A DNA stretch of 58,927 nt, taken from contig JAZSPY010000036.1 of NCBI GenBank assembly GCA_045537705.1, positions 1 to 58,927 on the forward strand, given 5' to 3'. Source of the DNA: Clostridia bacterium (GTDB lineage Bacteria > Bacillota > Clostridia > Christensenellales > QALW01). A program made the position numbers and the translations under genes. Below are positions 1-58,927 of the stretch, one piece after another. How positions within the stretch are numbered: position 1 is the first letter of the stretch; each line of letters starts with the position of its first letter. The notes below the pieces were generated by a model. The model was not told where the DNA came from. It saw nothing but the letters and a program-made list of their open reading frames with translations, and made no database searches.

Positions 1-1287
1 CTTGTTATTTGTAACCTTACTGCACAGCAGGCAAGAAACATTAACGATGCTACAAAGTGGAATGTAAACACAGGTGCTACACCTGAAATAGTTGAAAATC
101 CCGAAGCATCACAGAATTTACCTTCAACAACACCTTCAACATCACCTTCAACATCACCTTCAACGTCACCTTCAACATCACCCACTACACCTGATCTTAA
201 GGCTGATGGCGGATATATTACCGTAACCAACCGTGTAAATCAGAATGCAAGCCCAAGGCAGTATGTAGGCGATGCACTTAAAGCATCAGGCGATGGTAAG
301 TATTATATTTCTGCTTGGGTAAAGATTCCTAACTTTACCGAAAATAAAGCAGTTAAAATAATTATTGTTGTTGATGGCAAATATCCACAAATCGCAGCCA
401 CAATCACAAGTGGTGAATGGACCCTTATTTCAGGCGAAATTGATATTACAGGCACGTCTAATATTGCCAAGAACGAAGATTCATATTTCCGTATTCAGAC
501 AGGTACAGATCGTGATGCAGATAAGTGGGATATTTGGTTTGACGGTATCACTTTAAATAAAAAGAATACTGACGGTTCTTATGGTAAAAACATCTTAGTA
601 AATGGTGATTGCAGCAAGGGTGACCTTACCACTTGGGGAAATGATCCGAACTGCACCGTTACCTTTGTTGGTTCAGGTTCAAATGAAGCTCCAAAACGAC
701 CCACAGGAGTTCTTATAACCGCAACAGAAGAAACTGAAACAAACCACATCGTTACTAATACCGGTATTATATCTAAGAATGATATTAAAGATGGCAAGAT
801 TACAAAGACCTTTATCATTGAAAACAGGGGCGAAGAAGCCGTTAAGGTAACCTTCTCACTTCAGTGCGTGCATAAAAATGAAGAAGGTAAAGATATGTGG
901 TCGGCACCTGAAAAAGGCTTTACAGCTTTAATTGAGCCCGGTGACAAGCAGGAACTTACCTATACAATGGAAGTTAATGAAGATGGTACAATTACAGTAT
1001 CAGGCGGTAACAACGATATGGATCATAAACCTGAAGAATTCTTTGCACGCTTTGATATTCTTGAAGCTGACGGAAATCCTTTAGTTGTTAAGGGAACCAA
1101 ACTCTTCATCTTAAACGATAACGAAAACATTAAATTTACTGCAGGCGCTAAAGACATTATCAGTGTTGAGGTTGTTTATTCCGGACAGTCCGCTGATACA
1201 TCAGATATGATACCTTTCGCTGCATTTGTAATTTTACCTTTAATGGTTGCATTTGTTCTTGTTATTAAGAAACGTAAAGAAAACTAA
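1..1287 (+). CDS. Cell-surface carbohydrate-binding protein, 5'-truncated by the window edge. The ORF track shows only the internal Met at 868.
   Basis: Frame 1 has no stop from nt 1 to 1287. It contains a P/S/T linker, a CBM4_9/CBM22-like segment (YVGDALKASGDGKYYISAWVKI...DIWFDGITL), and a C-terminal hydrophobic helix followed by a KKRKEN stop-transfer tail. Confidence 0.75.
   Translation, partial: LVICNLTAQQARNINDATKWNVNTGATPEIVENPEASQNLPSTTPSTSPSTSPSTSPSTSPTTPDLKADGGYITVTNRVNQNASPRQYVGDALKASGDGKYYISAWVKIPNFTENKAVKIIIVVDGKYPQIAATITSGEWTLISGEIDITGTSNIAKNEDSYFRIQTGTDRDADKWDIWFDGITLNKKNTDGSYGKNILVNGDCSKGDLTTWGNDPNCTVTFVGSGSNEAPKRPTGVLITATEETETNHIVTNTGIISKNDIKDGKITKTFIIENRGEEAVKVTFSLQCVHKNEEGKDMWSAPEKGFTALIEPGDKQELTYTMEVNEDGTITVSGGNNDMDHKPEEFFARFDILEADGNPLVVKGTKLFILNDNENIKFTAGAKDIISVEVVYSGQSADTSDMIPFAAFVILPLMVAFVLVIKKRKEN
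121..192 (+). repeat. In-frame 12-nt tandem repeat (CCTTCAACATCA-like units) encoding a PSTT/PSTS linker
   Basis: ccttcaacaaca ccttcaacatca ccttcaacatca ccttcaacgtca ccttcaacatca cccactacacct can be read directly from the sequence. Confidence 0.9.
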
Positions 1288-1341
1288 ACGTAGTGTAAGG
1301 AAAACTTAACGGTTTTCCTTACTTTTTAGGAGAATCTATTT

Positions 1342-3519
1342 ATGAAAACAATAAACAATGCTTTAGTATGGAATCCCTTAGAAATCAAACTTGTAAGTAC
1401 AAAAAAGTACGAAAATCCTTATCTTGATGTTGAAATTAACGCAACTTTCAAACACGTTAGCGGCAAAGAAATTAACGTTATGGGCTTTTGGCATAGTGAA
1501 GATATCTTTGCAGTAAGATTTACCCCATCTTTAGAAGGCACTTGGGAATATGATATTACATGCACTGATAAAGATAATAAGGATTTATTCTTAAAAGGCA
1601 GTTTTGTTGCTAAAAAAGAAGAATCAGAACTTTTAGCAAGAAAACACGGATTTGTTACTGATAGGCATAATAACAGATATTTTACTTATGATGATGGAAC
1701 GCCTTTTTATTGGCTTGCTGATACCCATTGGCAAGCACCTAACTACGAAACTATTTTTGATTGTAACTACCCCGGTTGCGATTGCAAAAATCAGTTTAAG
1801 CATGAGGTAGATGACAGACTTAAAAAAGGCTTTACCGTTTATCAGACGTATTTTGATGCTTCTGAAAGTGATGGTGGCGGTCAGGCAGGACTTTTACCTT
1901 CGCTTTGGGATAAAAAGTTTACTAAACCATCAAGCGAATTTGCTAACAAGGTTGACGTAATGTTTGAATATCTTGATAGCGTTGGCATGGCTATTGCATT
2001 AGGATTTGGCGTTCACTATATTACCGTTCAGAATATGGATGAACAGGATCTTTTCCGTTTTGCAAAATATATTATCGCAAGATACGGTTGCTATAATATA
2101 ATCTGGATTATTGCCCAGGAAATCACAAGGCTTCGTCCATCGCGTATTGAAGGCAAAACTGTTTTTGATACGTATCTTGAACTTGGTCAATTAGTCAGGG
2201 ATTATGATGGCTATAAACATCCCGTTTCTGCACATATGGACGTAATGGAATTTGCTGATGAAAGGGCAAAAAGGCTTTCAGATCAGCCTTGGCACACTTA
2301 TTGGATGACTCAGGGTGGCCACGGTGAAGCTATGGTGCCTAAAAAGAAACACTATAAGGAATATGCTGAAGCAAAGGATTACTTTAAGCCTGTTATTGAA
2401 GGCGAATTAAATTACGAAGATCTTAACTGCGGATATTTTGCTGATAACAGAGGCGCCCGTGTTTCTGCATGGAACGCTATGTTTGCAGGTTGTGCCGGTT
2501 ACACTTATGGCGCAACAGGTATCTGGGCAAACGGTTATTCAACAGAAATCAGCAAAGGCTGGCTTGGTGAAAAAACTTCATACAGTTATGAACCTTGGTA
2601 TATGGGGCTTTCTAAACCGGGCTCTTTTGAGATGCAGTATTTAAAAGAATTCTTTATGAATATAAAGGATTGGTATAATTTTGTTCCAAGTTATTACGAT
2701 ACGTCATTAGGTGATTTTTTAGAAGATGAAAATAAACTTATGATGCGTATTAAGGATGATACTGTTGCTTGCTATTTCAGAAATACCGATTTAACAACAG
2801 GTAAGGTTTTACAGTTAAACAAGAATAAAACCTATACTGCTTATTGGTTTGATGTTAGAACAGGCAACTATATAAAGATTGATACAATTTCAGGCGTTAC
2901 GGAATATGATATTCCTCAAAAGCCTGCATTAGACGATTGGGCATTTATCCTAACTGCTCAAGAATTAAAGAATATTACTGTTGTTGAAAAGTTTGAAAAT
3001 AAAACTATAATAACAGGTGAAGTTATTGCACCCAAAAACGTAAGCGCAATAGGTGGCATTTATTATAAAGATGGCAAGTTAATTGATAACACAGAATATC
3101 TTTATGATGGTAAAAAGGAAACAGTATGGATTCCTTTTGCGCAAAGAAGCACACAAACTATTATTTACGACCTTGGTAAACAGTATGAATTAGGCGGAGT
3201 TGAAATCGTTCCTAATGAAAATACAGCTTTACCACCTTACAGAGTTGAGGTTTCTAATGACGGGCAAAAGTGGTTTACACAGGCCGATACTAACTCTCAG
3301 GGTGCAAAGTTCCACAAAGGAAAAGTTACAAGTAAAATTACAGGCACATGGCAGTTTGTAAAAATAATGCTTCATAACAAATACGTAATTTCTGAAAAAG
3401 AAGCCGAAGAAGCAGATTATAAAGTGTTTGTTAATACAATTTATGTGGATAGGGGAAATAAACCTACTCATTATGCTGAAACTCAAATTCGTGAGATTTC
3501 AGTTTACGGTAAAAATTAA
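1342..3519 (+). CDS. GH140-like glycoside hydrolase (DUF4038 apiosidase-like core). It has an N-terminal DUF5060-type Ig domain and a C-terminal F5/8 type C (discoidin/CBM32-like) domain, and no signal peptide.
   Basis: 725-aa ORF with RBS aggaga upstream. It carries the DDGTPFYWLADTHWQ motif typical of DUF4038, and the C-terminal TQTIIYDLG...YRVEVSNDGQKW is discoidin-like. The N-terminus is not hydrophobic. Confidence 0.6.
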   Translation: MKTINNALVWNPLEIKLVSTKKYENPYLDVEINATFKHVSGKEINVMGFWHSEDIFAVRFTPSLEGTWEYDITCTDKDNKDLFLKGSFVAKKEESELLARKHGFVTDRHNNRYFTYDDGTPFYWLADTHWQAPNYETIFDCNYPGCDCKNQFKHEVDDRLKKGFTVYQTYFDASESDGGGQAGLLPSLWDKKFTKPSSEFANKVDVMFEYLDSVGMAIALGFGVHYITVQNMDEQDLFRFAKYIIARYGCYNIIWIIAQEITRLRPSRIEGKTVFDTYLELGQLVRDYDGYKHPVSAHMDVMEFADERAKRLSDQPWHTYWMTQGGHGEAMVPKKKHYKEYAEAKDYFKPVIEGELNYEDLNCGYFADNRGARVSAWNAMFAGCAGYTYGATGIWANGYSTEISKGWLGEKTSYSYEPWYMGLSKPGSFEMQYLKEFFMNIKDWYNFVPSYYDTSLGDFLEDENKLMMRIKDDTVACYFRNTDLTTGKVLQLNKNKTYTAYWFDVRTGNYIKIDTISGVTEYDIPQKPALDDWAFILTAQELKNITVVEKFENKTIITGEVIAPKNVSAIGGIYYKDGKLIDNTEYLYDGKKETVWIPFAQRSTQTIIYDLGKQYELGGVEIVPNENTALPPYRVEVSNDGQKWFTQADTNSQGAKFHKGKVTSKITGTWQFVKIMLHNKYVISEKEAEEADYKVFVNTIYVDRGNKPTHYAETQIREISVYGKN

Positions 3520-3531
3520 AAGGTGGAATAT

Positions 3532-5979
3532 ATGAAAAGATTTTTAGCACTTGTGCTTACTTTAGCAATTTTTATGGGTTTAGCAACCGGCATTAGCTTT
3601 ACTGCTAAGGCAGAAGGCGAAAACGCAACGGTTTGGTCACCAACTGAAATTACTTTAGAAAGCACTAAAGAATATGAAAACCCTTATAAAGACGTTAGTA
3701 TTGATGCGGTTTTTACCCATACTGACGGCACACAGATTTCACTTCCTGGTTTCTGGAAAGAAGAAAATACTTTCGCAGTACGTTTTTCGCCAACCAAAAC
3801 AGGAAATTGGAATTATAAAATAACCTGCTCTGATGCATCAAACGCTTCTTTAACAAAAGAAGGCACGTTAACTGCAACAGAAAACACTTCTGAAAATGAA
3901 TTGCACAAGCGCGGCTTTGTTAAAGCGGGCGACAACGTTTTTACTTATGATGATGGTACTCCGTTCTTCTGGCTTGCAGATACCCATTGGCAAGCACCCA
4001 ACTATGAACAAACAAACGTTTGTAATTATCCCGGATGCAACTGCTACAACCAGTTTAAACACGAAGTTGATAACCGTTTAGATAAAGGCTTTACAGTTTA
4101 TCAGACTTATTTTGATACCTCCGAAAGCGACGGCGGCGGTCAGATAGGAAAGATTGATTCTATTTGGGAGCAAAGGTTTAAGCTTCCTTCAGCCACGGTG
4201 TTTAACGAAAAGGTTGACTATATGTTCCAGTATCTTCACGAATCTGGTTTGGCTATTGCTTTAGGCTTTGGTGTGCATAGGGCAACTGTTAGAAAAATGT
4301 CAGTAACCGATCTTAAACTTTTTGTAAGATACTGCGTTGCAAGATATGCTTGTTATTCAATTTTGTGGATAACCGGTCAGGAAATTACCCGCCCCAGTGA
4401 AGAAGCTTATGATCCAACAATGAGTGTTATGGATGTATGGGTTGAAATTGCCAAATACGTTGATGAACTTGATGGATATAAACATCCCAATTCTGCTCAT
4501 ATGGACGTTATGGACCTTTCAAATATGGCAGCACTTGAACTTCAAAAACAGTCTTGGCACACCTATTGGGCAACACAGGGCGGTCACGGATTAGGAATGC
4601 TTCCTACTAAAAAGCATTATATGGCATACTGCTCAGGTGAAAAACCCGTTGTTGAAGCAGAATATAACTATGAAGATATAAACTGCGGTGTGTTTACAGG
4701 CTATGATGCCGTAAGAATAGGCGCCTGGAATGCTATGCTTAACGGTTGCGCTGGTTATACCTACGGTGCAGCAGGTATTTGGGCAAACTGCTATTCTACC
4801 GAAGGCAACGTTGGTTGGTATGACGGCTTTACAAGCTATAACTATGAGCCTTGGTATATGGGGCTTGATAAGCCCGGCTCCTTTGAAATGACGTATATGA
4901 AAAACTTCTTTATGACCATTAAGGATTGGTCAAAGTTAGTGGCAAGATATGAAGATACCCGTTATGCAGATTTCTTAAAAGATTCTAAAAAGATGATGTC
5001 ATCAACGGATGATGGCACTACCTTCGTTTGTTATTTTATAAATGAAGATACGTCAACAGGTAAAATTTACGGTTTGGATAACACAAAAACCTATAAGGCG
5101 TTATGGTATAACGTGCTTACAGGCAAGTTTATTCCTGTAAGTGATAACATTCAGGGCGTACAACAGTATGATGTTCCTGAAAAACCAACCACTGAGGACT
5201 GGGTATTCCTTTTAACAAGCGATGAGCTTAATGGTTATAAGACAGAAGCAGTTTACAAACAGCCTGAAAAACAGGAAAACGTAGGCAATATGGTTACACC
5301 ATATAAGGTTACTGCTCTTGGCGGTTTAGAATATAAAAACGGCAGACTTAGAAACAACACTGAAAGTCTTTATGACCTTGATGGCAGAACTGCTTGGGAA
5401 CCCCACGCACACAGGGTTACACAAACCATTATTTATGATCTTGGTGCGGCTTATGATTTAACCCAGATTAACATTGTTCCTGCAACTGAAACGGTGCTTC
5501 CTAAGTATCGTATTGAAGGCTCAAACGATGGCAAAAACTGGACAATTATCGTAAACACGAAGCTTCATGATTTCACTTTGTCAGATGATAAAACTTATTC
5601 TCAGGAAGCTTTAACAGGCGCATACAGGTTTGTTAAGATTCTTCTGTTAAATGCTGAAGATATTCCAACCCAACAAGTAGATAAAGTAGAATACAGAATC
5701 GTACGAAACAACAGATATTTTGACCAAACTAAAGAAACGGCATGCTATTCACATACTGCAATTGCAGAAATTTCTGTTTTTGCTTCAGGTTTAGCAAAAG
5801 ATATTCCTGCACAGAATGGCGATACAGGAGTAGGCGGTGGTGGAACTGCTCAGAATGGAAGTGACGTAAACGGCGGCATTACAGTTAAGGTTCTTCCTAT
5901 CGCTATTACAGGCGCTGTTGCAATAATTCTTATTGGATTAAGTATTGTTATTAAAACAAGAAAGAATAAGCAAGATTAA
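3532..5979 (+). CDS. Paralogue of the preceding GH140-like enzyme, with a signal peptide and a C-terminal transmembrane anchor
   Basis: RBS AGGTGG at 3521-3526, then ATG at 3532 (the track start is GTG 3523). Signal peptide MKRFLALVLTLAIFMGLATGISFTAKAEG. Same DDGTPFFWLADTHWQ core and discoidin-like domain. The tail is a G-rich spacer, a TM helix and KTRKNKQD. Confidence 0.65.
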   Translation: MKRFLALVLTLAIFMGLATGISFTAKAEGENATVWSPTEITLESTKEYENPYKDVSIDAVFTHTDGTQISLPGFWKEENTFAVRFSPTKTGNWNYKITCSDASNASLTKEGTLTATENTSENELHKRGFVKAGDNVFTYDDGTPFFWLADTHWQAPNYEQTNVCNYPGCNCYNQFKHEVDNRLDKGFTVYQTYFDTSESDGGGQIGKIDSIWEQRFKLPSATVFNEKVDYMFQYLHESGLAIALGFGVHRATVRKMSVTDLKLFVRYCVARYACYSILWITGQEITRPSEEAYDPTMSVMDVWVEIAKYVDELDGYKHPNSAHMDVMDLSNMAALELQKQSWHTYWATQGGHGLGMLPTKKHYMAYCSGEKPVVEAEYNYEDINCGVFTGYDAVRIGAWNAMLNGCAGYTYGAAGIWANCYSTEGNVGWYDGFTSYNYEPWYMGLDKPGSFEMTYMKNFFMTIKDWSKLVARYEDTRYADFLKDSKKMMSSTDDGTTFVCYFINEDTSTGKIYGLDNTKTYKALWYNVLTGKFIPVSDNIQGVQQYDVPEKPTTEDWVFLLTSDELNGYKTEAVYKQPEKQENVGNMVTPYKVTALGGLEYKNGRLRNNTESLYDLDGRTAWEPHAHRVTQTIIYDLGAAYDLTQINIVPATETVLPKYRIEGSNDGKNWTIIVNTKLHDFTLSDDKTYSQEALTGAYRFVKILLLNAEDIPTQQVDKVEYRIVRNNRYFDQTKETACYSHTAIAEISVFASGLAKDIPAQNGDTGVGGGGTAQNGSDVNGGITVKVLPIAITGAVAIILIGLSIVIKTRKNKQD

Positions 5980-5984
5980 TAAAA

Positions 5985-6027
5985 ATCCCTTGCCCGAATG
6001 GTAATTTCAGGCAAGGGATACTTTTTT
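5985..6027 (+). terminator. Intrinsic terminator after the GH140-like pair
   Basis: 10-bp stem atcccttgcc/ggcaagggat (5985-5994 / 6010-6019) followed by acttttttag. Confidence 0.8.
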
Positions 6028-6115
6028 AGTAAAAAAGTAAAATTATTGACAATAATTTATAATATATGGTACAATAATAATGAGTGTTGATGCGCATTTT
6101 TTACGGAGATTTACT

Positions 6116-6775
6116 ATGGCAAAAAAGCATAATGCAAAACAGAAAATTGAACATAAACGCTTATATGTTGTGCCTGATATTAAGCCAAAAAAGAAGCCTA
6201 TTTATAGTTTTATCAAAAGAACTTTTGATATAATTGCTTCTTTAGTTGGCTGTATTATTGCGTTCATTCCTATGGCTATTATAGCAATTATTATCCGTAT
6301 AGATTCTAAAGGTCCTGTTATTTATAAGCAGGAAAGGTTAGGGTTAAACGGTAAACCGTTTATGCTTTTAAAGTTCAGATCCATGTGTATTGATGCTGAA
6401 GATGATGGGGCAAAATGGGCTTCTGAAAACGATACCCGTTGTACCCGCATCGGTGGTTTTTTGCGCAAATCCAGGATTGATGAAGTTCCACAACTGTTTA
6501 ATATTCTTAAAGGGGATATGAGCATTGTTGGCCCTCGCCCTGAACGCCCGTTCTTTTATGAGGAATTTGAAAAAACCATACACGGTTTTTCTTATAGGCT
6601 TAACGTTGTTCCCGGTTTAACAGGACATGCCCAGGTTAACGGCGGATACGATCTTTTGCCTGAAGAAAAAATCGTTTATGATATGGAATACATTGAAAAA
6701 CGTTCATTATGGCTTGATTTAAAATGCATTTTTAAAACAATTGCCGTAGTGTTCAATTATGATGGTGCACGTTAA
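6116..6775 (+). CDS. Undecaprenyl-phosphate sugar phosphotransferase (bacterial sugar transferase family, WbaP/EpsL type)
   Basis: RBS ggaga at 6105-6109, then ATG at 6116 (the track starts at 6080). One N-terminal TM helix. Motifs KFRSM, DE(V)PQLFNILKGDMS(I)VGPRP and PGLTG are diagnostic of this family. A TTGACA/TACAAT promoter lies near 6047-6076. Confidence 0.85.
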   Translation: MAKKHNAKQKIEHKRLYVVPDIKPKKKPIYSFIKRTFDIIASLVGCIIAFIPMAIIAIIIRIDSKGPVIYKQERLGLNGKPFMLLKFRSMCIDAEDDGAKWASENDTRCTRIGGFLRKSRIDEVPQLFNILKGDMSIVGPRPERPFFYEEFEKTIHGFSYRLNVVPGLTGHAQVNGGYDLLPEEKIVYDMEYIEKRSLWLDLKCIFKTIAVVFNYDGAR

Positions 6776-6776
6776 T

Positions 6777-7757
6777 ATGAATTTGCAAAACAAAAATATA
6801 TTGATTGTAAGTCCATTCTTTTTTGATTATCACCTGCGCATGAAGGAAGCTTTAGAAAATCGTGGCGCCAACATTGATGTTGTTGATGAGCAACCATCAC
6901 ATTCTGCTATCGCGCGAATTTGCATGCGTAAGGATATAGGGTTATATCACTTTGTAATAAACAAATACTTTGATAAAGTGCTTACAACTTTAAAAAAAGA
7001 TTATGATTTTATTCTTTTTGTTAAATGCGAAGCCCCTACCGTTGAAGTTTTAAAAAAATTTAAACGCCGTTTTCCTTTTGCAAAAAGAATCCTGTACCTT
7101 TGGGATTCAGTTGCAAATATTACCCATATAACAAAAAAGTTTGCGTATTTTAATAAGATTTTTTCATTTGATAATGATGACGTTTTGCGTTACTCATTCC
7201 TTGAATATGCCTATTGGGGATATACTAAGGAGTTTGACGTTCCAACAAACGAAAAAACGGAATATGATCTTGCTTTTATCGGTACGCTTCATTCAGTTAG
7301 ACCAAAGGTGTTAGAGGAAATCTCAAAGCAATGTAAAGAACAAGGACTTGTTTTTTATAAGTTCGTTTACGTACCGCACCTTGTGGTTTATCTTTACAAT
7401 AAACTGATGAATCCTTATTTTATAAACGTAAAACGTAATAAGATTCATTTTAAAGCAATTTCAACACAAAAAACCATAGAAATTTATCAAAAATCAAAAG
7501 CGGTTTTAGAAATTGAAAATACCCATCAATCAGGTGCAACCACCCGCTTAGGCGAAATGATTGGTATGAAAAAGAAAATCGTTACCACCTACAATTGTAC
7601 CAATCAGGAATTTTATAATCCCAACAATCAACTTGTTATTGACGTTAATAATATCAAGATAACCAAAGAATTTTTTGAAACTCCGTATCAGGAAATTGAT
7701 GAAAAAATTCGCCATAAATACTCATTTGATCATTTTATTGATAAGGTTTTTAAGTAA
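6777..7757 (+). CDS. Hypothetical polysaccharide-biosynthesis-associated protein, possibly a glycosyltransferase-like fold
   Basis: The ORF abuts the sugar transferase stop codon (TAA 6773-6775, ATG 6777; the track start is 6759). I recognise no catalytic motif. The function is inferred only from position next to the priming transferase. Confidence 0.35.
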   Translation: MNLQNKNILIVSPFFFDYHLRMKEALENRGANIDVVDEQPSHSAIARICMRKDIGLYHFVINKYFDKVLTTLKKDYDFILFVKCEAPTVEVLKKFKRRFPFAKRILYLWDSVANITHITKKFAYFNKIFSFDNDDVLRYSFLEYAYWGYTKEFDVPTNEKTEYDLAFIGTLHSVRPKVLEEISKQCKEQGLVFYKFVYVPHLVVYLYNKLMNPYFINVKRNKIHFKAISTQKTIEIYQKSKAVLEIENTHQSGATTRLGEMIGMKKKIVTTYNCTNQEFYNPNNQLVIDVNNIKITKEFFETPYQEIDEKIRHKYSFDHFIDKVFK

Positions 7758-7761
7758 AAAT

Positions 7762-7790
7762 AAAAAGCGGTCTATATAGACCGCTTTTTT
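7762..7790. terminator. Bidirectional intrinsic terminator between convergent genes
   Basis: aaaaagcggtcta ta tagaccgcttttttt: a perfect stem flanked by an A-run and a T-run. Confidence 0.85.
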
Positions 7791-7804
7791 TATTTAAGTT
7801 TAAA

Positions 7805-8938
7805 TTATCTTTCAAGGATTGAAACTTCTGTATCCTTATCAAATAACTGAATACGGTATGGGTCAAATGCAAGAACTACATCGTCGCCTGCCATAATCTT
7901 TGAACGTGGGTTAACACGTGCAACAGGGTTATCTGCATTTTCCTGAATGAATGAATCCATTTCAAGATATACAAGTGTTTCATAACCAAGTTTTTCAAGA
8001 AGTTCAACGTGAGCTTTAACCTGTGCTTCAGGATGTGCTTCAATAAATACTTCTTCATCGTGGATATCATCAGGACGGATACCAAGAATAACGTCCTTAC
8101 CGATATAGCTCTGGTCAGTAAGCTTTGAAATAACGCCCTGAGGAAGTTCAACTTTGTTTTCGCCCATACGAGCAACAACCTTATCGCCATCTTTAACAAG
8201 TGTAGCGCTGAAGAAGTTCATCTGTGGTGTACCGATGAAGCCTGCAACGAACTTATTGCAAGGATAATCGTAAAGGTTCTGAGGTGTATCAACCTGCTGA
8301 ATGAAACCATCTTTCATAACAACGATACGGGTACCCATTGTCATAGCTTCTGTCTGGTCGTGGGTAACGTAAATGAAGGTTGTGTTAAGGCGCTTATGAA
8401 GTCTTGTAATTTCAGTACGCATCTGAACACGGAGTTTAGCATCAAGGTTTGAAAGAGGTTCGTCCATAAGGAATACCATGGGCTCACGAACGATAGCACG
8501 GCCTAAAGCAACACGCTGACGCTGACCACCGGAAAGAGCCTTGGGCTTTCTCTGAAGATATTCTTCAATGCCTAATGCTTTTGCAGCTTCCTTAACCTTT
8601 TTGTCAATTTCGCCCTTATGAACCTTACGGAGCTTAAGACCGAAAGCCATATTATCATAAACTGTCATGTGGGGATAAAGTGCATAGTTCTGGAAAACCA
8701 TGGCGATATCTCTATCCTTAGGTGCAACGTCATTCATAAGCTTATCACCAATGAAAAGTTCACCTTCTGTAATTTCTTCAAGACCGGCAACCATACGAAG
8801 TGTAGTTGATTTTCCGCATCCTGAGGGGCCAACAAGAACGATAAATTCCTTGTCCTTAATTACAAGGTTAAAGTCGTTAACAGCGGTAACGCCGCCGGGA
8901 TAAACCTTGTAGATATGTCTTAAAGTAACGCCTGCCAT
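7805..8938 (-). CDS. msmX: Sugar ABC transporter ATP-binding protein, MsmX/MalK type. It is an orphan ATPase with no permease or binding-protein gene adjacent.
   Basis: Walker [10 protein letters not shown], signature LSGGQRQR, Walker [13 protein letters not shown]. Long stretches match the B. subtilis MsmX sequence as I remember it ([21 protein letters not shown]..., [20 protein letters not shown]). Confidence 0.9.
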
Positions 8939-9037
8939 ATAAAACAGTCCTCCCTAAATAATTTTTTATCATTATAACATTATACATAAAAAGTCGCTAC
9001 TGTCAAAATGCACAAATAATAGAAACGGTTTGCACAA

Positions 9038-10150
9038 TTAACTGAAGAATGCGATTATTTCTTCCTTTTTAGCGGTGGTTTTACCTTGTAGCATATTATC
9101 CCTGCCACCGCCGAAAGCGTTTAATTTTTCTTTTAAAAGAGTTTTAGTGTTTTCTAAATCAGATGTGATAACGTTAAAACGATAACCATCAATGTCACTA
9201 CCAAAAAAGGCACCGCATAACGAGGGATGATTTTTACTTAAAAGGTTTACTGCGTCTTTAAGTAAATCAGCACTATCAACAAAAATAAAATTTTCAGTGT
9301 TATTGCTGATTTCAATATTTAAAAGTTCTTTTTTCAAACCGTTTAATTCATACTGGGTATCGTTTAATTTTTGCATCAGTTTTTCAACGCCTGCAGGGGT
9401 TTCTTCCATAGGTAAAGAAAGTAAGGCAGAAAGCTTTTTTAAGGCTTTAAAGTAACCGCCAATTTCAGTATAGGCAAATTCGCCTGCCTTCATAAAAATC
9501 CTTACGCCACCTTTATAATTTTGCCAGGAAACAATCTTTATAAAGCCGATTTCGCCTGTAAAATTAACGTGGGGCGCACAACAGGCACAAACGTCAACAC
9601 CGTCAATTTCAACTATTCTTAAATTTTCTTTAATGTCAAGTTTACTGCGATAAAAAAGGTTTTCGGGATTTTGGGGATAATAACAGGATATTTTACGGTT
9701 TTCCCAAACCGCTTTATTGGATAAAAACTCAATTTTATCAATATCTTCTTGGGTTAAAGGACCGTTGTAATCCATAGTAACAAAACAATCGCCTAAATGA
9801 AAGCCTGTGTTTTCATAACCGTAATAGGTGTGCACTACGCCTGAAATTATATGTTCCGCTGTGTGATTCTGCATTTTGTTAAAACGCTTTTTCCAGTCTA
9901 TAACGCCTTTAACTTCATTTTTTTCAATAGGGGAATGGGTGTAATGATAGATGATACCGTTTTCTTCCTGAACATCAAAAACAGGAACTTCATCTAAAAA
10001 ACCCGTATCGCTTTTTTGCCCGCCACCCTCAGCAAAAAATGCAGTCTGATCTAAAACAATTTTATAAAAATTATCACATTTAATACAGTCTAAAACACAG
10101 GCAGAAAACTCTTTAATATAACTGTTTTCATCAAATAAACGTTTGGTCAC
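9038..10150 (-). CDS. alaX: AlaX-type alanyl-tRNA editing protein (AlaRS editing-domain homologue with a C-Ala-like tail)
   Basis: GTG start preceded by aaaaggag. Zinc/editing motifs HTAEHIISG and CCAPHV. C-terminal GGGRDNMLQG resembles the AlaRS C-terminal GGGG(R)xxxAQGG. Confidence 0.8.
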   Translation of the reverse strand: MTKRLFDENSYIKEFSACVLDCIKCDNFYKIVLDQTAFFAEGGGQKSDTGFLDEVPVFDVQEENGIIYHYTHSPIEKNEVKGVIDWKKRFNKMQNHTAEHIISGVVHTYYGYENTGFHLGDCFVTMDYNGPLTQEDIDKIEFLSNKAVWENRKISCYYPQNPENLFYRSKLDIKENLRIVEIDGVDVCACCAPHVNFTGEIGFIKIVSWQNYKGGVRIFMKAGEFAYTEIGGYFKALKKLSALLSLPMEETPAGVEKLMQKLNDTQYELNGLKKELLNIEISNNTENFIFVDSADLLKDAVNLLSKNHPSLCGAFFGSDIDGYRFNVITSDLENTKTLLKEKLNAFGGGRDNMLQGKTTAKKEEIIAFFS

Positions 10151-10183
10151 AATATTGGCTCCTTTTGGGGTGTTGATAATAAA

Positions 10184-10212
10184 ATTATATCATAATTAAA
10201 TAAACAAATCAA
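10184..10212 (-). promoter_or_regulatory. Predicted SigA promoter of alaX
   Basis: The minus strand reads TTGATT, then 17 nt (ending tga), then TATAAT. This lies about 30 nt upstream of the GTG start. Confidence 0.6.
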
Positions 10213-10220
10213 GGCATAAG

Positions 10221-10407
10221 AGATACCGCTAATGCGGAATACATACCGCTGATGCGGAATACATACCGCTGATGCGGAATACATACCGCTGATGCGGATT
10301 ACATACCGCTGATGCGGAATACATACCGCTGATGCGGATTACATACCGCTGATGCGGATTACATACCGCTGATGCGGAATACATACCGCTGATGCGGATT
10401 ACATACC
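10221..10407. repeat. Tandem array of nine 20-bp units (ACATACCGCTGATGCGGAAT or ...GGATT) plus a 7-nt partial unit
   Basis: Read directly from the sequence. The first unit is degenerate, then the order is A,A,B,A,B,B,A,B, where A and B differ at one base. Each unit contains the inverted repeat CCGC-tgat-GCGG. The track ORF 10229-10579 is a translation artefact of this array plus the tRNA. Confidence 0.95.
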
Positions 10408-10458
10408 AAGCCTTTGGCTTGGATAAAAAATACGAAAGCTTTTGCTTTCGTATTTTTT
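10406..10458 (-). terminator. Two hairpins downstream of tRNA-Ala; the second is a bidirectional intrinsic terminator
   Basis: Hairpin ccaagcc-ttt-ggcttgg at 10406-10422. Then aaaaaa-tacgaaagc-tttt-gctttcgta-tttttt at 10425-10458. Confidence 0.8.
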
Positions 10459-10533
10459 GGTGGAGATAAGCGGATTTGAACCGCTGGCCTGTTACATGCG
10501 AAGCAACCGCTCTACCGCCTGAGCTATACCCCC
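10458..10533 (-). tRNA. tRNA-Ala, anticodon CGC, with 3' CCA encoded
   Basis: The 76-nt minus-strand sequence GGGGGTATAGCTCAGGCGGTAGAGCGGTTGCTTCGCATGTAACAGGCCAGCGGTTCAAATCCGCTTATCTCCACCA folds as a cloverleaf. It has the G3:U70 Ala identity pair, anticodon loop TT-CGC-AT and T-loop TTCAAAT. Confidence 0.93.
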
Positions 10534-10696
10534 GAATATAAACTATAATATATTTTATCACAGATATAAAAAATTGCAACAGTTCTTGGAAAAATTTTTT
10601 AATAAATTTTTTTAAAAAACGACAAAAATATATATACTTTTAACATTAAATGTGATATACTATATATAGTAATTTAAAAACTATGGAGTCCAAAAA

Positions 10697-11935
10697 ATGC
10701 ACAAGATAATCAAAACCTTGTTAGTGCTGTTACTTTTGCCTTGCCTGATGCTTTCTGCTTGCACAAAAAATCAAGTAATCAGCGTTTATAAAATTGAAAA
10801 TGAAAAATTAACTGTTAAACAGATTAAGGTTGAAACGTTTACGCCACAACAGATTTTATTTTATTTGCAAGAGAATGGTATTGTTGCTGGTGATGTTTCC
10901 ATTACTGCCTTTGAAAGCCGCGGGGATGATTCTACCCGTGAATTAGTGCTTAATTTTAGTGAAAACTTTGCATCCTGGCTTGCTCTTTATGAAGGAAAAT
11001 ACCAAAAGTTGATTATGCAGGCAATTGCCAATACATTTATCAGCAATTATCACGCAACTCAAATAGCAATACTTTCAGGCGGACAAGGTATTAAAACAAG
11101 CGTTTACGATTTTTCTCATCAGTTTATTTATATTGAAACAAACGTAAGCATTGAACAGATGCCCATCGGTATAACACCTACGGCACAAATAGTAACGCCA
11201 ACACCAACGCCTATACCCACAAATCCACCAACCAATGCGCCTACAAAAGATACTTCAACACCAAAGAATACTCCAAGCGTAACAAAAGGCCCCATAGTAA
11301 CACCCCAAAGGGAACAAGGCACAAAGTACGTTGCGTTAACCTTTGATGATGGTCCCCATAAAAAATACACAAGGTTAATCGTTGATAAACTTAATGAATA
11401 TAATGCAAAAGCAACTTTCTTTGTTGTTGGTAACAGAATTGATTCATCAACAAGTGATGCAGTAAAATATCTTGTGGATCAGGGCAACGAAATTGCAATT
11501 CACGGATACACCCATGCAGTATATTACAATAAATGTGATGATGCGCGTTTTGAATACGAACTTTCGGAAACTGCAAAAGTTATTAAAGAAACTACAGGTG
11601 TTACAGCAAAACTTATGCGCCCCATCGGTGGAAGCATAACAAATTCACGTGTGCAGAGTTGCGGTTATTCCGTTATTATGTGGAACGTGGATTCTGAAGA
11701 TTGGAAGCATAAAACACAAACTCAAAGCGAAGTAGATATTATCGTAAACAACGTTATGAAGGACGTTGGTGACGGCAAAATCATTTTAATGCACGAAATT
11801 TATGAAAATTCCTATCAGGCGTTAGATATTATTTTAAGAAAATTAACTGAACAGGGTTATAAGGTGGTTACCGTAACAGAACTTTTCGGCGAAAAAAATC
11901 TTACCCCCGGTTCAAAATACTTTAGTGCCAAATAA
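10697..11935 (+). CDS. Lipoprotein polysaccharide/peptidoglycan deacetylase (NodB domain). The N-terminal domain is followed by a P/T-rich linker.
   Basis: Lipobox LSAC. PT-rich linker TPTPTPIPTNPPTNAPT. NodB motifs TFDDGP and HGYTH. Confidence 0.8.
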   Translation: MHKIIKTLLVLLLLPCLMLSACTKNQVISVYKIENEKLTVKQIKVETFTPQQILFYLQENGIVAGDVSITAFESRGDDSTRELVLNFSENFASWLALYEGKYQKLIMQAIANTFISNYHATQIAILSGGQGIKTSVYDFSHQFIYIETNVSIEQMPIGITPTAQIVTPTPTPIPTNPPTNAPTKDTSTPKNTPSVTKGPIVTPQREQGTKYVALTFDDGPHKKYTRLIVDKLNEYNAKATFFVVGNRIDSSTSDAVKYLVDQGNEIAIHGYTHAVYYNKCDDARFEYELSETAKVIKETTGVTAKLMRPIGGSITNSRVQSCGYSVIMWNVDSEDWKHKTQTQSEVDIIVNNVMKDVGDGKIILMHEIYENSYQALDIILRKLTEQGYKVVTVTELFGEKNLTPGSKYFSAK

Positions 11936-11961
11936 AAAAAGAGCAGATTATTCTGCTCTTT

Positions 11962-12672
11962 TTATTTTGTGAAATTGCTTAAATAACTTTGTGGATTAAC
12001 AGGAGTTTGGTTTTTTAATACTTCAAAGTGAAGATGAGTGCCATCCGTTGCTTCACTTGCACCGGTGTTACCTGCGCTTCCGATAGCCTGTCCCTTTAAA
12101 ATGGTTGAACCTTCTTTAAGGTCAGGGTTAGCGGTTTTTAAACAGGAATAAACTGTTTCAATGCCATCGTTATGGGCAATTTTTACAGTAAGCCCCATTA
12201 ACGAATCTTCATAGATTGCACTAACGGTTCCATCAAGGGCTGCAAGTACCGTAGCATCTTCGGTGCACGCAAAATCAATGGCGGTATGGGTTGCCCAATG
12301 CTTTAAAGTGTTTGAATAAACAAGGGAATCTGCCGCATAACCTTTAAGCACGTTAGCCTCTTTTACAGGTGCAATCATTAAAGCACTTACCGTTGTATCT
12401 GCTGAAGCAGGGGAATCACTGTCATTCATTTCGGGCACCATAGTAGTATAGGGTTCTTTAGTTACTATACTAACGTCACTGCTAACAGATTGCGTGTTGG
12501 TGGGGTTTTCAAGTACAATATCATTATTCTTTGGCATAGATAACACCGAAACCAAGTATGTTACCGCAATTGCCGCAACGCAGAAAACTGCTGTAACGGT
12601 AAAAGCCTTTTTTATAGTTTTATGCCTTTTTAAACCGCCACCTGTTTTGTCTTTGATTGATCCAAGATTCAT
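11962..12672 (-). CDS. Membrane-anchored M23/LytM metallopeptidase-domain protein (SpoIIQ-like architecture)
   Basis: N-terminal TM helix. LytM motifs H..IDF and GTHLHFEV. The size and topology are those of SpoIIQ-type proteins, but that assignment is not proven. Confidence 0.7.
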   Translation of the reverse strand: MNLGSIKDKTGGGLKRHKTIKKAFTVTAVFCVAAIAVTYLVSVLSMPKNNDIVLENPTNTQSVSSDVSIVTKEPYTTMVPEMNDSDSPASADTTVSALMIAPVKEANVLKGYAADSLVYSNTLKHWATHTAIDFACTEDATVLAALDGTVSAIYEDSLMGLTVKIAHNDGIETVYSCLKTANPDLKEGSTILKGQAIGSAGNTGASEATDGTHLHFEVLKNQTPVNPQSYLSNFTK

Positions 12673-12775
12673 AAAATAAACACCTCCAATGTATATTTTT
12701 TCCTTGATTTAAAAATATATACCTGCAAATATGTAAAAACAATGAATAAATTACAAAATTTTTGTTTACCCAATA

Positions 12776-12804
12776 TTGACATTGGTATTTAATTTTGTTA
12801 CAAT
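12776..12804 (+). promoter_or_regulatory. Predicted SigA promoter of the glg operon
   Basis: TTGACA (12776-12781), 17 nt, TACAAT (12799-12804). Confidence 0.65.
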
Positions 12805-12840
12805 ATAATCAGCGATTATTATATATAGGAGGCTACCATC

Positions 12841-14736
12841 ATGGGAAAAGAAAACTTTACAAAAAGCAAAATGATAAGCGATTATGATCTTTATCTTGCT
12901 TGCGAAGGAACACACAGAAATCTTGATGAAATTTTAGGTGCCCGTGCAGTATTTAACAGTACCGGCCTTATTGATGGATTTTACTTTGCCCTTTGGGCAC
13001 CCCACGCAAAAGAAGTAAGCGTTGTTGGTGATTTCAATGATTGGCAAACGGATAAAAATCCCATGCAAAGAATTGAAGGAACGGATTTCTGGGAAGTATA
13101 TATTGAAGGTGTTACAACAGGTAGCCTGTATAAATATTGTATTGTAACTAAGGATGGCCGCATATTATATAAAGCAGACCCTATGGCAAAATTCAGCGAA
13201 TTAAGGCCTAAAACCGCGTCAAAAACTTATGCGGATAACTATCGTTGGCACGATCTTTCCTGGTGCTTGAAACATTCAAAACCCATTGATAAAAATCAGC
13301 CCATGGCTATTTATGAAATGCATATGGGTTCCTGGATGCGCGGAAGCAATAATGAGATTTTATCTTATTCTGACGTTGCTGATGCCTTGGTTAAATTCTT
13401 AAAGGAAAACCGCTATACTCACGTTGAAATTATGCCTTTAGCTGAACATCCATACGATGGCTCCTGGGGTTATCAGGCAACAGGATATTTTTCACCAACC
13501 TCAAGGTATGGCACACCTTATGAATTAAAGTATTTTGTTGATATTCTGCATCAGAACTCCATTGGCGTTATTCTTGATTGGGTGCCGGGCCATTTTCCTA
13601 AGGATGCGCACGGATTAAGCTTTTTTGATGGCGAATGTCTTTATGAAAAAGATAATAACGTAAGCTCTTGGGGAACGTTAAAATTCAATTACGATCATCC
13701 GCTTGTTAGGCAGTTCCTTGTTTCTAATGCAATTTACTGGCTTAAGGAATTCCACTTTGATGGGCTTCGCGTTGATGCAGTAAGCAGTATGATTTACCTT
13801 GATTTTTGCAAAAATGATGGGGAATGGACGCCTAATATCTATGGCGAAAACATTGATCTTGGCGCCATAGAATTTATTAAAACTCTTAATTCAATAGTAA
13901 AAGAAAAATTCCCCGGCGCTATTATGATTGCCGAAGAATCTTCTGATTATCCAAAACTTTGCGCACCTTTAAACGAAGATGGTTTAGGCTTTGACTATAA
14001 GTGGAATATGGGTTGGATGAACGATACTTTAGAGTATATGGAAACTGATCCTTTATTCCGTTCAGGTATTCACAATAAGCTTACCTTCTCAATGATGTAT
14101 GCCTTTAACGAAAACTATATTTTGCCACTTTCACATGATGAATGTGTTCACGGCAAAAAGAGTCTTTTAGATAAGATGCACGGTGAATATTATCAGAAAT
14201 TTGCTTCTGTAAAAGCATATTTAGGATATATGTTTGCGCATCCGGGTAAAAAACTCTTGTTTATGGGTAACGAAATAGGTCAGTTTATGGAATGGCGTTA
14301 CTATGAACAGATAGAATGGAAGCTTTTGCAGTACGAAACCCACCGCGGTTTGTATGGATTTACAAAAGACCTTCTTGGTATTTATAACGATCATGATGCT
14401 TTCTGGAAGAAGGATGATTCCTGGGAAGGCTTTAAGTGGATAAACGCTGATGATAATCAGGCAAGCGTATATTCAATGTGCCGTAAATCCGATGATGAAA
14501 CTATTGTGGCAATTGTTAATATGACTCCTGTTGAACGCTACGATTATTGGTTAAGTTTAGAAGATGAAGGAAAATATACACTTCTTTTAAACAGTGATGA
14601 TAAAAAGTATTCAGGGGAAGGCACAACCCAGGTTTTAGATGAAATTACAACCGATAACGAATCAGAAGAATTCAAAAACCGCTTGCGTGTAAACTTGCCG
14701 CCTATGTCGGTGCTCTATTATAAATTAGAAAAATAA
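12841..14736 (+). CDS. glgB: 1,4-alpha-glucan branching enzyme
   Basis: 631 aa with RBS aggagg. GH13 motifs DWVPGHF and GLRVDAV, in the context of glgC and glgD. Confidence 0.92.
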   Translation: MGKENFTKSKMISDYDLYLACEGTHRNLDEILGARAVFNSTGLIDGFYFALWAPHAKEVSVVGDFNDWQTDKNPMQRIEGTDFWEVYIEGVTTGSLYKYCIVTKDGRILYKADPMAKFSELRPKTASKTYADNYRWHDLSWCLKHSKPIDKNQPMAIYEMHMGSWMRGSNNEILSYSDVADALVKFLKENRYTHVEIMPLAEHPYDGSWGYQATGYFSPTSRYGTPYELKYFVDILHQNSIGVILDWVPGHFPKDAHGLSFFDGECLYEKDNNVSSWGTLKFNYDHPLVRQFLVSNAIYWLKEFHFDGLRVDAVSSMIYLDFCKNDGEWTPNIYGENIDLGAIEFIKTLNSIVKEKFPGAIMIAEESSDYPKLCAPLNEDGLGFDYKWNMGWMNDTLEYMETDPLFRSGIHNKLTFSMMYAFNENYILPLSHDECVHGKKSLLDKMHGEYYQKFASVKAYLGYMFAHPGKKLLFMGNEIGQFMEWRYYEQIEWKLLQYETHRGLYGFTKDLLGIYNDHDAFWKKDDSWEGFKWINADDNQASVYSMCRKSDDETIVAIVNMTPVERYDYWLSLEDEGKYTLLLNSDDKKYSGEGTTQVLDEITTDNESEEFKNRLRVNLPPMSVLYYKLEK

Positions 14737-14793
14737 TTTATTTAGTCGGAACAAAAAACTGTTCCGACTAAAACACAAATTGGAGGCATTTAA

Positions 14794-16026
14794 ATGTACA
14801 GTATTGAATGCGTAGCAATGCTTCTTGCCGGCGGGCAGGGAAGTAGGCTTGGCGCGTTAACAAAAGAAATAGCAAAACCTGCAGTTCCATTTGGCGGAAA
14901 ATATCGTATTATTGATTTTCCGTTAAGTAACTGCGCAAACTCAGGTATATATACTGTTGGCGTATTAACGCAGTATCGCCCGCTAGAATTAAATACATAT
15001 ATCGGTAGCGGTCAGCCCTGGGATATGGATAGATTGCGCGGTGGCGCCTTTGTGCTTCCACCATACGTTAAAGGAAAAACAGGCGAATGGTATAAGGGCA
15101 CTGCAAATGCAATTTATCAGAATATGCCCTTTATTGAACAGTTTAATCCTGAATACGTGCTTGTGCTTTCAGGTGACCATATATATAAGATGGATTATAG
15201 GCGTATGCTTAAAGCACATAAGGAAAAAGGTGCAGATGCTACCATTGCCGTATTTAACGTGCCTTTAGAAGATGCAAGCCGATACGGAATTATGTCTGCT
15301 GATGAAAACGGCAGAATCTATGATTTTACCGAAAAGCCTAAACAACCTAAGAGCACAACTGCAAGTATGGGTGTATATATATTCTCCTGGCAAGTGCTTA
15401 AAAAGTATCTTATTGCTGATGAAGAAAACGAAAATTCTTCAAAGGATTTTGGTAAGGACGTTATTCCGGCAATGCTTAACGATGGGCTTAATATGTACGC
15501 TTACGCTTTTGATGGCTATTGGAAGGATGTAGGTACCATTTATAGCCTTTGGGAAGCAAATATGGACCTTTTAGGTACAGTTCCCCTTTTAAATCTTTAT
15601 GATGAGCATTGGCGAATCTATTCCCGCAACGAAGGTTTGCCGGGGCATTATATTTCACCCAAGGCAAAAATTAAAAACTGCTGTATTTCAGAAGGTTGTA
15701 AAGTTTCAGGTACCGTTGAACACAGCGTACTGTTTTCAGGTGCAGTGGTTGAAGAAGGTGCAGTAGTTAAAAATTCTATTGTTTTACCTTATTCAGTTAT
15801 TAAAAAGGGCGCTGTTTTAGATAAAGCAGTTGTTTCAAATAACTGCGTTATCGGTGAAAACGCTTATATTGGCAGTGATGAACCAAACGTTCCGCATGTT
15901 AAAAACCCTATGTGTACAAACGGTGTAACGTTAATCGGTGATAAAGTTACCATCGGAAGTAACGTGCGTATCGGCAGGGAAATGATGGTTGAACAGGATA
16001 TTTTAGGGGGTGGCTGTAATGAATGA
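14794..16026 (+). CDS. glgC: Glucose-1-phosphate adenylyltransferase
   Basis: N-terminal [14 protein letters not shown] nucleotidyltransferase motif, followed by a C-terminal left-handed beta-helix region. Confidence 0.92.
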
Positions 16027-17125
16027 TACCTTAGGCATTATAATGGCAGGTAATACAGGTCTTGAACTTGGCGAAATTACAAAAAACCGCCCAATCGGTG
16101 CAGTTCCCGTTGGTTCAAGATACAGGCTTGTTGATTTTATACTTTCTAATATGGTAAACTCAGGTATTGAAAGGGTTGGTATTCCAACACAGGATCATTA
16201 CCGTTCTTTAATGGATCATCTTGGTTCAGGTGCCGCATGGGATCTTAACCGTAAACGCCACGGTCTTGTGGTTCTTCCACCAATTATGGCTTCTTCTGAT
16301 ATGCAGGGCGATCTTGACGTTTTAAACAGCATTTTAGATTACATTTCTGCATCTCACAGAAGATACGTTGTAATATGCGGCAGCGATATTTTATATAAAA
16401 CCACCTTTGATGATATGTTAGAAGCCCATAAAAAGAATAACGCAGATATTACCGTTATGTATCACAATATGCCCACTTGCAGCGAATTAACCCAGCACGT
16501 TGGCTTAAAAACTGATACAGAAGGCAGAATTATTGATATTGAAATCAATCCGACCCGTGCATTCTCATCACAGATTTCAATGGGCACATATATTATGGAA
16601 AGGGAATTTTTAGAATATCACCTTAACCGCTGCCTTTCCCGTGGTTTACACGATTTTGCCAAAGATATTCTTTTGCACGAAAAAGATAATTTAAGGATCT
16701 TTGGTTACGAATATAAAGGATACGTTGGCAGGGTGTATAATATTGCTTCATACTATAAATGCAATATGGATATTTTAAAACCCGAAATCAGCGCACAGAT
16801 TTTTGAAAACGGTGATCCCGTTTATACTAAAGTAAAGGATGAAGTTCCTACCATTTATGGTGAACAGGCAGAAATTAAAAATTCAATGGTAGCCGATGGT
16901 TGTATTATTAACGGTACCGTTGAAAACTGCATTATCTTCCGCGGTGTGCAGATTGAAGAAGGCGCAGTTGTTAAAAACAGTATCATTATGCAGAACTCAT
17001 TAGTTCAGGCAGGTGTAAACTTAAACCACGCCGTAATTGATAAATCTGTTATTATCCGTAAGAATAAGACGCTTGTTGGGCAGGAGAATTATCCTGTAGT
17101 TGTGGGCAAAAACGCCGTAGTATGA
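16019..17125 (+). CDS. glgD: Glucose-1-phosphate adenylyltransferase regulatory subunit GlgD
   Basis: Paralogue of GlgC with a degenerate N-terminal motif ([15 protein letters not shown]). The likely start is ATG 16019 after taggggg (the track gives GTG 16010). It overlaps the end of glgC. Confidence 0.85.
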
Positions 17126-17280
17126 CCACAGCACAATAAAATCCTTAAACCAAGTCCCCTAATTTTAGGGGACTTTTTCTGTGTTGCAAAGGGTATAAAC
17201 CCGCAGTTACTTACGTTTAAAGTAAGCGCCTTTGGGTTTAACCCTTTGCGCCTTGAATTTAAGGTTTTATTGCACTGTGG
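17126..17280. repeat. MITE-like palindromic element starting immediately after the glgD stop codon. It has roughly 23-25-bp imperfect terminal inverted repeats enclosing a terminator hairpin and a 64-nt hairpin.
   Basis: CCACAGCACAATAAAATCCTTAAAC (17126-17150) pairs with TTTAAGGTTTTATTGCACTGTGG (17258-17280). An internal long hairpin spans 17186-17249 (GCAAAGGGTaTAAACCC ... GGGTTTAACCCTTTGC). No transposase is present. Confidence 0.5.
17153..17180 (+). terminator. Intrinsic terminator of the glg operon, lying inside the repeat element
   Basis: agtcccct-aatttt-aggggact followed by ttttct. Confidence 0.75.
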
Positions 17281-17342
17281 GTGGTCGTTAAAGTTCTTTG
17301 TAAACTCCTTCACTTTTAAAATACCACGCCTTGTCTTGCGAA

Positions 17343-17410
17343 TTTTATCGCACTGTGGACAGCACAATAAAATCCTTAAACAAAACCCCTGAATTTTCAG
17401 GGGTTTTTAT
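17343..17410 (+). repeat. Second, partial copy of the same module (inverted-repeat junction, repeat arm and terminator)
   Basis: TTTTATCGCACTGTGG-A-CAGCACAATAAAATCCTTAAAC (17343-17381), then terminator aacccctga-attt-tcaggggtt-ttt (17384-17408). The arm plus terminator duplicates 17128-17180. Confidence 0.7.
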
Positions 17411-17420
17411 TTAAAACCCC

Positions 17421-17448
17421 TTGCAAAATAATTAAATTATGATATAAT
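17421..17448 (+). promoter_or_regulatory. Predicted SigA promoter of serS, giving a short leader with no T-box
   Basis: TTGCAA, a 16-nt spacer ending tga, then TATAAT. The RBS aggag lies about 13 nt downstream. Confidence 0.6.
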
Positions 17449-17473
17449 TATTTGCATAAAAGGAGTGCTAAAA

Positions 17474-18760
17474 ATGATTGATATTAAATTTTTAAGGGAA
17501 AATCCCGAAATCGTTAAGCAAAACATTAAAAACAAGTTTCAGGATTCCAAGTTGCCACTTGTGGATGAGGTTATTGAACTTGATAAGGAAAACCGCAAGA
17601 CTATCCAGTTAGCTGAAGAACTGCGCGCAAACCGTAATAAATATTCAAAAGAAATCGGCGCATTGATGGCTCAGGGTAAAAAAGATGAAGCAATGCAGAT
17701 GAAGAATCTTGTTACCCAGCAAAGCCAGCAGTTAGCTGAAGCAGAAAAGAAAGAAGCAGAACTTCAGGAAAAAATCAAAAATATTATGATGATTATTCCT
17801 AATATTATTGATCCTTCCGTTCCAATCGGTAAAGACGATTCTGAAAACGTTGAAGTTCAGAAATACGGTGAACCTGTTGTGCCTGATTTTGAAGTTCCGT
17901 ATCATTCTGAAATTATGGAAAAGTTTGATGGCATTGATTTAGATAGCGCAAGGCGTGTGGCAGGTAACGGTTTTTACTATTTAATGGGTGATATTGCCCG
18001 CCTTCATTCAGCGGTGATTTCCTACGCCCGCGATTTTATGATTGACCGCGGATTTACCTATTGTATTCCACCGTTTATGATTCGTTCTGACGTTGTTACC
18101 GGTGTTATGAGCTTTGCTGAAATGGATGCTATGATGTATAAGATTGAAGGTGAAGATCTTTATCTTATCGGCACAAGCGAACATTCAATGATCGGTAAAT
18201 TTATTGATCAGATGCTTTATGAAGAAAATTTACCTTATACCTTAACAAGTTATTCACCTTGCTTCAGAAAGGAAAAGGGCGCACACGGTATTGAAGAACG
18301 TGGTGTTTACCGTATCCATCAGTTTGAAAAGCAGGAAATGATCGTTGTTTGTAAGCCTGAAGAAAGCCCCATGTGGTTTGAAAAATTATGGCAGAATACC
18401 GTTGATTTATTCCGCAGCCTTGATATTCCTGTTCGTACGTTAGAGTGTTGCTCAGGTGATCTTGCAGATTTAAAGGTTAAGTCTATTGACGTTGAAGCAT
18501 GGTCACCAAGGCAGAAGAAGTATTTTGAGGTTGGATCTTGCTCCAACTTAGGCGATGCACAGGCACGCAGGCTTCGTATCCGTGTTTCTGGCAAAGACGG
18601 TAAGTATTTTGCCCACACTCTTAATAACACCGTTGTTGCGCCACCAAGAATGTTAATTGCATTCTTAGAAAACAACCTTAATGCTGATGGCAGTGTTTCT
18701 ATTCCAAAAGCGCTTCAACCTTATATGGGCGGTAAGGAAAAACTTATTCCTAAAAAGTAA
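17474..18760 (+). CDS. serS: Seryl-tRNA synthetase
   Basis: MIDIKFLREN N-terminus, a coiled-coil arm and a class II core. The ATG at 17474 lies 8 nt after GGAG (the track starts at GTG 17465). Confidence 0.93.
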   Translation: MIDIKFLRENPEIVKQNIKNKFQDSKLPLVDEVIELDKENRKTIQLAEELRANRNKYSKEIGALMAQGKKDEAMQMKNLVTQQSQQLAEAEKKEAELQEKIKNIMMIIPNIIDPSVPIGKDDSENVEVQKYGEPVVPDFEVPYHSEIMEKFDGIDLDSARRVAGNGFYYLMGDIARLHSAVISYARDFMIDRGFTYCIPPFMIRSDVVTGVMSFAEMDAMMYKIEGEDLYLIGTSEHSMIGKFIDQMLYEENLPYTLTSYSPCFRKEKGAHGIEERGVYRIHQFEKQEMIVVCKPEESPMWFEKLWQNTVDLFRSLDIPVRTLECCSGDLADLKVKSIDVEAWSPRQKKYFEVGSCSNLGDAQARRLRIRVSGKDGKYFAHTLNNTVVAPPRMLIAFLENNLNADGSVSIPKALQPYMGGKEKLIPKK

Positions 18761-18765
18761 AATAA

Positions 18766-18788
18766 AAAGCACCGTTCGGTGCTTTTTT
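18766..18788 (+). terminator. Intrinsic terminator of serS
   Basis: aaagcacc-gttc-ggtgcttt followed by tttt. Confidence 0.8.
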
Positions 18789-18886
18789 CTGTAAAAAACG
18801 TAAAAAAACGTTTAATTAGCGGATTGTTTAAAAAGTTCATTTATGATATAATTTTTTTGTTAAAAAAATTTTTATGGAGAAAACAA

Positions 18887-19924
18887 ATGAAAGCATTAAA
18901 ATTTGTTTCGGGCATTCTTTTATCAGTTATGGTTGCTCTCTTAGCCTGTTTTTTAGAAGGTTTACTGGAAAATCTTTTAAAAGTGCACGTAATCGGTAGC
19001 GCAGTTATTGCAATGTTTTTAGGTATGATTATAAATTCCTTTGTTAAAATGGATTTCTTTAATTCAGGAATTAAGTTTACATCTAAAAAACTATTAAAAT
19101 TTGCAATTATTCTTTTAGGGTTATCATTAAATATTAAAACTATATTGGACATTGGTCAAAAATCCCTTGTGGTTATGGTATTTACCCTTTTAACCTGCTT
19201 TGGCGGTGGCTATTTTATCGGTAAAGCATTAGGGCTTAATTGGAAACTTTCTAACTTAATCTCCGCAGGAACGGGTATTTGCGGTGGTTCTGCAATTGCT
19301 GCTATTGCCCCAACCATTGATGCAGATGATTCTGACGTTGCTTATGCTATGTCGGCAACCTTCCTTTTTGATATGGCGATGATTTTATTGTTTCCCATTA
19401 TGGGCAGGGCACTTGGTATGACGGATGAAGCCTTTGGTATCTGGGCAGGCACCGCGGTAAACGATACTTCTTCAGTTGTTGCAACAGGATATGCTTTTTC
19501 CGAAGGGGCAGGGGATTATGCCACAATGGTTAAATTAACCCGTACCCTTTCAATTATCCCAACGGTTATCGTATTTGCTTTTGTGCAGTTAAGATTAAAA
19601 AGAAAAGAGGCCTTATTAAATAATGAAAATGCTGAGGATTTAAAGGCAAACTTCAGTATTAAAAAGATTTTTCCTTGGTTTATCGTTGGCTTTTTATGTT
19701 TATCCCTTGTTGCAAGTGTTTTCCCAATTCCCGAAATTGCAGTTTCCGTTACTAAAAAAACAAGTAAGTTTATAATGGTTTGCGCACTTTCTGCAATAGG
19801 GCTTAATACTTCATTTGAAAACCTTAAAAAATCAGGTATCCGCCCAATGATACACGGGTTTATAATTTCTGCTTTAGTAGTTATCGTTGCACTTTTAGTT
19901 GAAATTTTTATGGGCATTGTTTAA
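18887..19924 (+). CDS. YeiH/UPF0324-family integral membrane protein (putative sulfate-exporter family)
   Basis: ATG 18887 follows ggaga and an upstream tgatataat (the track starts at 18779). The protein is polytopic and has the family-typical GICGGSAIAA motif. Confidence 0.7.
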   Translation: MKALKFVSGILLSVMVALLACFLEGLLENLLKVHVIGSAVIAMFLGMIINSFVKMDFFNSGIKFTSKKLLKFAIILLGLSLNIKTILDIGQKSLVVMVFTLLTCFGGGYFIGKALGLNWKLSNLISAGTGICGGSAIAAIAPTIDADDSDVAYAMSATFLFDMAMILLFPIMGRALGMTDEAFGIWAGTAVNDTSSVVATGYAFSEGAGDYATMVKLTRTLSIIPTVIVFAFVQLRLKRKEALLNNENAEDLKANFSIKKIFPWFIVGFLCLSLVASVFPIPEIAVSVTKKTSKFIMVCALSAIGLNTSFENLKKSGIRPMIHGFIISALVVIVALLVEIFMGIV

Positions 19925-19930
19925 ATAAAT

Positions 19931-19960
19931 AAGGAGTGAAAAATTTCACTCCTTTTTTTA
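19931..19960. terminator. Bidirectional terminator between convergent genes
   Basis: aaggagtgaaa-aa-tttcactcctt followed by ttttt. Confidence 0.8.
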
Positions 19961-22078
19961 TTTTAATTTATAAACCTGTATTCCGTTTTCATCATAAACC
20001 ATATCAGAAATGTTTCTTATACCAATTTCGTTTATGGTGTAACTGCCTCTTTCATCAGGGCCAACAACAATATAATCAACGCTGTGTTTTTTAAATAACT
20101 CTTGGCTGTTTTCAGGGTTAGAATACATCTGCCTTACTTCAGATTGTAATTTATTGTAATCAGGTAATCCGTGGGTTGAGAAGAACCAACCGCCACCGCA
20201 AACAACGCTTCTGCCGGTTAAACCGGTAATGGCGTTATTATAGCGGTCGTTTGTTAATAATACAGCATCGTCCTCGGTGTTTTCGTCAACCCATGCGGCA
20301 ACTTGTACCTGGGAAGAAGAAAACATTTCATATTCATCGGCAACGTACTCTCTGCCCATTGATAACGCGCCTGAAAGCACGCAGGCAATTAAAACTCCAA
20401 TTGCTAAAATTTCCCTGCCCCTTACACCTTTGAGTTTTTCGTAAACGGTTACCATATAATCGGCAACCACGCCAATTGCAAGCACAAAGGCAGGATAAAT
20501 GATTTTATTGTTATCGTAAACGTTAGGCTGAAGCGAGAACGTTTCGGCTAAAAGCATTAAAACTGCCATAGGTGCCACAACACTTAAATTGCGCTTGTTT
20601 GAACTAAATAACGCAGGAATAATTAAAAGTGCAGGCACGCCCATATTTTTAACATAAAACCAGAAATAACTGTCCTTAGAATTTATCCAGTTAAAGTGAG
20701 GTTCTAAAAAGCCTTCGCCTTGAGCCTGGCCAAAGGTAAAGGTAATAAGCTGGGGCAAGGCAAGAATAAGAACTATTATAAGGTATATACCCCAGGAGAA
20801 GAAGATTTCTTTAAATTTACCGTTAAGTAAATTTATTAAAATTAAGCCTGCATAAATAATCGCAATAATGATGCCGATAGCAGATAAAACGTTCATACCT
20901 GCTAAATCGTAATCCACGTTCATTATGGAATCGCCTGTATTTTTACAGGTGGAAATAAATATTATTGCACCCAGTAAAACAAGCCCTAACGCAATAAACA
21001 AAGCGTACTTTGGTTTGAACTTTGTTAAAACGTATAATCTTGTAAGCATCCATACTGCCGAAATTATACCAACTGCAAGGAAAATATGTGTGCTTATTAA
21101 AGGCGTAAGCCCAGCTAAAATACCTGCATAAATAAAGTTTTCGTTTTCCTTTAAGAAAACTGCTCTATATAATAAATAAAGTATAGCAAAAAGCATCATC
21201 CAACCAAACAAGGTTGCCCTTTGGGGTATCATCATATCGCAGAAGGTGTTTACCCAGCGAATCATATTGCCATCAAGATTGGTAGGTGTTTCGTAAAGTT
21301 TTTCAAAAATACGGGTAAAGTTATCTTCGTTAATCTTTAAGTTATCAAAGAAATACATAAACCCGAATCCACCGTTAAAGGCAAATAACACCCAGGCAAT
21401 CAATGCCTTAGCAAACTTTTTAAGCCAAAGGCGGAAAAACAGCATTGCGCCTAAATAAATATTAAACGCGCCTATAATTGTAGGTACGATATACGACCAT
21501 CTTAAAGAAGCGCCGAAAATATAAATAGACGAAGAAACCGTATCACTTAAAAAGGGATATGAAACTTGGTTCTGGGGTGCAATATTATAATAAAAAGGAA
21601 TAGTGCCTTGTTTAATAGGTGCGGTAATAAAACTTAAATGAATATGCACGTCAGCATAAGTGCTTTGCCCAAAAATCATTCCGCCCGTTTCAGAAGGCTG
21701 CATAATATGGCTGATTTCTACCAAAGCATAAAAAACAGTCATCAGAACAACGGGAATAAGGGTTAAAAGGTCATCTTTTGAAAAAGAATAATCAAAAGAT
21801 TTTAAGCTTGGTTTTTTTGCAATAAAGAAACTTAAAACGTTTAACCCCATTAAAAGCCCAAGGGCGATTAAATGGGAAGCAATATTAAAGCCCATAATAA
21901 AGGAAACGGCAACAGGCAACCACATTAAAAGAACAGTGCCTGAAACTGTACCTAACAGTATCCTTGTTAAAAAGGAAAGTTTTTTAAACAGATTATTTGA
22001 AATAAAAATTCCCGATATAATAAATAAGGTAAAATAAAGGAAACCCATAAGGTTTCCTAAAAATGTGCCATTAAACAT
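19958..22078 (-). CDS. Large polytopic membrane protein with a C-terminal extracytoplasmic domain, possibly a GT-C-fold (PMT/ArnT-like) glycosyltransferase
   Basis: About 706 aa with at least 12 predicted TM helices and a soluble tail of roughly 130 aa. The ATG at 22078 lies 9 nt after AAGGA (the track start is TTG 22087). The gene begins about 20 nt after the dnaA stop codon. The family assignment is a guess from architecture. Confidence 0.4.
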   Translation of the reverse strand: MFNGTFLGNLMGFLYFTLFIISGIFISNNLFKKLSFLTRILLGTVSGTVLLMWLPVAVSFIMGFNIASHLIALGLLMGLNVLSFFIAKKPSLKSFDYSFSKDDLLTLIPVVLMTVFYALVEISHIMQPSETGGMIFGQSTYADVHIHLSFITAPIKQGTIPFYYNIAPQNQVSYPFLSDTVSSSIYIFGASLRWSYIVPTIIGAFNIYLGAMLFFRLWLKKFAKALIAWVLFAFNGGFGFMYFFDNLKINEDNFTRIFEKLYETPTNLDGNMIRWVNTFCDMMIPQRATLFGWMMLFAILYLLYRAVFLKENENFIYAGILAGLTPLISTHIFLAVGIISAVWMLTRLYVLTKFKPKYALFIALGLVLLGAIIFISTCKNTGDSIMNVDYDLAGMNVLSAIGIIIAIIYAGLILINLLNGKFKEIFFSWGIYLIIVLILALPQLITFTFGQAQGEGFLEPHFNWINSKDSYFWFYVKNMGVPALLIIPALFSSNKRNLSVVAPMAVLMLLAETFSLQPNVYDNNKIIYPAFVLAIGVVADYMVTVYEKLKGVRGREILAIGVLIACVLSGALSMGREYVADEYEMFSSSQVQVAAWVDENTEDDAVLLTNDRYNNAITGLTGRSVVCGGGWFFSTHGLPDYNKLQSEVRQMYSNPENSQELFKKHSVDYIVVGPDERGSYTINEIGIRNISDMVYDENGIQVYKLK

Positions 22079-22097
22079 AAAAATCAATCCTTAAAAT

Positions 22098-23435
22098 TTA
22101 TTCGCCCTTTAAACGCATTGTAATATCTTCAATGCAGTTTTTAACTTCAATATCAGTTTTAAGGGCGGTACGTATCTTTCCGATACCGTTAATTATTGTT
22201 GCATGGTCGCGGCCGTTAAACTCATCACCAATACGCTTGTTTGAAAGTGAAGTAAGTTCACGGCAAAGATAATATGCAATATGCCTTGGCTGAACAATGG
22301 GTTTATCACGCCTTGGGCCAAGAATATCTTCGGCAGTAATGTTAAAGTATTCGGCAACTGTTGAAATTATCATTTCAGGTGTGCAATGCTTTTGAATTTC
22401 TGCGTTATAATCTTTTAAAACCTTGCCTGCAAGTTCCATTGAAATGCTTTGCCCGGTTGTTGAAGCAAAAACAGAAATACGTTTTAATGCACCTTCAAGT
22501 TCACGAACGTTATCACTGGCTCTTTCTGCAATAAACAGTATAATGTTATCATCAAGATTAATACCATCCATCTCAGCTTTCTTTCTTAAGATAGCGGCAC
22601 GGGTTTCAAGGTCAGGCGGGGTAATATCCACCAGTAAGCCACCTTCAAAGCGTGAACAAAGCCTGTCCGAAAGGGTTTGTATGCTCTTGGGTGGGCGGTC
22701 ACTTGAAAGAATAATCTGCTTGTTTGAAGCAAAAAGATCGTTGATATTATGGAAGATTTCTTCCTGTGTATGTTCTTTTTTAGTTAAAAACTGAACGTCA
22801 TCAATCATCAACACGTCAACATTTTCGCGGAACTTATCCCTGAAAGCATCAATCTGATGCTTGGAAACAGCACGGATATATTCGTTGGTGTATTTTTCAC
22901 AAGTTATGTAAAGAACCTTTTTATCGGGATCATTTTGTAAAATGTGGTTACCGATGGCGTGCATAAGGTGTGTTTTACCAACGCCAACGCCACCGTAAAT
23001 AAATAAGGGGTTGTTGATGGTTGCAGGTGCTTCTGCTACGCTTAATGCTGCAGCGTGGGCGAATTGGTTACCTGAACCTATAACAAAGTTTTCAAAGGTA
23101 TATCTTTCGTTAAGCATAGGATAGGGGATAGTTGTTTTTTGTTCTAAAGTAGTATCAACAACGGAAGCTGCTTCACTTTCTAAAACAAGAACAACGTCAG
23201 CACCCGGAGAATCAAGCACAATGTTAAGTGCTGAAACTAAAAATGCATGCATCATAGTAGCGGTCATCAAATGGCGCCTTTGCATATCTGAAGCCGCTAT
23301 AAGATATAACGTATTATTCTTAAAGGTAAGAGGTTTTAACGTTGCAATGAACGTTCTATATGAAATAGGGCTTATTTCTTGTGGTGATTGTTCAATTATA
23401 TGGCAAACTTTTTGAAAAAGTTCTGCTGCATCCAT
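22098..23435 (-). CDS. dnaA: Chromosomal replication initiator protein DnaA
   Basis: Walker A GGVGVGKTHL, Walker B LMIDDVQF, sensor and box VII regions, and a C-terminal DNA-binding helix region (RHIAYYLCRELT...GRDHATI). Confidence 0.95.
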   Translation of the reverse strand: MDAAELFQKVCHIIEQSPQEISPISYRTFIATLKPLTFKNNTLYLIAASDMQRRHLMTATMMHAFLVSALNIVLDSPGADVVLVLESEAASVVDTTLEQKTTIPYPMLNERYTFENFVIGSGNQFAHAAALSVAEAPATINNPLFIYGGVGVGKTHLMHAIGNHILQNDPDKKVLYITCEKYTNEYIRAVSKHQIDAFRDKFRENVDVLMIDDVQFLTKKEHTQEEIFHNINDLFASNKQIILSSDRPPKSIQTLSDRLCSRFEGGLLVDITPPDLETRAAILRKKAEMDGINLDDNIILFIAERASDNVRELEGALKRISVFASTTGQSISMELAGKVLKDYNAEIQKHCTPEMIISTVAEYFNITAEDILGPRRDKPIVQPRHIAYYLCRELTSLSNKRIGDEFNGRDHATIINGIGKIRTALKTDIEVKNCIEDITMRLKGE

Positions 23436-23540
23436 TAAAATTTCCTCCTTCCTTATTTTTTGCGGGTGCGATTATAATAACACAAAACAAAACTTTTATC
23501 AACAAAAAAAAGACAACTTTTTTAAAAATTTTTTCAAAAT

Positions 23541-23549
23541 TGTGGATAA
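23541..23549. promoter_or_regulatory. Perfect DnaA box (TGTGGATAA, equivalent to TTATCCACA)
   Basis: This is the only perfect 9-mer I found by eye in the dnaA-rpmH spacer. A one-mismatch box TTATCAACA is at 23496-23504, and a two-mismatch box TGTGGTGGA is at 23572-23580. Confidence 0.7.
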
Positions 23550-23633
23550 CTTTTTTTAGCATACAATATGTTGTGGTGGACCAAAAAACAGGTAATTTTT
23601 TTGTACTTATCAATTGATATTTGAAATTTTCAT

Positions 23634-23662
23634 TTGACACTTTTGCTTCTTTACACTATAAT
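23634..23662 (+). promoter_or_regulatory. Consensus SigA promoter of rpmH-rnpA
   Basis: TTGACA (23634-23639), 17 nt, TATAAT (23657-23662). Confidence 0.75.
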
Positions 23663-23730
23663 GAAATGGCTAATGTGCATTAATATGTAAATTTGCGCCC
23701 TTATGGGCGATTATGAAAGGATGAATAAAA

Positions 23731-23865
23731 ATGTTACGCACTTATCAACCTAACAGACGTAAAAGAAAAAAGGTACACGGCTTCCGTGAAAGAATGAAGA
23801 CCAAGAACGGCAGAAACGTTCTTCAGAGACGTCGTCGCAGAGGCAGAAAAGTACTCAGCGCTTAA
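23731..23865 (+). CDS. rpmH: 50S ribosomal protein L34. It is absent from the ORF track because it is under 60 aa.
   Basis: Translates to [44 protein letters not shown], the canonical L34 sequence. RBS aaagga upstream. Confidence 0.95.
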
Positions 23866-23880
23866 CTAGGAGGTGTCCTC

Positions 23881-24225
23881 TTGAAAAAACAGGATATGCT
23901 TAAAAAAAATAAAGAGTTCCGTTACGTTGTTTCAAGGGGTAAATCCTATCAGGCACCTAATATGGTGCTTGTTTGCGCAAAATCACGGGCAGGTGTTAAA
24001 GTTGGGTTTTCGGTAAGCTCAAAATTAGGTAATGCCGTTGTCCGTAACAGAACAAAACGAATAATGCGTGGGGGGCTTACGCCCTTAATGCCTGTTCTAA
24101 ATCAGGATAAATGGTATTTCTTTATTGCAAGAAAGGGTCTTATAGGCAAGACAAGCACTTTTTGCTATGAAGAAATGCGTTCGCTTTTACAAAAGGCAGG
24201 GTTATTAAATGAAGAATCCTGTTAA
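23881..24225 (+). CDS. rnpA: Ribonuclease P protein component
   Basis: TTG start after taggaggtg. The protein is small and basic with the [13 protein letters not shown] motif, and the gene sits directly after rpmH. Confidence 0.9.
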
Positions 24226-24457
24226 ACTTTTGTGTTTATGGCTTTTAAAAATGTATAAAAAACATATATCGCCAAGTTTACCCCCTGCGTGCAGATTTGT
24301 TCCAACGTGCTCCGAATACGCTTATACCGCCATTGAAAGATTCGGCGTTATAAAAGGCGGGGCGCTTTCGTTGTGGCGGTTAATCCGTTGCAACCCTTTT
24401 TGCAAAGGCGGGTACGACCCTGTACCTGAAAAATTAAGACAGGAGAAAACCAAGTGA
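24209..24457 (+). CDS. yidD: Membrane protein insertion efficiency factor YidD
   Basis: CRF(V)PTCSEYA motif, positioned between rnpA and yidC. Confidence 0.9.
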
Positions 24458-25476
24458 ATTTTATCAGTGAAATTTTAGGATCCGTTTTTGAATGGATCAA
24501 TGGTTTTACCCATAACTATGGTTTTTCTATTATCCTGTTTACCATAATGTTTAGGCTTGTGCTTTTGCCATTTGATATCCGCAGCCGTGTAGGCCAGCGT
24601 GAATATACAATGAAGCTTAAAAAGATTCAGCCAGAACTTGATATGATAAACAAGGCATATAAGAATAATCCTGAAAAAGCATCACAGATGGCAATGGAAG
24701 TAAGGAAACGCGAAGGTATCGGTATGATGCCAAAGGGTTGTGGAACAATGCTTCTTACTTACCCCATTTTAATTGCGTTCTTTGCAGTTTTCCGTAATAT
24801 TGCCGCTGAAAAAATAGTTGAACTTTCAACCTTAACTGATGTTACAGCCATTAACAATTGGTTTGATACAAACAGCTTTTTATGGGTAAAAAATATCTGG
24901 CAGCCTGACGTTTTCTTTAACTTCAGTGATACCTGGGGTTTAAGAACACTTTGGATAATTAAAAACATTGATGGCCATATAGTTCCTGCAACGCTTGATC
25001 CGGATTTAATTGCAAACGTTATGAATACTCTTCAGGCAAACTTACAATCTGCTTTTAAAAATGGATTGTTGCAAGAAATTGCTAGTGGTTATAATGCTGA
25101 AAGCCTTGAAACTTTTGCTTCCGGCGTTTTTGCAGGTTTGCAGAACGTTATGCAGATTGCAAACGTTTCTGAATACGGAAACGGTTTTTATATTCTTCCG
25201 TTGCTTGCAGGTGCAGTACAGGTGTTAAGCCTTAAATTTTCAGGCCAACAACAGCAACCTCAGGGCACAGATATGCAGGCACAGCAAGCGGCTTCAACAG
25301 GTAAGTTTATGCAAATATTCTTCCCATTGATGTTCGTATATTTCTGTCTTATTTCATCAACTGCGTTAGCTATTTATTGGGTAACTTCAAGCCTTTGCAT
25401 GATTCTGGCAAACTATGTTATCAACAAGGTACTTGATGCCAGGGATAAGAAAAAAGAAGCTGAAGGAGAAAAATAA
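24454..25476 (+). CDS. yidC: Membrane protein insertase YidC/SpoIIIJ family
   Basis: GTG start after aggaga. Multi-TM 60-kDa-insertase core with a basic C-terminal tail, in conserved synteny. Confidence 0.88.
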
Positions 25477-26237
25477 TGGCAAGAGTTATTGAAATGGAAG
25501 GTAAAACCATTGATGAAGCTCTTTATCTTGGTCTTGACCAGCTTAAACTTACCATTGATGAAGTTGAGATGGAAGTTGTTGATTATGGTCAAAAAGGTTT
25601 TATGGGTATCGGCTATAAGCCCGTTAAGGTTAGGTTAACCGAAAGGGAAGAAGCCGTTGTTCCTGATTTTATTCTTAATAAGGATAAGGAAAAGGCACCC
25701 CGTAAAGAAAAACGCGAAAAACCAAGAAAAGAAAAGAAAGTTGAAACTAACGAAGAAGTTAAAGGTGAATATTTCCCCGAAGGAACTGAGTTTGTTGAAA
25801 ACGAAGTTACTGAATTTTTGAAGGGACTTATGGACCACGTTGGTATTGAAGATGGCACAGTTAAAGCTGCAAATACCGATAACGGCTTACTTGTTAATCT
25901 GACTGGTAAAGATATGGGAACTTTAATCGGCAGAAGGGGCGAAACCCTTGATGCAGTTCAGTATCTTGCATCCTTAGTTTATAATAAGGATAAAGATGAT
26001 TATCACCGTGTTACCGTTGACACTGAAAACTATCGTAAAAAAAGAGAAAATACACTTATAAGGCTTGCTAAAAAGAAAGCAGGTCAGGTGGTTAAAACAG
26101 GCAGAAAAGTAGTGCTTGAACCAATGAGCCCCTTTGAAAGAAGAATCATTCACTTTGCACTTCAAAATGATAAATACGTTACAACGTATTCTGAAGGTGA
26201 AGAACCTAACCGCCATATCGTAATTGATAAAAAGTAA
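25476..26237 (+). CDS. jag: Jag/KhpB RNA-binding protein (Jag_N, KH and R3H domains)
   Basis: The start overlaps the yidC stop codon (TAATG). It has a K/E-rich linker and a C-terminal R3H region (EPMSPFERRIIH). Confidence 0.88.
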   Translation: MARVIEMEGKTIDEALYLGLDQLKLTIDEVEMEVVDYGQKGFMGIGYKPVKVRLTEREEAVVPDFILNKDKEKAPRKEKREKPRKEKKVETNEEVKGEYFPEGTEFVENEVTEFLKGLMDHVGIEDGTVKAANTDNGLLVNLTGKDMGTLIGRRGETLDAVQYLASLVYNKDKDDYHRVTVDTENYRKKRENTLIRLAKKKAGQVVKTGRKVVLEPMSPFERRIIHFALQNDKYVTTYSEGEEPNRHIVIDKK

Positions 26238-26242
26238 TTTTA

Positions 26243-26276
26243 AAGAACACTTCTGAAAAAGAAGTGTTCTTTTTTT
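26243..26276 (+). terminator. Intrinsic terminator after jag
   Basis: aagaacacttc-tgaaaaa-gaagtgttctt followed by ttttt. Confidence 0.85.
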
Positions 26277-26338
26277 GATATTGACTTATAAATTACTTCG
26301 TTGTAAAATTAAAATATATTAAAAAAGGGGCAGAAAAT

Positions 26339-27148
26339 ATGCTTTTAAGCAGAAATTCACAAGGCAGGGGCAAAGAATATTACCGGATGCTTTTTAAAGC
26401 AGGCTGGCAGGCGGTTGATATAAACGAAACCCTTGATAAAGATATATTTTTAAAAAGTGAAAAAGAGCAGGAAGATTATATTAAGCAAACGCTTGAATAT
26501 ATAAATTCTGCAGGGTTAAAGGTTAGCCAATGCCACGGACCAATGACTGAACCCATAAAAGACAAAACGGAAGAAGAATTAAACAATTTAGTTTTAAGTA
26601 TTGTAAACTGTGGTAAAACGGTGGGCAAGTTTGGGATTCCTTATATGGTGGTGCATCCCTTCATTTATGATTGGGCAACGGATGATCCTGATAAAGAAAA
26701 AACATTGCAGTTTAATATTGAATATCTTAAAACGGTAGTTGAAAATGCGAAGGGAACAACTGTGTGCTTGGAAAATATGCCCGGATACCGCGCAGTAACG
26801 CCTTTTCCTGAAAACGTAAAATATTTTTTAGATAACGTTCCCGGGCTTTTAGCGTGCTTAGATACAGGCCACGCCGTTTGCAATGGTAAACAAGCAAGAG
26901 ATTTTTTTATGGTTTTAGGGGATAAAATTAAGTGTATGCATATCCACGATTCTATTGCAGGCACAGACCTTCACGCGTTGCCCTATTCTAATCAGGTTGA
27001 CTGGCAGGATTTTAAACAGGCAATAAAAGAATATAACTATCAGGGTAACATAAACAGTGAAAGTAATTTTTCTTTTAAAATGCCTGATGAAGATCGCTTA
27101 CAATGGGAAAAAATTGAAGTAACCGTTTACAAAAACTTATTAAAATAA
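26339..27148 (+). CDS. Sugar phosphate isomerase/epimerase (xylose-isomerase-like TIM barrel)
   Basis: 269 aa with RBS aaagggg. Metal-ligand pattern VHP...LEN...DTGH...HIHD is typical of the family. Confidence 0.65.
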   Translation: MLLSRNSQGRGKEYYRMLFKAGWQAVDINETLDKDIFLKSEKEQEDYIKQTLEYINSAGLKVSQCHGPMTEPIKDKTEEELNNLVLSIVNCGKTVGKFGIPYMVVHPFIYDWATDDPDKEKTLQFNIEYLKTVVENAKGTTVCLENMPGYRAVTPFPENVKYFLDNVPGLLACLDTGHAVCNGKQARDFFMVLGDKIKCMHIHDSIAGTDLHALPYSNQVDWQDFKQAIKEYNYQGNINSESNFSFKMPDEDRLQWEKIEVTVYKNLLK

Positions 27149-27178
27149 AAAAAGACACCTGTTTTTAGGTGTCTTTTA
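27147..27178. terminator. Bidirectional terminator
   Basis: aaaaaagacacct-gttttt-aggtgtctttt. Confidence 0.85.
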
Positions 27179-27182
27179 ATTT

Positions 27183-27620
27183 TTACTTGCAAAGATCAGC
27201 AACAATCTGATTGATAAGCTTACCATCAGCCTTGCCCTTTAACTGACCCATAGCGGTACGCATAATCATACCTTTGTTTTTCTGTTCAATTAATTCTTGA
27301 CAGTTGGCTTTTAAGAAAGCGATGATTTCTTCTTCACTCATTAACTTTGGCGCAAAGGCTTCAACCGCTTTAAGCTTTTGTGTGTATTCTTCAAGTAAAT
27401 CAGTGCGTTCAGCGGGGCAGGTATCAACCTGTTCTTTTAAAGATTTAACTTCCTTTAAAATAACACGGTCAACAAGTTCTTCAGGAATGTTATCCCTAAC
27501 ACCTTCATCAATAGCAACGCGCTTAATTGCGGCAATTAAAGAAGAAACCGCATCCTTTTTAATCTTATCTTTTGCCTTCATAGCGGCAATCATTTCTTTT
27601 TGAAGCATTTCAAACTGCAT
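27183..27620 (-). CDS. yqeY: GatB/YqeY-domain protein
   Basis: ATG 27620 follows GGAGAG (the track starts at 27716). The 145-aa product has the MQFEMLQKEMIAAMKAKDK... signature typical of YqeY. Confidence 0.85.
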   Translation of the reverse strand: MQFEMLQKEMIAAMKAKDKIKKDAVSSLIAAIKRVAIDEGVRDNIPEELVDRVILKEVKSLKEQVDTCPAERTDLLEEYTQKLKAVEAFAPKLMSEEEIIAFLKANCQELIEQKNKGMIMRTAMGQLKGKADGKLINQIVADLCK

Positions 27621-27747
27621 AATATCTCTCCTTAAAAGGTTATTTTTAATAATTATATTATTATATTTAATTTTAGTCAATAAACTAATTGCAAAATTTT
27701 CTTCTTTTTGATACAATATACATAATATTTTAATTAGGGTGTTTTTT

Positions 27748-29397
27748 ATGGAAGAAATCAGAAAGAATTTTATTCAGGAAATCGTTGAAAACGATATTAA
27801 AGAAAGTGATGGTAAAATTAACATTGTTACACGCTTTCCCCCTGAACCTAACGGATATTTGCATATAGGTCACGCAAAGGCAATTTGTGTTGACTTTGGT
27901 ATTGCAAAGAAATATAACGGAAAGTGTAATCTTCGTATGGATGATACCAATCCTGCAAAAGAAGATAACTTTTACGTTGAAGCCATTAAAAAAGACGTTG
28001 AATGGCTTGGTTTTAAATATGATAATTTCTGCTACGCAGCTGATTATTTTGAAGAAATGTTTAATCAGGCAGTAGTGTTAATTAAAAAGGGTCTTGCTTT
28101 CGTTTGCGATATGAACGCTGATGAAATTAAAGAAAGCCGCGGCACTTTAACTGAGCCAGGCATTGAAAGCCCATACCGTAACAGATCTATTGAAGAAAAT
28201 TTAGACCTTTTTATGCGTATGCGCGCAGGGGAATTCCCTGATGGTTCAAAGGTGTTACGTGCAAAGATTGATATGGCTTCACCTAACATCAATATGCGTG
28301 ATCCCATCATTTACCGCATCTTAAGAATGGAGCATTACCGCACAGGCAACGATTGGTGCATCTATCCTATGTACGATTATGCCCACCCAATTGAAGATAT
28401 GATTGAAAACGTAACACATTCAATCTGTACTTTGGAATTTGAAGATCACCGCCCATTATACGATTGGGTTGTTAAAAACGTTGATATTCAGGCTAACCCC
28501 CGCCAGATAGAGTTCGCCCGCCTTAATATGACCCGCACTATTATGAGCAAACGCTATCTTAAACGTCTTGTTGATGAAAATAGCGTTGCAGGCTGGGATG
28601 ATCCAAGAATGCCTACCATTGCAGGTTTAAGAAGAAGGGGATATACCCCTGAAGCTATTCGCGATTTCTGTGATCGTATCGGTGTTGCAAAAAGCAATTC
28701 TTTGGTTGAAGCCGCACTTTTAGAACATTGTGTTCGTGAAGATTTAGCTGCTAAAACTGAAAGGCGTATGGCAGTTATGGATGCCATTAAGCTTGTTATT
28801 GATAACTACCCCGAAGGTCAAACAGAACTTTTAACTACCGAAAACGGTGGCGATGAAACTTCAGGCACAAGAGAAGTAAGTTTTTCACGTGAACTTTATA
28901 TCCAAAGCGAAGATTTTATGATTGATCCACCTAAAAAGTTCTTCAGGCTTTTTGTTGGCGGTGAAGTTCGTTTAAAGAGTGCTTATATCGTTAAGTGCAC
29001 AAGTTATGAAACTGATGAAAACGGTAACGTAACCGTTGTTCATTGTGAATATGACCCCGAAACAAAATCAGGTATGTCAGGCGCTGACCGTAAGGTTAAA
29101 GGTACACTTCATTGGATCGACGCAAACAACTGTACGCCTTGCGAATTCAGGCTTTACGATTACCTTTTAGATGAACGGGAAGGGGAAGGTCTTGATTTTT
29201 CTGAAAGAGTTAATCAGTATTCCTTAATCGTTAAAAACGGTTTTGCTGAAAAATCAATTAGTGACGCTAACGTTGGTGATTCATTCCAGTTTATCCGCGT
29301 TGGCTATTTCCGTAAGGATGAAGATTCTACAAACGAAAAACCTGTATTTAACAGGATTGTAGGGTTGCGTGATACTTGGGCAAAAATGAATAAATAA
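27748..29397 (+). CDS. glnS: Glutaminyl-tRNA synthetase
   Basis: Class I HIGH motif (LHIGHAKA) and KMSKS-like [19 protein letters not shown] is typical of GlnRS, and the 549-aa length fits. Confidence 0.9.
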
Positions 29398-29417
29398 TCC
29401 CATAATTCGCTTTAATC

Positions 29418-29442
29418 AGGCACTCTGTAAATCAGAGTGCCT
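29418..29442 (+). terminator. Terminator hairpin after glnS, with a weak T-tract
   Basis: aggcactctg-taaat-cagagtgcct followed by ttcc. Confidence 0.6.
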
Positions 29443-29534
29443 TTCCTGTGTTGCGCAAAAGATAAAAGCGCGGTCATTTACGTTCTTGTAAATAAAAGGT
29501 TTATTTGATATAATATATTTAAGAGGTGTTAATT

Positions 29535-30209
29535 TTGAACGTAAACGAAATTTTATCTAAGGTGGATCACACTTTATTAAGTCAGGATGCTACCTGGCAG
29601 GATATAAAAGAGATTATTGATGATGGCATTAAATTTAAAACTGCATCAGTTTGCATTCCGCCTTGCTTTATAAAACAGGCAAAGGAATATGCAAAAGAAA
29701 AAATAAAACTTTGCACGGTTATTGGGTTTCCTAACGGTAACGCTACAACCGAAAGCAAGTGTTTTGAAACTGAAAATGCAGTTAAAAACGGCGCTGACGA
29801 AATTGATATGGTAATAAATATCGGTTTTTTAAAAGAAAAACGCTATGATGAAGTTTTAAACGAAATCAATTTAGTTAAAGCAAGTTGCCAAGGAAAACTT
29901 TTAAAGGTAATAATTGAAACCTGCCTTTTAACCAAAGACGAAAAAATAAAAATGTGCCAAATTATTGAAGAATCAAATGCCGATTATATTAAAACGTCAA
30001 CAGGGTTTTCTTTTGATGGCGCAAAAAAGGAAGATATAATATTATTTTCTGAACATATTAAAACAAAAAAGATTAAAGCGGCAGGCGGTATTAAGACGTT
30101 AAAAGATGCCGAAGAATTTATACTTTTAGGCGCAAGCCGACTTGGCACAAGCAGAATAGTTAAACTTTTAAAGGAGAATGAAAATGAATTATCCAACACC
30201 GCATATTGA
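29535..30209 (+). CDS. deoC: Deoxyribose-phosphate aldolase
   Basis: VDHTLL near the N-terminus and the Schiff-base region DYIKTSTGF. The likely start is TTG 29535, 8 nt after aagagg (the track gives GTG 29526). Confidence 0.88.
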   Translation: MNVNEILSKVDHTLLSQDATWQDIKEIIDDGIKFKTASVCIPPCFIKQAKEYAKEKIKLCTVIGFPNGNATTESKCFETENAVKNGADEIDMVINIGFLKEKRYDEVLNEINLVKASCQGKLLKVIIETCLLTKDEKIKMCQIIEESNADYIKTSTGFSFDGAKKEDIILFSEHIKTKKIKAAGGIKTLKDAEEFILLGASRLGTSRIVKLLKENENELSNTAY

Positions 30210-30897
30210 TGCAAAGCCATCTGATTTTGCTTCAACTGTTTTAATGCCCGGCGATCCCAAACGGGCACAATTTATTGCCGAAAACTTTTTAACAGATGCC
30301 CGTTTAGTAAACGACGTTCGCGGCGTGCAAGGCTACACAGGTTTTTATAAGGGTAAAAAGGTTAGCGTTATGGCAAGTGGAATGGGTATGGCTTCAATGG
30401 GCATATATTCCTATGAGCTTTTTAATTTCTTTAACGTTGAAAACATTATCCGTGTTGGTTCTGCCGGGGCGATGAGGGAGAACGTAAACGTTCGTGATAT
30501 TGTTATTGCCCTTGGGGCGTCTTCTGATTCTAACTTTCATAAACAATATAAATTAAACGGAACGATCGCACCACTTTGCAGTTATAAACTTTTAGAAAAA
30601 ACAGTTGAAAAAGCAAAAGAAATGAATTTAACTTATCACGTTGGCAATATTCTTTCAACGGATATCTTTTATAATGAAAACGATACCACAAAAGAATGGG
30701 GGAAGATGGGCGTTTTAGCAGTTGAAATGGAAAGCGCAGCCCTTTATCTTAATGCCCAAAGGGCAAACAAAAACGCTATAACTATCTGTACAGTTTCAGA
30801 CCATCTGATAAACGGTGAAAGCCTTACTGCAGAAGATAGACAAATTTCATTTAAGGAAATGATGCTGTTAGCCTTAGAAACTGCAATTGAATTATAA
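30184..30897 (+). CDS. deoD: Purine nucleoside phosphorylase, DeoD (hexameric) type
   Basis: TPHIDAK...VLMPGDPKRAQFIAE...VRG..GYTG.YKG matches the E. coli DeoD layout. ATG 30184 follows ggaga (the track gives 30178). Confidence 0.9.
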   Translation: MNYPTPHIDAKPSDFASTVLMPGDPKRAQFIAENFLTDARLVNDVRGVQGYTGFYKGKKVSVMASGMGMASMGIYSYELFNFFNVENIIRVGSAGAMRENVNVRDIVIALGASSDSNFHKQYKLNGTIAPLCSYKLLEKTVEKAKEMNLTYHVGNILSTDIFYNENDTTKEWGKMGVLAVEMESAALYLNAQRANKNAITICTVSDHLINGESLTAEDRQISFKEMMLLALETAIEL

Positions 30898-30903
30898 AAA
30901 AAT

Positions 30904-30927
30904 AATCCCCGCACGTTTGCGGGGATT
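30904..30927. terminator. GC-rich 10-bp hairpin terminator. The run of T/U is much better on the minus-strand side.
   Basis: aatccccgca-cgtt-tgcggggatt. The minus-strand reading continues ATTATTTTTTT, while the plus-strand reading continues only TAATAC. Confidence 0.8.
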
Positions 30928-30996
30928 TAATACGTAATAAAGTATTTAATAATTTATATGTTAATGTCTATTCAATTGTCTTAAGTTTTAACTAAA

Positions 30997-31256
30997 TAGT
31001 ACATCGGACTACTTTCCTTTTCTTAGATTTTAAAGTTCAAAAGTTTTTTCATTAAGGAAACACATCCTTTTTTAAAGTAACTTAGAAACTTTTGCTCCGC
31101 TTTCTCTTGCGGGATTAAGCTGATTAGAACATTGGACTAATTCCTTTCTTTCAGATTTCTAAATGGAACCTTTTTTTCATAAAAGCACGCCTTTCATTTA
31201 GAAATTAAGTTCTTAAACCGCTTAGTACATTGGACCAATTTCCTTTCTATAGATTT
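30997..31256. repeat. Three dispersed copies of a diverged module
   Basis: 34-nt cores lie at 30997-31030, 31125-31158 and 31223-31256. They read tagtacatcggactactttccttttcttagattt, tagaacattggactaattcctttctttcagattt and tagtacattggaccaatttcctttctatagattt, about 80% identical by eye. Weaker similarity continues for about 35 nt downstream. Confidence 0.85.
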
Positions 31257-31336
31257 GGTTCTTTTTTTTTGTTTTCCGGCAAAGCCACATGCTTTTTGCC
31301 TTTAACACTTCACTTCTTTCTCTTATTTTCAATTAC

Positions 31337-31365
31337 ATTATAACAAACCGAAAAACGTTTGTCAA
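31337..31365 (-). promoter_or_regulatory. Perfect consensus SigA promoter on the minus strand
   Basis: The minus strand reads TTGACA-aacgtttttcggtttgt(17)-TATAAT. An A/T-rich, UP-like tract lies upstream at 31366-31430. Confidence 0.75.
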
Positions 31366-31442
31366 TAGTAAATTTAAAAAAAGTTCATATTTTTTTCATA
31401 AAATATCTAAAAATAAAATTTTCGCATATTTTCACTTTTGTC

Positions 31443-31471
31443 TTGACTGATTTTAAAGTTAGGGGTAAAAT
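31443..31471 (+). promoter_or_regulatory. Predicted SigA promoter of the mgtE leader
   Basis: TTGACT (31443-31448), 17 nt, TAAAAT (31466-31471). This leaves a leader of about 273 nt. Confidence 0.6.
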
Positions 31472-31505
31472 AGTAAAAGAATAAATTTAAAAAGGGGTGA
31501 ACATA

Positions 31506-31583
31506 ATGGAAGACGGAAGTAAAAGCACTGTTCCTGTCAGCATGCGTAACAGGGTTTTTCATTATGTTCGTATTTATATATAA
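31506..31583 (+). CDS. 25-codon upstream ORF in the mgtE leader (MEDGSKSTVPVSMRNRVFHYVRIYI); a possible regulatory leader peptide
   Basis: Strong SD AAAGGGGTGA at 31491-31500, 5 nt before ATG 31506. The stop is TAA 31581-31583. There is no homology evidence. Confidence 0.3.
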   Translation: MEDGSKSTVPVSMRNRVFHYVRIYI

Positions 31584-31631
31584 ACGTAATAAAATATCCT
31601 ATTACGCGCAAGTTTTAGGCGGAAACAGTAT

Positions 31632-31695
31632 CCATTTGTTAATATGCACAGTTATGCATAATATAAAACAAATGGGTATTTTTTATGCCTTTTTT
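31632..31695 (+). terminator. Leader terminator/attenuator upstream of mgtE
   Basis: CCATTTGTT (31632-31640) pairs with AACAAATGG (31667-31675), with an inner stem TATGCA/TGCATA. It is followed by GTATTTTTTATGCCTTTTTTG. Confidence 0.65.
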
Positions 31696-31750
31696 GATAA
31701 GAAACAGTGTACCTTTCGCAATTTATTAAAAAAAGGAGGTACATAGAAAA

Positions 31751-33118
31751 ATGGAGAACAAAGATTTTATTTCAGAAAGAATTTATGAGTTGATTAACCA
31801 AAAACAACCTAACAAGATACTTGAAATTCTTTCAACCCTTCAGCCACAGGATATTGCTGAAATTTTAAACGCAGATTTTTTTGAACAAAGGCAAAAGAAC
31901 CTTATATTCAGGTTATTAAAAAAAGATCTTGCGGCACAAGTTTTCGTTGAATTACAAAACGATATGCAGGAAGATCTTATAAAAGGTTTTTCCGATAACG
32001 AACTGCACTTAATGTTAAACGAACTTTTTGTTGATGATGCAGTTGATATTATTGAAGAAATGCCTGCAAGCGTAGTTAAAAGAATATTAAAGAACTGCAC
32101 AAAGGATATGCGGGGCGATATAAATAATATTCTTGCATTTGATAAAGATACTGCAGGCAGTGTAATGACTCCTGAATATATTGCCTTAAAATCTGATATG
32201 ACGGTGAAAGAGGCTTTTGCACGTATCCGCAAAGAAGGTATAGACAGCGAAACCATATATACCTGTTACGTGCTTGATAGAAGCAGGCATATTCAAGGCG
32301 TTATAACTGTTCGTGAGCTTCTTTTAGCTAAAGAAGATGCAATAATCAAGGATATAATGAACGAAAACGTTATATTTGTTGAAACTGTTTCTGATAAAGA
32401 AGAAGCTGCGAAGATTCTTAAAAAATACGATTTTCTTGCGGTGCCTGTTGTTGATAAGGAAAAGCGCCTTGTTGGTATTATCACCGTTGATGATGCTATT
32501 GACGTTCTTGTTGAAGAAACTACCGAAGATATTGCTAAAATGGCGGCAGTTCAGCCAATGGAGCAATCGTATTTTAAAACAAGTGTATTTAAACATTCCT
32601 TAAGCAGAATTTTATGGCTTATTGTTTTGATGATCTCTGCCACCGTAACCGGCTTTATCATTACTTACTATGAAAATGCTTTTCAGGCAGTACCGCTTTT
32701 AATTGCGTGCCTTCCTCTTTTGATGGGAACAGGCGGTAACTGTGGCTCACAGGCATCAACAATGGTTATTCGCGGGCTTGCCATTGATGAAATGAGCACC
32801 AGGGATGTTTTAAAAGTATGGTTTAAAGAAATCCGTATTTCTTTAATCGTTGGCATAGTTCTTGCAATAGTAAACACAATAAGGGTGTTCGTGCTTTACG
32901 GATTTTCAAATGAAATCATCTTGCTTGCAATAACCAATGCATTGGCGCTTTTGTTTACTGTTTCCCTTGCACAAACTTTAGGGTGCCTGTTGCCAATTGG
33001 CGCTAAAGCAGTTAAACTTGATCCTGCCATTATGGCGGCACCGTTAATCACAACTATCGTTGATGCGTTAAGCGTTACGGTGTTCTTTGCCTGTGCAGTT
33101 TGGGTGTTTGGAATGTAA
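31751..33118 (+). CDS. mgtE: Magnesium transporter MgtE
   Basis: MgtE_N domain, tandem CBS domains and a C-terminal 5-TM domain with the GTGGNCGSQ motif. Confidence 0.92.
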   Translation: MENKDFISERIYELINQKQPNKILEILSTLQPQDIAEILNADFFEQRQKNLIFRLLKKDLAAQVFVELQNDMQEDLIKGFSDNELHLMLNELFVDDAVDIIEEMPASVVKRILKNCTKDMRGDINNILAFDKDTAGSVMTPEYIALKSDMTVKEAFARIRKEGIDSETIYTCYVLDRSRHIQGVITVRELLLAKEDAIIKDIMNENVIFVETVSDKEEAAKILKKYDFLAVPVVDKEKRLVGIITVDDAIDVLVEETTEDIAKMAAVQPMEQSYFKTSVFKHSLSRILWLIVLMISATVTGFIITYYENAFQAVPLLIACLPLLMGTGGNCGSQASTMVIRGLAIDEMSTRDVLKVWFKEIRISLIVGIVLAIVNTIRVFVLYGFSNEIILLAITNALALLFTVSLAQTLGCLLPIGAKAVKLDPAIMAAPLITTIVDALSVTVFFACAVWVFGM

Positions 33119-33237
33119 GTGGGCTATACAACTTTAACGATTTGTATAGATAAATTATAAAATTACTCTACATATTTTTATCTATGATATACTATACTTA
33201 ATAGGTATCAAAATAAATATGATAGGAGATAATATTT

Positions 33238-34590
33238 ATGAAACGATTATTCGGAACAGACGGTGTGCGCGGTATTGCCAATACCGAACTTACACCTGAA
33301 ATGGCTTTTAAGTTAGGTAAGGCAGGTGCTACTGTTTTAACCAGCGAAATTCACAAACCTAAAATTCTTATCGGCAGGGATACAAGAATTTCAGGTAATA
33401 TGCTTGAAGCTGCTTTAATTGCAGGTATGATGTCCGTTGGGGCAGACGTTTTGATTGCAGGTGTAATCCCTACCCCTGCAGTAGCATATCTTACCCGTAA
33501 CTATCATGCCGATGCAGGTGTAATGATTTCTGCAAGCCACAATTCAGTTGAATTTAACGGCATTAAGTTTTTTGATAATAAAGGCTTTAAATTACCTGAT
33601 GAGGTTGAAGATAAAATTCAAAGCCTTATGGAATGTGATGATCTTCCAAGGCCTACAGGTATTGAAGTTGGCAGAAAGATTTCCATTAAAAGCGCCAAGG
33701 AAGAATATATGGAATTCCTTGCTTCTACCATTGATGTTAGCCTTGATGGCATTGAAATTGTTATGGACTGCGCTAACGGTGCAGCATCAAGCGTTGCACC
33801 GCAACTGTTTAAAAAACTTGGCGCAACGGTATATCCATATTACTTCCTTCCTGATGGAACGGATATTAACAAAAACTGCGGTTCAACACACCCTGAACGT
33901 ATTTGCGAAATAGTTAAGGAACTTGGCGCAGATATCGGCCTTGCTTTTGATGGCGATGCCGATCGCTTAATCGCTTGCGATGAACGTGGTGTTGAACTTG
34001 ATGGTGATCACGTTTTAGCCATTTGCGGTACAATGCTTTTAAACGAAGGCAGATTAAATAAAAATACTATTGTTGGCACTGTTATGAGTAATATGGGCCT
34101 TGATATTTTTGCAAATAAGCACCATATCAGCTTAGAAAAAACAGCAGTTGGCGATAGATACGTTTTAGAAAATATGCTTCAAAACGATTACGTTTTAGGC
34201 GGTGAAAAAAGCGGCCACGTTATTTTCTTAGAGTATAACACCACAGGCGATGGTCTTTTAACAGCGCTTCAACTTTTAAGGGCGAAGGTTCTTGCGAAAA
34301 AAGAAATGAGTGTTCTGGCAAAAGATATGAAAAATCTTCCCCAGGTGCTTGTAAACATTAAGGTAGATAATTCTAAAAAAGATCTCTATAAAACCGATGA
34401 AAACATATTAAATGAAATAAAACAGGCAGACCAAACTCTTGCAGGCAGGGGCAGAACTTTAGTTCGTGCCAGCGGAACAGAACCATTGATCCGTGTTATG
34501 CTTGAAGGCGAAAATGAAGAAGAAATCAATAACTTTGCCTTAAAAATTGCAAAAGCTGTGGAAAAGGTCTGCGATGGTAAAATTGTATAA
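33238..34590 (+). CDS. glmM: Phosphoglucosamine mutase
   Basis: MKRLFGTDGVRG N-terminus, active-site SASHN, and Mg loop FDGDADR. Confidence 0.92.
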   Translation: MKRLFGTDGVRGIANTELTPEMAFKLGKAGATVLTSEIHKPKILIGRDTRISGNMLEAALIAGMMSVGADVLIAGVIPTPAVAYLTRNYHADAGVMISASHNSVEFNGIKFFDNKGFKLPDEVEDKIQSLMECDDLPRPTGIEVGRKISIKSAKEEYMEFLASTIDVSLDGIEIVMDCANGAASSVAPQLFKKLGATVYPYYFLPDGTDINKNCGSTHPERICEIVKELGADIGLAFDGDADRLIACDERGVELDGDHVLAICGTMLLNEGRLNKNTIVGTVMSNMGLDIFANKHHISLEKTAVGDRYVLENMLQNDYVLGGEKSGHVIFLEYNTTGDGLLTALQLLRAKVLAKKEMSVLAKDMKNLPQVLVNIKVDNSKKDLYKTDENILNEIKQADQTLAGRGRTLVRASGTEPLIRVMLEGENEEEINNFALKIAKAVEKVCDGKIV

Positions 34591-34599
34591 GGAGTAAAA

Positions 34600-36390
34600 A
34601 TGGAGCAGGTAAAAACCAGGGCAGAAATTCCTGATAAATACAAATGGAATTTAGCCGATATTTTTCAATCACAGGAAAAATGGGAAGAAGCTTTTAATGA
34701 AATTAAAGGGGCAATCCCTTCTTTAAAAGCCTTTAAGGGCACGTTAAAAGATAAAAAAGCATTAAAAGAGTTTTTTCAGTTAGAACATAAGGTTTCTCTT
34801 TTAAGCGAAAAACTTTACGTTTATGCAAAAATGAGCCGTGATGAAGATAACGGTAACGATTTTAGCGTTTCTATGTGCGATAGGGCATACTCCCTTTTAA
34901 TGATGCTGGAAACTGAAACTGCCTTTGTTACGCCTGAGCTTAATGAACTTGAGGACAGCACTTTAATTAGTTTAGCAAATGAAGAAGATTTTAAGGATAA
35001 CAGTCGTTATCTTTTAGGTATTGTGCGCAATAAAAAGCATCTTTTAAGCGAAAAAGAAGAAAAGATTCTTGCACGTACCAGCGAAATGGCAAATTCTTTT
35101 GATACTATTTTCACTATGCTTGATGATGTTGATATGCGTTTTGATGATGTTCTGATGCCTGATGGAAGCAAAATTGAACTTTCCCACGGCAGATACGGTC
35201 TTTTGTTACAGGATAAAAACCGTGAAACCAGAAAACAGGCATACGAATCAATGTATAATGCCCATATAAACAACATAAATACTCTTTGCGCGCTTTACTC
35301 TTCAAGTGTTAAAAAGGACGTTTTTTATGCAAGAGTAAGAAACTATGAAAGCGTTTTAGAAGGCGAACTGTTTTCGGGCAATATCCCTGAAAGCGTATAT
35401 ACCACTTTAATTGAACAAGTGCATAAATTTTTCCCTGTTATGCATAAATATGTTCAGTTAAGGCAAGAACTTTTAGGTATTAAGGATGGTAAAATGTACG
35501 ATATGTACGTTCCGTTAATAGATATGCCTGATGTAAAATACACCTATGAACAGGCACAGGAACTTGCCAAAAAAGCCCTTGCGCCTTTAGGTGAAGATTA
35601 CGTTGAACTTTTAGACCGTTCCTTTAAAGAAAACTGGATTGACGTTTATGAAACAAAAGGTAAAACAAGCGGTGCATATTCCTGGGGCGCATACGGCGTG
35701 CATCCTTATATGCTTTTAAATTACCAGGATAGGCTTGATGATGTGTTCACGTTAGTACACGAAGTAGGCCATTCAATGCACACTTATTATTCAGATAAAA
35801 AACTTCCTTATGAAAAGGCACAGTATAAAATATTTGTTGCTGAAGTTGCTTCTACGGTAAACGAAGTGCTTTTATTAAAATATATGCTTAATGAAACACA
35901 GGATAAAAAGATGAAAGCATATCTTTTAAACCACTTCCTTGATCAGTTCAGAACAACTTTGTTCAGGCAAACTATGTTTGCTGAATTTGAATGGGAAACA
36001 CATAAAAAGGTAGAAAACGGTGAACCTTTAACGGTAAACGTTTTAAATAAAATCTATGGTGATTTAAACCGCGCATATTACGGAAACGCAGTTGAAACCG
36101 ATAAGTTTATTGAAACTGAATGGTCAAGGATTCCTCATTTTTACAGGGCATATTACGTTTATCAGTACGCAACTGGATTTTCTTCGGCGGTAGCGATTGC
36201 AGATATGATATTAAATGAAGGCGCACCGGCAGTAGAAAGATATAAAAAATTCTTATCTTCCGGCGGCAGCGATTTCCCTGTTGAATTATTGAAAATTACA
36301 GGCGTGGATCTTTCAAAGCCCGATGCTATCAACAGTGCATTGAAGGTTTTTGAAAATACACTTTCGGAATTTGAAAGGATGGTAAAATAA
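34600..36390 (+). CDS. pepF: Oligoendopeptidase F (M3B family)
   Basis: 596 aa with zinc motif HEVGHSMH and M3B-typical length and layout. Confidence 0.88.
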   Translation: MEQVKTRAEIPDKYKWNLADIFQSQEKWEEAFNEIKGAIPSLKAFKGTLKDKKALKEFFQLEHKVSLLSEKLYVYAKMSRDEDNGNDFSVSMCDRAYSLLMMLETETAFVTPELNELEDSTLISLANEEDFKDNSRYLLGIVRNKKHLLSEKEEKILARTSEMANSFDTIFTMLDDVDMRFDDVLMPDGSKIELSHGRYGLLLQDKNRETRKQAYESMYNAHINNINTLCALYSSSVKKDVFYARVRNYESVLEGELFSGNIPESVYTTLIEQVHKFFPVMHKYVQLRQELLGIKDGKMYDMYVPLIDMPDVKYTYEQAQELAKKALAPLGEDYVELLDRSFKENWIDVYETKGKTSGAYSWGAYGVHPYMLLNYQDRLDDVFTLVHEVGHSMHTYYSDKKLPYEKAQYKIFVAEVASTVNEVLLLKYMLNETQDKKMKAYLLNHFLDQFRTTLFRQTMFAEFEWETHKKVENGEPLTVNVLNKIYGDLNRAYYGNAVETDKFIETEWSRIPHFYRAYYVYQYATGFSSAVAIADMILNEGAPAVERYKKFLSSGGSDFPVELLKITGVDLSKPDAINSALKVFENTLSEFERMVK

Positions 36391-36717
36391 ATGGTTGGAT
36401 ATAATGATGAAGCATTGGAATTTATGCTTAATAAATTAAAAGAAGATGATAAAAATGCCGATTTAGATATTGCAAAGCAAATATTCAATCTTGCCCTTAC
36501 TTATGATATTGATTATATGGTTTCTTCAGGCATCATAAAAGAAGGGGAATTTACCGATGAATATTATGATGAAGACGATGCTTACGATTTTATAATTGAT
36601 CGCATCGGAAATGCATTAAAGAACGTTGAAGGCGATTTCTTAATGGAAATGGTTGAAAAATATTTTGATTATCACGATGCCTTTATGGAAGAAAAAGGCC
36701 TTTTATATTGGGAATAA
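36391..36717 (+). CDS. Small, highly acidic hypothetical protein, translationally coupled to pepF
   Basis: The ATG immediately follows the pepF TAA stop codon. The 108-aa product is rich in D/E/Y (EYYDEDDAYDF). I recognise no family. Confidence 0.6.
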   Translation: MVGYNDEALEFMLNKLKEDDKNADLDIAKQIFNLALTYDIDYMVSSGIIKEGEFTDEYYDEDDAYDFIIDRIGNALKNVEGDFLMEMVEKYFDYHDAFMEEKGLLYWE

Positions 36718-36720
36718 GAA

Positions 36721-36748
36721 AAAAGCACCACAGATGTGGTGCTTTTTT
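36721..36748. terminator. Bidirectional terminator
   Basis: aaaa-gcaccac-agat-gtggtgc-tttttt. Confidence 0.85.
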
Positions 36749-36809
36749 AGTGAATAATGAATAGTGAATAATGAATAATTAAGGTATGGCTTCGCCACAA
36801 ACTTTTTAT

Positions 36810-38648
36810 TTATTTAACTGAAAATACTACTGCTTCACAAGGGGGAAGTTTTTCTAACGAGCCGTAATAAACTTTATCAACGGTAACACCGTTTAAAGTG
36901 ATTTCGGGGTTGATTTCCTTATCAGAAAGGTTTACAACGGTTGTAAAACTCTTATTTTCAATTACAATAGCAAAATCGTTTAATGCAGTAACTTTTTTGC
37001 TGCTGATTAAATCCTTAAAGATTACTTTATAAAGCATATGGCGTTTATCGTTAAATGCATACGCTTTTGTTAACATATCTTCTTCTAATGGACAGTTAAA
37101 GAAAACAACTTTACCTTTGCCGTATGCGTTTTCAAGTAATAATGGATTACCTAAACTATCTTTTGCAAGCGTTTTGGCGGTAATTGGGGCAATAATGCGC
37201 CTTTGATATAACTGGTAGGGTATTTCTTCACCTGCGAAGTTAAAGGTGCCGGTAAGGTCGCTGTTACACTCAATACAGGTAATTGAAAAACCAAAAACTT
37301 CGTGAAGTTCACTAAAGAAGCCATCGTAGTTTGAAACGTAAAGTGTTGCACCATCTTTAACGTATTCTTTTAACTGATCATAATATTCTTTATATAACGG
37401 ACCTTGTGCACGGCAAGAAGGCATAATGTACGCTTTCTTTTTAGGAATAGGTGAATTTGGTGCAACAAATTCAGGCTCTAAACCTGCCTGCTTTGCTAAA
37501 ATAAAGCTCATATAAGCAAGCCCCCAATGGTCAGTATCCTTTGTTAATAAAATAGCACAATCTGTTTCGGGCTTTTCTTGTTTTAAACCGGAACTTTCAA
37601 GCCATTTTGCAAAATCGGTCATCTTTTCAAAATATTTTTTAGGCTTAAAATCAGCATCAAGCAAACCAAGTTCTCTCTCTAACATATTCCAGTTGTAAGG
37701 CGGTGTTGAAAGATGGCTCTGCTCATGTGCACACCACCATAAAACACCGGGGGAATTATATGCCCAGTTCAAGAATAAGCTTGTGTTCATAAACTGACCG
37801 GAAACTTCATCAGAGCATACTGAATAACTTAAAGTACCAAGTTCTTCAACCAAACAAGGTTTTTTGCTTATATCGCTATAAAGGCGTGTTTCAGTTGCGC
37901 CATGCATTAAAGTGCGGATAGAATTGATAGGATCCATTAAACAATGGGGAACAAAGTAAGCGTAGGGATGTGTTGTAAGCATATCTGTTGCTTCACCCTG
38001 ATCCGAAATAAGCCAATGATTATTTTCTGTGTCTTCTGTAACAAGCCCGTGCATACCGCTTATAACCATTCTGTTAGGATCGTTGGCGCGAATGGTGTTT
38101 GCAATTAAAGAAGACCAGTTAAAAGCTTCTTCGCGGCTTTGACAAGAGGACATACAGTTACATTCATTACCTAAGTTCCAGGCATAAATAGCCTTTTTAT
38201 GTTTAAAACGCTTCGCCATACCTGTTACAAGCTTTATCTGAAAACGAATTGAAACGGGATCAGTAAAAGTGTTTTTGCCTTCTAATGCAGGGGGCGCAAA
38301 CATTCTTCCACTCATCCAACCTGTAATGATACCAACAATCAATTTAAAACCGTATTTTTCTGCAAGATCACAGAATTCATTAAAATGATCTAACATTTCT
38401 TCATCAAGATAATAGGGATTTTTAGGCTCTGATAAATCTTTCATTACGTAGCCTTTAACACTGTTCATAGGTCCGTAAAGAGTTGTAACGGGCTGAAAAT
38501 CACGCCAATTGATGAACACACGTAAGGTGTTCACCTTGTTTTCCTTTAAAAGAATAAAGTCCTTTTCAACCTGTTCTTTATCCCATTTTGCCCACATTTC
38601 AATACCAACGTGGCTTGCCCAGTAGTTGCAGCCTATCATAAATTCCAT
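36810..38648 (-). CDS. Clan GH-A glycoside hydrolase (GH5/GH42-like TIM barrel with additional C-terminal domains), cytoplasmic
   Basis: RBS AAGGAG lies 9 nt upstream. GCNYW...NTLRVFINW at the N-terminus and WNLGNE (acid/base NE) are typical of clan A. No signal peptide. The exact family is not determined. Confidence 0.55.
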   Translation of the reverse strand: MEFMIGCNYWASHVGIEMWAKWDKEQVEKDFILLKENKVNTLRVFINWRDFQPVTTLYGPMNSVKGYVMKDLSEPKNPYYLDEEMLDHFNEFCDLAEKYGFKLIVGIITGWMSGRMFAPPALEGKNTFTDPVSIRFQIKLVTGMAKRFKHKKAIYAWNLGNECNCMSSCQSREEAFNWSSLIANTIRANDPNRMVISGMHGLVTEDTENNHWLISDQGEATDMLTTHPYAYFVPHCLMDPINSIRTLMHGATETRLYSDISKKPCLVEELGTLSYSVCSDEVSGQFMNTSLFLNWAYNSPGVLWWCAHEQSHLSTPPYNWNMLERELGLLDADFKPKKYFEKMTDFAKWLESSGLKQEKPETDCAILLTKDTDHWGLAYMSFILAKQAGLEPEFVAPNSPIPKKKAYIMPSCRAQGPLYKEYYDQLKEYVKDGATLYVSNYDGFFSELHEVFGFSITCIECNSDLTGTFNFAGEEIPYQLYQRRIIAPITAKTLAKDSLGNPLLLENAYGKGKVVFFNCPLEEDMLTKAYAFNDKRHMLYKVIFKDLISSKKVTALNDFAIVIENKSFTTVVNLSDKEINPEITLNGVTVDKVYYGSLEKLPPCEAVVFSVK

Positions 38649-38795
38649 AAAAAAGAACTCCTTAAAATATAATTACTTGATTTCATTATACATTTTTTAT
38701 TTTCTGTGTCAATGGTGATTATGCGCTATAAATAAAGGTTTTTTAACAAAATTTCAAGATATTTCATAGTATATTATTGCAGGAGGGGAAAGCAT

Positions 38796-39011
38796 ATGTG
38801 TTGCTCATTTAATTGCAATTCAGGTTGTTCAAACAACAACTGCGGCTGTTCAAACAACTGCGGTTGTTCAAATAATTTCAGCTGTTCAAATAATTTCAGC
38901 AGTTTATTAAGAAGAAATAGCAATTGTATCAGTCTTTTGCCACAAAGAAGATCAAGTGTTGGTTCTAGCTGCACGGGATCAACGATTTTCTACGGAACAA
39001 ATTGTAACTGA
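38796..39011 (+). CDS. Small cysteine-rich protein (71 aa, 12 Cys) built on tandem C-S-N-N repeats
   Basis: RBS AGGAGG lies 9 nt upstream and a terminator follows. The sequence is MCCSFNCNSGCSNNNCGCSNNCGCSNNFSCSNNFSS.... The DNA shows 18-21-bp tandem repeats (tgttcaaacaac.../tgttcaaataatttcagc x2). The track ORF 38774-38974 is its antisense shadow. Confidence 0.65.
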   Translation: MCCSFNCNSGCSNNNCGCSNNCGCSNNFSCSNNFSSLLRRNSNCISLLPQRRSSVGSSCTGSTIFYGTNCN

Positions 39012-39020
39012 TTTTTTAAA

Positions 39021-39051
39021 AAACCGACGTCTTTTTTAAGGCGTCGGTTTT
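39021..39051 (+). terminator. Intrinsic terminator after the Cys-rich gene
   Basis: aaaccgacg with a 12-nt loop, cgtcggttt, then t. Confidence 0.7.
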
Positions 39052-39186
39052 AACGCTTTTTAAAGGGGTTTTAAGAAAAGAGAAGTTTTTTTAAAGGAAG
39101 TTATCATAAAAACACTAAAAATAGCAAAAATAAGGCTAAAAACAGGGTTAAAACGGAAAAAATTAAAATATTTAACAAAAAAACTA

Positions 39187-39215
39187 TTTACACGCGCGCG
39201 CATTTATGATATATT
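39187..39215 (+). promoter_or_regulatory. Predicted gyrB promoter with an alternating CG tract in the spacer
   Basis: TTTACA (39187-39192), a 17-nt spacer cgcgcgcgcatttatga, then TATATT (39210-39215) with an extended-10 TG. It is followed by TA-rich repeats. Confidence 0.55.
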
Positions 39216-39239
39216 ATATATAATATATTATATATATAA

Positions 39240-41216
<1,977 letters not shown>

Positions 41217-41230
41217 GGAAGTGAGAATTT

Positions 41231-43753
41231 ATGGAAGAAAATAATAGAATTATAGATATAGATATTGAGTCCGAAGTTAAAAAATCCTTTATATCCTACG
41301 CTATGGCTGTTAATATCAGCCGTGCGTTGCCTGACGTGCGCGATGGTTTAAAACCTGTTCACAGAAGAATTCTTTATTCAATGTATGAATCAGGTTATAC
41401 CTTTGATAAGCCTACAAGGAAAAGCGCCCGTATTGTTGGTGACGTTATGGGTAAATACCATCCCCACGGTGATTCATCAATTTACGATGCATTAGTTCGT
41501 CTTGCACAGCCTTTCTCCATTCGTTATACCCTTGCTTATGGTCAGGGTAACTTTGGTACTGTGGATGGTGACCCCGCTGCTGCTTCCCGTTACACCGAAG
41601 CAAAACTTTCAAAAATTGCCGGTGAGCTTTTAGCAGATATTGATAAAGAAACCGTTGATTTTTATCCTAACTTTGATGAAACGGAAATGCAACCTCGTGT
41701 TTTACCTTCAAGATTCCCAAACTTAATGGTAAACGGTTCTGATGGTATTGCAGTTGGTATGGCAACAAACATTCCGCCACACAACTTACGTGAAGTTATT
41801 GATGGCGTTGTTGCTTTAATTGAAAATGCTGATATTTCAATTGAAGAACTTATGGAACACATTAAGGGCCCCGATTTCCCAACAGCCGCACAGGTTATGG
41901 GCGTTTCAGGAATCAGGGATACTTATTTAACAGGCAGGGGCAGGATTGTTATCCGCGCAAAGCACGAGATTGAGCAGATAACTGCTGACCGCCAGAGGAT
42001 CGTTATTACTGAAATTCCTTATCAGGTTAATAAAGCAAGGCTTATTGAAAAGATTGCTGAACTTCATAAAGATAAGGCATTTGAAGGCTTAAGCGATTTA
42101 AGGGATGAATCCAATAAAGAAGGTATGCGCATCGTTCTTGAATTAAAGAAGGATGTTAACCCACAGGTTGTATTAAACTTCCTTTATAAGCATACACAGC
42201 TTCAGGATAGTTTTGGTGCAATTATGCTTGCACTTGTTGATGGTCAGCCAAGGGTTCTTAACCTTAAAGAAATGCTTTATTACTATCTTGAACATCAAAA
42301 AGAAGTTGTTACAAGAAGAACAGAATACGATCTTAATAAAGCGCTTGCGCGTGCGCACCTTGTTGAAGGATTCTTAAGGGCACTTGATATCATTGATACA
42401 GTTATTGCTTTAATCCGTTCAAGCCAGACAACTGAAATCGCAAGAAATCGTTTAATGGAAGAACTTGATTTCTCCTTAGAACAGGCAAAAAGCATCTTAG
42501 ATATGCGTCTTCAGCGCTTAACAGGGCTTGAAAAAGAAAAACTTCAACAGGAATTTGATGAATTACAAAAGAATATTGCATATTACCGTGCAATTCTTGG
42601 TTCACCACAGATGGTACTTGATATTATTAAAGAAGAACTTCTTGTAATTAAGGATAAATACGGTGATGACCGCAGAACTGAAATTACCTTTAGTTCTGAT
42701 GAAATTGATCTTGAATCCTTGATTCAGCAGGAAGATATGGTTGTAACCATGACTCACTTTGGTTACATTAAGCGTGTTCCTGCAGATACTTATCGTGCAC
42801 AGAACCGTGGCGGTAAGGGTATTACAGGTATCACCACCAGGGATGAAGATTTTGTTGAAAGGGTACTTGTTGCAAACACCCATACGGATATCTTGTTCTT
42901 TACCACAAAGGGTAAGGTGTTCCAGTTAAGGTGTTATCAGATTCCTGAAGCAGGCAGAACTGCAAAAGGCAGCGCAATAGTAAACCTTCTTAACCTTGAT
43001 GGCGGCGAAAAGGTAACTACCGTTATTGCACTTCCTGAAGGCGAAGAAAACCGCGAAAATATGAATCTTGTTATGGCAACAAGACAAGGCTTTATTAAAA
43101 AGACTGCCTTAAGCGAATATAATATCCGTAAAAACGGCCTTATAGCCATTGTTCTTCGTGAAGGTGATGAACTTGTTAACGTTGAACTTTCTAACGGCGA
43201 GAACGATGTTTTTGTGGCAACAAACAAGGGTAAAGCAATCCGCTTTGAAGAAAAACTTGTTCGTAATATGAGCCGTGCTACAATGGGCGTAACTGCAATT
43301 AACCTTTCTGAAGATGATTTTGTTGTAAATATGGCTATTATAAAGGAAGATTGCGAAGTACTTACTATTACCGAAAACGGATACGGCAAACGCACCGATA
43401 TTAACGAATACCGTATTACAGGCAGAAACTGTAAGGGTATCATTACCCATAATATTAACGAAACCACCGGTAATATCGTTGATATGGTAACCGTTACAGG
43501 TGAAGAAGATATTATGCTTATTACAAACGATGGCGTAATTATCCGTACAAAGATCAATCAGATTCGTACAATGGGCAGAAGCACCCAGGGCGTTCGTGTA
43601 ATGCGTGTTAAAGAGGGCGTTCAGGTTGTTGCAGTTGCCAAAGCACCTGTTGAAGATGAAGAGGCACCCGTTTTAGATGAAAACGGCAATCCTATCATTC
43701 AGGAAGAAACTGTTGAAACTCAGGGAAACACAGAAACAGTAGAAACTCTGTAA
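41231..43753 (+). CDS. gyrA: DNA gyrase subunit A
   Basis: [16 protein letters not shown], the active-site region AASRYTE (with the catalytic Tyr), C-terminal beta-pinwheel repeats and an acidic tail. Confidence 0.96.
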
Positions 43754-43768
43754 TGGGGGTAAAAAAGA

Positions 43769-44095
43769 ATGTTTAAAAAAATATTAACCATTGTAGGTAA
43801 TATATTTCTTGGGCTTAATACAGGTCTGATTTCACCGTTTATGCCAATATATTTAATGCTTTCATTGATACTTTTTCCGGGTGATCCCCTTAATGCAAAC
43901 ATTTTGGCTGTGTTTGGTTTTATTACTGCAGTAATAACCGCCATCGGCATTTATGTTTATTGCTATAGGAAAAAACGCGAACACGAAGATCTTTCCTTGT
44001 GGGGAATGACCTTGGCTGTAAGCTTTTTAGTAGGCGCTGTTTTAATAAGCGTAATCATGTTTATATACGCAGCAGGCGAAGAATTCAGAATTTAA
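43769..44095 (+). CDS. Small membrane protein (3 predicted TM helices), hypothetical
   Basis: 108-aa hydrophobic ORF starting 15 nt after gyrA. No family recognised. Confidence 0.5.
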   Translation: MFKKILTIVGNIFLGLNTGLISPFMPIYLMLSLILFPGDPLNANILAVFGFITAVITAIGIYVYCYRKKREHEDLSLWGMTLAVSFLVGAVLISVIMFIYAAGEEFRI

Positions 44096-44103
44096 AAAAG
44101 AGA

Positions 44104-44142
44104 ATAAAAAAAGTTCGGAGATTATTTCTCCGAACTTTTTTA
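44104..44142. terminator. Bidirectional terminator
   Basis: aaaaaa-aagttcggaga-ttatt-tctccgaactt-tttt. Confidence 0.85.
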
Positions 44143-44697
44143 TTTTTTATCTTTCTTATCCTTTTCAGGCTTTTTATCCTTTTTATCTTTTTCAGGTTTT
44201 TTGCTTTCCGCGGCGGGCAAAACCATATCAACTGTATATTGGGCACAAGTATAATTTACGCAAGAAGCAATTGCAAGTAAAAGCGCGCCCTTGATAGAGT
44301 GTTCCTTAAGCTCATTAACCGCTTGTTTAGATGCGGATTCATATTGCTCAACAATGTAATTGTAAAAGGAAACAATATCGTTATTTATGCTTTCTGCGTT
44401 TATTATGCTGCTTATAGTTGGTATAGCAAACTGCCTTTTCATTAAACAAATGATTATAAGCCTTGAAATATGTTCCTTTGAATAACGCTTTTTTATTGGT
44501 GCAGGTAACGCTTCCATCTTAACGTAGTTGTTTATCATTGATGGGGTAAGGGTGTCATCCTTTAAAAGATAAGGTTCAAGATACTTTTGCATTAAACTTA
44601 TAACCTGATCCATATATAATTCAAAATCAGGCAATTGTTCCCATCTTGGAAGCGTATGTGCCTCAACTTTTTTTATATATTCGTTTATATCCTGCAT
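44140..44697 (-). CDS. DUF1836-family protein with a lysine-rich repeat tail
   Basis: ATG 44697 follows AAGGTGA (the track starts at 44799). LTPSMINNYVK is typical of DUF1836. The C-terminus reads KKPEKDKKDKKPEKDKKDKK. Confidence 0.6.
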   Translation of the reverse strand: MQDINEYIKKVEAHTLPRWEQLPDFELYMDQVISLMQKYLEPYLLKDDTLTPSMINNYVKMEALPAPIKKRYSKEHISRLIIICLMKRQFAIPTISSIINAESINNDIVSFYNYIVEQYESASKQAVNELKEHSIKGALLLAIASCVNYTCAQYTVDMVLPAAESKKPEKDKKDKKPEKDKKDKK

Positions 44698-44856
44698 AAA
44701 AAAATCACCTTTTTTAAACAATAAATGCATAACATAGTATAACATACCACAAAATAATATGCAAGCACAAAAATAATACAAGCAAAAAACTGTTGACAAA
44801 AGAACTAAAATGATATAATATAGTATTGAAAACTATGTGCAAGGAGATAAAAAACT

Positions 44857-45516
44857 ATGTGTTACGTGCAAGTTTACGGTGATTCAATTTTAAAAGGCGT
44901 TACGTTAGATGAAAATAATGAAAAGTATAAGATAAATAATTTTTTTAAAGATACCGAAGAAATAGAAAACTATTCAAAGTTTGGTTGTACTGTAGAAAAG
45001 GGCAGTGAGATTTTATCAAGAAACCTTCTTAAAGGAAAAACTGCACCCATAGTTTTTCTTGAATACGGTGGCAACGATAGTGATTTTAACTGGGAAGAAA
45101 TCGCAAATAATCCAAACAGCGAATACAGTTCAAAAACACCGATACAACAGTTTGAAGCAAAGTACGTACAGATGATAAAACAGTTAAAAGAAAAAAATAT
45201 TAAACCTGTTTTATGCAACCTTATTCCCGTTGATTCAGAAAGATATTTAGGCTGGATATGCCGTAACGGATTAAACAAAGAAAACATTTTAAAATGGTTA
45301 GGTGATGTTTTTGCAATCTATCGTTATCAGGAACAGTATTCAAGAAAGATAGAGGAAATCAGTTTTAAAGAAAACTGTGATATGATAGATTTAAGGGGTG
45401 CATTTTTAAAAAATCGTAAGATTACGGGGTTATATTCTTTTGATGGTATTCATCCAAGCGTTAAGGGACAAAATATTATTAAAAATGAAATATTCAACTA
45501 TTTAAAAGGCTGTTAA
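44857..45516 (+). CDS. SGNH/GDSL-family hydrolase
   Basis: Block I VYGDSILKG, block III GGND, and block V DGIHPS. Confidence 0.7.
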   Translation: MCYVQVYGDSILKGVTLDENNEKYKINNFFKDTEEIENYSKFGCTVEKGSEILSRNLLKGKTAPIVFLEYGGNDSDFNWEEIANNPNSEYSSKTPIQQFEAKYVQMIKQLKEKNIKPVLCNLIPVDSERYLGWICRNGLNKENILKWLGDVFAIYRYQEQYSRKIEEISFKENCDMIDLRGAFLKNRKITGLYSFDGIHPSVKGQNIIKNEIFNYLKGC

Positions 45517-45617
45517 AAGCCTTTTATTTGTTTTTTAAGGTTTTATTTTTGTTTTTCAATATTTACAAGGAAATTTTATAACGATATAATATAGTCAAGA
45601 AGAAAGGGCGTGCTTTT

Positions 45618-47348
45618 ATGAATATTGATTTATCATACGTTATCGGTATTAAGGAAGATAAGCAATATAAAATTCCTGCAACCGTTAAAAAGGAAAATGG
45701 ATATTATCTTGTAACGGTAAAAAAAGAAGATTATAAAGATGCAGATCGTGTAAATATCTTACCGCAGATTGCGAAAACTGATTGCACACAAGGATATTAT
45801 ATTGTTTCTGATCAGTATAGCGGTATGAAAGTGTTTTTGGATGAAACACAGGATGACCACGATGTTTTATGCCTTCAGGTAGTAAACTTTTACGGCGTAA
45901 AAACACCTGAAAAATGTTTTACCGTATTTATTGAAGGTATGAAGTATGAATCGTATTTTCATTACTACAAAAAGGGAAATGAAAACGGTGCAAACTTTAT
46001 TTTAAGGCTTAAAGAAGAATCCATTGATGCTTATGAAGATATTACTATGATGGTTTATGAAATGGATAAAAATGCCGATTACAACGATATGGCAAAATTA
46101 TACCGTGATTATAAGTACGCAAACGGTTTAAAAACCATAAAACAAAAAAATAAACCTATGGTAGATTATATCAGCGAAGCTCCTGAAATAAGAGTTAGAA
46201 TGGGTTGGAAGCCTGTTCCTGCTGAAATAGAGTATCAAACTGTAGAAAACGAGCCCCAAATGCACGTTGCCGTAACCTTTCAGCAGTTAATGGAACTTAT
46301 GGATAGGGTTAAAGCAAAAGGCATAGAAAAGGCGCAATTCTGCCTTGTTGGCTGGAATAAAAGCGGACATGATGGCAGATGGCCGCAAATTTTCCCGGTT
46401 GAAGAAAAGTTAGGTGGGGAAGAAGGGCTTAAAAAGGCAATAGAGCACGCAAAAAAGCTGGGCTATAATATAGTTGCCCACACAAATTCTTCAGATGCCT
46501 ACACCATCGCAGATTGCTTTGATGAAAATAAAATGGTTAAAAAGGCAGATGGCACAACAGAACTTGGCACTACCTGGAGTGGTGGCAGATTACATAAATT
46601 TTGCGCCCATGAAGCACTTAAATATACTAAAGAAACGCTTCCCCAGGTTCGCGATTTAGGCTTTGAGGGTGTGCACTATATTGACGTGCTTTCCGTAATT
46701 CGCCCGTATTACTGCTATGATAAAAATCATCCCGCAACAAGAAAGGATACTTCACTTTTATGGCGTGAGATGTTTAAACTTTCTAAAGAATTATTTGGCG
46801 GTAGTGCATCAGAAGGCAACTATGATTTCGTTTGTGAAGATCTTGATTTTGCCCTTTACTGCGGATTTGGTAAGTTTACTAAGCCAACAAGAACTGATTT
46901 TAAATATGAGATAATTCCCCTTTGGGAACTTATTTATCACGGCTCAGTTATGGCTTGTCCATCATCAGATTTAGTAAACGTAGGTATTTTAGATAGAAAA
47001 TTGCAGTTAAAGTTTATTGAATTTGGCGGTAGACCTGCCATGTATGTTTATTCAAGATTTGTTCAGGAATCAAAGGATAGGGGTAACTGGATGGGGGAAG
47101 ATGATCTTCGCATTGGCACAAAAGAAGAAATGGAAAGATGTGTTGATGCATTAAAGAAGACCGTTGATTTTTATGAGCCCTATAAGAAGTTGCAAAAGGA
47201 ACGTATGATTAAACACGAAAAATTAACGGATACTTTAGTTAAAGTAACCTACGAAAACGGTGCAAGCGTTTTTGTAAACTATTCAAAAAACGATTGCGAA
47301 ATTGAAGGTGTAACCGTAAAAGCAATGGATTACTTAATCAAATGGTAA
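45618..47348 (+). CDS. Hypothetical protein, possibly a TIM-barrel glycoside hydrolase-like enzyme (DUF5696-like by recollection)
   Basis: 576-aa ORF with a TTTACA-17-TATAAT promoter upstream. It contains the VGWNKSGHDGRWPQ segment. The family call is from memory only. Confidence 0.3.
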   Translation: MNIDLSYVIGIKEDKQYKIPATVKKENGYYLVTVKKEDYKDADRVNILPQIAKTDCTQGYYIVSDQYSGMKVFLDETQDDHDVLCLQVVNFYGVKTPEKCFTVFIEGMKYESYFHYYKKGNENGANFILRLKEESIDAYEDITMMVYEMDKNADYNDMAKLYRDYKYANGLKTIKQKNKPMVDYISEAPEIRVRMGWKPVPAEIEYQTVENEPQMHVAVTFQQLMELMDRVKAKGIEKAQFCLVGWNKSGHDGRWPQIFPVEEKLGGEEGLKKAIEHAKKLGYNIVAHTNSSDAYTIADCFDENKMVKKADGTTELGTTWSGGRLHKFCAHEALKYTKETLPQVRDLGFEGVHYIDVLSVIRPYYCYDKNHPATRKDTSLLWREMFKLSKELFGGSASEGNYDFVCEDLDFALYCGFGKFTKPTRTDFKYEIIPLWELIYHGSVMACPSSDLVNVGILDRKLQLKFIEFGGRPAMYVYSRFVQESKDRGNWMGEDDLRIGTKEEMERCVDALKKTVDFYEPYKKLQKERMIKHEKLTDTLVKVTYENGASVFVNYSKNDCEIEGVTVKAMDYLIKW

Positions 47349-47443
47349 AGAGAAGTTTAAAAACTTCTCTTTTTTATTGATTTTTAATATGTGCTAAGTT
47401 ATAATATAAATAATGTTTTATAAAACGATATGGAGATAATGTA

Positions 47444-48190
47444 ATGGATAGATACGAGATTTTTAACGAAAAACTTAAAAACAGGGAAAAAGTAGTTGGC
47501 CCTTGTGTTCAATGTGCAAATTCAATTATAATTGAAAAAATGTCACAAATAGCAGACTTTCTGGTGCTTGATGGCGAACACGGCGTTTTTAATAACGAAA
47601 ATCTTGTAAATACTTTAATGATTACAAGGCTTAAAAAAGTTACAACGATTGTTCGCGTTGCAGATTGCCGTTATGATTTAATTGCCCGCGCGCTTTATAT
47701 GGGTGCTGATGGTATTATGATTCCAAGATGCGAAACCTTAGACCAAGTAAAAATTGCAGTTGAATCAATGAATTTTTATCCTGATGGAAAACTTGGTTGT
47801 GGTGGACACGGTCAGTTTAAAGAAGGTGAAAATTATTCAAACTTTAAAAGGCACCTTGTTTTGCAGATTGAATCGCCACTTGGCACAAACAATCTTCCCA
47901 AAATGCTTGAACAGTATGGTGAATATATTTCTGCAATTGTTATTGGTCCATATGATTATTCAATATTACTTGATAAACCGGAGCAATTTGAAGATCCTGA
48001 ATTAGTTGAACATATTCAAAAAACCTTTGATATCTGTAAAAAATACAATAAATCAGCAGGCATTTTCGTTGATAATTTAGAAAAGGCTGAACTGTATCAA
48101 AAAATGGGTGCAAACTTTATCTGGGCAGGCACGGATATCAATATGTTTATGTCGGGCTTTAACAGTTTGTACAATTTAATAAAGGGGTAA
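47444..48190 (+). CDS. HpcH/HpaI-family aldolase
   Basis: 248 aa. The layout (LDGEHG ... RV ... ADGIMIPR ... QIES ... IGPYD) matches the HpcH/HpaI aldolase and citrate lyase beta family. Confidence 0.65.
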   Translation: MDRYEIFNEKLKNREKVVGPCVQCANSIIIEKMSQIADFLVLDGEHGVFNNENLVNTLMITRLKKVTTIVRVADCRYDLIARALYMGADGIMIPRCETLDQVKIAVESMNFYPDGKLGCGGHGQFKEGENYSNFKRHLVLQIESPLGTNNLPKMLEQYGEYISAIVIGPYDYSILLDKPEQFEDPELVEHIQKTFDICKKYNKSAGIFVDNLEKAELYQKMGANFIWAGTDINMFMSGFNSLYNLIKG

Positions 48191-48194
48191 GAAA

Positions 48195-48863
48195 TTGTAT
48201 ATTTTTATTGATTTAGATGATACGATCTTAGATTTTTTAAAGGCAGAAGAAGTTGCCTTATCAAAAACGCTTAAAAAATTCAATATTGAGCCAACCAAGG
48301 AAATCATTACCCTTTATTCAAAGATAAACGATAGCCTTTGGAAAAAACTTGAAACAAGCGAAATGACAAGGGAACAGATTCTTGTTGAACGTTTCAGATT
48401 GCTGTTTGAAAGTCTTAAAAAAGAATGTGATTATAACCTTTGTAATGAAACATATAAGGCAAACCTTTCTCAAGGCCACTGGTTCATTGATGGGGCAGAA
48501 GAACTTTTAAAAAGCCTTTATAAAAAGCATAAACTCTATATCGTTTCAAACGGAACAACGTCTGTTCAAAAAGGCAGAATCAAAAGCGCAAATATAGAAA
48601 AATATTTTGATGGCATTTTTCTTTCACAGGAAATTGGTTTTAATAAACCAAACGTAAAATTCTTTGAAAAGTGCTTTGAAAAGATAGGGGATTTTGATAA
48701 AAATAACGCTATTATTTTAGGTGATAGCGTGTCTTCTGATATAAAAGGCGGAATAAATGCAGGGATAAAAACCTGCTTGTATGATCCTAAAAATAAGTTT
48801 TCAGGGGATATTAAACCTGATTATATAATTCACACTTTAGATGAATTTTTAAGTTTGGTATGA
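48195..48863 (+). CDS. HAD-superfamily hydrolase (YjjG-like nucleotidase subgroup)
   Basis: TTG start after aaagggg. Motif I is DLDDT, motif II is SNG, and the C-terminal motif is GDS..SDI. Confidence 0.7.
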   Translation: MYIFIDLDDTILDFLKAEEVALSKTLKKFNIEPTKEIITLYSKINDSLWKKLETSEMTREQILVERFRLLFESLKKECDYNLCNETYKANLSQGHWFIDGAEELLKSLYKKHKLYIVSNGTTSVQKGRIKSANIEKYFDGIFLSQEIGFNKPNVKFFEKCFEKIGDFDKNNAIILGDSVSSDIKGGINAGIKTCLYDPKNKFSGDIKPDYIIHTLDEFLSLV

Positions 48864-49537
48864 AATACAAAAAAATAGTTAAAGGAACGTTTATTGAACG
48901 CCCTAACAGATTTATTGCATATGTTGATATAGCGGGTAAAACTGAAATTTGCCACGTTTTAAATACGGGCAGATGCAAGGAACTTTTAAAAAAAGGCGCA
49001 ACCGTATATTTAAACGAAAGCAGTAATTTAAACCGTAAAACAAAATACGATGTTGTAAAAGTAATAAAAGGCGATAAACTGATAAATATGGATTCAATGG
49101 CGCCCAATAAAGCGGCGGAAGAATTTTATAAAAAACAGTTTAAAAACGTTAAAAGGGAAGTAACCTATAAAAATTCCCGTTTTGATCTTTATATAGAAGA
49201 TAATAATACTTTTATAGAAGTTAAGGGCGTAACTTTAGAACAAGATAATATTGCTATGTTTCCTGATGCACCAACGATTAGGGGCAGAAAACATATTTAC
49301 GAGCTTGTTGACGCAGTTAAAAACGGTTTTAATGCAAAAATTCTTTTTGTTATTCAGTTTAATGGGGCAACACAGTTTATCCCCAATTATAAAACTGACC
49401 CCCAGTTTAAAGAAGCATTAAAGTTTGCACAAAAAAACGGTGTGGAAATTTTAGCCTACGATTGCCTGGTAACAGAAGAAACTATTAAAATAAATGAAAG
49501 GGTAGAAGTATGTTTGGATTGGTTGCTGCCGATATAA
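48860..49537 (+). CDS. sfsA: Sugar fermentation stimulation protein A (SfsA nuclease-fold protein)
   Basis: FIERPNRFIAYV N-terminus, the FIEVKGVTL core and a length of 225 aa. Confidence 0.85.
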   Translation: MKYKKIVKGTFIERPNRFIAYVDIAGKTEICHVLNTGRCKELLKKGATVYLNESSNLNRKTKYDVVKVIKGDKLINMDSMAPNKAAEEFYKKQFKNVKREVTYKNSRFDLYIEDNNTFIEVKGVTLEQDNIAMFPDAPTIRGRKHIYELVDAVKNGFNAKILFVIQFNGATQFIPNYKTDPQFKEALKFAQKNGVEILAYDCLVTEETIKINERVEVCLDWLLPI

Positions 49538-50313
49538 ACGCATTAACTGAATCGGATAAAAAAATATACAATTCGTTTTATTGTGGATTATGTAAAACGA
49601 TCGGTAAAAACTTTGATAATTTCAGCCGTATAACTTTAAACTACGATCTAACTTTTTTGTATTTATTTTTAACCTCGTATTTTGATGAACAAGTGGAAGA
49701 AAAGGATATTCGTTGTGCGGTTCACCCTTTAAAAACAAGAACTGCATATATGAACAAGTATGCAGAATACTGTTCCTATATGAATATTTTGCTTACTTAT
49801 TATAAGTTGGAAGATGATGTTAATGATGAAGGATTATTGCTTGCAAAATTAGGCAAAACTCTTTTTAATAAGCAGAAAGAGGCGGCAAAAAGCAAGTATC
49901 CAATAAAAAATGAAAGAATTTTTGATTGCCTTAAAAGGTTAAATGAAGTTGAAAAACAAGATGAACATAATGCGGATATTCCTGCAAGTATATTTGGTGA
50001 ACTTATGGGGTATTTGTTTGATATAAACGGAGATGATTTAAAATTAATGGAGTTTGGCAAAAGGTTAGGCAAAGTAATTTATATAATGGATGCTGCCCTT
50101 GATTTTAAAAAAGATTTAAAAAAGTGCCGATATAATCCTTTGATTGAAACAAAAAGAGAAAATTTTCAGCAAATTTTAACAATTCTTTTAAATGACGTTA
50201 CAGAAATTTATGGTACAATGAATATAGTAAAAAACAAAACGATAATTGATAACGTATTATATTCAGGAATATGGTATCAGTTCAGAAAGGGAAAAACTGA
50301 TGGATCCTTATAA
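49510..50313 (+). CDS. Hypothetical protein with an N-terminal YCGLCK motif (DUF5685-like by recollection)
   Basis: 267-aa ORF that overlaps both neighbouring genes (sfsA by 28 nt, the J-domain gene by 14 nt). Confidence 0.45.
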
Positions 50314-50890
50314 AGTATTGGGCGTTTCGCCTGATGCGAGCATGGAAGAAATTTCAAAAGCCTACAAAAAGCTTGCCAAAAAATATCATCCTGACCTTAA
50401 TCCCAATAACAAGCAAGCCGAAGAGAAGATGCATCAGATAAACGAAGCCTACGATCTTATCCGTTCAGGTAAAGCAACAAGCGGCGGATATAACGATTAC
50501 ACAGGTTATGGGCAAAACAATTATCAAAATAACGATATTTTTTATGCGGTAAGAAGATGTATTCAGATGGGGCAGTTTTATGATGCCTTAAGATTACTTG
50601 ATTCAACAAATATCAGAAACGGGCAGTGGTATTATCTTGCTTCTGTTACACATTTTAATTTAGGTAATAAGGCAACGGCAATCAAGTATATTGAAGAAGC
50701 TTTACGCTTTGAACCTAATAATAGCGAGTTTCGTTCCTTTTATCAACAGCTTAATTATTATGGGCAAAATTATTCTAATAAAAGAACTGTTTACACAAAT
50801 ATGAATCCAAGAATTTGTACCGGCATTATTCCTACACTTCTTTGTTGTTTAACAGGTGGCAGATGCTGGCCCTGGTTCTGTTGTATTTAA
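50300..50890 (+). CDS. J-domain protein with a TPR-like middle region and a cysteine-rich hydrophobic C-terminus
   Basis: The likely start is MDPYKVLGV (the track gives 50246). HPD motif KKYHPDLNP. The C-terminus is [26 protein letters not shown]. Confidence 0.75.
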
Positions 50891-50973
50891 AGATGCTTTT
50901 TAAGCATCTTTTTTCTTGCCTATTAGCATAAAACTTGATATAATGATATAAATACATAAAAAAGGAAATAAAA

Positions 50974-51411
50974 ATGAAAGTTAACGTAAAAAAGTTAAAC
51001 GAAAAAGCATTTTTACCAACCTATGGTACTGAATTTTCAGCAGGGGCTGATCTTTATGCTTTATTGGATGAACCTGTAACTGTAAAAAAAGGCGAAACAA
51101 AGCTTATAAAAACAGGTTTAGCTATGGAAATTCCCGAAAATTTCGTTGGTTTAATTTATGCCCGTAGCGGTCTTGCTACAAAAAAAGGGCTTGCACCTGC
51201 AAACAAAGTTGGTGTTATTGATAGCGATTACAGGGGCGAAATTATGGTTGCTCTTTTAAATCACGGCGAACAGGATCAAGTGATTGAAAACGGTGAACGT
51301 ATTGCGCAACTTGTTATTGCGCCGTTTGTTCAGGCTGATTTTGAGATTAAGGAAGAATTAAACGATACCGTTCGTGGCCAAGGCGGATTCGGTTCAACAG
51401 GAACAAAATAA
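50974..51411 (+). CDS. dut: dUTP diphosphatase
   Basis: 145 aa with motifs AGADL, RSG, GVIDSDYRGE and C-terminal RGQGGFGSTG. Confidence 0.92.
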   Translation: MKVNVKKLNEKAFLPTYGTEFSAGADLYALLDEPVTVKKGETKLIKTGLAMEIPENFVGLIYARSGLATKKGLAPANKVGVIDSDYRGEIMVALLNHGEQDQVIENGERIAQLVIAPFVQADFEIKEELNDTVRGQGGFGSTGTK

Positions 51412-51463
51412 TATTTTGTAGACTAGTTGAATATAAATATAAAAAATGCTTTAGGAGAATAAA

Positions 51464-52000
51464 ATGGGTTTTTTAGAAAGATTTTGGCATCAGATCATAA
51501 TTATCCTGCTTTCTTGCGTACCTTTAATTGAATCACGTTACGCCATTGTTGTAGGCATGACTTTGTTTAAAGAAATAAGTACTGTTGAATTGTTTGTTCT
51601 TTCGCAACTTGGCGCATTCTTTATAAGCCTTGTTTTACTTTTATTGTTAAAACCTGTGTTTAAGTGGATGAAAAGCACCAGGCTTTTTAAAAGTATGATT
51701 GAAAAACTTGAAAGCCACGGCAAAAAGAAAGGCGAAAAACTTCAGGGTAAAATTGAAAATTCAAAAAGCAACAGTGCAAAGGTACTGGCATCTGTTATAG
51801 GTGTTTTCTTGTTTGTTGCAATTCCGTTGCCCGGCACAGGCGTTTGGACAGGTAGCCTTGTTGCAACGCTTTTAGATATTAGATTTAAGTATGCCTTTCC
51901 TGCAGTTTGCATTGGTAGTATTGTTGCAACATTAATAATGGTTCTTGTTGGCGGTGCTTTTATGGCAGCACCAGATTGGTTGGCATCATGGTTAATGTAA
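51464..52000 (+). CDS. Small multidrug export protein family (COG2426) membrane protein
   Basis: 178 aa with 4 TM helices. IESRYAIVVG and IPLPGTGVWTG are typical of this family. Confidence 0.65.
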   Translation: MGFLERFWHQIIIILLSCVPLIESRYAIVVGMTLFKEISTVELFVLSQLGAFFISLVLLLLLKPVFKWMKSTRLFKSMIEKLESHGKKKGEKLQGKIENSKSNSAKVLASVIGVFLFVAIPLPGTGVWTGSLVATLLDIRFKYAFPAVCIGSIVATLIMVLVGGAFMAAPDWLASWLM

Positions 52001-54204
52001 CCGGCACAGTTGAAGGCATCATTTACCGTAACGATGAAAACGGTTATACGGTATTTGTGCTTAACGCTAACGATAGTTTTGAAACTGTAACAGGCACCTT
52101 CCCATTAATTCGGGAAGGTGATTTTATAACTGTTTTTGGACTTTTTGTTGAACACGAAGTTTACGGAACGCAGTTTAAGGCTACAAGCTACGAAATGGCT
52201 GTGCCAAAGAGTGTTGAAGAAATTGAAGCATTTTTAAGTTCAGGAATAATTAAGGGTATCGGCCCTAAAACTGCAAGGGATATCGTTGATTATTTTGGTG
52301 CTTCAGCCTTGGAAATCGTTGAAAAATCCCCTGAAAAACTTTGCCTTGTTCAAGGAATAGGGCAAAAAAAAGTTGAAACTATCAGGGAATCCTATATGGA
52401 AATATTTGATGCAAGGCGCGCGGTAATGTTCTTGCAAAAGTATGGTGTTAATGCTAAAACCGCATTAAAGATTTTTGCTTTTTACGGCGATCAAGCAGTT
52501 GAAAAAATTCAAGAAAACCCTTACCGCCTTGTAAAAGAAATCAATGGTATCGGCTTTTTAACTGCAGATAAAATTGCAGGGGAAATGGGTGTAGATAAAA
52601 ACTCAAAATACAGGATAAATGCAGGCATTTTACACGCTTTAATTGAAGCAGGTAACGAAGGGCATACCTATTTACCTGAAAACGTTTTATTAAACCGTAC
52701 AAGCTTTTTACTTAACGTTAACGAAGATTTAATTTCTGCTCAATTTTTGCCCCTTGCAAGTGAGCAAACTATTATTTTAAGGGAAATAGATGGGCAAAAG
52801 TGCGTTTATCACCCAAGCTATTTTTATGCCGAAGCCATTGTGGCGGGCAGCCTTATTTCCCTAAACGCTTCAGTAAAAGAAAATAAGGAAACCAGAATAT
52901 TAAAAGAGATTGAAGCCTACGAAAAAACAAAAAAAATCACCCTTGCAAAAAATCAAAGGGAAGCCGTTGTAAGCGCAATCAATAATGGAATAACGATAAT
53001 TACAGGTGGTCCCGGCACAGGAAAAACCACCACTCTTGATTGTATTTTGCATCTTTTTTCAAAGCGTGGGGCAAATATTGCCCTTTGCGCACCAACAGGC
53101 AGAGCGGCAAAAAGAATGGGTACTGCAACAGGGCAGGATGCCAAAACAATTCACCGCTTGCTTGAATATTCACGCCTTGATGAAGGCGGATTTGTGTTTA
53201 AAATCAATAAAGATAACCCCTTAAGTGCAGATGTTATTATTGTTGATGAAGCCAGTATGATTGATATTTTCTTAATGCAGGCATTACTTGAAGGCATTAA
53301 AAAAGGCGCAAGGCTTATTATCGTTGGGGATGCTGATCAGTTGGCTTCCGTTGGCGCAGGCAACGTTTTAGGGGATATGATAGCATCAGATGCCTTTGTA
53401 ACGGTAAAGTTAAACGAAATTTTCCGTCAGGCGCAGGAAAGCACCATTGTTACCAATGCCCATAAAATAAATAACGGTTTAATGCCTCAGGTAAACGTTA
53501 AGGGCGGGGATTTTTATTTAGAGAGAAAAAATAACGAACTTGAAATTGTTAAAACGGTGGTTGACCTTGTAAAAAATCGTTTGCCTAATAAGTATGAAGT
53601 TTCACCTATTTTGGATATACAGGTTTTAACCCCTGTAAAAAAAGGTGTAACAGGGGTGTTTAACCTTAATAAAGTGCTTCAGGCAGAACTTAACCCTAAA
53701 GATAAAAACAAAAAAGAACATATCTTTGGTGAAACTGTTTTCCGCCAGGGCGATAAAGTAATGCAGATACGTAATAATTATGATAGAATCTATCAAGTAC
53801 AAGAAAAGTTTGGCAACTTTATTGAAGGCACAGGCGTATTTAACGGTGATAGCGGAATCATTAAAGATATTGATCTTCCATCAAGGGAACTTACTGTTAA
53901 GTTTGATGATAACAGAATTTCAGTTTATGATTTTAACGATTTGGAAGAACTTTCGCTTTCTTATGCAATAAGCGTGCATAAAAGCCAGGGGTGTGAATTT
54001 CCTTTTGTAGTGTTACCCATGCCTTTAAGTAACATCAGAATTTTAACAAGAAATCTATTATATACTGCAGTAACAAGGGCAAAAAAACTTGTTGTTTGTT
54101 GCACAAATGAGCAGTCAATTCATTTTGCTGTTAACAATATAGACACACAAAAGCGATATTCAGCGTTAGATAAAAGGCTAAAAACTGCTAAAAATTTACT
54201 ATAA
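51988..54204 (+). CDS. recD2: RecD2-type (RecD/TraA family, YrrC-like) ATP-dependent DNA helicase
   Basis: N-terminal GTVEGIIYRNDENGYTVF OB-like domain, HhH region, Walker A GGPGTGKTT, DEASM, and C-terminal SVHKSQG. ATG 51988 overlaps the upstream gene by 13 nt. Confidence 0.88.
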   Translation: MVNVTGTVEGIIYRNDENGYTVFVLNANDSFETVTGTFPLIREGDFITVFGLFVEHEVYGTQFKATSYEMAVPKSVEEIEAFLSSGIIKGIGPKTARDIVDYFGASALEIVEKSPEKLCLVQGIGQKKVETIRESYMEIFDARRAVMFLQKYGVNAKTALKIFAFYGDQAVEKIQENPYRLVKEINGIGFLTADKIAGEMGVDKNSKYRINAGILHALIEAGNEGHTYLPENVLLNRTSFLLNVNEDLISAQFLPLASEQTIILREIDGQKCVYHPSYFYAEAIVAGSLISLNASVKENKETRILKEIEAYEKTKKITLAKNQREAVVSAINNGITIITGGPGTGKTTTLDCILHLFSKRGANIALCAPTGRAAKRMGTATGQDAKTIHRLLEYSRLDEGGFVFKINKDNPLSADVIIVDEASMIDIFLMQALLEGIKKGARLIIVGDADQLASVGAGNVLGDMIASDAFVTVKLNEIFRQAQESTIVTNAHKINNGLMPQVNVKGGDFYLERKNNELEIVKTVVDLVKNRLPNKYEVSPILDIQVLTPVKKGVTGVFNLNKVLQAELNPKDKNKKEHIFGETVFRQGDKVMQIRNNYDRIYQVQEKFGNFIEGTGVFNGDSGIIKDIDLPSRELTVKFDDNRISVYDFNDLEELSLSYAISVHKSQGCEFPFVVLPMPLSNIRILTRNLLYTAVTRAKKLVVCCTNEQSIHFAVNNIDTQKRYSALDKRLKTAKNLL

Positions 54205-54259
54205 ATGTGCAAATTTTAACTATTTGTTAAAAAATTTTAGTTATTCTAAGAAAAAAGGG

Positions 54260-54288
54260 TTGCATTTGCTTTTTTCATATTGTATAAT
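54260..54288 (+). promoter_or_regulatory. Near-consensus SigA promoter with a 5' leader of about 120 nt
   Basis: TTGCAT (54260-54265), 17 nt, TATAAT (54283-54288). Confidence 0.65.
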
Positions 54289-54413
54289 ATTTGTGTTTAC
54301 GAATAAAGTTTTTAATGGAATTATGAAGAATGCCAATAAATAGTACTTGTATGTGTAACTCATTTATCCGTGGGGCTTTACGTTAAACAAAAAAATTAAT
54401 GGGGGACATAAAC

Positions 54414-54686
54414 ATGTACGAAGATAAGACTTTGGTTTGCAAAGACTGCGGTAAGGAATTTGTTTTCACAGCAGGTGAACAGGAATTCTATGCAGAAAAA
54501 GGTCTCAAAAACGAACCCGGCCGTTGCCGTGAATGCCGTCAGGCAAAGCGTAACGCAAGCCGTGGACCAAGAGAGATGTTTGATGCAGTTTGTGCAGAAT
54601 GCGGCAAACCCACACAGGTGCCCTTCCAGCCTAAGGAAGACAGACCTGTTTATTGTGATGAATGCTTTAAAGCACGCCGTTCATAA
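54414..54686 (+). CDS. Small double zinc-ribbon protein (two CxxC...CxxC units)
   Basis: ATG 54414 lies 7 nt after GGGGGA (the track starts at 54399). The duplicated pattern is CKDCGKEF.F...EQEFY..KG....P.RC.EC and CAECGK...VPF.P...RPVYCDEC. Confidence 0.7.
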   Translation: MYEDKTLVCKDCGKEFVFTAGEQEFYAEKGLKNEPGRCRECRQAKRNASRGPREMFDAVCAECGKPTQVPFQPKEDRPVYCDECFKARRS

Positions 54687-54700
54687 TAAAACATACGTAC

Positions 54701-54734
54701 AAAAAAACGCTAACCGATTGGTTAGCGTTTTTTA
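54701..54734. terminator. Bidirectional terminator
   Basis: aaaaa-aacgctaacc-gatt-ggttagcgtt-ttttt. Confidence 0.85.
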
Positions 54735-54736
54735 TT

Positions 54737-57700
54737 TTATTCAGTTCTTAATGCTTCAACAGGATCTTTGTTTGCGGCAATTTTCGCAGGGAACAAGCCG
54801 GCGATTATTGTAAAGAAAATACTTACAAACATTAAAACCACACCGCCAATAAAGGGCAGATATGCTGTTAGGGTAGGTATGCCTGAAAGTGCGCGGATTA
54901 TAGCGTTTGCAGGATAGCAAAGTATAATTGTAAAGATAATGCCTATTGCACCGGAAATAAATCCTATAATAAACGTTTCGGCATTAAACACCCTTGAAAT
55001 ATCTTTCTTGGATGCACCGATTGAACGAAGCACACCGATTTCTTTTGTGCGTTCAAGCACTGAAATATAGGTGATAATGCCTATCATAATTGATGAAACA
55101 ACTAATGAGATTGAAACGAATGCAATTAAAACGTAGGTTATTGCATCAATAATGGTTGTTACTGATGACATTATTATTGCGGCATAATCAGTATATGTTA
55201 TTTTGCTTTCTTCATCTACAGAATTATTATAATCTGTAATAATATCACTAACAACGTCCTTATCATTAAAGGTTGAAACGTAAATGTTAATTGATGAAGG
55301 GGAATCTGCATCTAAAACACCTAACTTGTTAAAGTTTTCTTTTAATGTTGAAGCAGACGTTTTAGGCGGCATACAATCATCGTATCCCTGAACAAGCTTT
55401 TCATCAGTTAAAGTGATATAGTAATTATCAAAAGCCTTTGCAAGTTTTTGTATTGAATTTATTGATGCTGCAGAAGCATATTGCTTATATAAATCAGTTG
55501 CTGTGTTTGTTGCAAGCTTATCAACAGTTGCATTTATTGAAGCATCATCAAGAGCCATATAATATGCCATAATCTGTTCTTTGGGCATATCGGTGGTTTT
55601 TGAATATTCGCTAACAATATACATAACCTTCGCGTTGCGATCGGTTAATTTACTAAGAATCTGTTGTTTATATGGCACAAGTTCTTCCTTTGTAGGAGTA
55701 AGGATGATAGCATTAAGTTGTTTTTGCGCGTTATCTTTATGCTGGGCTATAAGCATTTCCTTAATGGAACTTCTTACCATGTCGTTAAGTTCCTGATCGG
55801 TATAGCCATCAATAAAGGATTTAATTGATTCTTCATCAAGACCTGCATTTTTAACGTATTCATCCATAATCATTTTTTCTAATGATGCTCTGTCAGGATA
55901 CTGCGCCATCATTTGATCAAGAGTTTCATTGATAGTTTCTGTATCAGGAACTGAAAGAAGCGTTAAATACATTTCCGCTTTTTTACTATCAGTTAAAGAT
56001 TTAAAATAATCTTTCATTTCTTTTGCCTGTTGGCTTAAAGAAGGTGTAACTTCATTTTCAATAGTAAAGGGAAGATTTGTAAAAATGTCGTTATTTTTAT
56101 TTATTTCATCCTTTTGTGCTTTTACAATCTGAGAATTATTGGTGTAATCAATAATATACTCTGCAAGATCATGGGTGTAATAAAGGCTTGCGCCACCCAT
56201 TGAAACGTTGGCGTCTTCTTTGGGGCGGATAATACCTTTAATTTCAAGGTCAAGACCTTTGGAATTTATAACGTCCATTGAATCCTTGTTATCGCTTATA
56301 TCTTCCCAAATTTTATCTTCTTCATTGAACTTATAATAATCTGTGGAACATATAAGCTTAAACTTTGTGCCTATAATTTCATCATATGAAAAGCTTGTTT
56401 CTATCTGTTCAACTTCTTCACCCTTTTGTGCGGCAACGGTATCTTTTATAAGTTTATCCGTTGTAACAAGGCCTAAAGAGTGTAAGGTTATATCAGATAC
56501 TTCGTTGTTTTTATCAAGCACAAGTATAATATGTGATTTATCCGTAGGCCAAGAACCTGCAATAAGATCATACTGGTCGGTAATAATATCAGAAACGTTT
56601 TCACCGTTTAAACCTGAAATAAATTCTGCCCAGGTGTTATAACTCATAAAACTCTGGGACATTTGCCCCATAATAGAAGTTGATGACATCTGGCTTGAAT
56701 CTGTTCCCATCATAGAAGAAAAAACTTCCATAATATCGGATTTCTGATATGCGCCGTCAGTTGTTTTTGCATAGATATTTAAAGGAACGTCATAAAAATA
56801 CTGTATTGCACGAACGTGTTCGTTTATATTTGATTTGCCGCTTGTAAAATAATTTTTAAGGCCTTTAAGGTCGTTTTTTATAACGGTAGAGTTGTTCATA
56901 CTGTTAGCAAGATCATACATAACCGAGCTTGCATAAACTTTATCTTTAGGGTGCTGCTTGCTATTTTCTTCTGCGCCCATCAAGGTAGAGATCATGCTGG
57001 ACATATCCATCTGTTCAGCCTGTATCTGAATGGGGTAAGAAGTTAATGTATCTTCCTGCACCTGATCAATATATGCTTTAATACCGCTTGAAAGGGCTAA
57101 AATTAAAGCGATACCGATAATACCGATTGAACCTGCAAAACTTGTTAAAAAGGTTCGTGCCTTTTTAGTCATTAAATTATTTAATGAAAGGGAAAGGGCT
57201 GTAAAAAGACTCATTGAAGGCTTTTTGATTTTTTTGCCTGAATCCTTTTCGTCCTTTTCTTCGCAAGGATTAGTATCATCAATAATCTTACCGTCTTTTA
57301 ATCTTACGATACGGTTAGAATATTCATCTGCTAGATCAGGGTTATGGGTAACCATAATAACAAGGCGATCTTTGGAAACTTCCTTTAAAAGCTCCATAAT
57401 CTGTACGCTTGTTACTGAATCTAGGGCACCTGTTGGTTCATCAGCTAAAAGAATATCAGGGTCGTTTACCAAAGCCCTTGCAATAGCAACCCTTTGCATC
57501 TGACCACCGGACATCTGGTTTGGTTTTTTATGAAGCTGATCACCTAATCCAACTTTTTCTAATGCTTGTTTTGCCTTTTGCCTTCTTTCCTTGCGGGAAA
57601 CACCCGAAAGCGTTAAAGCCAATTCAACGTTAGATAAAACGCTTTGATGGGGAATAAGGTTATAACTTTGGAAAACAAAGCCGATAGAATGATTGCGATA

Positions 57701-57937
57701 AGTATCCCAATCGTTATCCTTAAACTTTTTGGTGGATTTACCGTTGATAACAAGATCACCGCTTGTGTATTGATCAAGACCGCCCACAATGTTTAAAAGT
57801 GTGGTTTTACCGCTTCCGCTGGGGCCAAGGATTGAAACGAATTCGTTATCCCTGAAGGTAAGCGAAACGTCATCAAGTGCGTGAACTGTATTATCACCGC
57901 TTAAATAACTTTTTTTGATGTTTTTAAGTACTAACAA
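54737..57937 (-). CDS. Fused ABC transporter ATPase plus MacB/FtsX-type permease, with a very large extracytoplasmic domain
   Basis: TTG start 9 nt after AAAGGTG. N-terminal motifs GPSGSGKTT, MSGGQMQR and LLADEPTG. TM1 is near residues 260-285, a hydrophilic region of about 630 aa follows, and the FtsX-type TM2-4 are at the C-terminus. Confidence 0.8.
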   Translation of the reverse strand: MLVLKNIKKSYLSGDNTVHALDDVSLTFRDNEFVSILGPSGSGKTTLLNIVGGLDQYTSGDLVINGKSTKKFKDNDWDTYRNHSIGFVFQSYNLIPHQSVLSNVELALTLSGVSRKERRQKAKQALEKVGLGDQLHKKPNQMSGGQMQRVAIARALVNDPDILLADEPTGALDSVTSVQIMELLKEVSKDRLVIMVTHNPDLADEYSNRIVRLKDGKIIDDTNPCEEKDEKDSGKKIKKPSMSLFTALSLSLNNLMTKKARTFLTSFAGSIGIIGIALILALSSGIKAYIDQVQEDTLTSYPIQIQAEQMDMSSMISTLMGAEENSKQHPKDKVYASSVMYDLANSMNNSTVIKNDLKGLKNYFTSGKSNINEHVRAIQYFYDVPLNIYAKTTDGAYQKSDIMEVFSSMMGTDSSQMSSTSIMGQMSQSFMSYNTWAEFISGLNGENVSDIITDQYDLIAGSWPTDKSHIILVLDKNNEVSDITLHSLGLVTTDKLIKDTVAAQKGEEVEQIETSFSYDEIIGTKFKLICSTDYYKFNEEDKIWEDISDNKDSMDVINSKGLDLEIKGIIRPKEDANVSMGGASLYYTHDLAEYIIDYTNNSQIVKAQKDEINKNNDIFTNLPFTIENEVTPSLSQQAKEMKDYFKSLTDSKKAEMYLTLLSVPDTETINETLDQMMAQYPDRASLEKMIMDEYVKNAGLDEESIKSFIDGYTDQELNDMVRSSIKEMLIAQHKDNAQKQLNAIILTPTKEELVPYKQQILSKLTDRNAKVMYIVSEYSKTTDMPKEQIMAYYMALDDASINATVDKLATNTATDLYKQYASAASINSIQKLAKAFDNYYITLTDEKLVQGYDDCMPPKTSASTLKENFNKLGVLDADSPSSINIYVSTFNDKDVVSDIITDYNNSVDEESKITYTDYAAIIMSSVTTIIDAITYVLIAFVSISLVVSSIMIGIITYISVLERTKEIGVLRSIGASKKDISRVFNAETFIIGFISGAIGIIFTIILCYPANAIIRALSGIPTLTAYLPFIGGVVLMFVSIFFTIIAGLFPAKIAANKDPVEALRTE

Positions 57938-58124
57938 CTAAAAACACACCTTTCCAAAATAATCTATATTTAGATTATACCATATTTTTTAGAAAAAATA
58001 TGTAATTTAGGTAAAAATTATAAGAAAAAACGATTTTATTTATATAATAAATAAAAACTGCTTTTATTTGCGTAATATTTATGGTACAATGTATTTGGAA
58101 TATTTTGTGATTTAAGGGTTTTAT

Positions 58125-58811
58125 ATGGAAAATAAAGAAACTGCCTTTTCCCGAACAGAACAACTTATAGGAAAAGATGCATTTTTAAAACTTAAAAATA
58201 AAAACGTTATCGTCTTTGGTGTAGGTGGCGTTGGTTCTTACGCCATAGAAGCTATTATAAGATCAGGGGTAGAAAATATTACTGTAGTTGATAGTGATTG
58301 CGTTTCAATCAGCAATATTAACAGGCAGATAATTGCATTAAATTCTACGTTAGGTAAATTAAAAACAACCGTTATGAAAGAGAGAATTCTTGATATTAAC
58401 CCAAACGCAAAGGTTACTGAAAAACCTGTGTATTTTGATGAAAACACAAAAGGCGAAATTGATTTTTCTATCTATGATTACGTGGTTGATTGTATTGATA
58501 GCGTTAATTCAAAAGTTCTTTTAATAAAACAGGCAAAAGAAAACAACGTGCCTATTATTTCTTGTATGGGAACGGGAAATAAGTTAAACCCTTCTTTATT
58601 AGAAATTGCAGATATAAAAGATACAAGTTATTGTCCACTTGCAAGGGCAGTGCGCAATAAACTTAAAAAAGAAAATATATATTCTTTAACGGTTGTTTAT
58701 TCAAAAGAACAACCTAAAAAAAGTGAAGGGATGCCAAGTTCTTGCGCGTTTGTACCGTCTAGCGCAGGGCTTTTAATGGCATCACACGTTATAAGGGAGC
58801 TTATAAAATGA
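58125..58811 (+). CDS. tcdA: tRNA threonylcarbamoyladenosine dehydratase (ThiF/E1-like, TcdA/CsdL)
   Basis: GVGGVGS dinucleotide fold, DSDCVSISNINRQ, and the 228-aa length typical of TcdA. Confidence 0.8.
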   Translation: MENKETAFSRTEQLIGKDAFLKLKNKNVIVFGVGGVGSYAIEAIIRSGVENITVVDSDCVSISNINRQIIALNSTLGKLKTTVMKERILDINPNAKVTEKPVYFDENTKGEIDFSIYDYVVDCIDSVNSKVLLIKQAKENNVPIISCMGTGNKLNPSLLEIADIKDTSYCPLARAVRNKLKKENIYSLTVVYSKEQPKKSEGMPSSCAFVPSSAGLLMASHVIRELIK

Positions 58812-58927
58812 AAACAGTTTTAATTACAGGTGCAACCGGCGGTATTGGTCAGGCGCTAGCAAAGGTTTTTTCTAAAAATGGATATAATGTTGTTATGAAC
58901 TATAATCAAAACGAAGAAAAAGCAAAA
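58808..58927 (+). CDS. Short-chain dehydrogenase/reductase, 3'-truncated by the window edge
   Basis: The ATG overlaps the tcdA stop codon (ATGA). MKTVLITGATGGIGQALAK contains the SDR TGxxxGxG motif. Confidence 0.75.
   Translation, partial: MKTVLITGATGGIGQALAKVFSKNGYNVVMNYNQNEEKAK

Follow-up and report, generated by a model that had tools for sequence, protein, structure and literature searches.

An independent RNA gene, about 435 nt long, lies on the minus strand of the deoD-mgtE gap, roughly from 31330 to 30896 of the 58,927-nt stretch of Clostridia DNA analysed here (the window). The gene is real and conserved in uncultured gut and rumen Clostridia, and its family is undescribed so far. 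It contains repeated modules, each of which is complementary, in silico, to nearly all of the free 16S rRNA 3' tail, a property overlooked in the initial annotation. Based on this pairing, we tentatively read the RNA as a multivalent 'minigene array' that captures ribosomes or 30S subunits, which we consider possible rather than probable. The features of the unit are listed in Table 1.

Table 1. Features of the RNA gene and its promoter, ordered 5' to 3' along the minus strand.
Feature	Position	Strand	Description
A/T-rich UP-element-like tract 5' of -35	31366..31395	-	AAAAAWTATGAAYTTTTTWTAAAT kept in 12/12 full-length homologues
Sigma-A type promoter TTGACA-17-(TG)nTATAAT	31337..31365	-	12/12 with TG
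Module 0, a fourth module nearest the 5' end, now degenerate	31300..31323	-	GAGAAAGAAGUGAAGUGUUAAAGG; aligns in A2 to intact GACGUGAGUCCAAUGG
Hairpin H1, GGCAAA...UUUGCC	31278..31300	-	in folds of 10/12 homologues
Module 1, AAAUCU-AUAG-AAAGGA-AAU-UGGUCC-A-AUG-UAC-UAA	31222..31256	-	super-SD and 2-codon ORF (MY, stop); repeat family D1
Hairpin H5, inverted repeat	31155-31168 / 31192-31205	-	14 nt, 93% complementary
SD of ORF A	31186..31195	-	GAAAGGCGUG; AAGGRCGUG conserved; predicted duplex -9.2 kcal/mol
ORF A, 9 codons	31151..31180	-	MKKRFHLEI, stop; 3' half is the 3' arm of H5
Module 2, AAAUCU-GAAAG-AAAGGA-AUUA-GUCC-A-AUG-UUC-UAA	31124..31158	-	super-SD and 2-codon ORF (MF, stop); repeat family D1
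Hairpin H2, CCGC...GCGG	31097..31113	-	covaries: GCGC/GCGC, GCAC/GUGC, UUGCC/GGCAA
SD of ORF B	31061..31069	-	AAGGAUGUG; nearly invariant in 13 sequences; predicted duplex -13.5 kcal/mol
ORF B, 9 codons	31023..31052	-	MKKLLNFKI, stop; ends 18 nt before AUG of module 3
Module 3, AAAUCU-AAG-AAAAGGA-AAGUA-GUCC-G-AUG	30981..31030	-	with 7-codon ORF (MYYLVKT, stop); repeat family D1
Conserved single-stranded tail	30957..30980	-	GACAAUUGAAUA...UUAACAUA; nearly invariant in A2
Hairpin H3, AAUAC...GUAUU	30929..30946	-	2/5 pairs change on both sides (helix 1, A5); in per-sequence folds
Intrinsic terminator, 10-bp stem then U-run	30896..30927	-	overlaps deoD stop codon (opposite strand)

Within the gap, the minus strand is free of ORFs of at least 60 aa, as annotated initially, and the promoter described there is present: TTGACA (31365-31360), a 17-nt spacer and TATAAT (31342-31337) form a 12/12 match, accompanied by a TG at 31345-31344. 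Only one other site of the 58.9-kb window (23634-23662) also scores 12/12, and sites with at most one mismatch number 5 compared to 1.1 expected. Transcription is predicted to start near 31330 (G). At the opposite end, the 10-bp hairpin with its minus-strand U-run was likewise recovered; its stem (30927-30904, 6 GC, loop of 4) is followed by AUUAUUUUUUU. Alignment A5 shows changes on both sides at 6 of 9 terminator stem pairs, with a covariation score that was not matched by any of 500 shuffles or by any slid register. When the terminator is taken together with H3, both sides change at 8 of 14 pairs, and the score is reached by 0 of 500 shuffles.

MAGs of uncultured Clostridia supplied 12 distinct full-length homologues of 395-511 nt (loci L001-L009, L022, L030, L043, L051, L052, L067, L079 and L080; partial in L055), and MAGs of Dorea and Eubacteriales carry shorter relatives. 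Promoter, modules and the covarying terminator are kept in all homologues, with a perfect promoter match in 14 homologue loci (L001-L006, L008, L009, L022, L030, L052, L067, L079, L080). This conservation of the whole unit in related genomes is more than chance would give. The initial view of an orphan transcript that has a strong promoter, ends at a terminator and contains repeated modules holds in at least 12 distinct homologues from varied neighbourhoods.

With regard to these neighbourhoods, the window and its closest relatives place the unit between deoD (convergent) and mgtE (divergent). This is what a cis element of the neighbours would look like, i.e., a long leader gating antisense transcription into deoD-deoC, as had been considered initially, or a divergent regulator of mgtE. 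Elsewhere, however, the convergent gene is pdp (L009), glnS (L043, L080) or ileS (L034, L068), and at other loci the unit faces an AraC-type gene or nothing. On the divergent side, L030, L067, L051, L052 and L079 have an RHH-protein/clpB operon, and mgtE has its own promoter and a conserved leader. Since the flanking genes vary, the RNA is a free-standing gene, neither a leader nor an antisense gate into deoD. The gating idea fails as deoD adjoins the unit only in the closest relatives, and we regard any such cis element as highly improbable.

Further members were sought in several ways. No copy lies within ±10 kb of glnS in four further relatives (L106-L109), so that synteny is unusable for collecting more members. 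A pattern scan of metagenome contigs, a collection in which these organisms are evidently missing, gave one chance match inside a coding region (L100). A pattern scan of IMG/VR gave one chance match in a phage coding region, at four loci, plus a possible single-module relative (L102). The GenBank phage collection produced no match in a similarity search, and an exact protein look-up of the window's own 239-aa deoD product returned no record.

The RNA also matches no known family. A gathering-threshold scan of the window with Rfam 15, which took in 6S, tmRNA, RNase P, SRP, T-box, M-box, purine/preQ1 riboswitches and r-protein leaders, reports only a tRNA at 10461-10533. A permissive scan (E<10) of 30700-31900 yields noise, the best hits being eukaryotic miRNA models (26 vs. 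an 84-bit threshold). At the RNA unit, ARAGORN detects no tRNA or tmRNA and TRF no tandem repeat. The literature on ribosome/anti-SD sponge RNAs and repeated-SD sRNAs in Clostridia provided no description of the family, and the transcript stays unclassified, as it was annotated.

The three diverged module copies reported initially are found on the minus strand at 31256-31213, 31158-31115 and 31030-30987, each 73-75% identical to the reference copy. Modules are about 35-44 nt long, spaced by 98 and 128 nt and located about 75-330 nt downstream of the predicted start of the transcript. The rest of the window contains no additional module copy, and no further copies or targets of GUCCAAUG. Intact module 0 is present in L009, L030, L067, L052 and L079; the ancestral form is one of four modules, of which the window keeps three. 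Modules, not spacers, are the best conserved and the sole universal part of the RNA family.

Modules 1 and 2 show the sequence of a two-codon minigene (AAAGGA-N9/10-AUG-UAC/UUC-UAA), and this pattern is retained in 12/12 full-length homologues. The ORF of module 1 (AUG-UAC-UAA, 31230-31222) is kept as AUG-UAC/UGC-UAA/UGA in all homologues and that of module 2 (AUG-UUC-UAA, 31132-31124) as AUG-UUC/UUU/UAC-UAA/UGA; across the 12 full-length homologues, the stop is only UAA or UGA and the second codon only U-N-C/U. The initial description of the latter as an aromatic codon is right in that Tyr and Phe occur, but the rule is U-N-C/U (Tyr, Phe or Cys), with His in some module-3 copies. Module 3 continues from AUG-UAC for 7 codons (31004-30981), and for 10 codons (M[YH]x..DN, then stop) in more distant homologues. 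Overall, AUG is retained in 50/54 modules. Two longer ORFs through module 1 (36 and 32 aa) were rejected as unconserved: L008 has a stop, L001 lacks the AUG and L009 carries a 90-nt insertion.

The predicted pairing with the 16S rRNA is bipartite. AGAAAGGA pairs with the 16S 3'-terminal UCCUUUCU, while (U)GGUCC pairs with GGAUCA, i.e., the 5' part of the free tail. A gap of 3-4 nt separates the two anchors, and AUG follows one nt later, at the canonical distance from the SD core. For the 22 nt upstream, paired with a tail GGAUCACCUCCUUUCU assumed for this organism from other Firmicutes, the predicted duplexes of modules 1, 2 and 3 reach -18.1, -14.9 and -12.1 kcal/mol, respectively. The corresponding values for 41 genes of the window average -7.3 (best -15.8) kcal/mol, such that module 1 exceeds all 41. 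A 16S 3' terminus of AUCACCUCCUUUCU is reported for Clostridium acetobutylicum (PMC1904277), and the tail sequence of Bacillus subtilis is documented as well (PMC5427494).

The same holds for the family, where 54 modules from 17 sequences show a mean duplex of -13.9 compared to -5.2 for shuffles. At least 4 nt of GGAUCA are paired in 50/54 modules, although their selection by the CC-A-AUG core alone guarantees two of the counted pairs; the second anchor is weakened in 4/54 (AAGCC, CAGCC, UUACC). Distant relatives achieve the tail complement via other sequence, namely GGUGAGUCC or CGUGAGUCC in place of AAUUGGUCC. The complementarity explains the conserved GUCC and ties together two ideas of the initial annotation, i.e., a sponge RNA and a cluster of mini-ORFs. 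The G of GUCC makes a G·U pair where A would give Watson-Crick pairing, which is odd if selection acted on pairing alone.

Phage lambda bar is a two-codon minigene, and our modules share with bar, the EHEC LEE1 leader and axe-txe mg2 the succession of SD, AUG, one sense codon and stop. These known minigenes are single elements inside mRNA or phage transcripts; they have a cis effect on the gene that follows, or are toxic solely under limiting Pth. In our case, 3-4 copies sit on a dedicated conserved transcript without cargo gene, i.e., no long cistron follows downstream of the modules, and the SD complement spans the entire 16S tail. Natural two-codon minigenes of the LEE1/axe-txe type with strong SD are translated, their ribosomes reinitiate without leaving or dissociating, and occupancy protects and stabilises the mRNA (PMC3262186, PMC8708949).

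In the mechanism we propose, each module would capture a 30S subunit or ribosome through a bipartite duplex of 12-16 bp. The captured ribosome would make just fMet-Tyr or fMet-Phe and then terminate, probably still tethered. The RNA could in this way serve as a multivalent ribosome (anti-SD) decoy or buffer, with the held ribosomes keeping it stable. That ribosomes bind and translate the modules, that binding rather than the peptide is the function, and what role follows in the cell is what we infer. Several points weigh on the capture model: the mRNA channel of the 30S subunit may be unable to accommodate a helix of 16 bp that stops 2 nt short of the P-site codon, the conservation of AAAUCU and UAAGCAG is left unexplained, and an abundant ribosome trap would be a real cost to the cell.

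Conservation indeed goes beyond the needs of a ribosome site, covering GUCC, U at +4, AAAUCU (5' of the SD) and UAAGCAG (after module 1). Such extra bases suggest a sequence-specific ligand, and the modules may instead be decoys mimicking target TIRs, which titrate a non-ribosomal repressor (RNA-binding protein or small RNA) that occludes these TIRs; the immediate stop would merely limit wasteful decoy translation. The architecture of a stand-alone gene with strong promoter and 3-4 motif copies between hairpins is sponge-like, and in L034 and L068 one (the first) module keeps GAGUCCAA with AAG in place of AUG. CsrB is a stand-alone, strongly transcribed sponge RNA that titrates CsrA. Our RNA resembles CsrB/RsmZ (for CsrA) and CrcZ (for Hfq) in standing alone and in repeating a short motif between hairpins. 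While those RNAs present dense GGA in hairpin loops or A-rich stretches, we observe complete initiation regions with start and stop, and the predicted ligand is the ribosome itself. CrcZ titrates Hfq, i.e., a factor acting at translation initiation (PMC4063720).

With respect to dinucleotide-preserving shuffles, GGA is not enriched in the 435 nt (7 vs. 5.5±1.7; A-N-GGA 4 vs. 2.3±1.3), which is not the pattern of CsrB/Rsm RNAs and makes a CsrA/Rsm-type ligand unlikely. Furthermore, a module-like TIR is found at 0 genes in about 250 kb of related DNA, where matches with more than 10 codons are without module, and the 16S-tail pairing already accounts for the conserved GUCC. We thus consider TIR mimicry unlikely.

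Returning to ribosome capture, the SD-like sequences also share long complementarity to the 16S 3' end with STAB-SDs and other 5' stabilisers (cryIIIA, ermC, hbs); in the modules it covers both tail ends and comes without a protein-coding ORF. A STAB-SD binds 30S without protein being made and stabilises the RNA against 5'-3' decay (PMC5737220, PMC3997798, PMC4113751). The mRNAs in question, however, code for proteins and carry a single copy close to the 5' end, whereas the modules are distributed along a non-coding unit as its most conserved part. The 5' location is not reproduced here, i.e., there is no cargo gene and only module 0 of distant members is 5'-proximal.

If the modules were stabilisers of the STAB-SD type, loading ribosomes so that RNase J1 and RNase Y are kept off, the RNA could be a base-pairing sRNA, with the 3' segment GACAAUUnAAUA...UUAACAUA or another inter-module stretch as seed. 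The 3' tail, predicted to be unpaired, hardly varies among 13 sequences; all 13 share GACAA in A2, together with most positions of the neighbouring YUnAAUA. In L030, L052, L067, L079 and L102, no more than about 25 nt separate one module from the predicted 5' end, as expected for 5' stabilisers, of which Bacillus offers established SD-like examples (hbs: PMC5737220; STAB-SD reviews PMC3997798, PMC4113751). Under this explanation, one would not expect the modules rather than the spacers to be universal, nor the Dorea relatives to lack the tail. Three to four stabilisers are extravagant for a 25-nt seed, and the window holds no target complementary to tail or module. An sRNA is accordingly rather improbable.

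The two 9-codon ORFs listed in the initial annotation, MKKRFHLEI and MKKLLNFKI, are present (31180-31151 and 31052-31023), and each stops a few nt before the SD of the next module. Start, length and stop of ORF A are kept in 8/12 sequences (M-x-K-R-[FY]-x-[LF]-E-I, then stop); a shifted stop makes it longer in L052 and L079 (10 codons) and L001 (17 codons), and L051 lacks the AUG. For ORF B, the 18 nt from AUG to AAAUC show no indel across 13 sequences, though substitutions are many. No third-codon-position bias, i.e., no sign of peptide-level selection, is found in either ORF, with entropies by codon position of 0.40/0.43/0.44 (ORF A) and 0.67/0.75/0.88 (ORF B). Because both ORFs keep start, length and stop without such bias, translation itself rather than the peptide seems to matter. 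In the capture model, ORF A and ORF B would feed ribosomes to the following module by termination-reinitiation.

Alternatively, the 9-10-residue peptides (MKKRFHLEI, MKKLLNFKI, M[YH]x..DN) could be the products of a polycistronic micropeptide mRNA, in which the 2-codon modules are cis-acting ribosome-loading or stabilising devices, as are the LEE1 and axe-txe minigenes on record (PMC3262186, PMC8708949). Both ORFs have their own SDs and an AUG-AAA-AAA start, and most homologues retain the length of 9 codons. At position 7, five codons (UUA, CUC, CUU, UUG or UUU) specify either Leu or Phe, and ORF A is retained where H5 is missing (L009, L080, L043). Third-position changes are nevertheless not in excess, middle residues are replaced freely, and L001 lost the stop of ORF A. 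Moreover, the window group has a shortened ORF 3 while the sequence downstream is still conserved, and the Dorea and Eubacteriales relatives keep the modules without the 9-codon ORFs. Overall, we find peptide products quite unlikely.

With regard to structure, the single-sequence fold has z = -3.9, and the local hairpins H1, H2 and H3 covary along with the terminator; for H1, this concerns the foot pairs (GGC/GCC, AAC/GUU, UAAC/GUUA). For the molecule as a whole, RNAalifold on A2 recovers no consensus fold beyond the terminator, which accounts for essentially all of the -6.3 kcal/mol. The inverted repeat noted initially is present as H5, here 14 nt at 93% complementarity, but H5 is found in two lineages only. 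As a DNA-binding site or kissing element, the palindrome AUUGGUCCAAU was dismissed, being absent from modules 2 and 3 and from homologues. Leader-peptide attenuators (erm/cat, pheL-type) similarly combine tiny ORFs having their own SDs with hairpins that include ORF sequence. Here, in contrast, no regulated gene follows, H5 is lineage-specific and the context varies by species; with the downstream gene convergent in most loci, we rejected an attenuator.

Type III antitoxin RNAs (ToxI, CptI) are small, strongly transcribed, terminator-ended RNAs with repeats of about 35-45 nt that occur in gut Firmicutes, and our RNA is alike in repeat length, terminator and host range. ToxI repeats, however, are tandem, near-identical and followed by a toxin gene, while the modules are 98-128 nt apart, 73-75% identical and form no array according to TRF. 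This class was also rejected, as no toxin gene (ToxN/CptN/TenpN) follows the unit and the downstream genes are convergent housekeeping genes.

A further step is the view of the RNA as an abundant, dedicated 'ribosome sponge', whose 3-4 modules would each pair with about the whole 16S tail and hold 30S subunits or ribosomes in a futile, tethered two-codon cycle. We deem this doubtful. If true, such a sponge could buffer the pool of initiation-competent ribosomes, shield idle subunits from 3' exonucleases that attack the 16S 3' end, or couple the charging of tRNA-Tyr/tRNA-Phe to ribosome availability. It would be for the ribosome what 6S RNA is for RNA polymerase and CsrB for CsrA.

On a conservative reading, we describe a well-delimited non-Rfam RNA gene family with promoter, 3-4 modules and terminator in several genera, which adds testable sequence logic to organisms with almost no known regulatory RNA. 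The family also offers a natural case for the in vivo roles of two-codon minigenes and of over-long SD:anti-SD duplexes; to our knowledge, work on both has so far been limited to curiosities (lambda bar, LEE1, axe-txe) or synthetic constructs. Should the module be a ribosome trap, no dedicated bacterial RNA with the anti-Shine-Dalgarno tail as ligand would have preceded this one, and global translation control would gain a new level in gut and rumen Clostridia that are abundant but uncultured.

The RNA gene under study, a minus-strand unit of about 435 nt (approximately 31330 to 30896) in the deoD-mgtE gap, has the promoter described in the initial annotation. Our consensus scan identifies it as a 12/12 site with extended -10 TG, the sole one within 30000-32500. 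Across all 58.9 kb of the window there are just two perfect TTGACA-N17-TATAAT sites, this one and a plus-strand site about 220 nt upstream of an ORF (the initial annotation assigns that site to rpmH); with at most one mismatch, five sites are found compared to 1.1 expected. The terminator as well as the three-copy module and the inverted repeat (both by repeat search) were also recovered, and the gap's minus strand indeed holds no ORF of at least 60 aa. The perfect promoter is kept in 14 homologue loci. After realignment to a covariance model, 8/14 pairs of the H3 hairpin and the terminator are changed on both sides, with a covariation score that is reached by 0/500 shuffles and is maximal in the correct register. 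Promoter conservation and covariation further support that this transcription unit is real. Compared with shuffled sequences, folding of the 435-nt transcript is better in 100/100 cases (z = -3.9). That the RNA is unclassified agrees with our Rfam check, where gathering-score matches in the window are limited to one tRNA outside the RNA gene; at E<10, only noise is observed over 30700-31900. ARAGORN (tRNA/tmRNA) and TRF (tandem repeats) are negative for the RNA gene.

Coordinates of features in the window and in related loci (L-numbers)
Feature	Sequence	Position (strand)	Details
RNA-gene promoter	window	31365-31360, 31342-31337 (-)	TTGACA, 17-nt spacer ending TGT, TATAAT
Module copies	window	31256-31213, 31158-31115, 31030-30987 (-)	44-nt family, 73-75% identity
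Inverted repeat (H5)	window	31155-31168 / 31192-31205	
Terminator-like site	window	30927-30904 (-)	10 bp, 6 G-C, loop 4, then AUUAUUUUUUU
Second perfect promoter	window	23634-23662 (+)	
ORF downstream of it	window	23881-24225	
mgtE promoter-like site	window	31443-31471 (+)	TTGACT-17-TAAAAT
mgtE promoter and leader	window	31443-31750 (+)	leader about 270 nt
mgtE leader hairpin	window	31499-31514 / 31554-31569	buries small-ORF start
mgtE leader small ORF	window	31506-31583 (+)	MEDGSKSTVPVSMRNRVFHYVRIYI, stop; behind an SD
deoC ORF	window	29526-30209	
deoD ORF	window	30178-30897	32-nt overlap with deoC (30178-30209)
Locus with extended ORF A	L001	4718-5160 (-)	
Possible single-module relative	L102	2460-2760 (-)	TTGACA-17-TACAAT
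First module with AAG for AUG	L034	270-300 (+)	
First module with AAG for AUG	L068	1490-1520 (+)	
Divergent operon	L030	locus 3393-4109	
Divergent operon	L067	locus 4616-5329	
Divergent operon	L051	locus 2602-3243	
Divergent operon	L052	locus 2251-2889	
Divergent operon	L079	locus 3790-4428	

Close relatives were reached via deoD homologues of 77-91% identity, which gave the contigs L001-L009 with gene order deoC-deoD-gap-mgtE-glmM (L001-L008) or deoD-cdd-pdp-gap-mgtE (L009). Their gap next to deoD/mgtE aligns end to end with 82% mean column identity, including promoter, three modules and terminator. Further members were gathered by a module pattern scan of GTDB species representatives followed by nhmmer, such that module conservation is partly ascertained. 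This yielded eight more full-length homologues from "Clostridia bacterium" MAGs (L022, L030, L043, L051, L052, L067, L079, L080), a partial copy (L055), and shorter relatives in two Dorea (L021, L024) and two Eubacteriales MAGs (L034, L068), each with promoter, 3-4 modules and terminator. The family sample is small, i.e., 12 full-length sequences with several close to one another, and a metagenome scan and synteny-based look-ups added no members. A possible single-module relative is found on a high-GC contig filed as viral (L102, IMG/VR UViG_3300010163_003146), where AGAAAGGAAAAGGUGAGUCCGAUGUACUAAG lies directly at the predicted 5' end of a terminator-bounded unit of about 280 nt upstream of mreB.

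The gene context differs among lineages. The RNA gene is divergent from mgtE in the window group (the window and its closest relatives), divergent from an RHH-protein and clpB operon in L030, L067, L051, L052 and L079, and convergent with glnS (L043, L080), ileS (L034, L068) or an Xaa-Pro aminopeptidase gene (L021, L024). This excludes the initially suggested leader or antisense gate into deoD as well as a regulator of mgtE, a gene that moreover carries a promoter and a conserved leader of its own; a cis element of neighbouring genes in general is highly improbable. The conserved divergent operon of the five MAGs lies 80-190 nt from the RNA gene and encodes a protein of about 212-238 aa with an N-terminal ribbon-helix-helix-like segment, with ClpB next; the common intergenic region may allow co-regulation. 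Nucleotide identity of the RNA gene to the window copy ranges from 0.89 down to 0.60, slightly under the 0.91-0.77 that glnS shows in these genomes, and spacers are far less conserved than modules.

The mgtE leader is itself strongly conserved. In L055 (MgtE 73% identical), its long hairpin is kept via compensating changes and the small ORF begins MMDDGSS. Since neither the M-box nor any other Rfam family matches, it is a candidate for an undescribed leader or riboswitch. Concerning deoC and deoD, L001-type contigs have a shorter deoC call (174 aa) and a deoD of 237 aa. For the window's deoD product of 239 aa no record is found; deoD therefore probably starts two codons further downstream than listed.

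Based on the homologue alignment A2, the module table and per-sequence folds, the RNA gene is arranged 5' to 3' as module 0, H1, module 1, ORF A, module 2, H2, ORF B, module 3, single-stranded tail, H3 and terminator. An intact module 0 (GACGUGAGUCCAAUGG) occurs in L009, L030, L067, L052 and L079, and a degenerate one in the window group. The hairpins H1, H2 and H3 and the terminator are present in nearly all members with differing sequences, and RNAalifold finds no global fold. H5 is restricted to the window and L030 groups, which differ in its 5' arm, and ORF A is also conserved in sequences without it. The module consensus is AAAUYU-N2-3-AG-AAAGGA-N3-5-(G/A)GUCC-A-AUG-U-N-C-U-R-A, where the GGA-GUCC spacer varies in sequence and by only one nucleotide in length. 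Across the 12 full-length homologues, modules 1 and 2 carry UAC, UGC, UUC or UUU as second codon and end in UAA or UGA; the module 3 ORF has 7-10 codons. The 3' tail is nearly invariant (GACAAYUnAAUA..UUAACAUA) and could serve as the seed of a base-pairing sRNA with the modules as stabilisers, a reading we consider improbable.

ORF A (M-x-K-R-[FY]-x-[LF]-E-I, stop) and ORF B (M-x-K-x-x-x-[LFC]-K-I, stop) each have their own SD, with start, length and stop preserved in the majority of sequences; no indel occurs in ORF B across 13 sequences despite heavy substitution. Such conservation would suit a micropeptide mRNA. The third-position excess expected of a selected peptide is, however, absent (entropies 0.40/0.43/0.44 for ORF A, 0.67/0.75/0.88 for ORF B), and we rate that explanation as rather unlikely. 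The Dorea and Eubacteriales relatives lack the 9-codon ORFs and have modules, which are universal. Together, this identifies the modules, at the sequence level, as the functional core; ORF A and ORF B, if of any importance, would matter through being translated, not through their products. In the L001-type sequence, a UGA to UAU change removes the stop of ORF A, which runs on in frame into the AUG-UUC-UAA of module 2 (giving MKKRFHLEIYKKGISPMF, stop), and a 32-aa ORF through module 1 is annotated by the gene caller; neither is conserved.

In Firmicutes, 16S rRNA ends in a free 3' tail, 5'-GAUCACCUCCUUUCU(A)-3', as documented for B. subtilis (PMC5427494), and the RNase T1 3'-terminal fragment of Clostridium acetobutylicum 16S is AUCACCUCCUUUCU (PMC1904277). 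Since the analysed loci contain no 16S 3' end, the tail was assumed from other Firmicutes, and for each start codon the preceding 22 nt were folded against GGAUCACCUCCUUUCU. Predicted duplex energies are -18.1, -14.9 and -12.1 kcal/mol for modules 1, 2 and 3, -13.5 for ORF B and -9.2 for ORF A, compared to a mean of -7.3 (best -15.8) for 41 window genes; energies as low as -11 kcal/mol are found for only 1.8% of plus-strand AUGs. The predicted duplex is bipartite, i.e., AGAAAGGA with UCCUUUCU and (U)GGUCC with GGAUCA, separated by a small internal loop. Both parts are in exact register in module 2 and one nucleotide out in modules 1 and 3. Modules from 17 sequences (54 in total) average -13.9 kcal/mol versus -5.2 for shuffles, and 50/54 pair with at least 4 of 6 tail-proximal nucleotides, two such pairs following from module selection. 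Pairing also explains why GUCC is conserved shortly before the AUG. Distant members provide independent support in that they arrive at this complement by different sequences (AAAGGGGUGAGUCC in L034 and L068, AAAGGUGAGUCC in L102, AAAGACGUGAGUCC in module 0), with GGUGA of the perfect complement AAAGGAGGUGAUCC in place of AAUUG; L102 has the strongest predicted duplex of all (-20.8 kcal/mol). The SD-AUG distance is canonical (AUG 8 nt after the GGAGG-equivalent). Given complement and distance, each module is an exaggerated predicted ribosome-binding site with the shortest possible ORF. The first module of L034 and L068 keeps AAAGGGGUGAGUCCAA and downstream UAAGCAGUUUUAA, i.e., the complement persists even where the start codon is missing.

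Natural two-codon minigenes with a good SD are translated; ribosome occupancy protects their RNA, and behind a strong SD their ribosomes restart while staying on the RNA (PMC3262186, PMC8708949). Bacillus offers a parallel in that RNase J1 is blocked by ribosomes sitting at strong SDs (PMC5737220). Combined with the anatomy, this makes a multivalent ribosome-capturing RNA the best-supported model, which we put forward tentatively, at somewhat less than an even chance. A duplex of 12-16 bp would tether a 30S subunit to each module, and the captured ribosome would make fMet-Tyr or fMet-Phe, terminate 6 nt further on and could rebind. Ribosomes terminating on ORF A and ORF B, whose ends lie 3-5 nt in front of the SD of the following module, would be handed over to that module, and the RNA would gain a long lifetime from the ribosomes bound to it. 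Its purpose might be ribosome buffering or storage, sensing of Tyr/Phe-tRNA supply, or something else. The same sites might instead act as a decoy for a different factor binding translation initiation regions, which appears unlikely. A CsrB-like sponge is likewise improbable given the lack of GGA enrichment (7 vs 5.5±1.7 in shuffles).

Type III antitoxin RNAs do not fit, as the RNA gene has neither tandem array nor toxin gene, nor do leader-peptide attenuators, as there is no downstream gene; membership fails for every Rfam family. While parts are shared with minigenes, STAB-SD-type stabilisers and repeated-motif sponge RNAs, their combination in a conserved, dedicated and strongly promoted transcript, i.e., an array of super-SD two-codon minigenes without cargo gene, is unprecedented among these. 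Full-text literature on ribosome or anti-SD sponge RNAs and repeated-SD sRNAs in Clostridia yielded no description of it. If ribosome sequestration is true, the RNA gene would represent a categorically new RNA.
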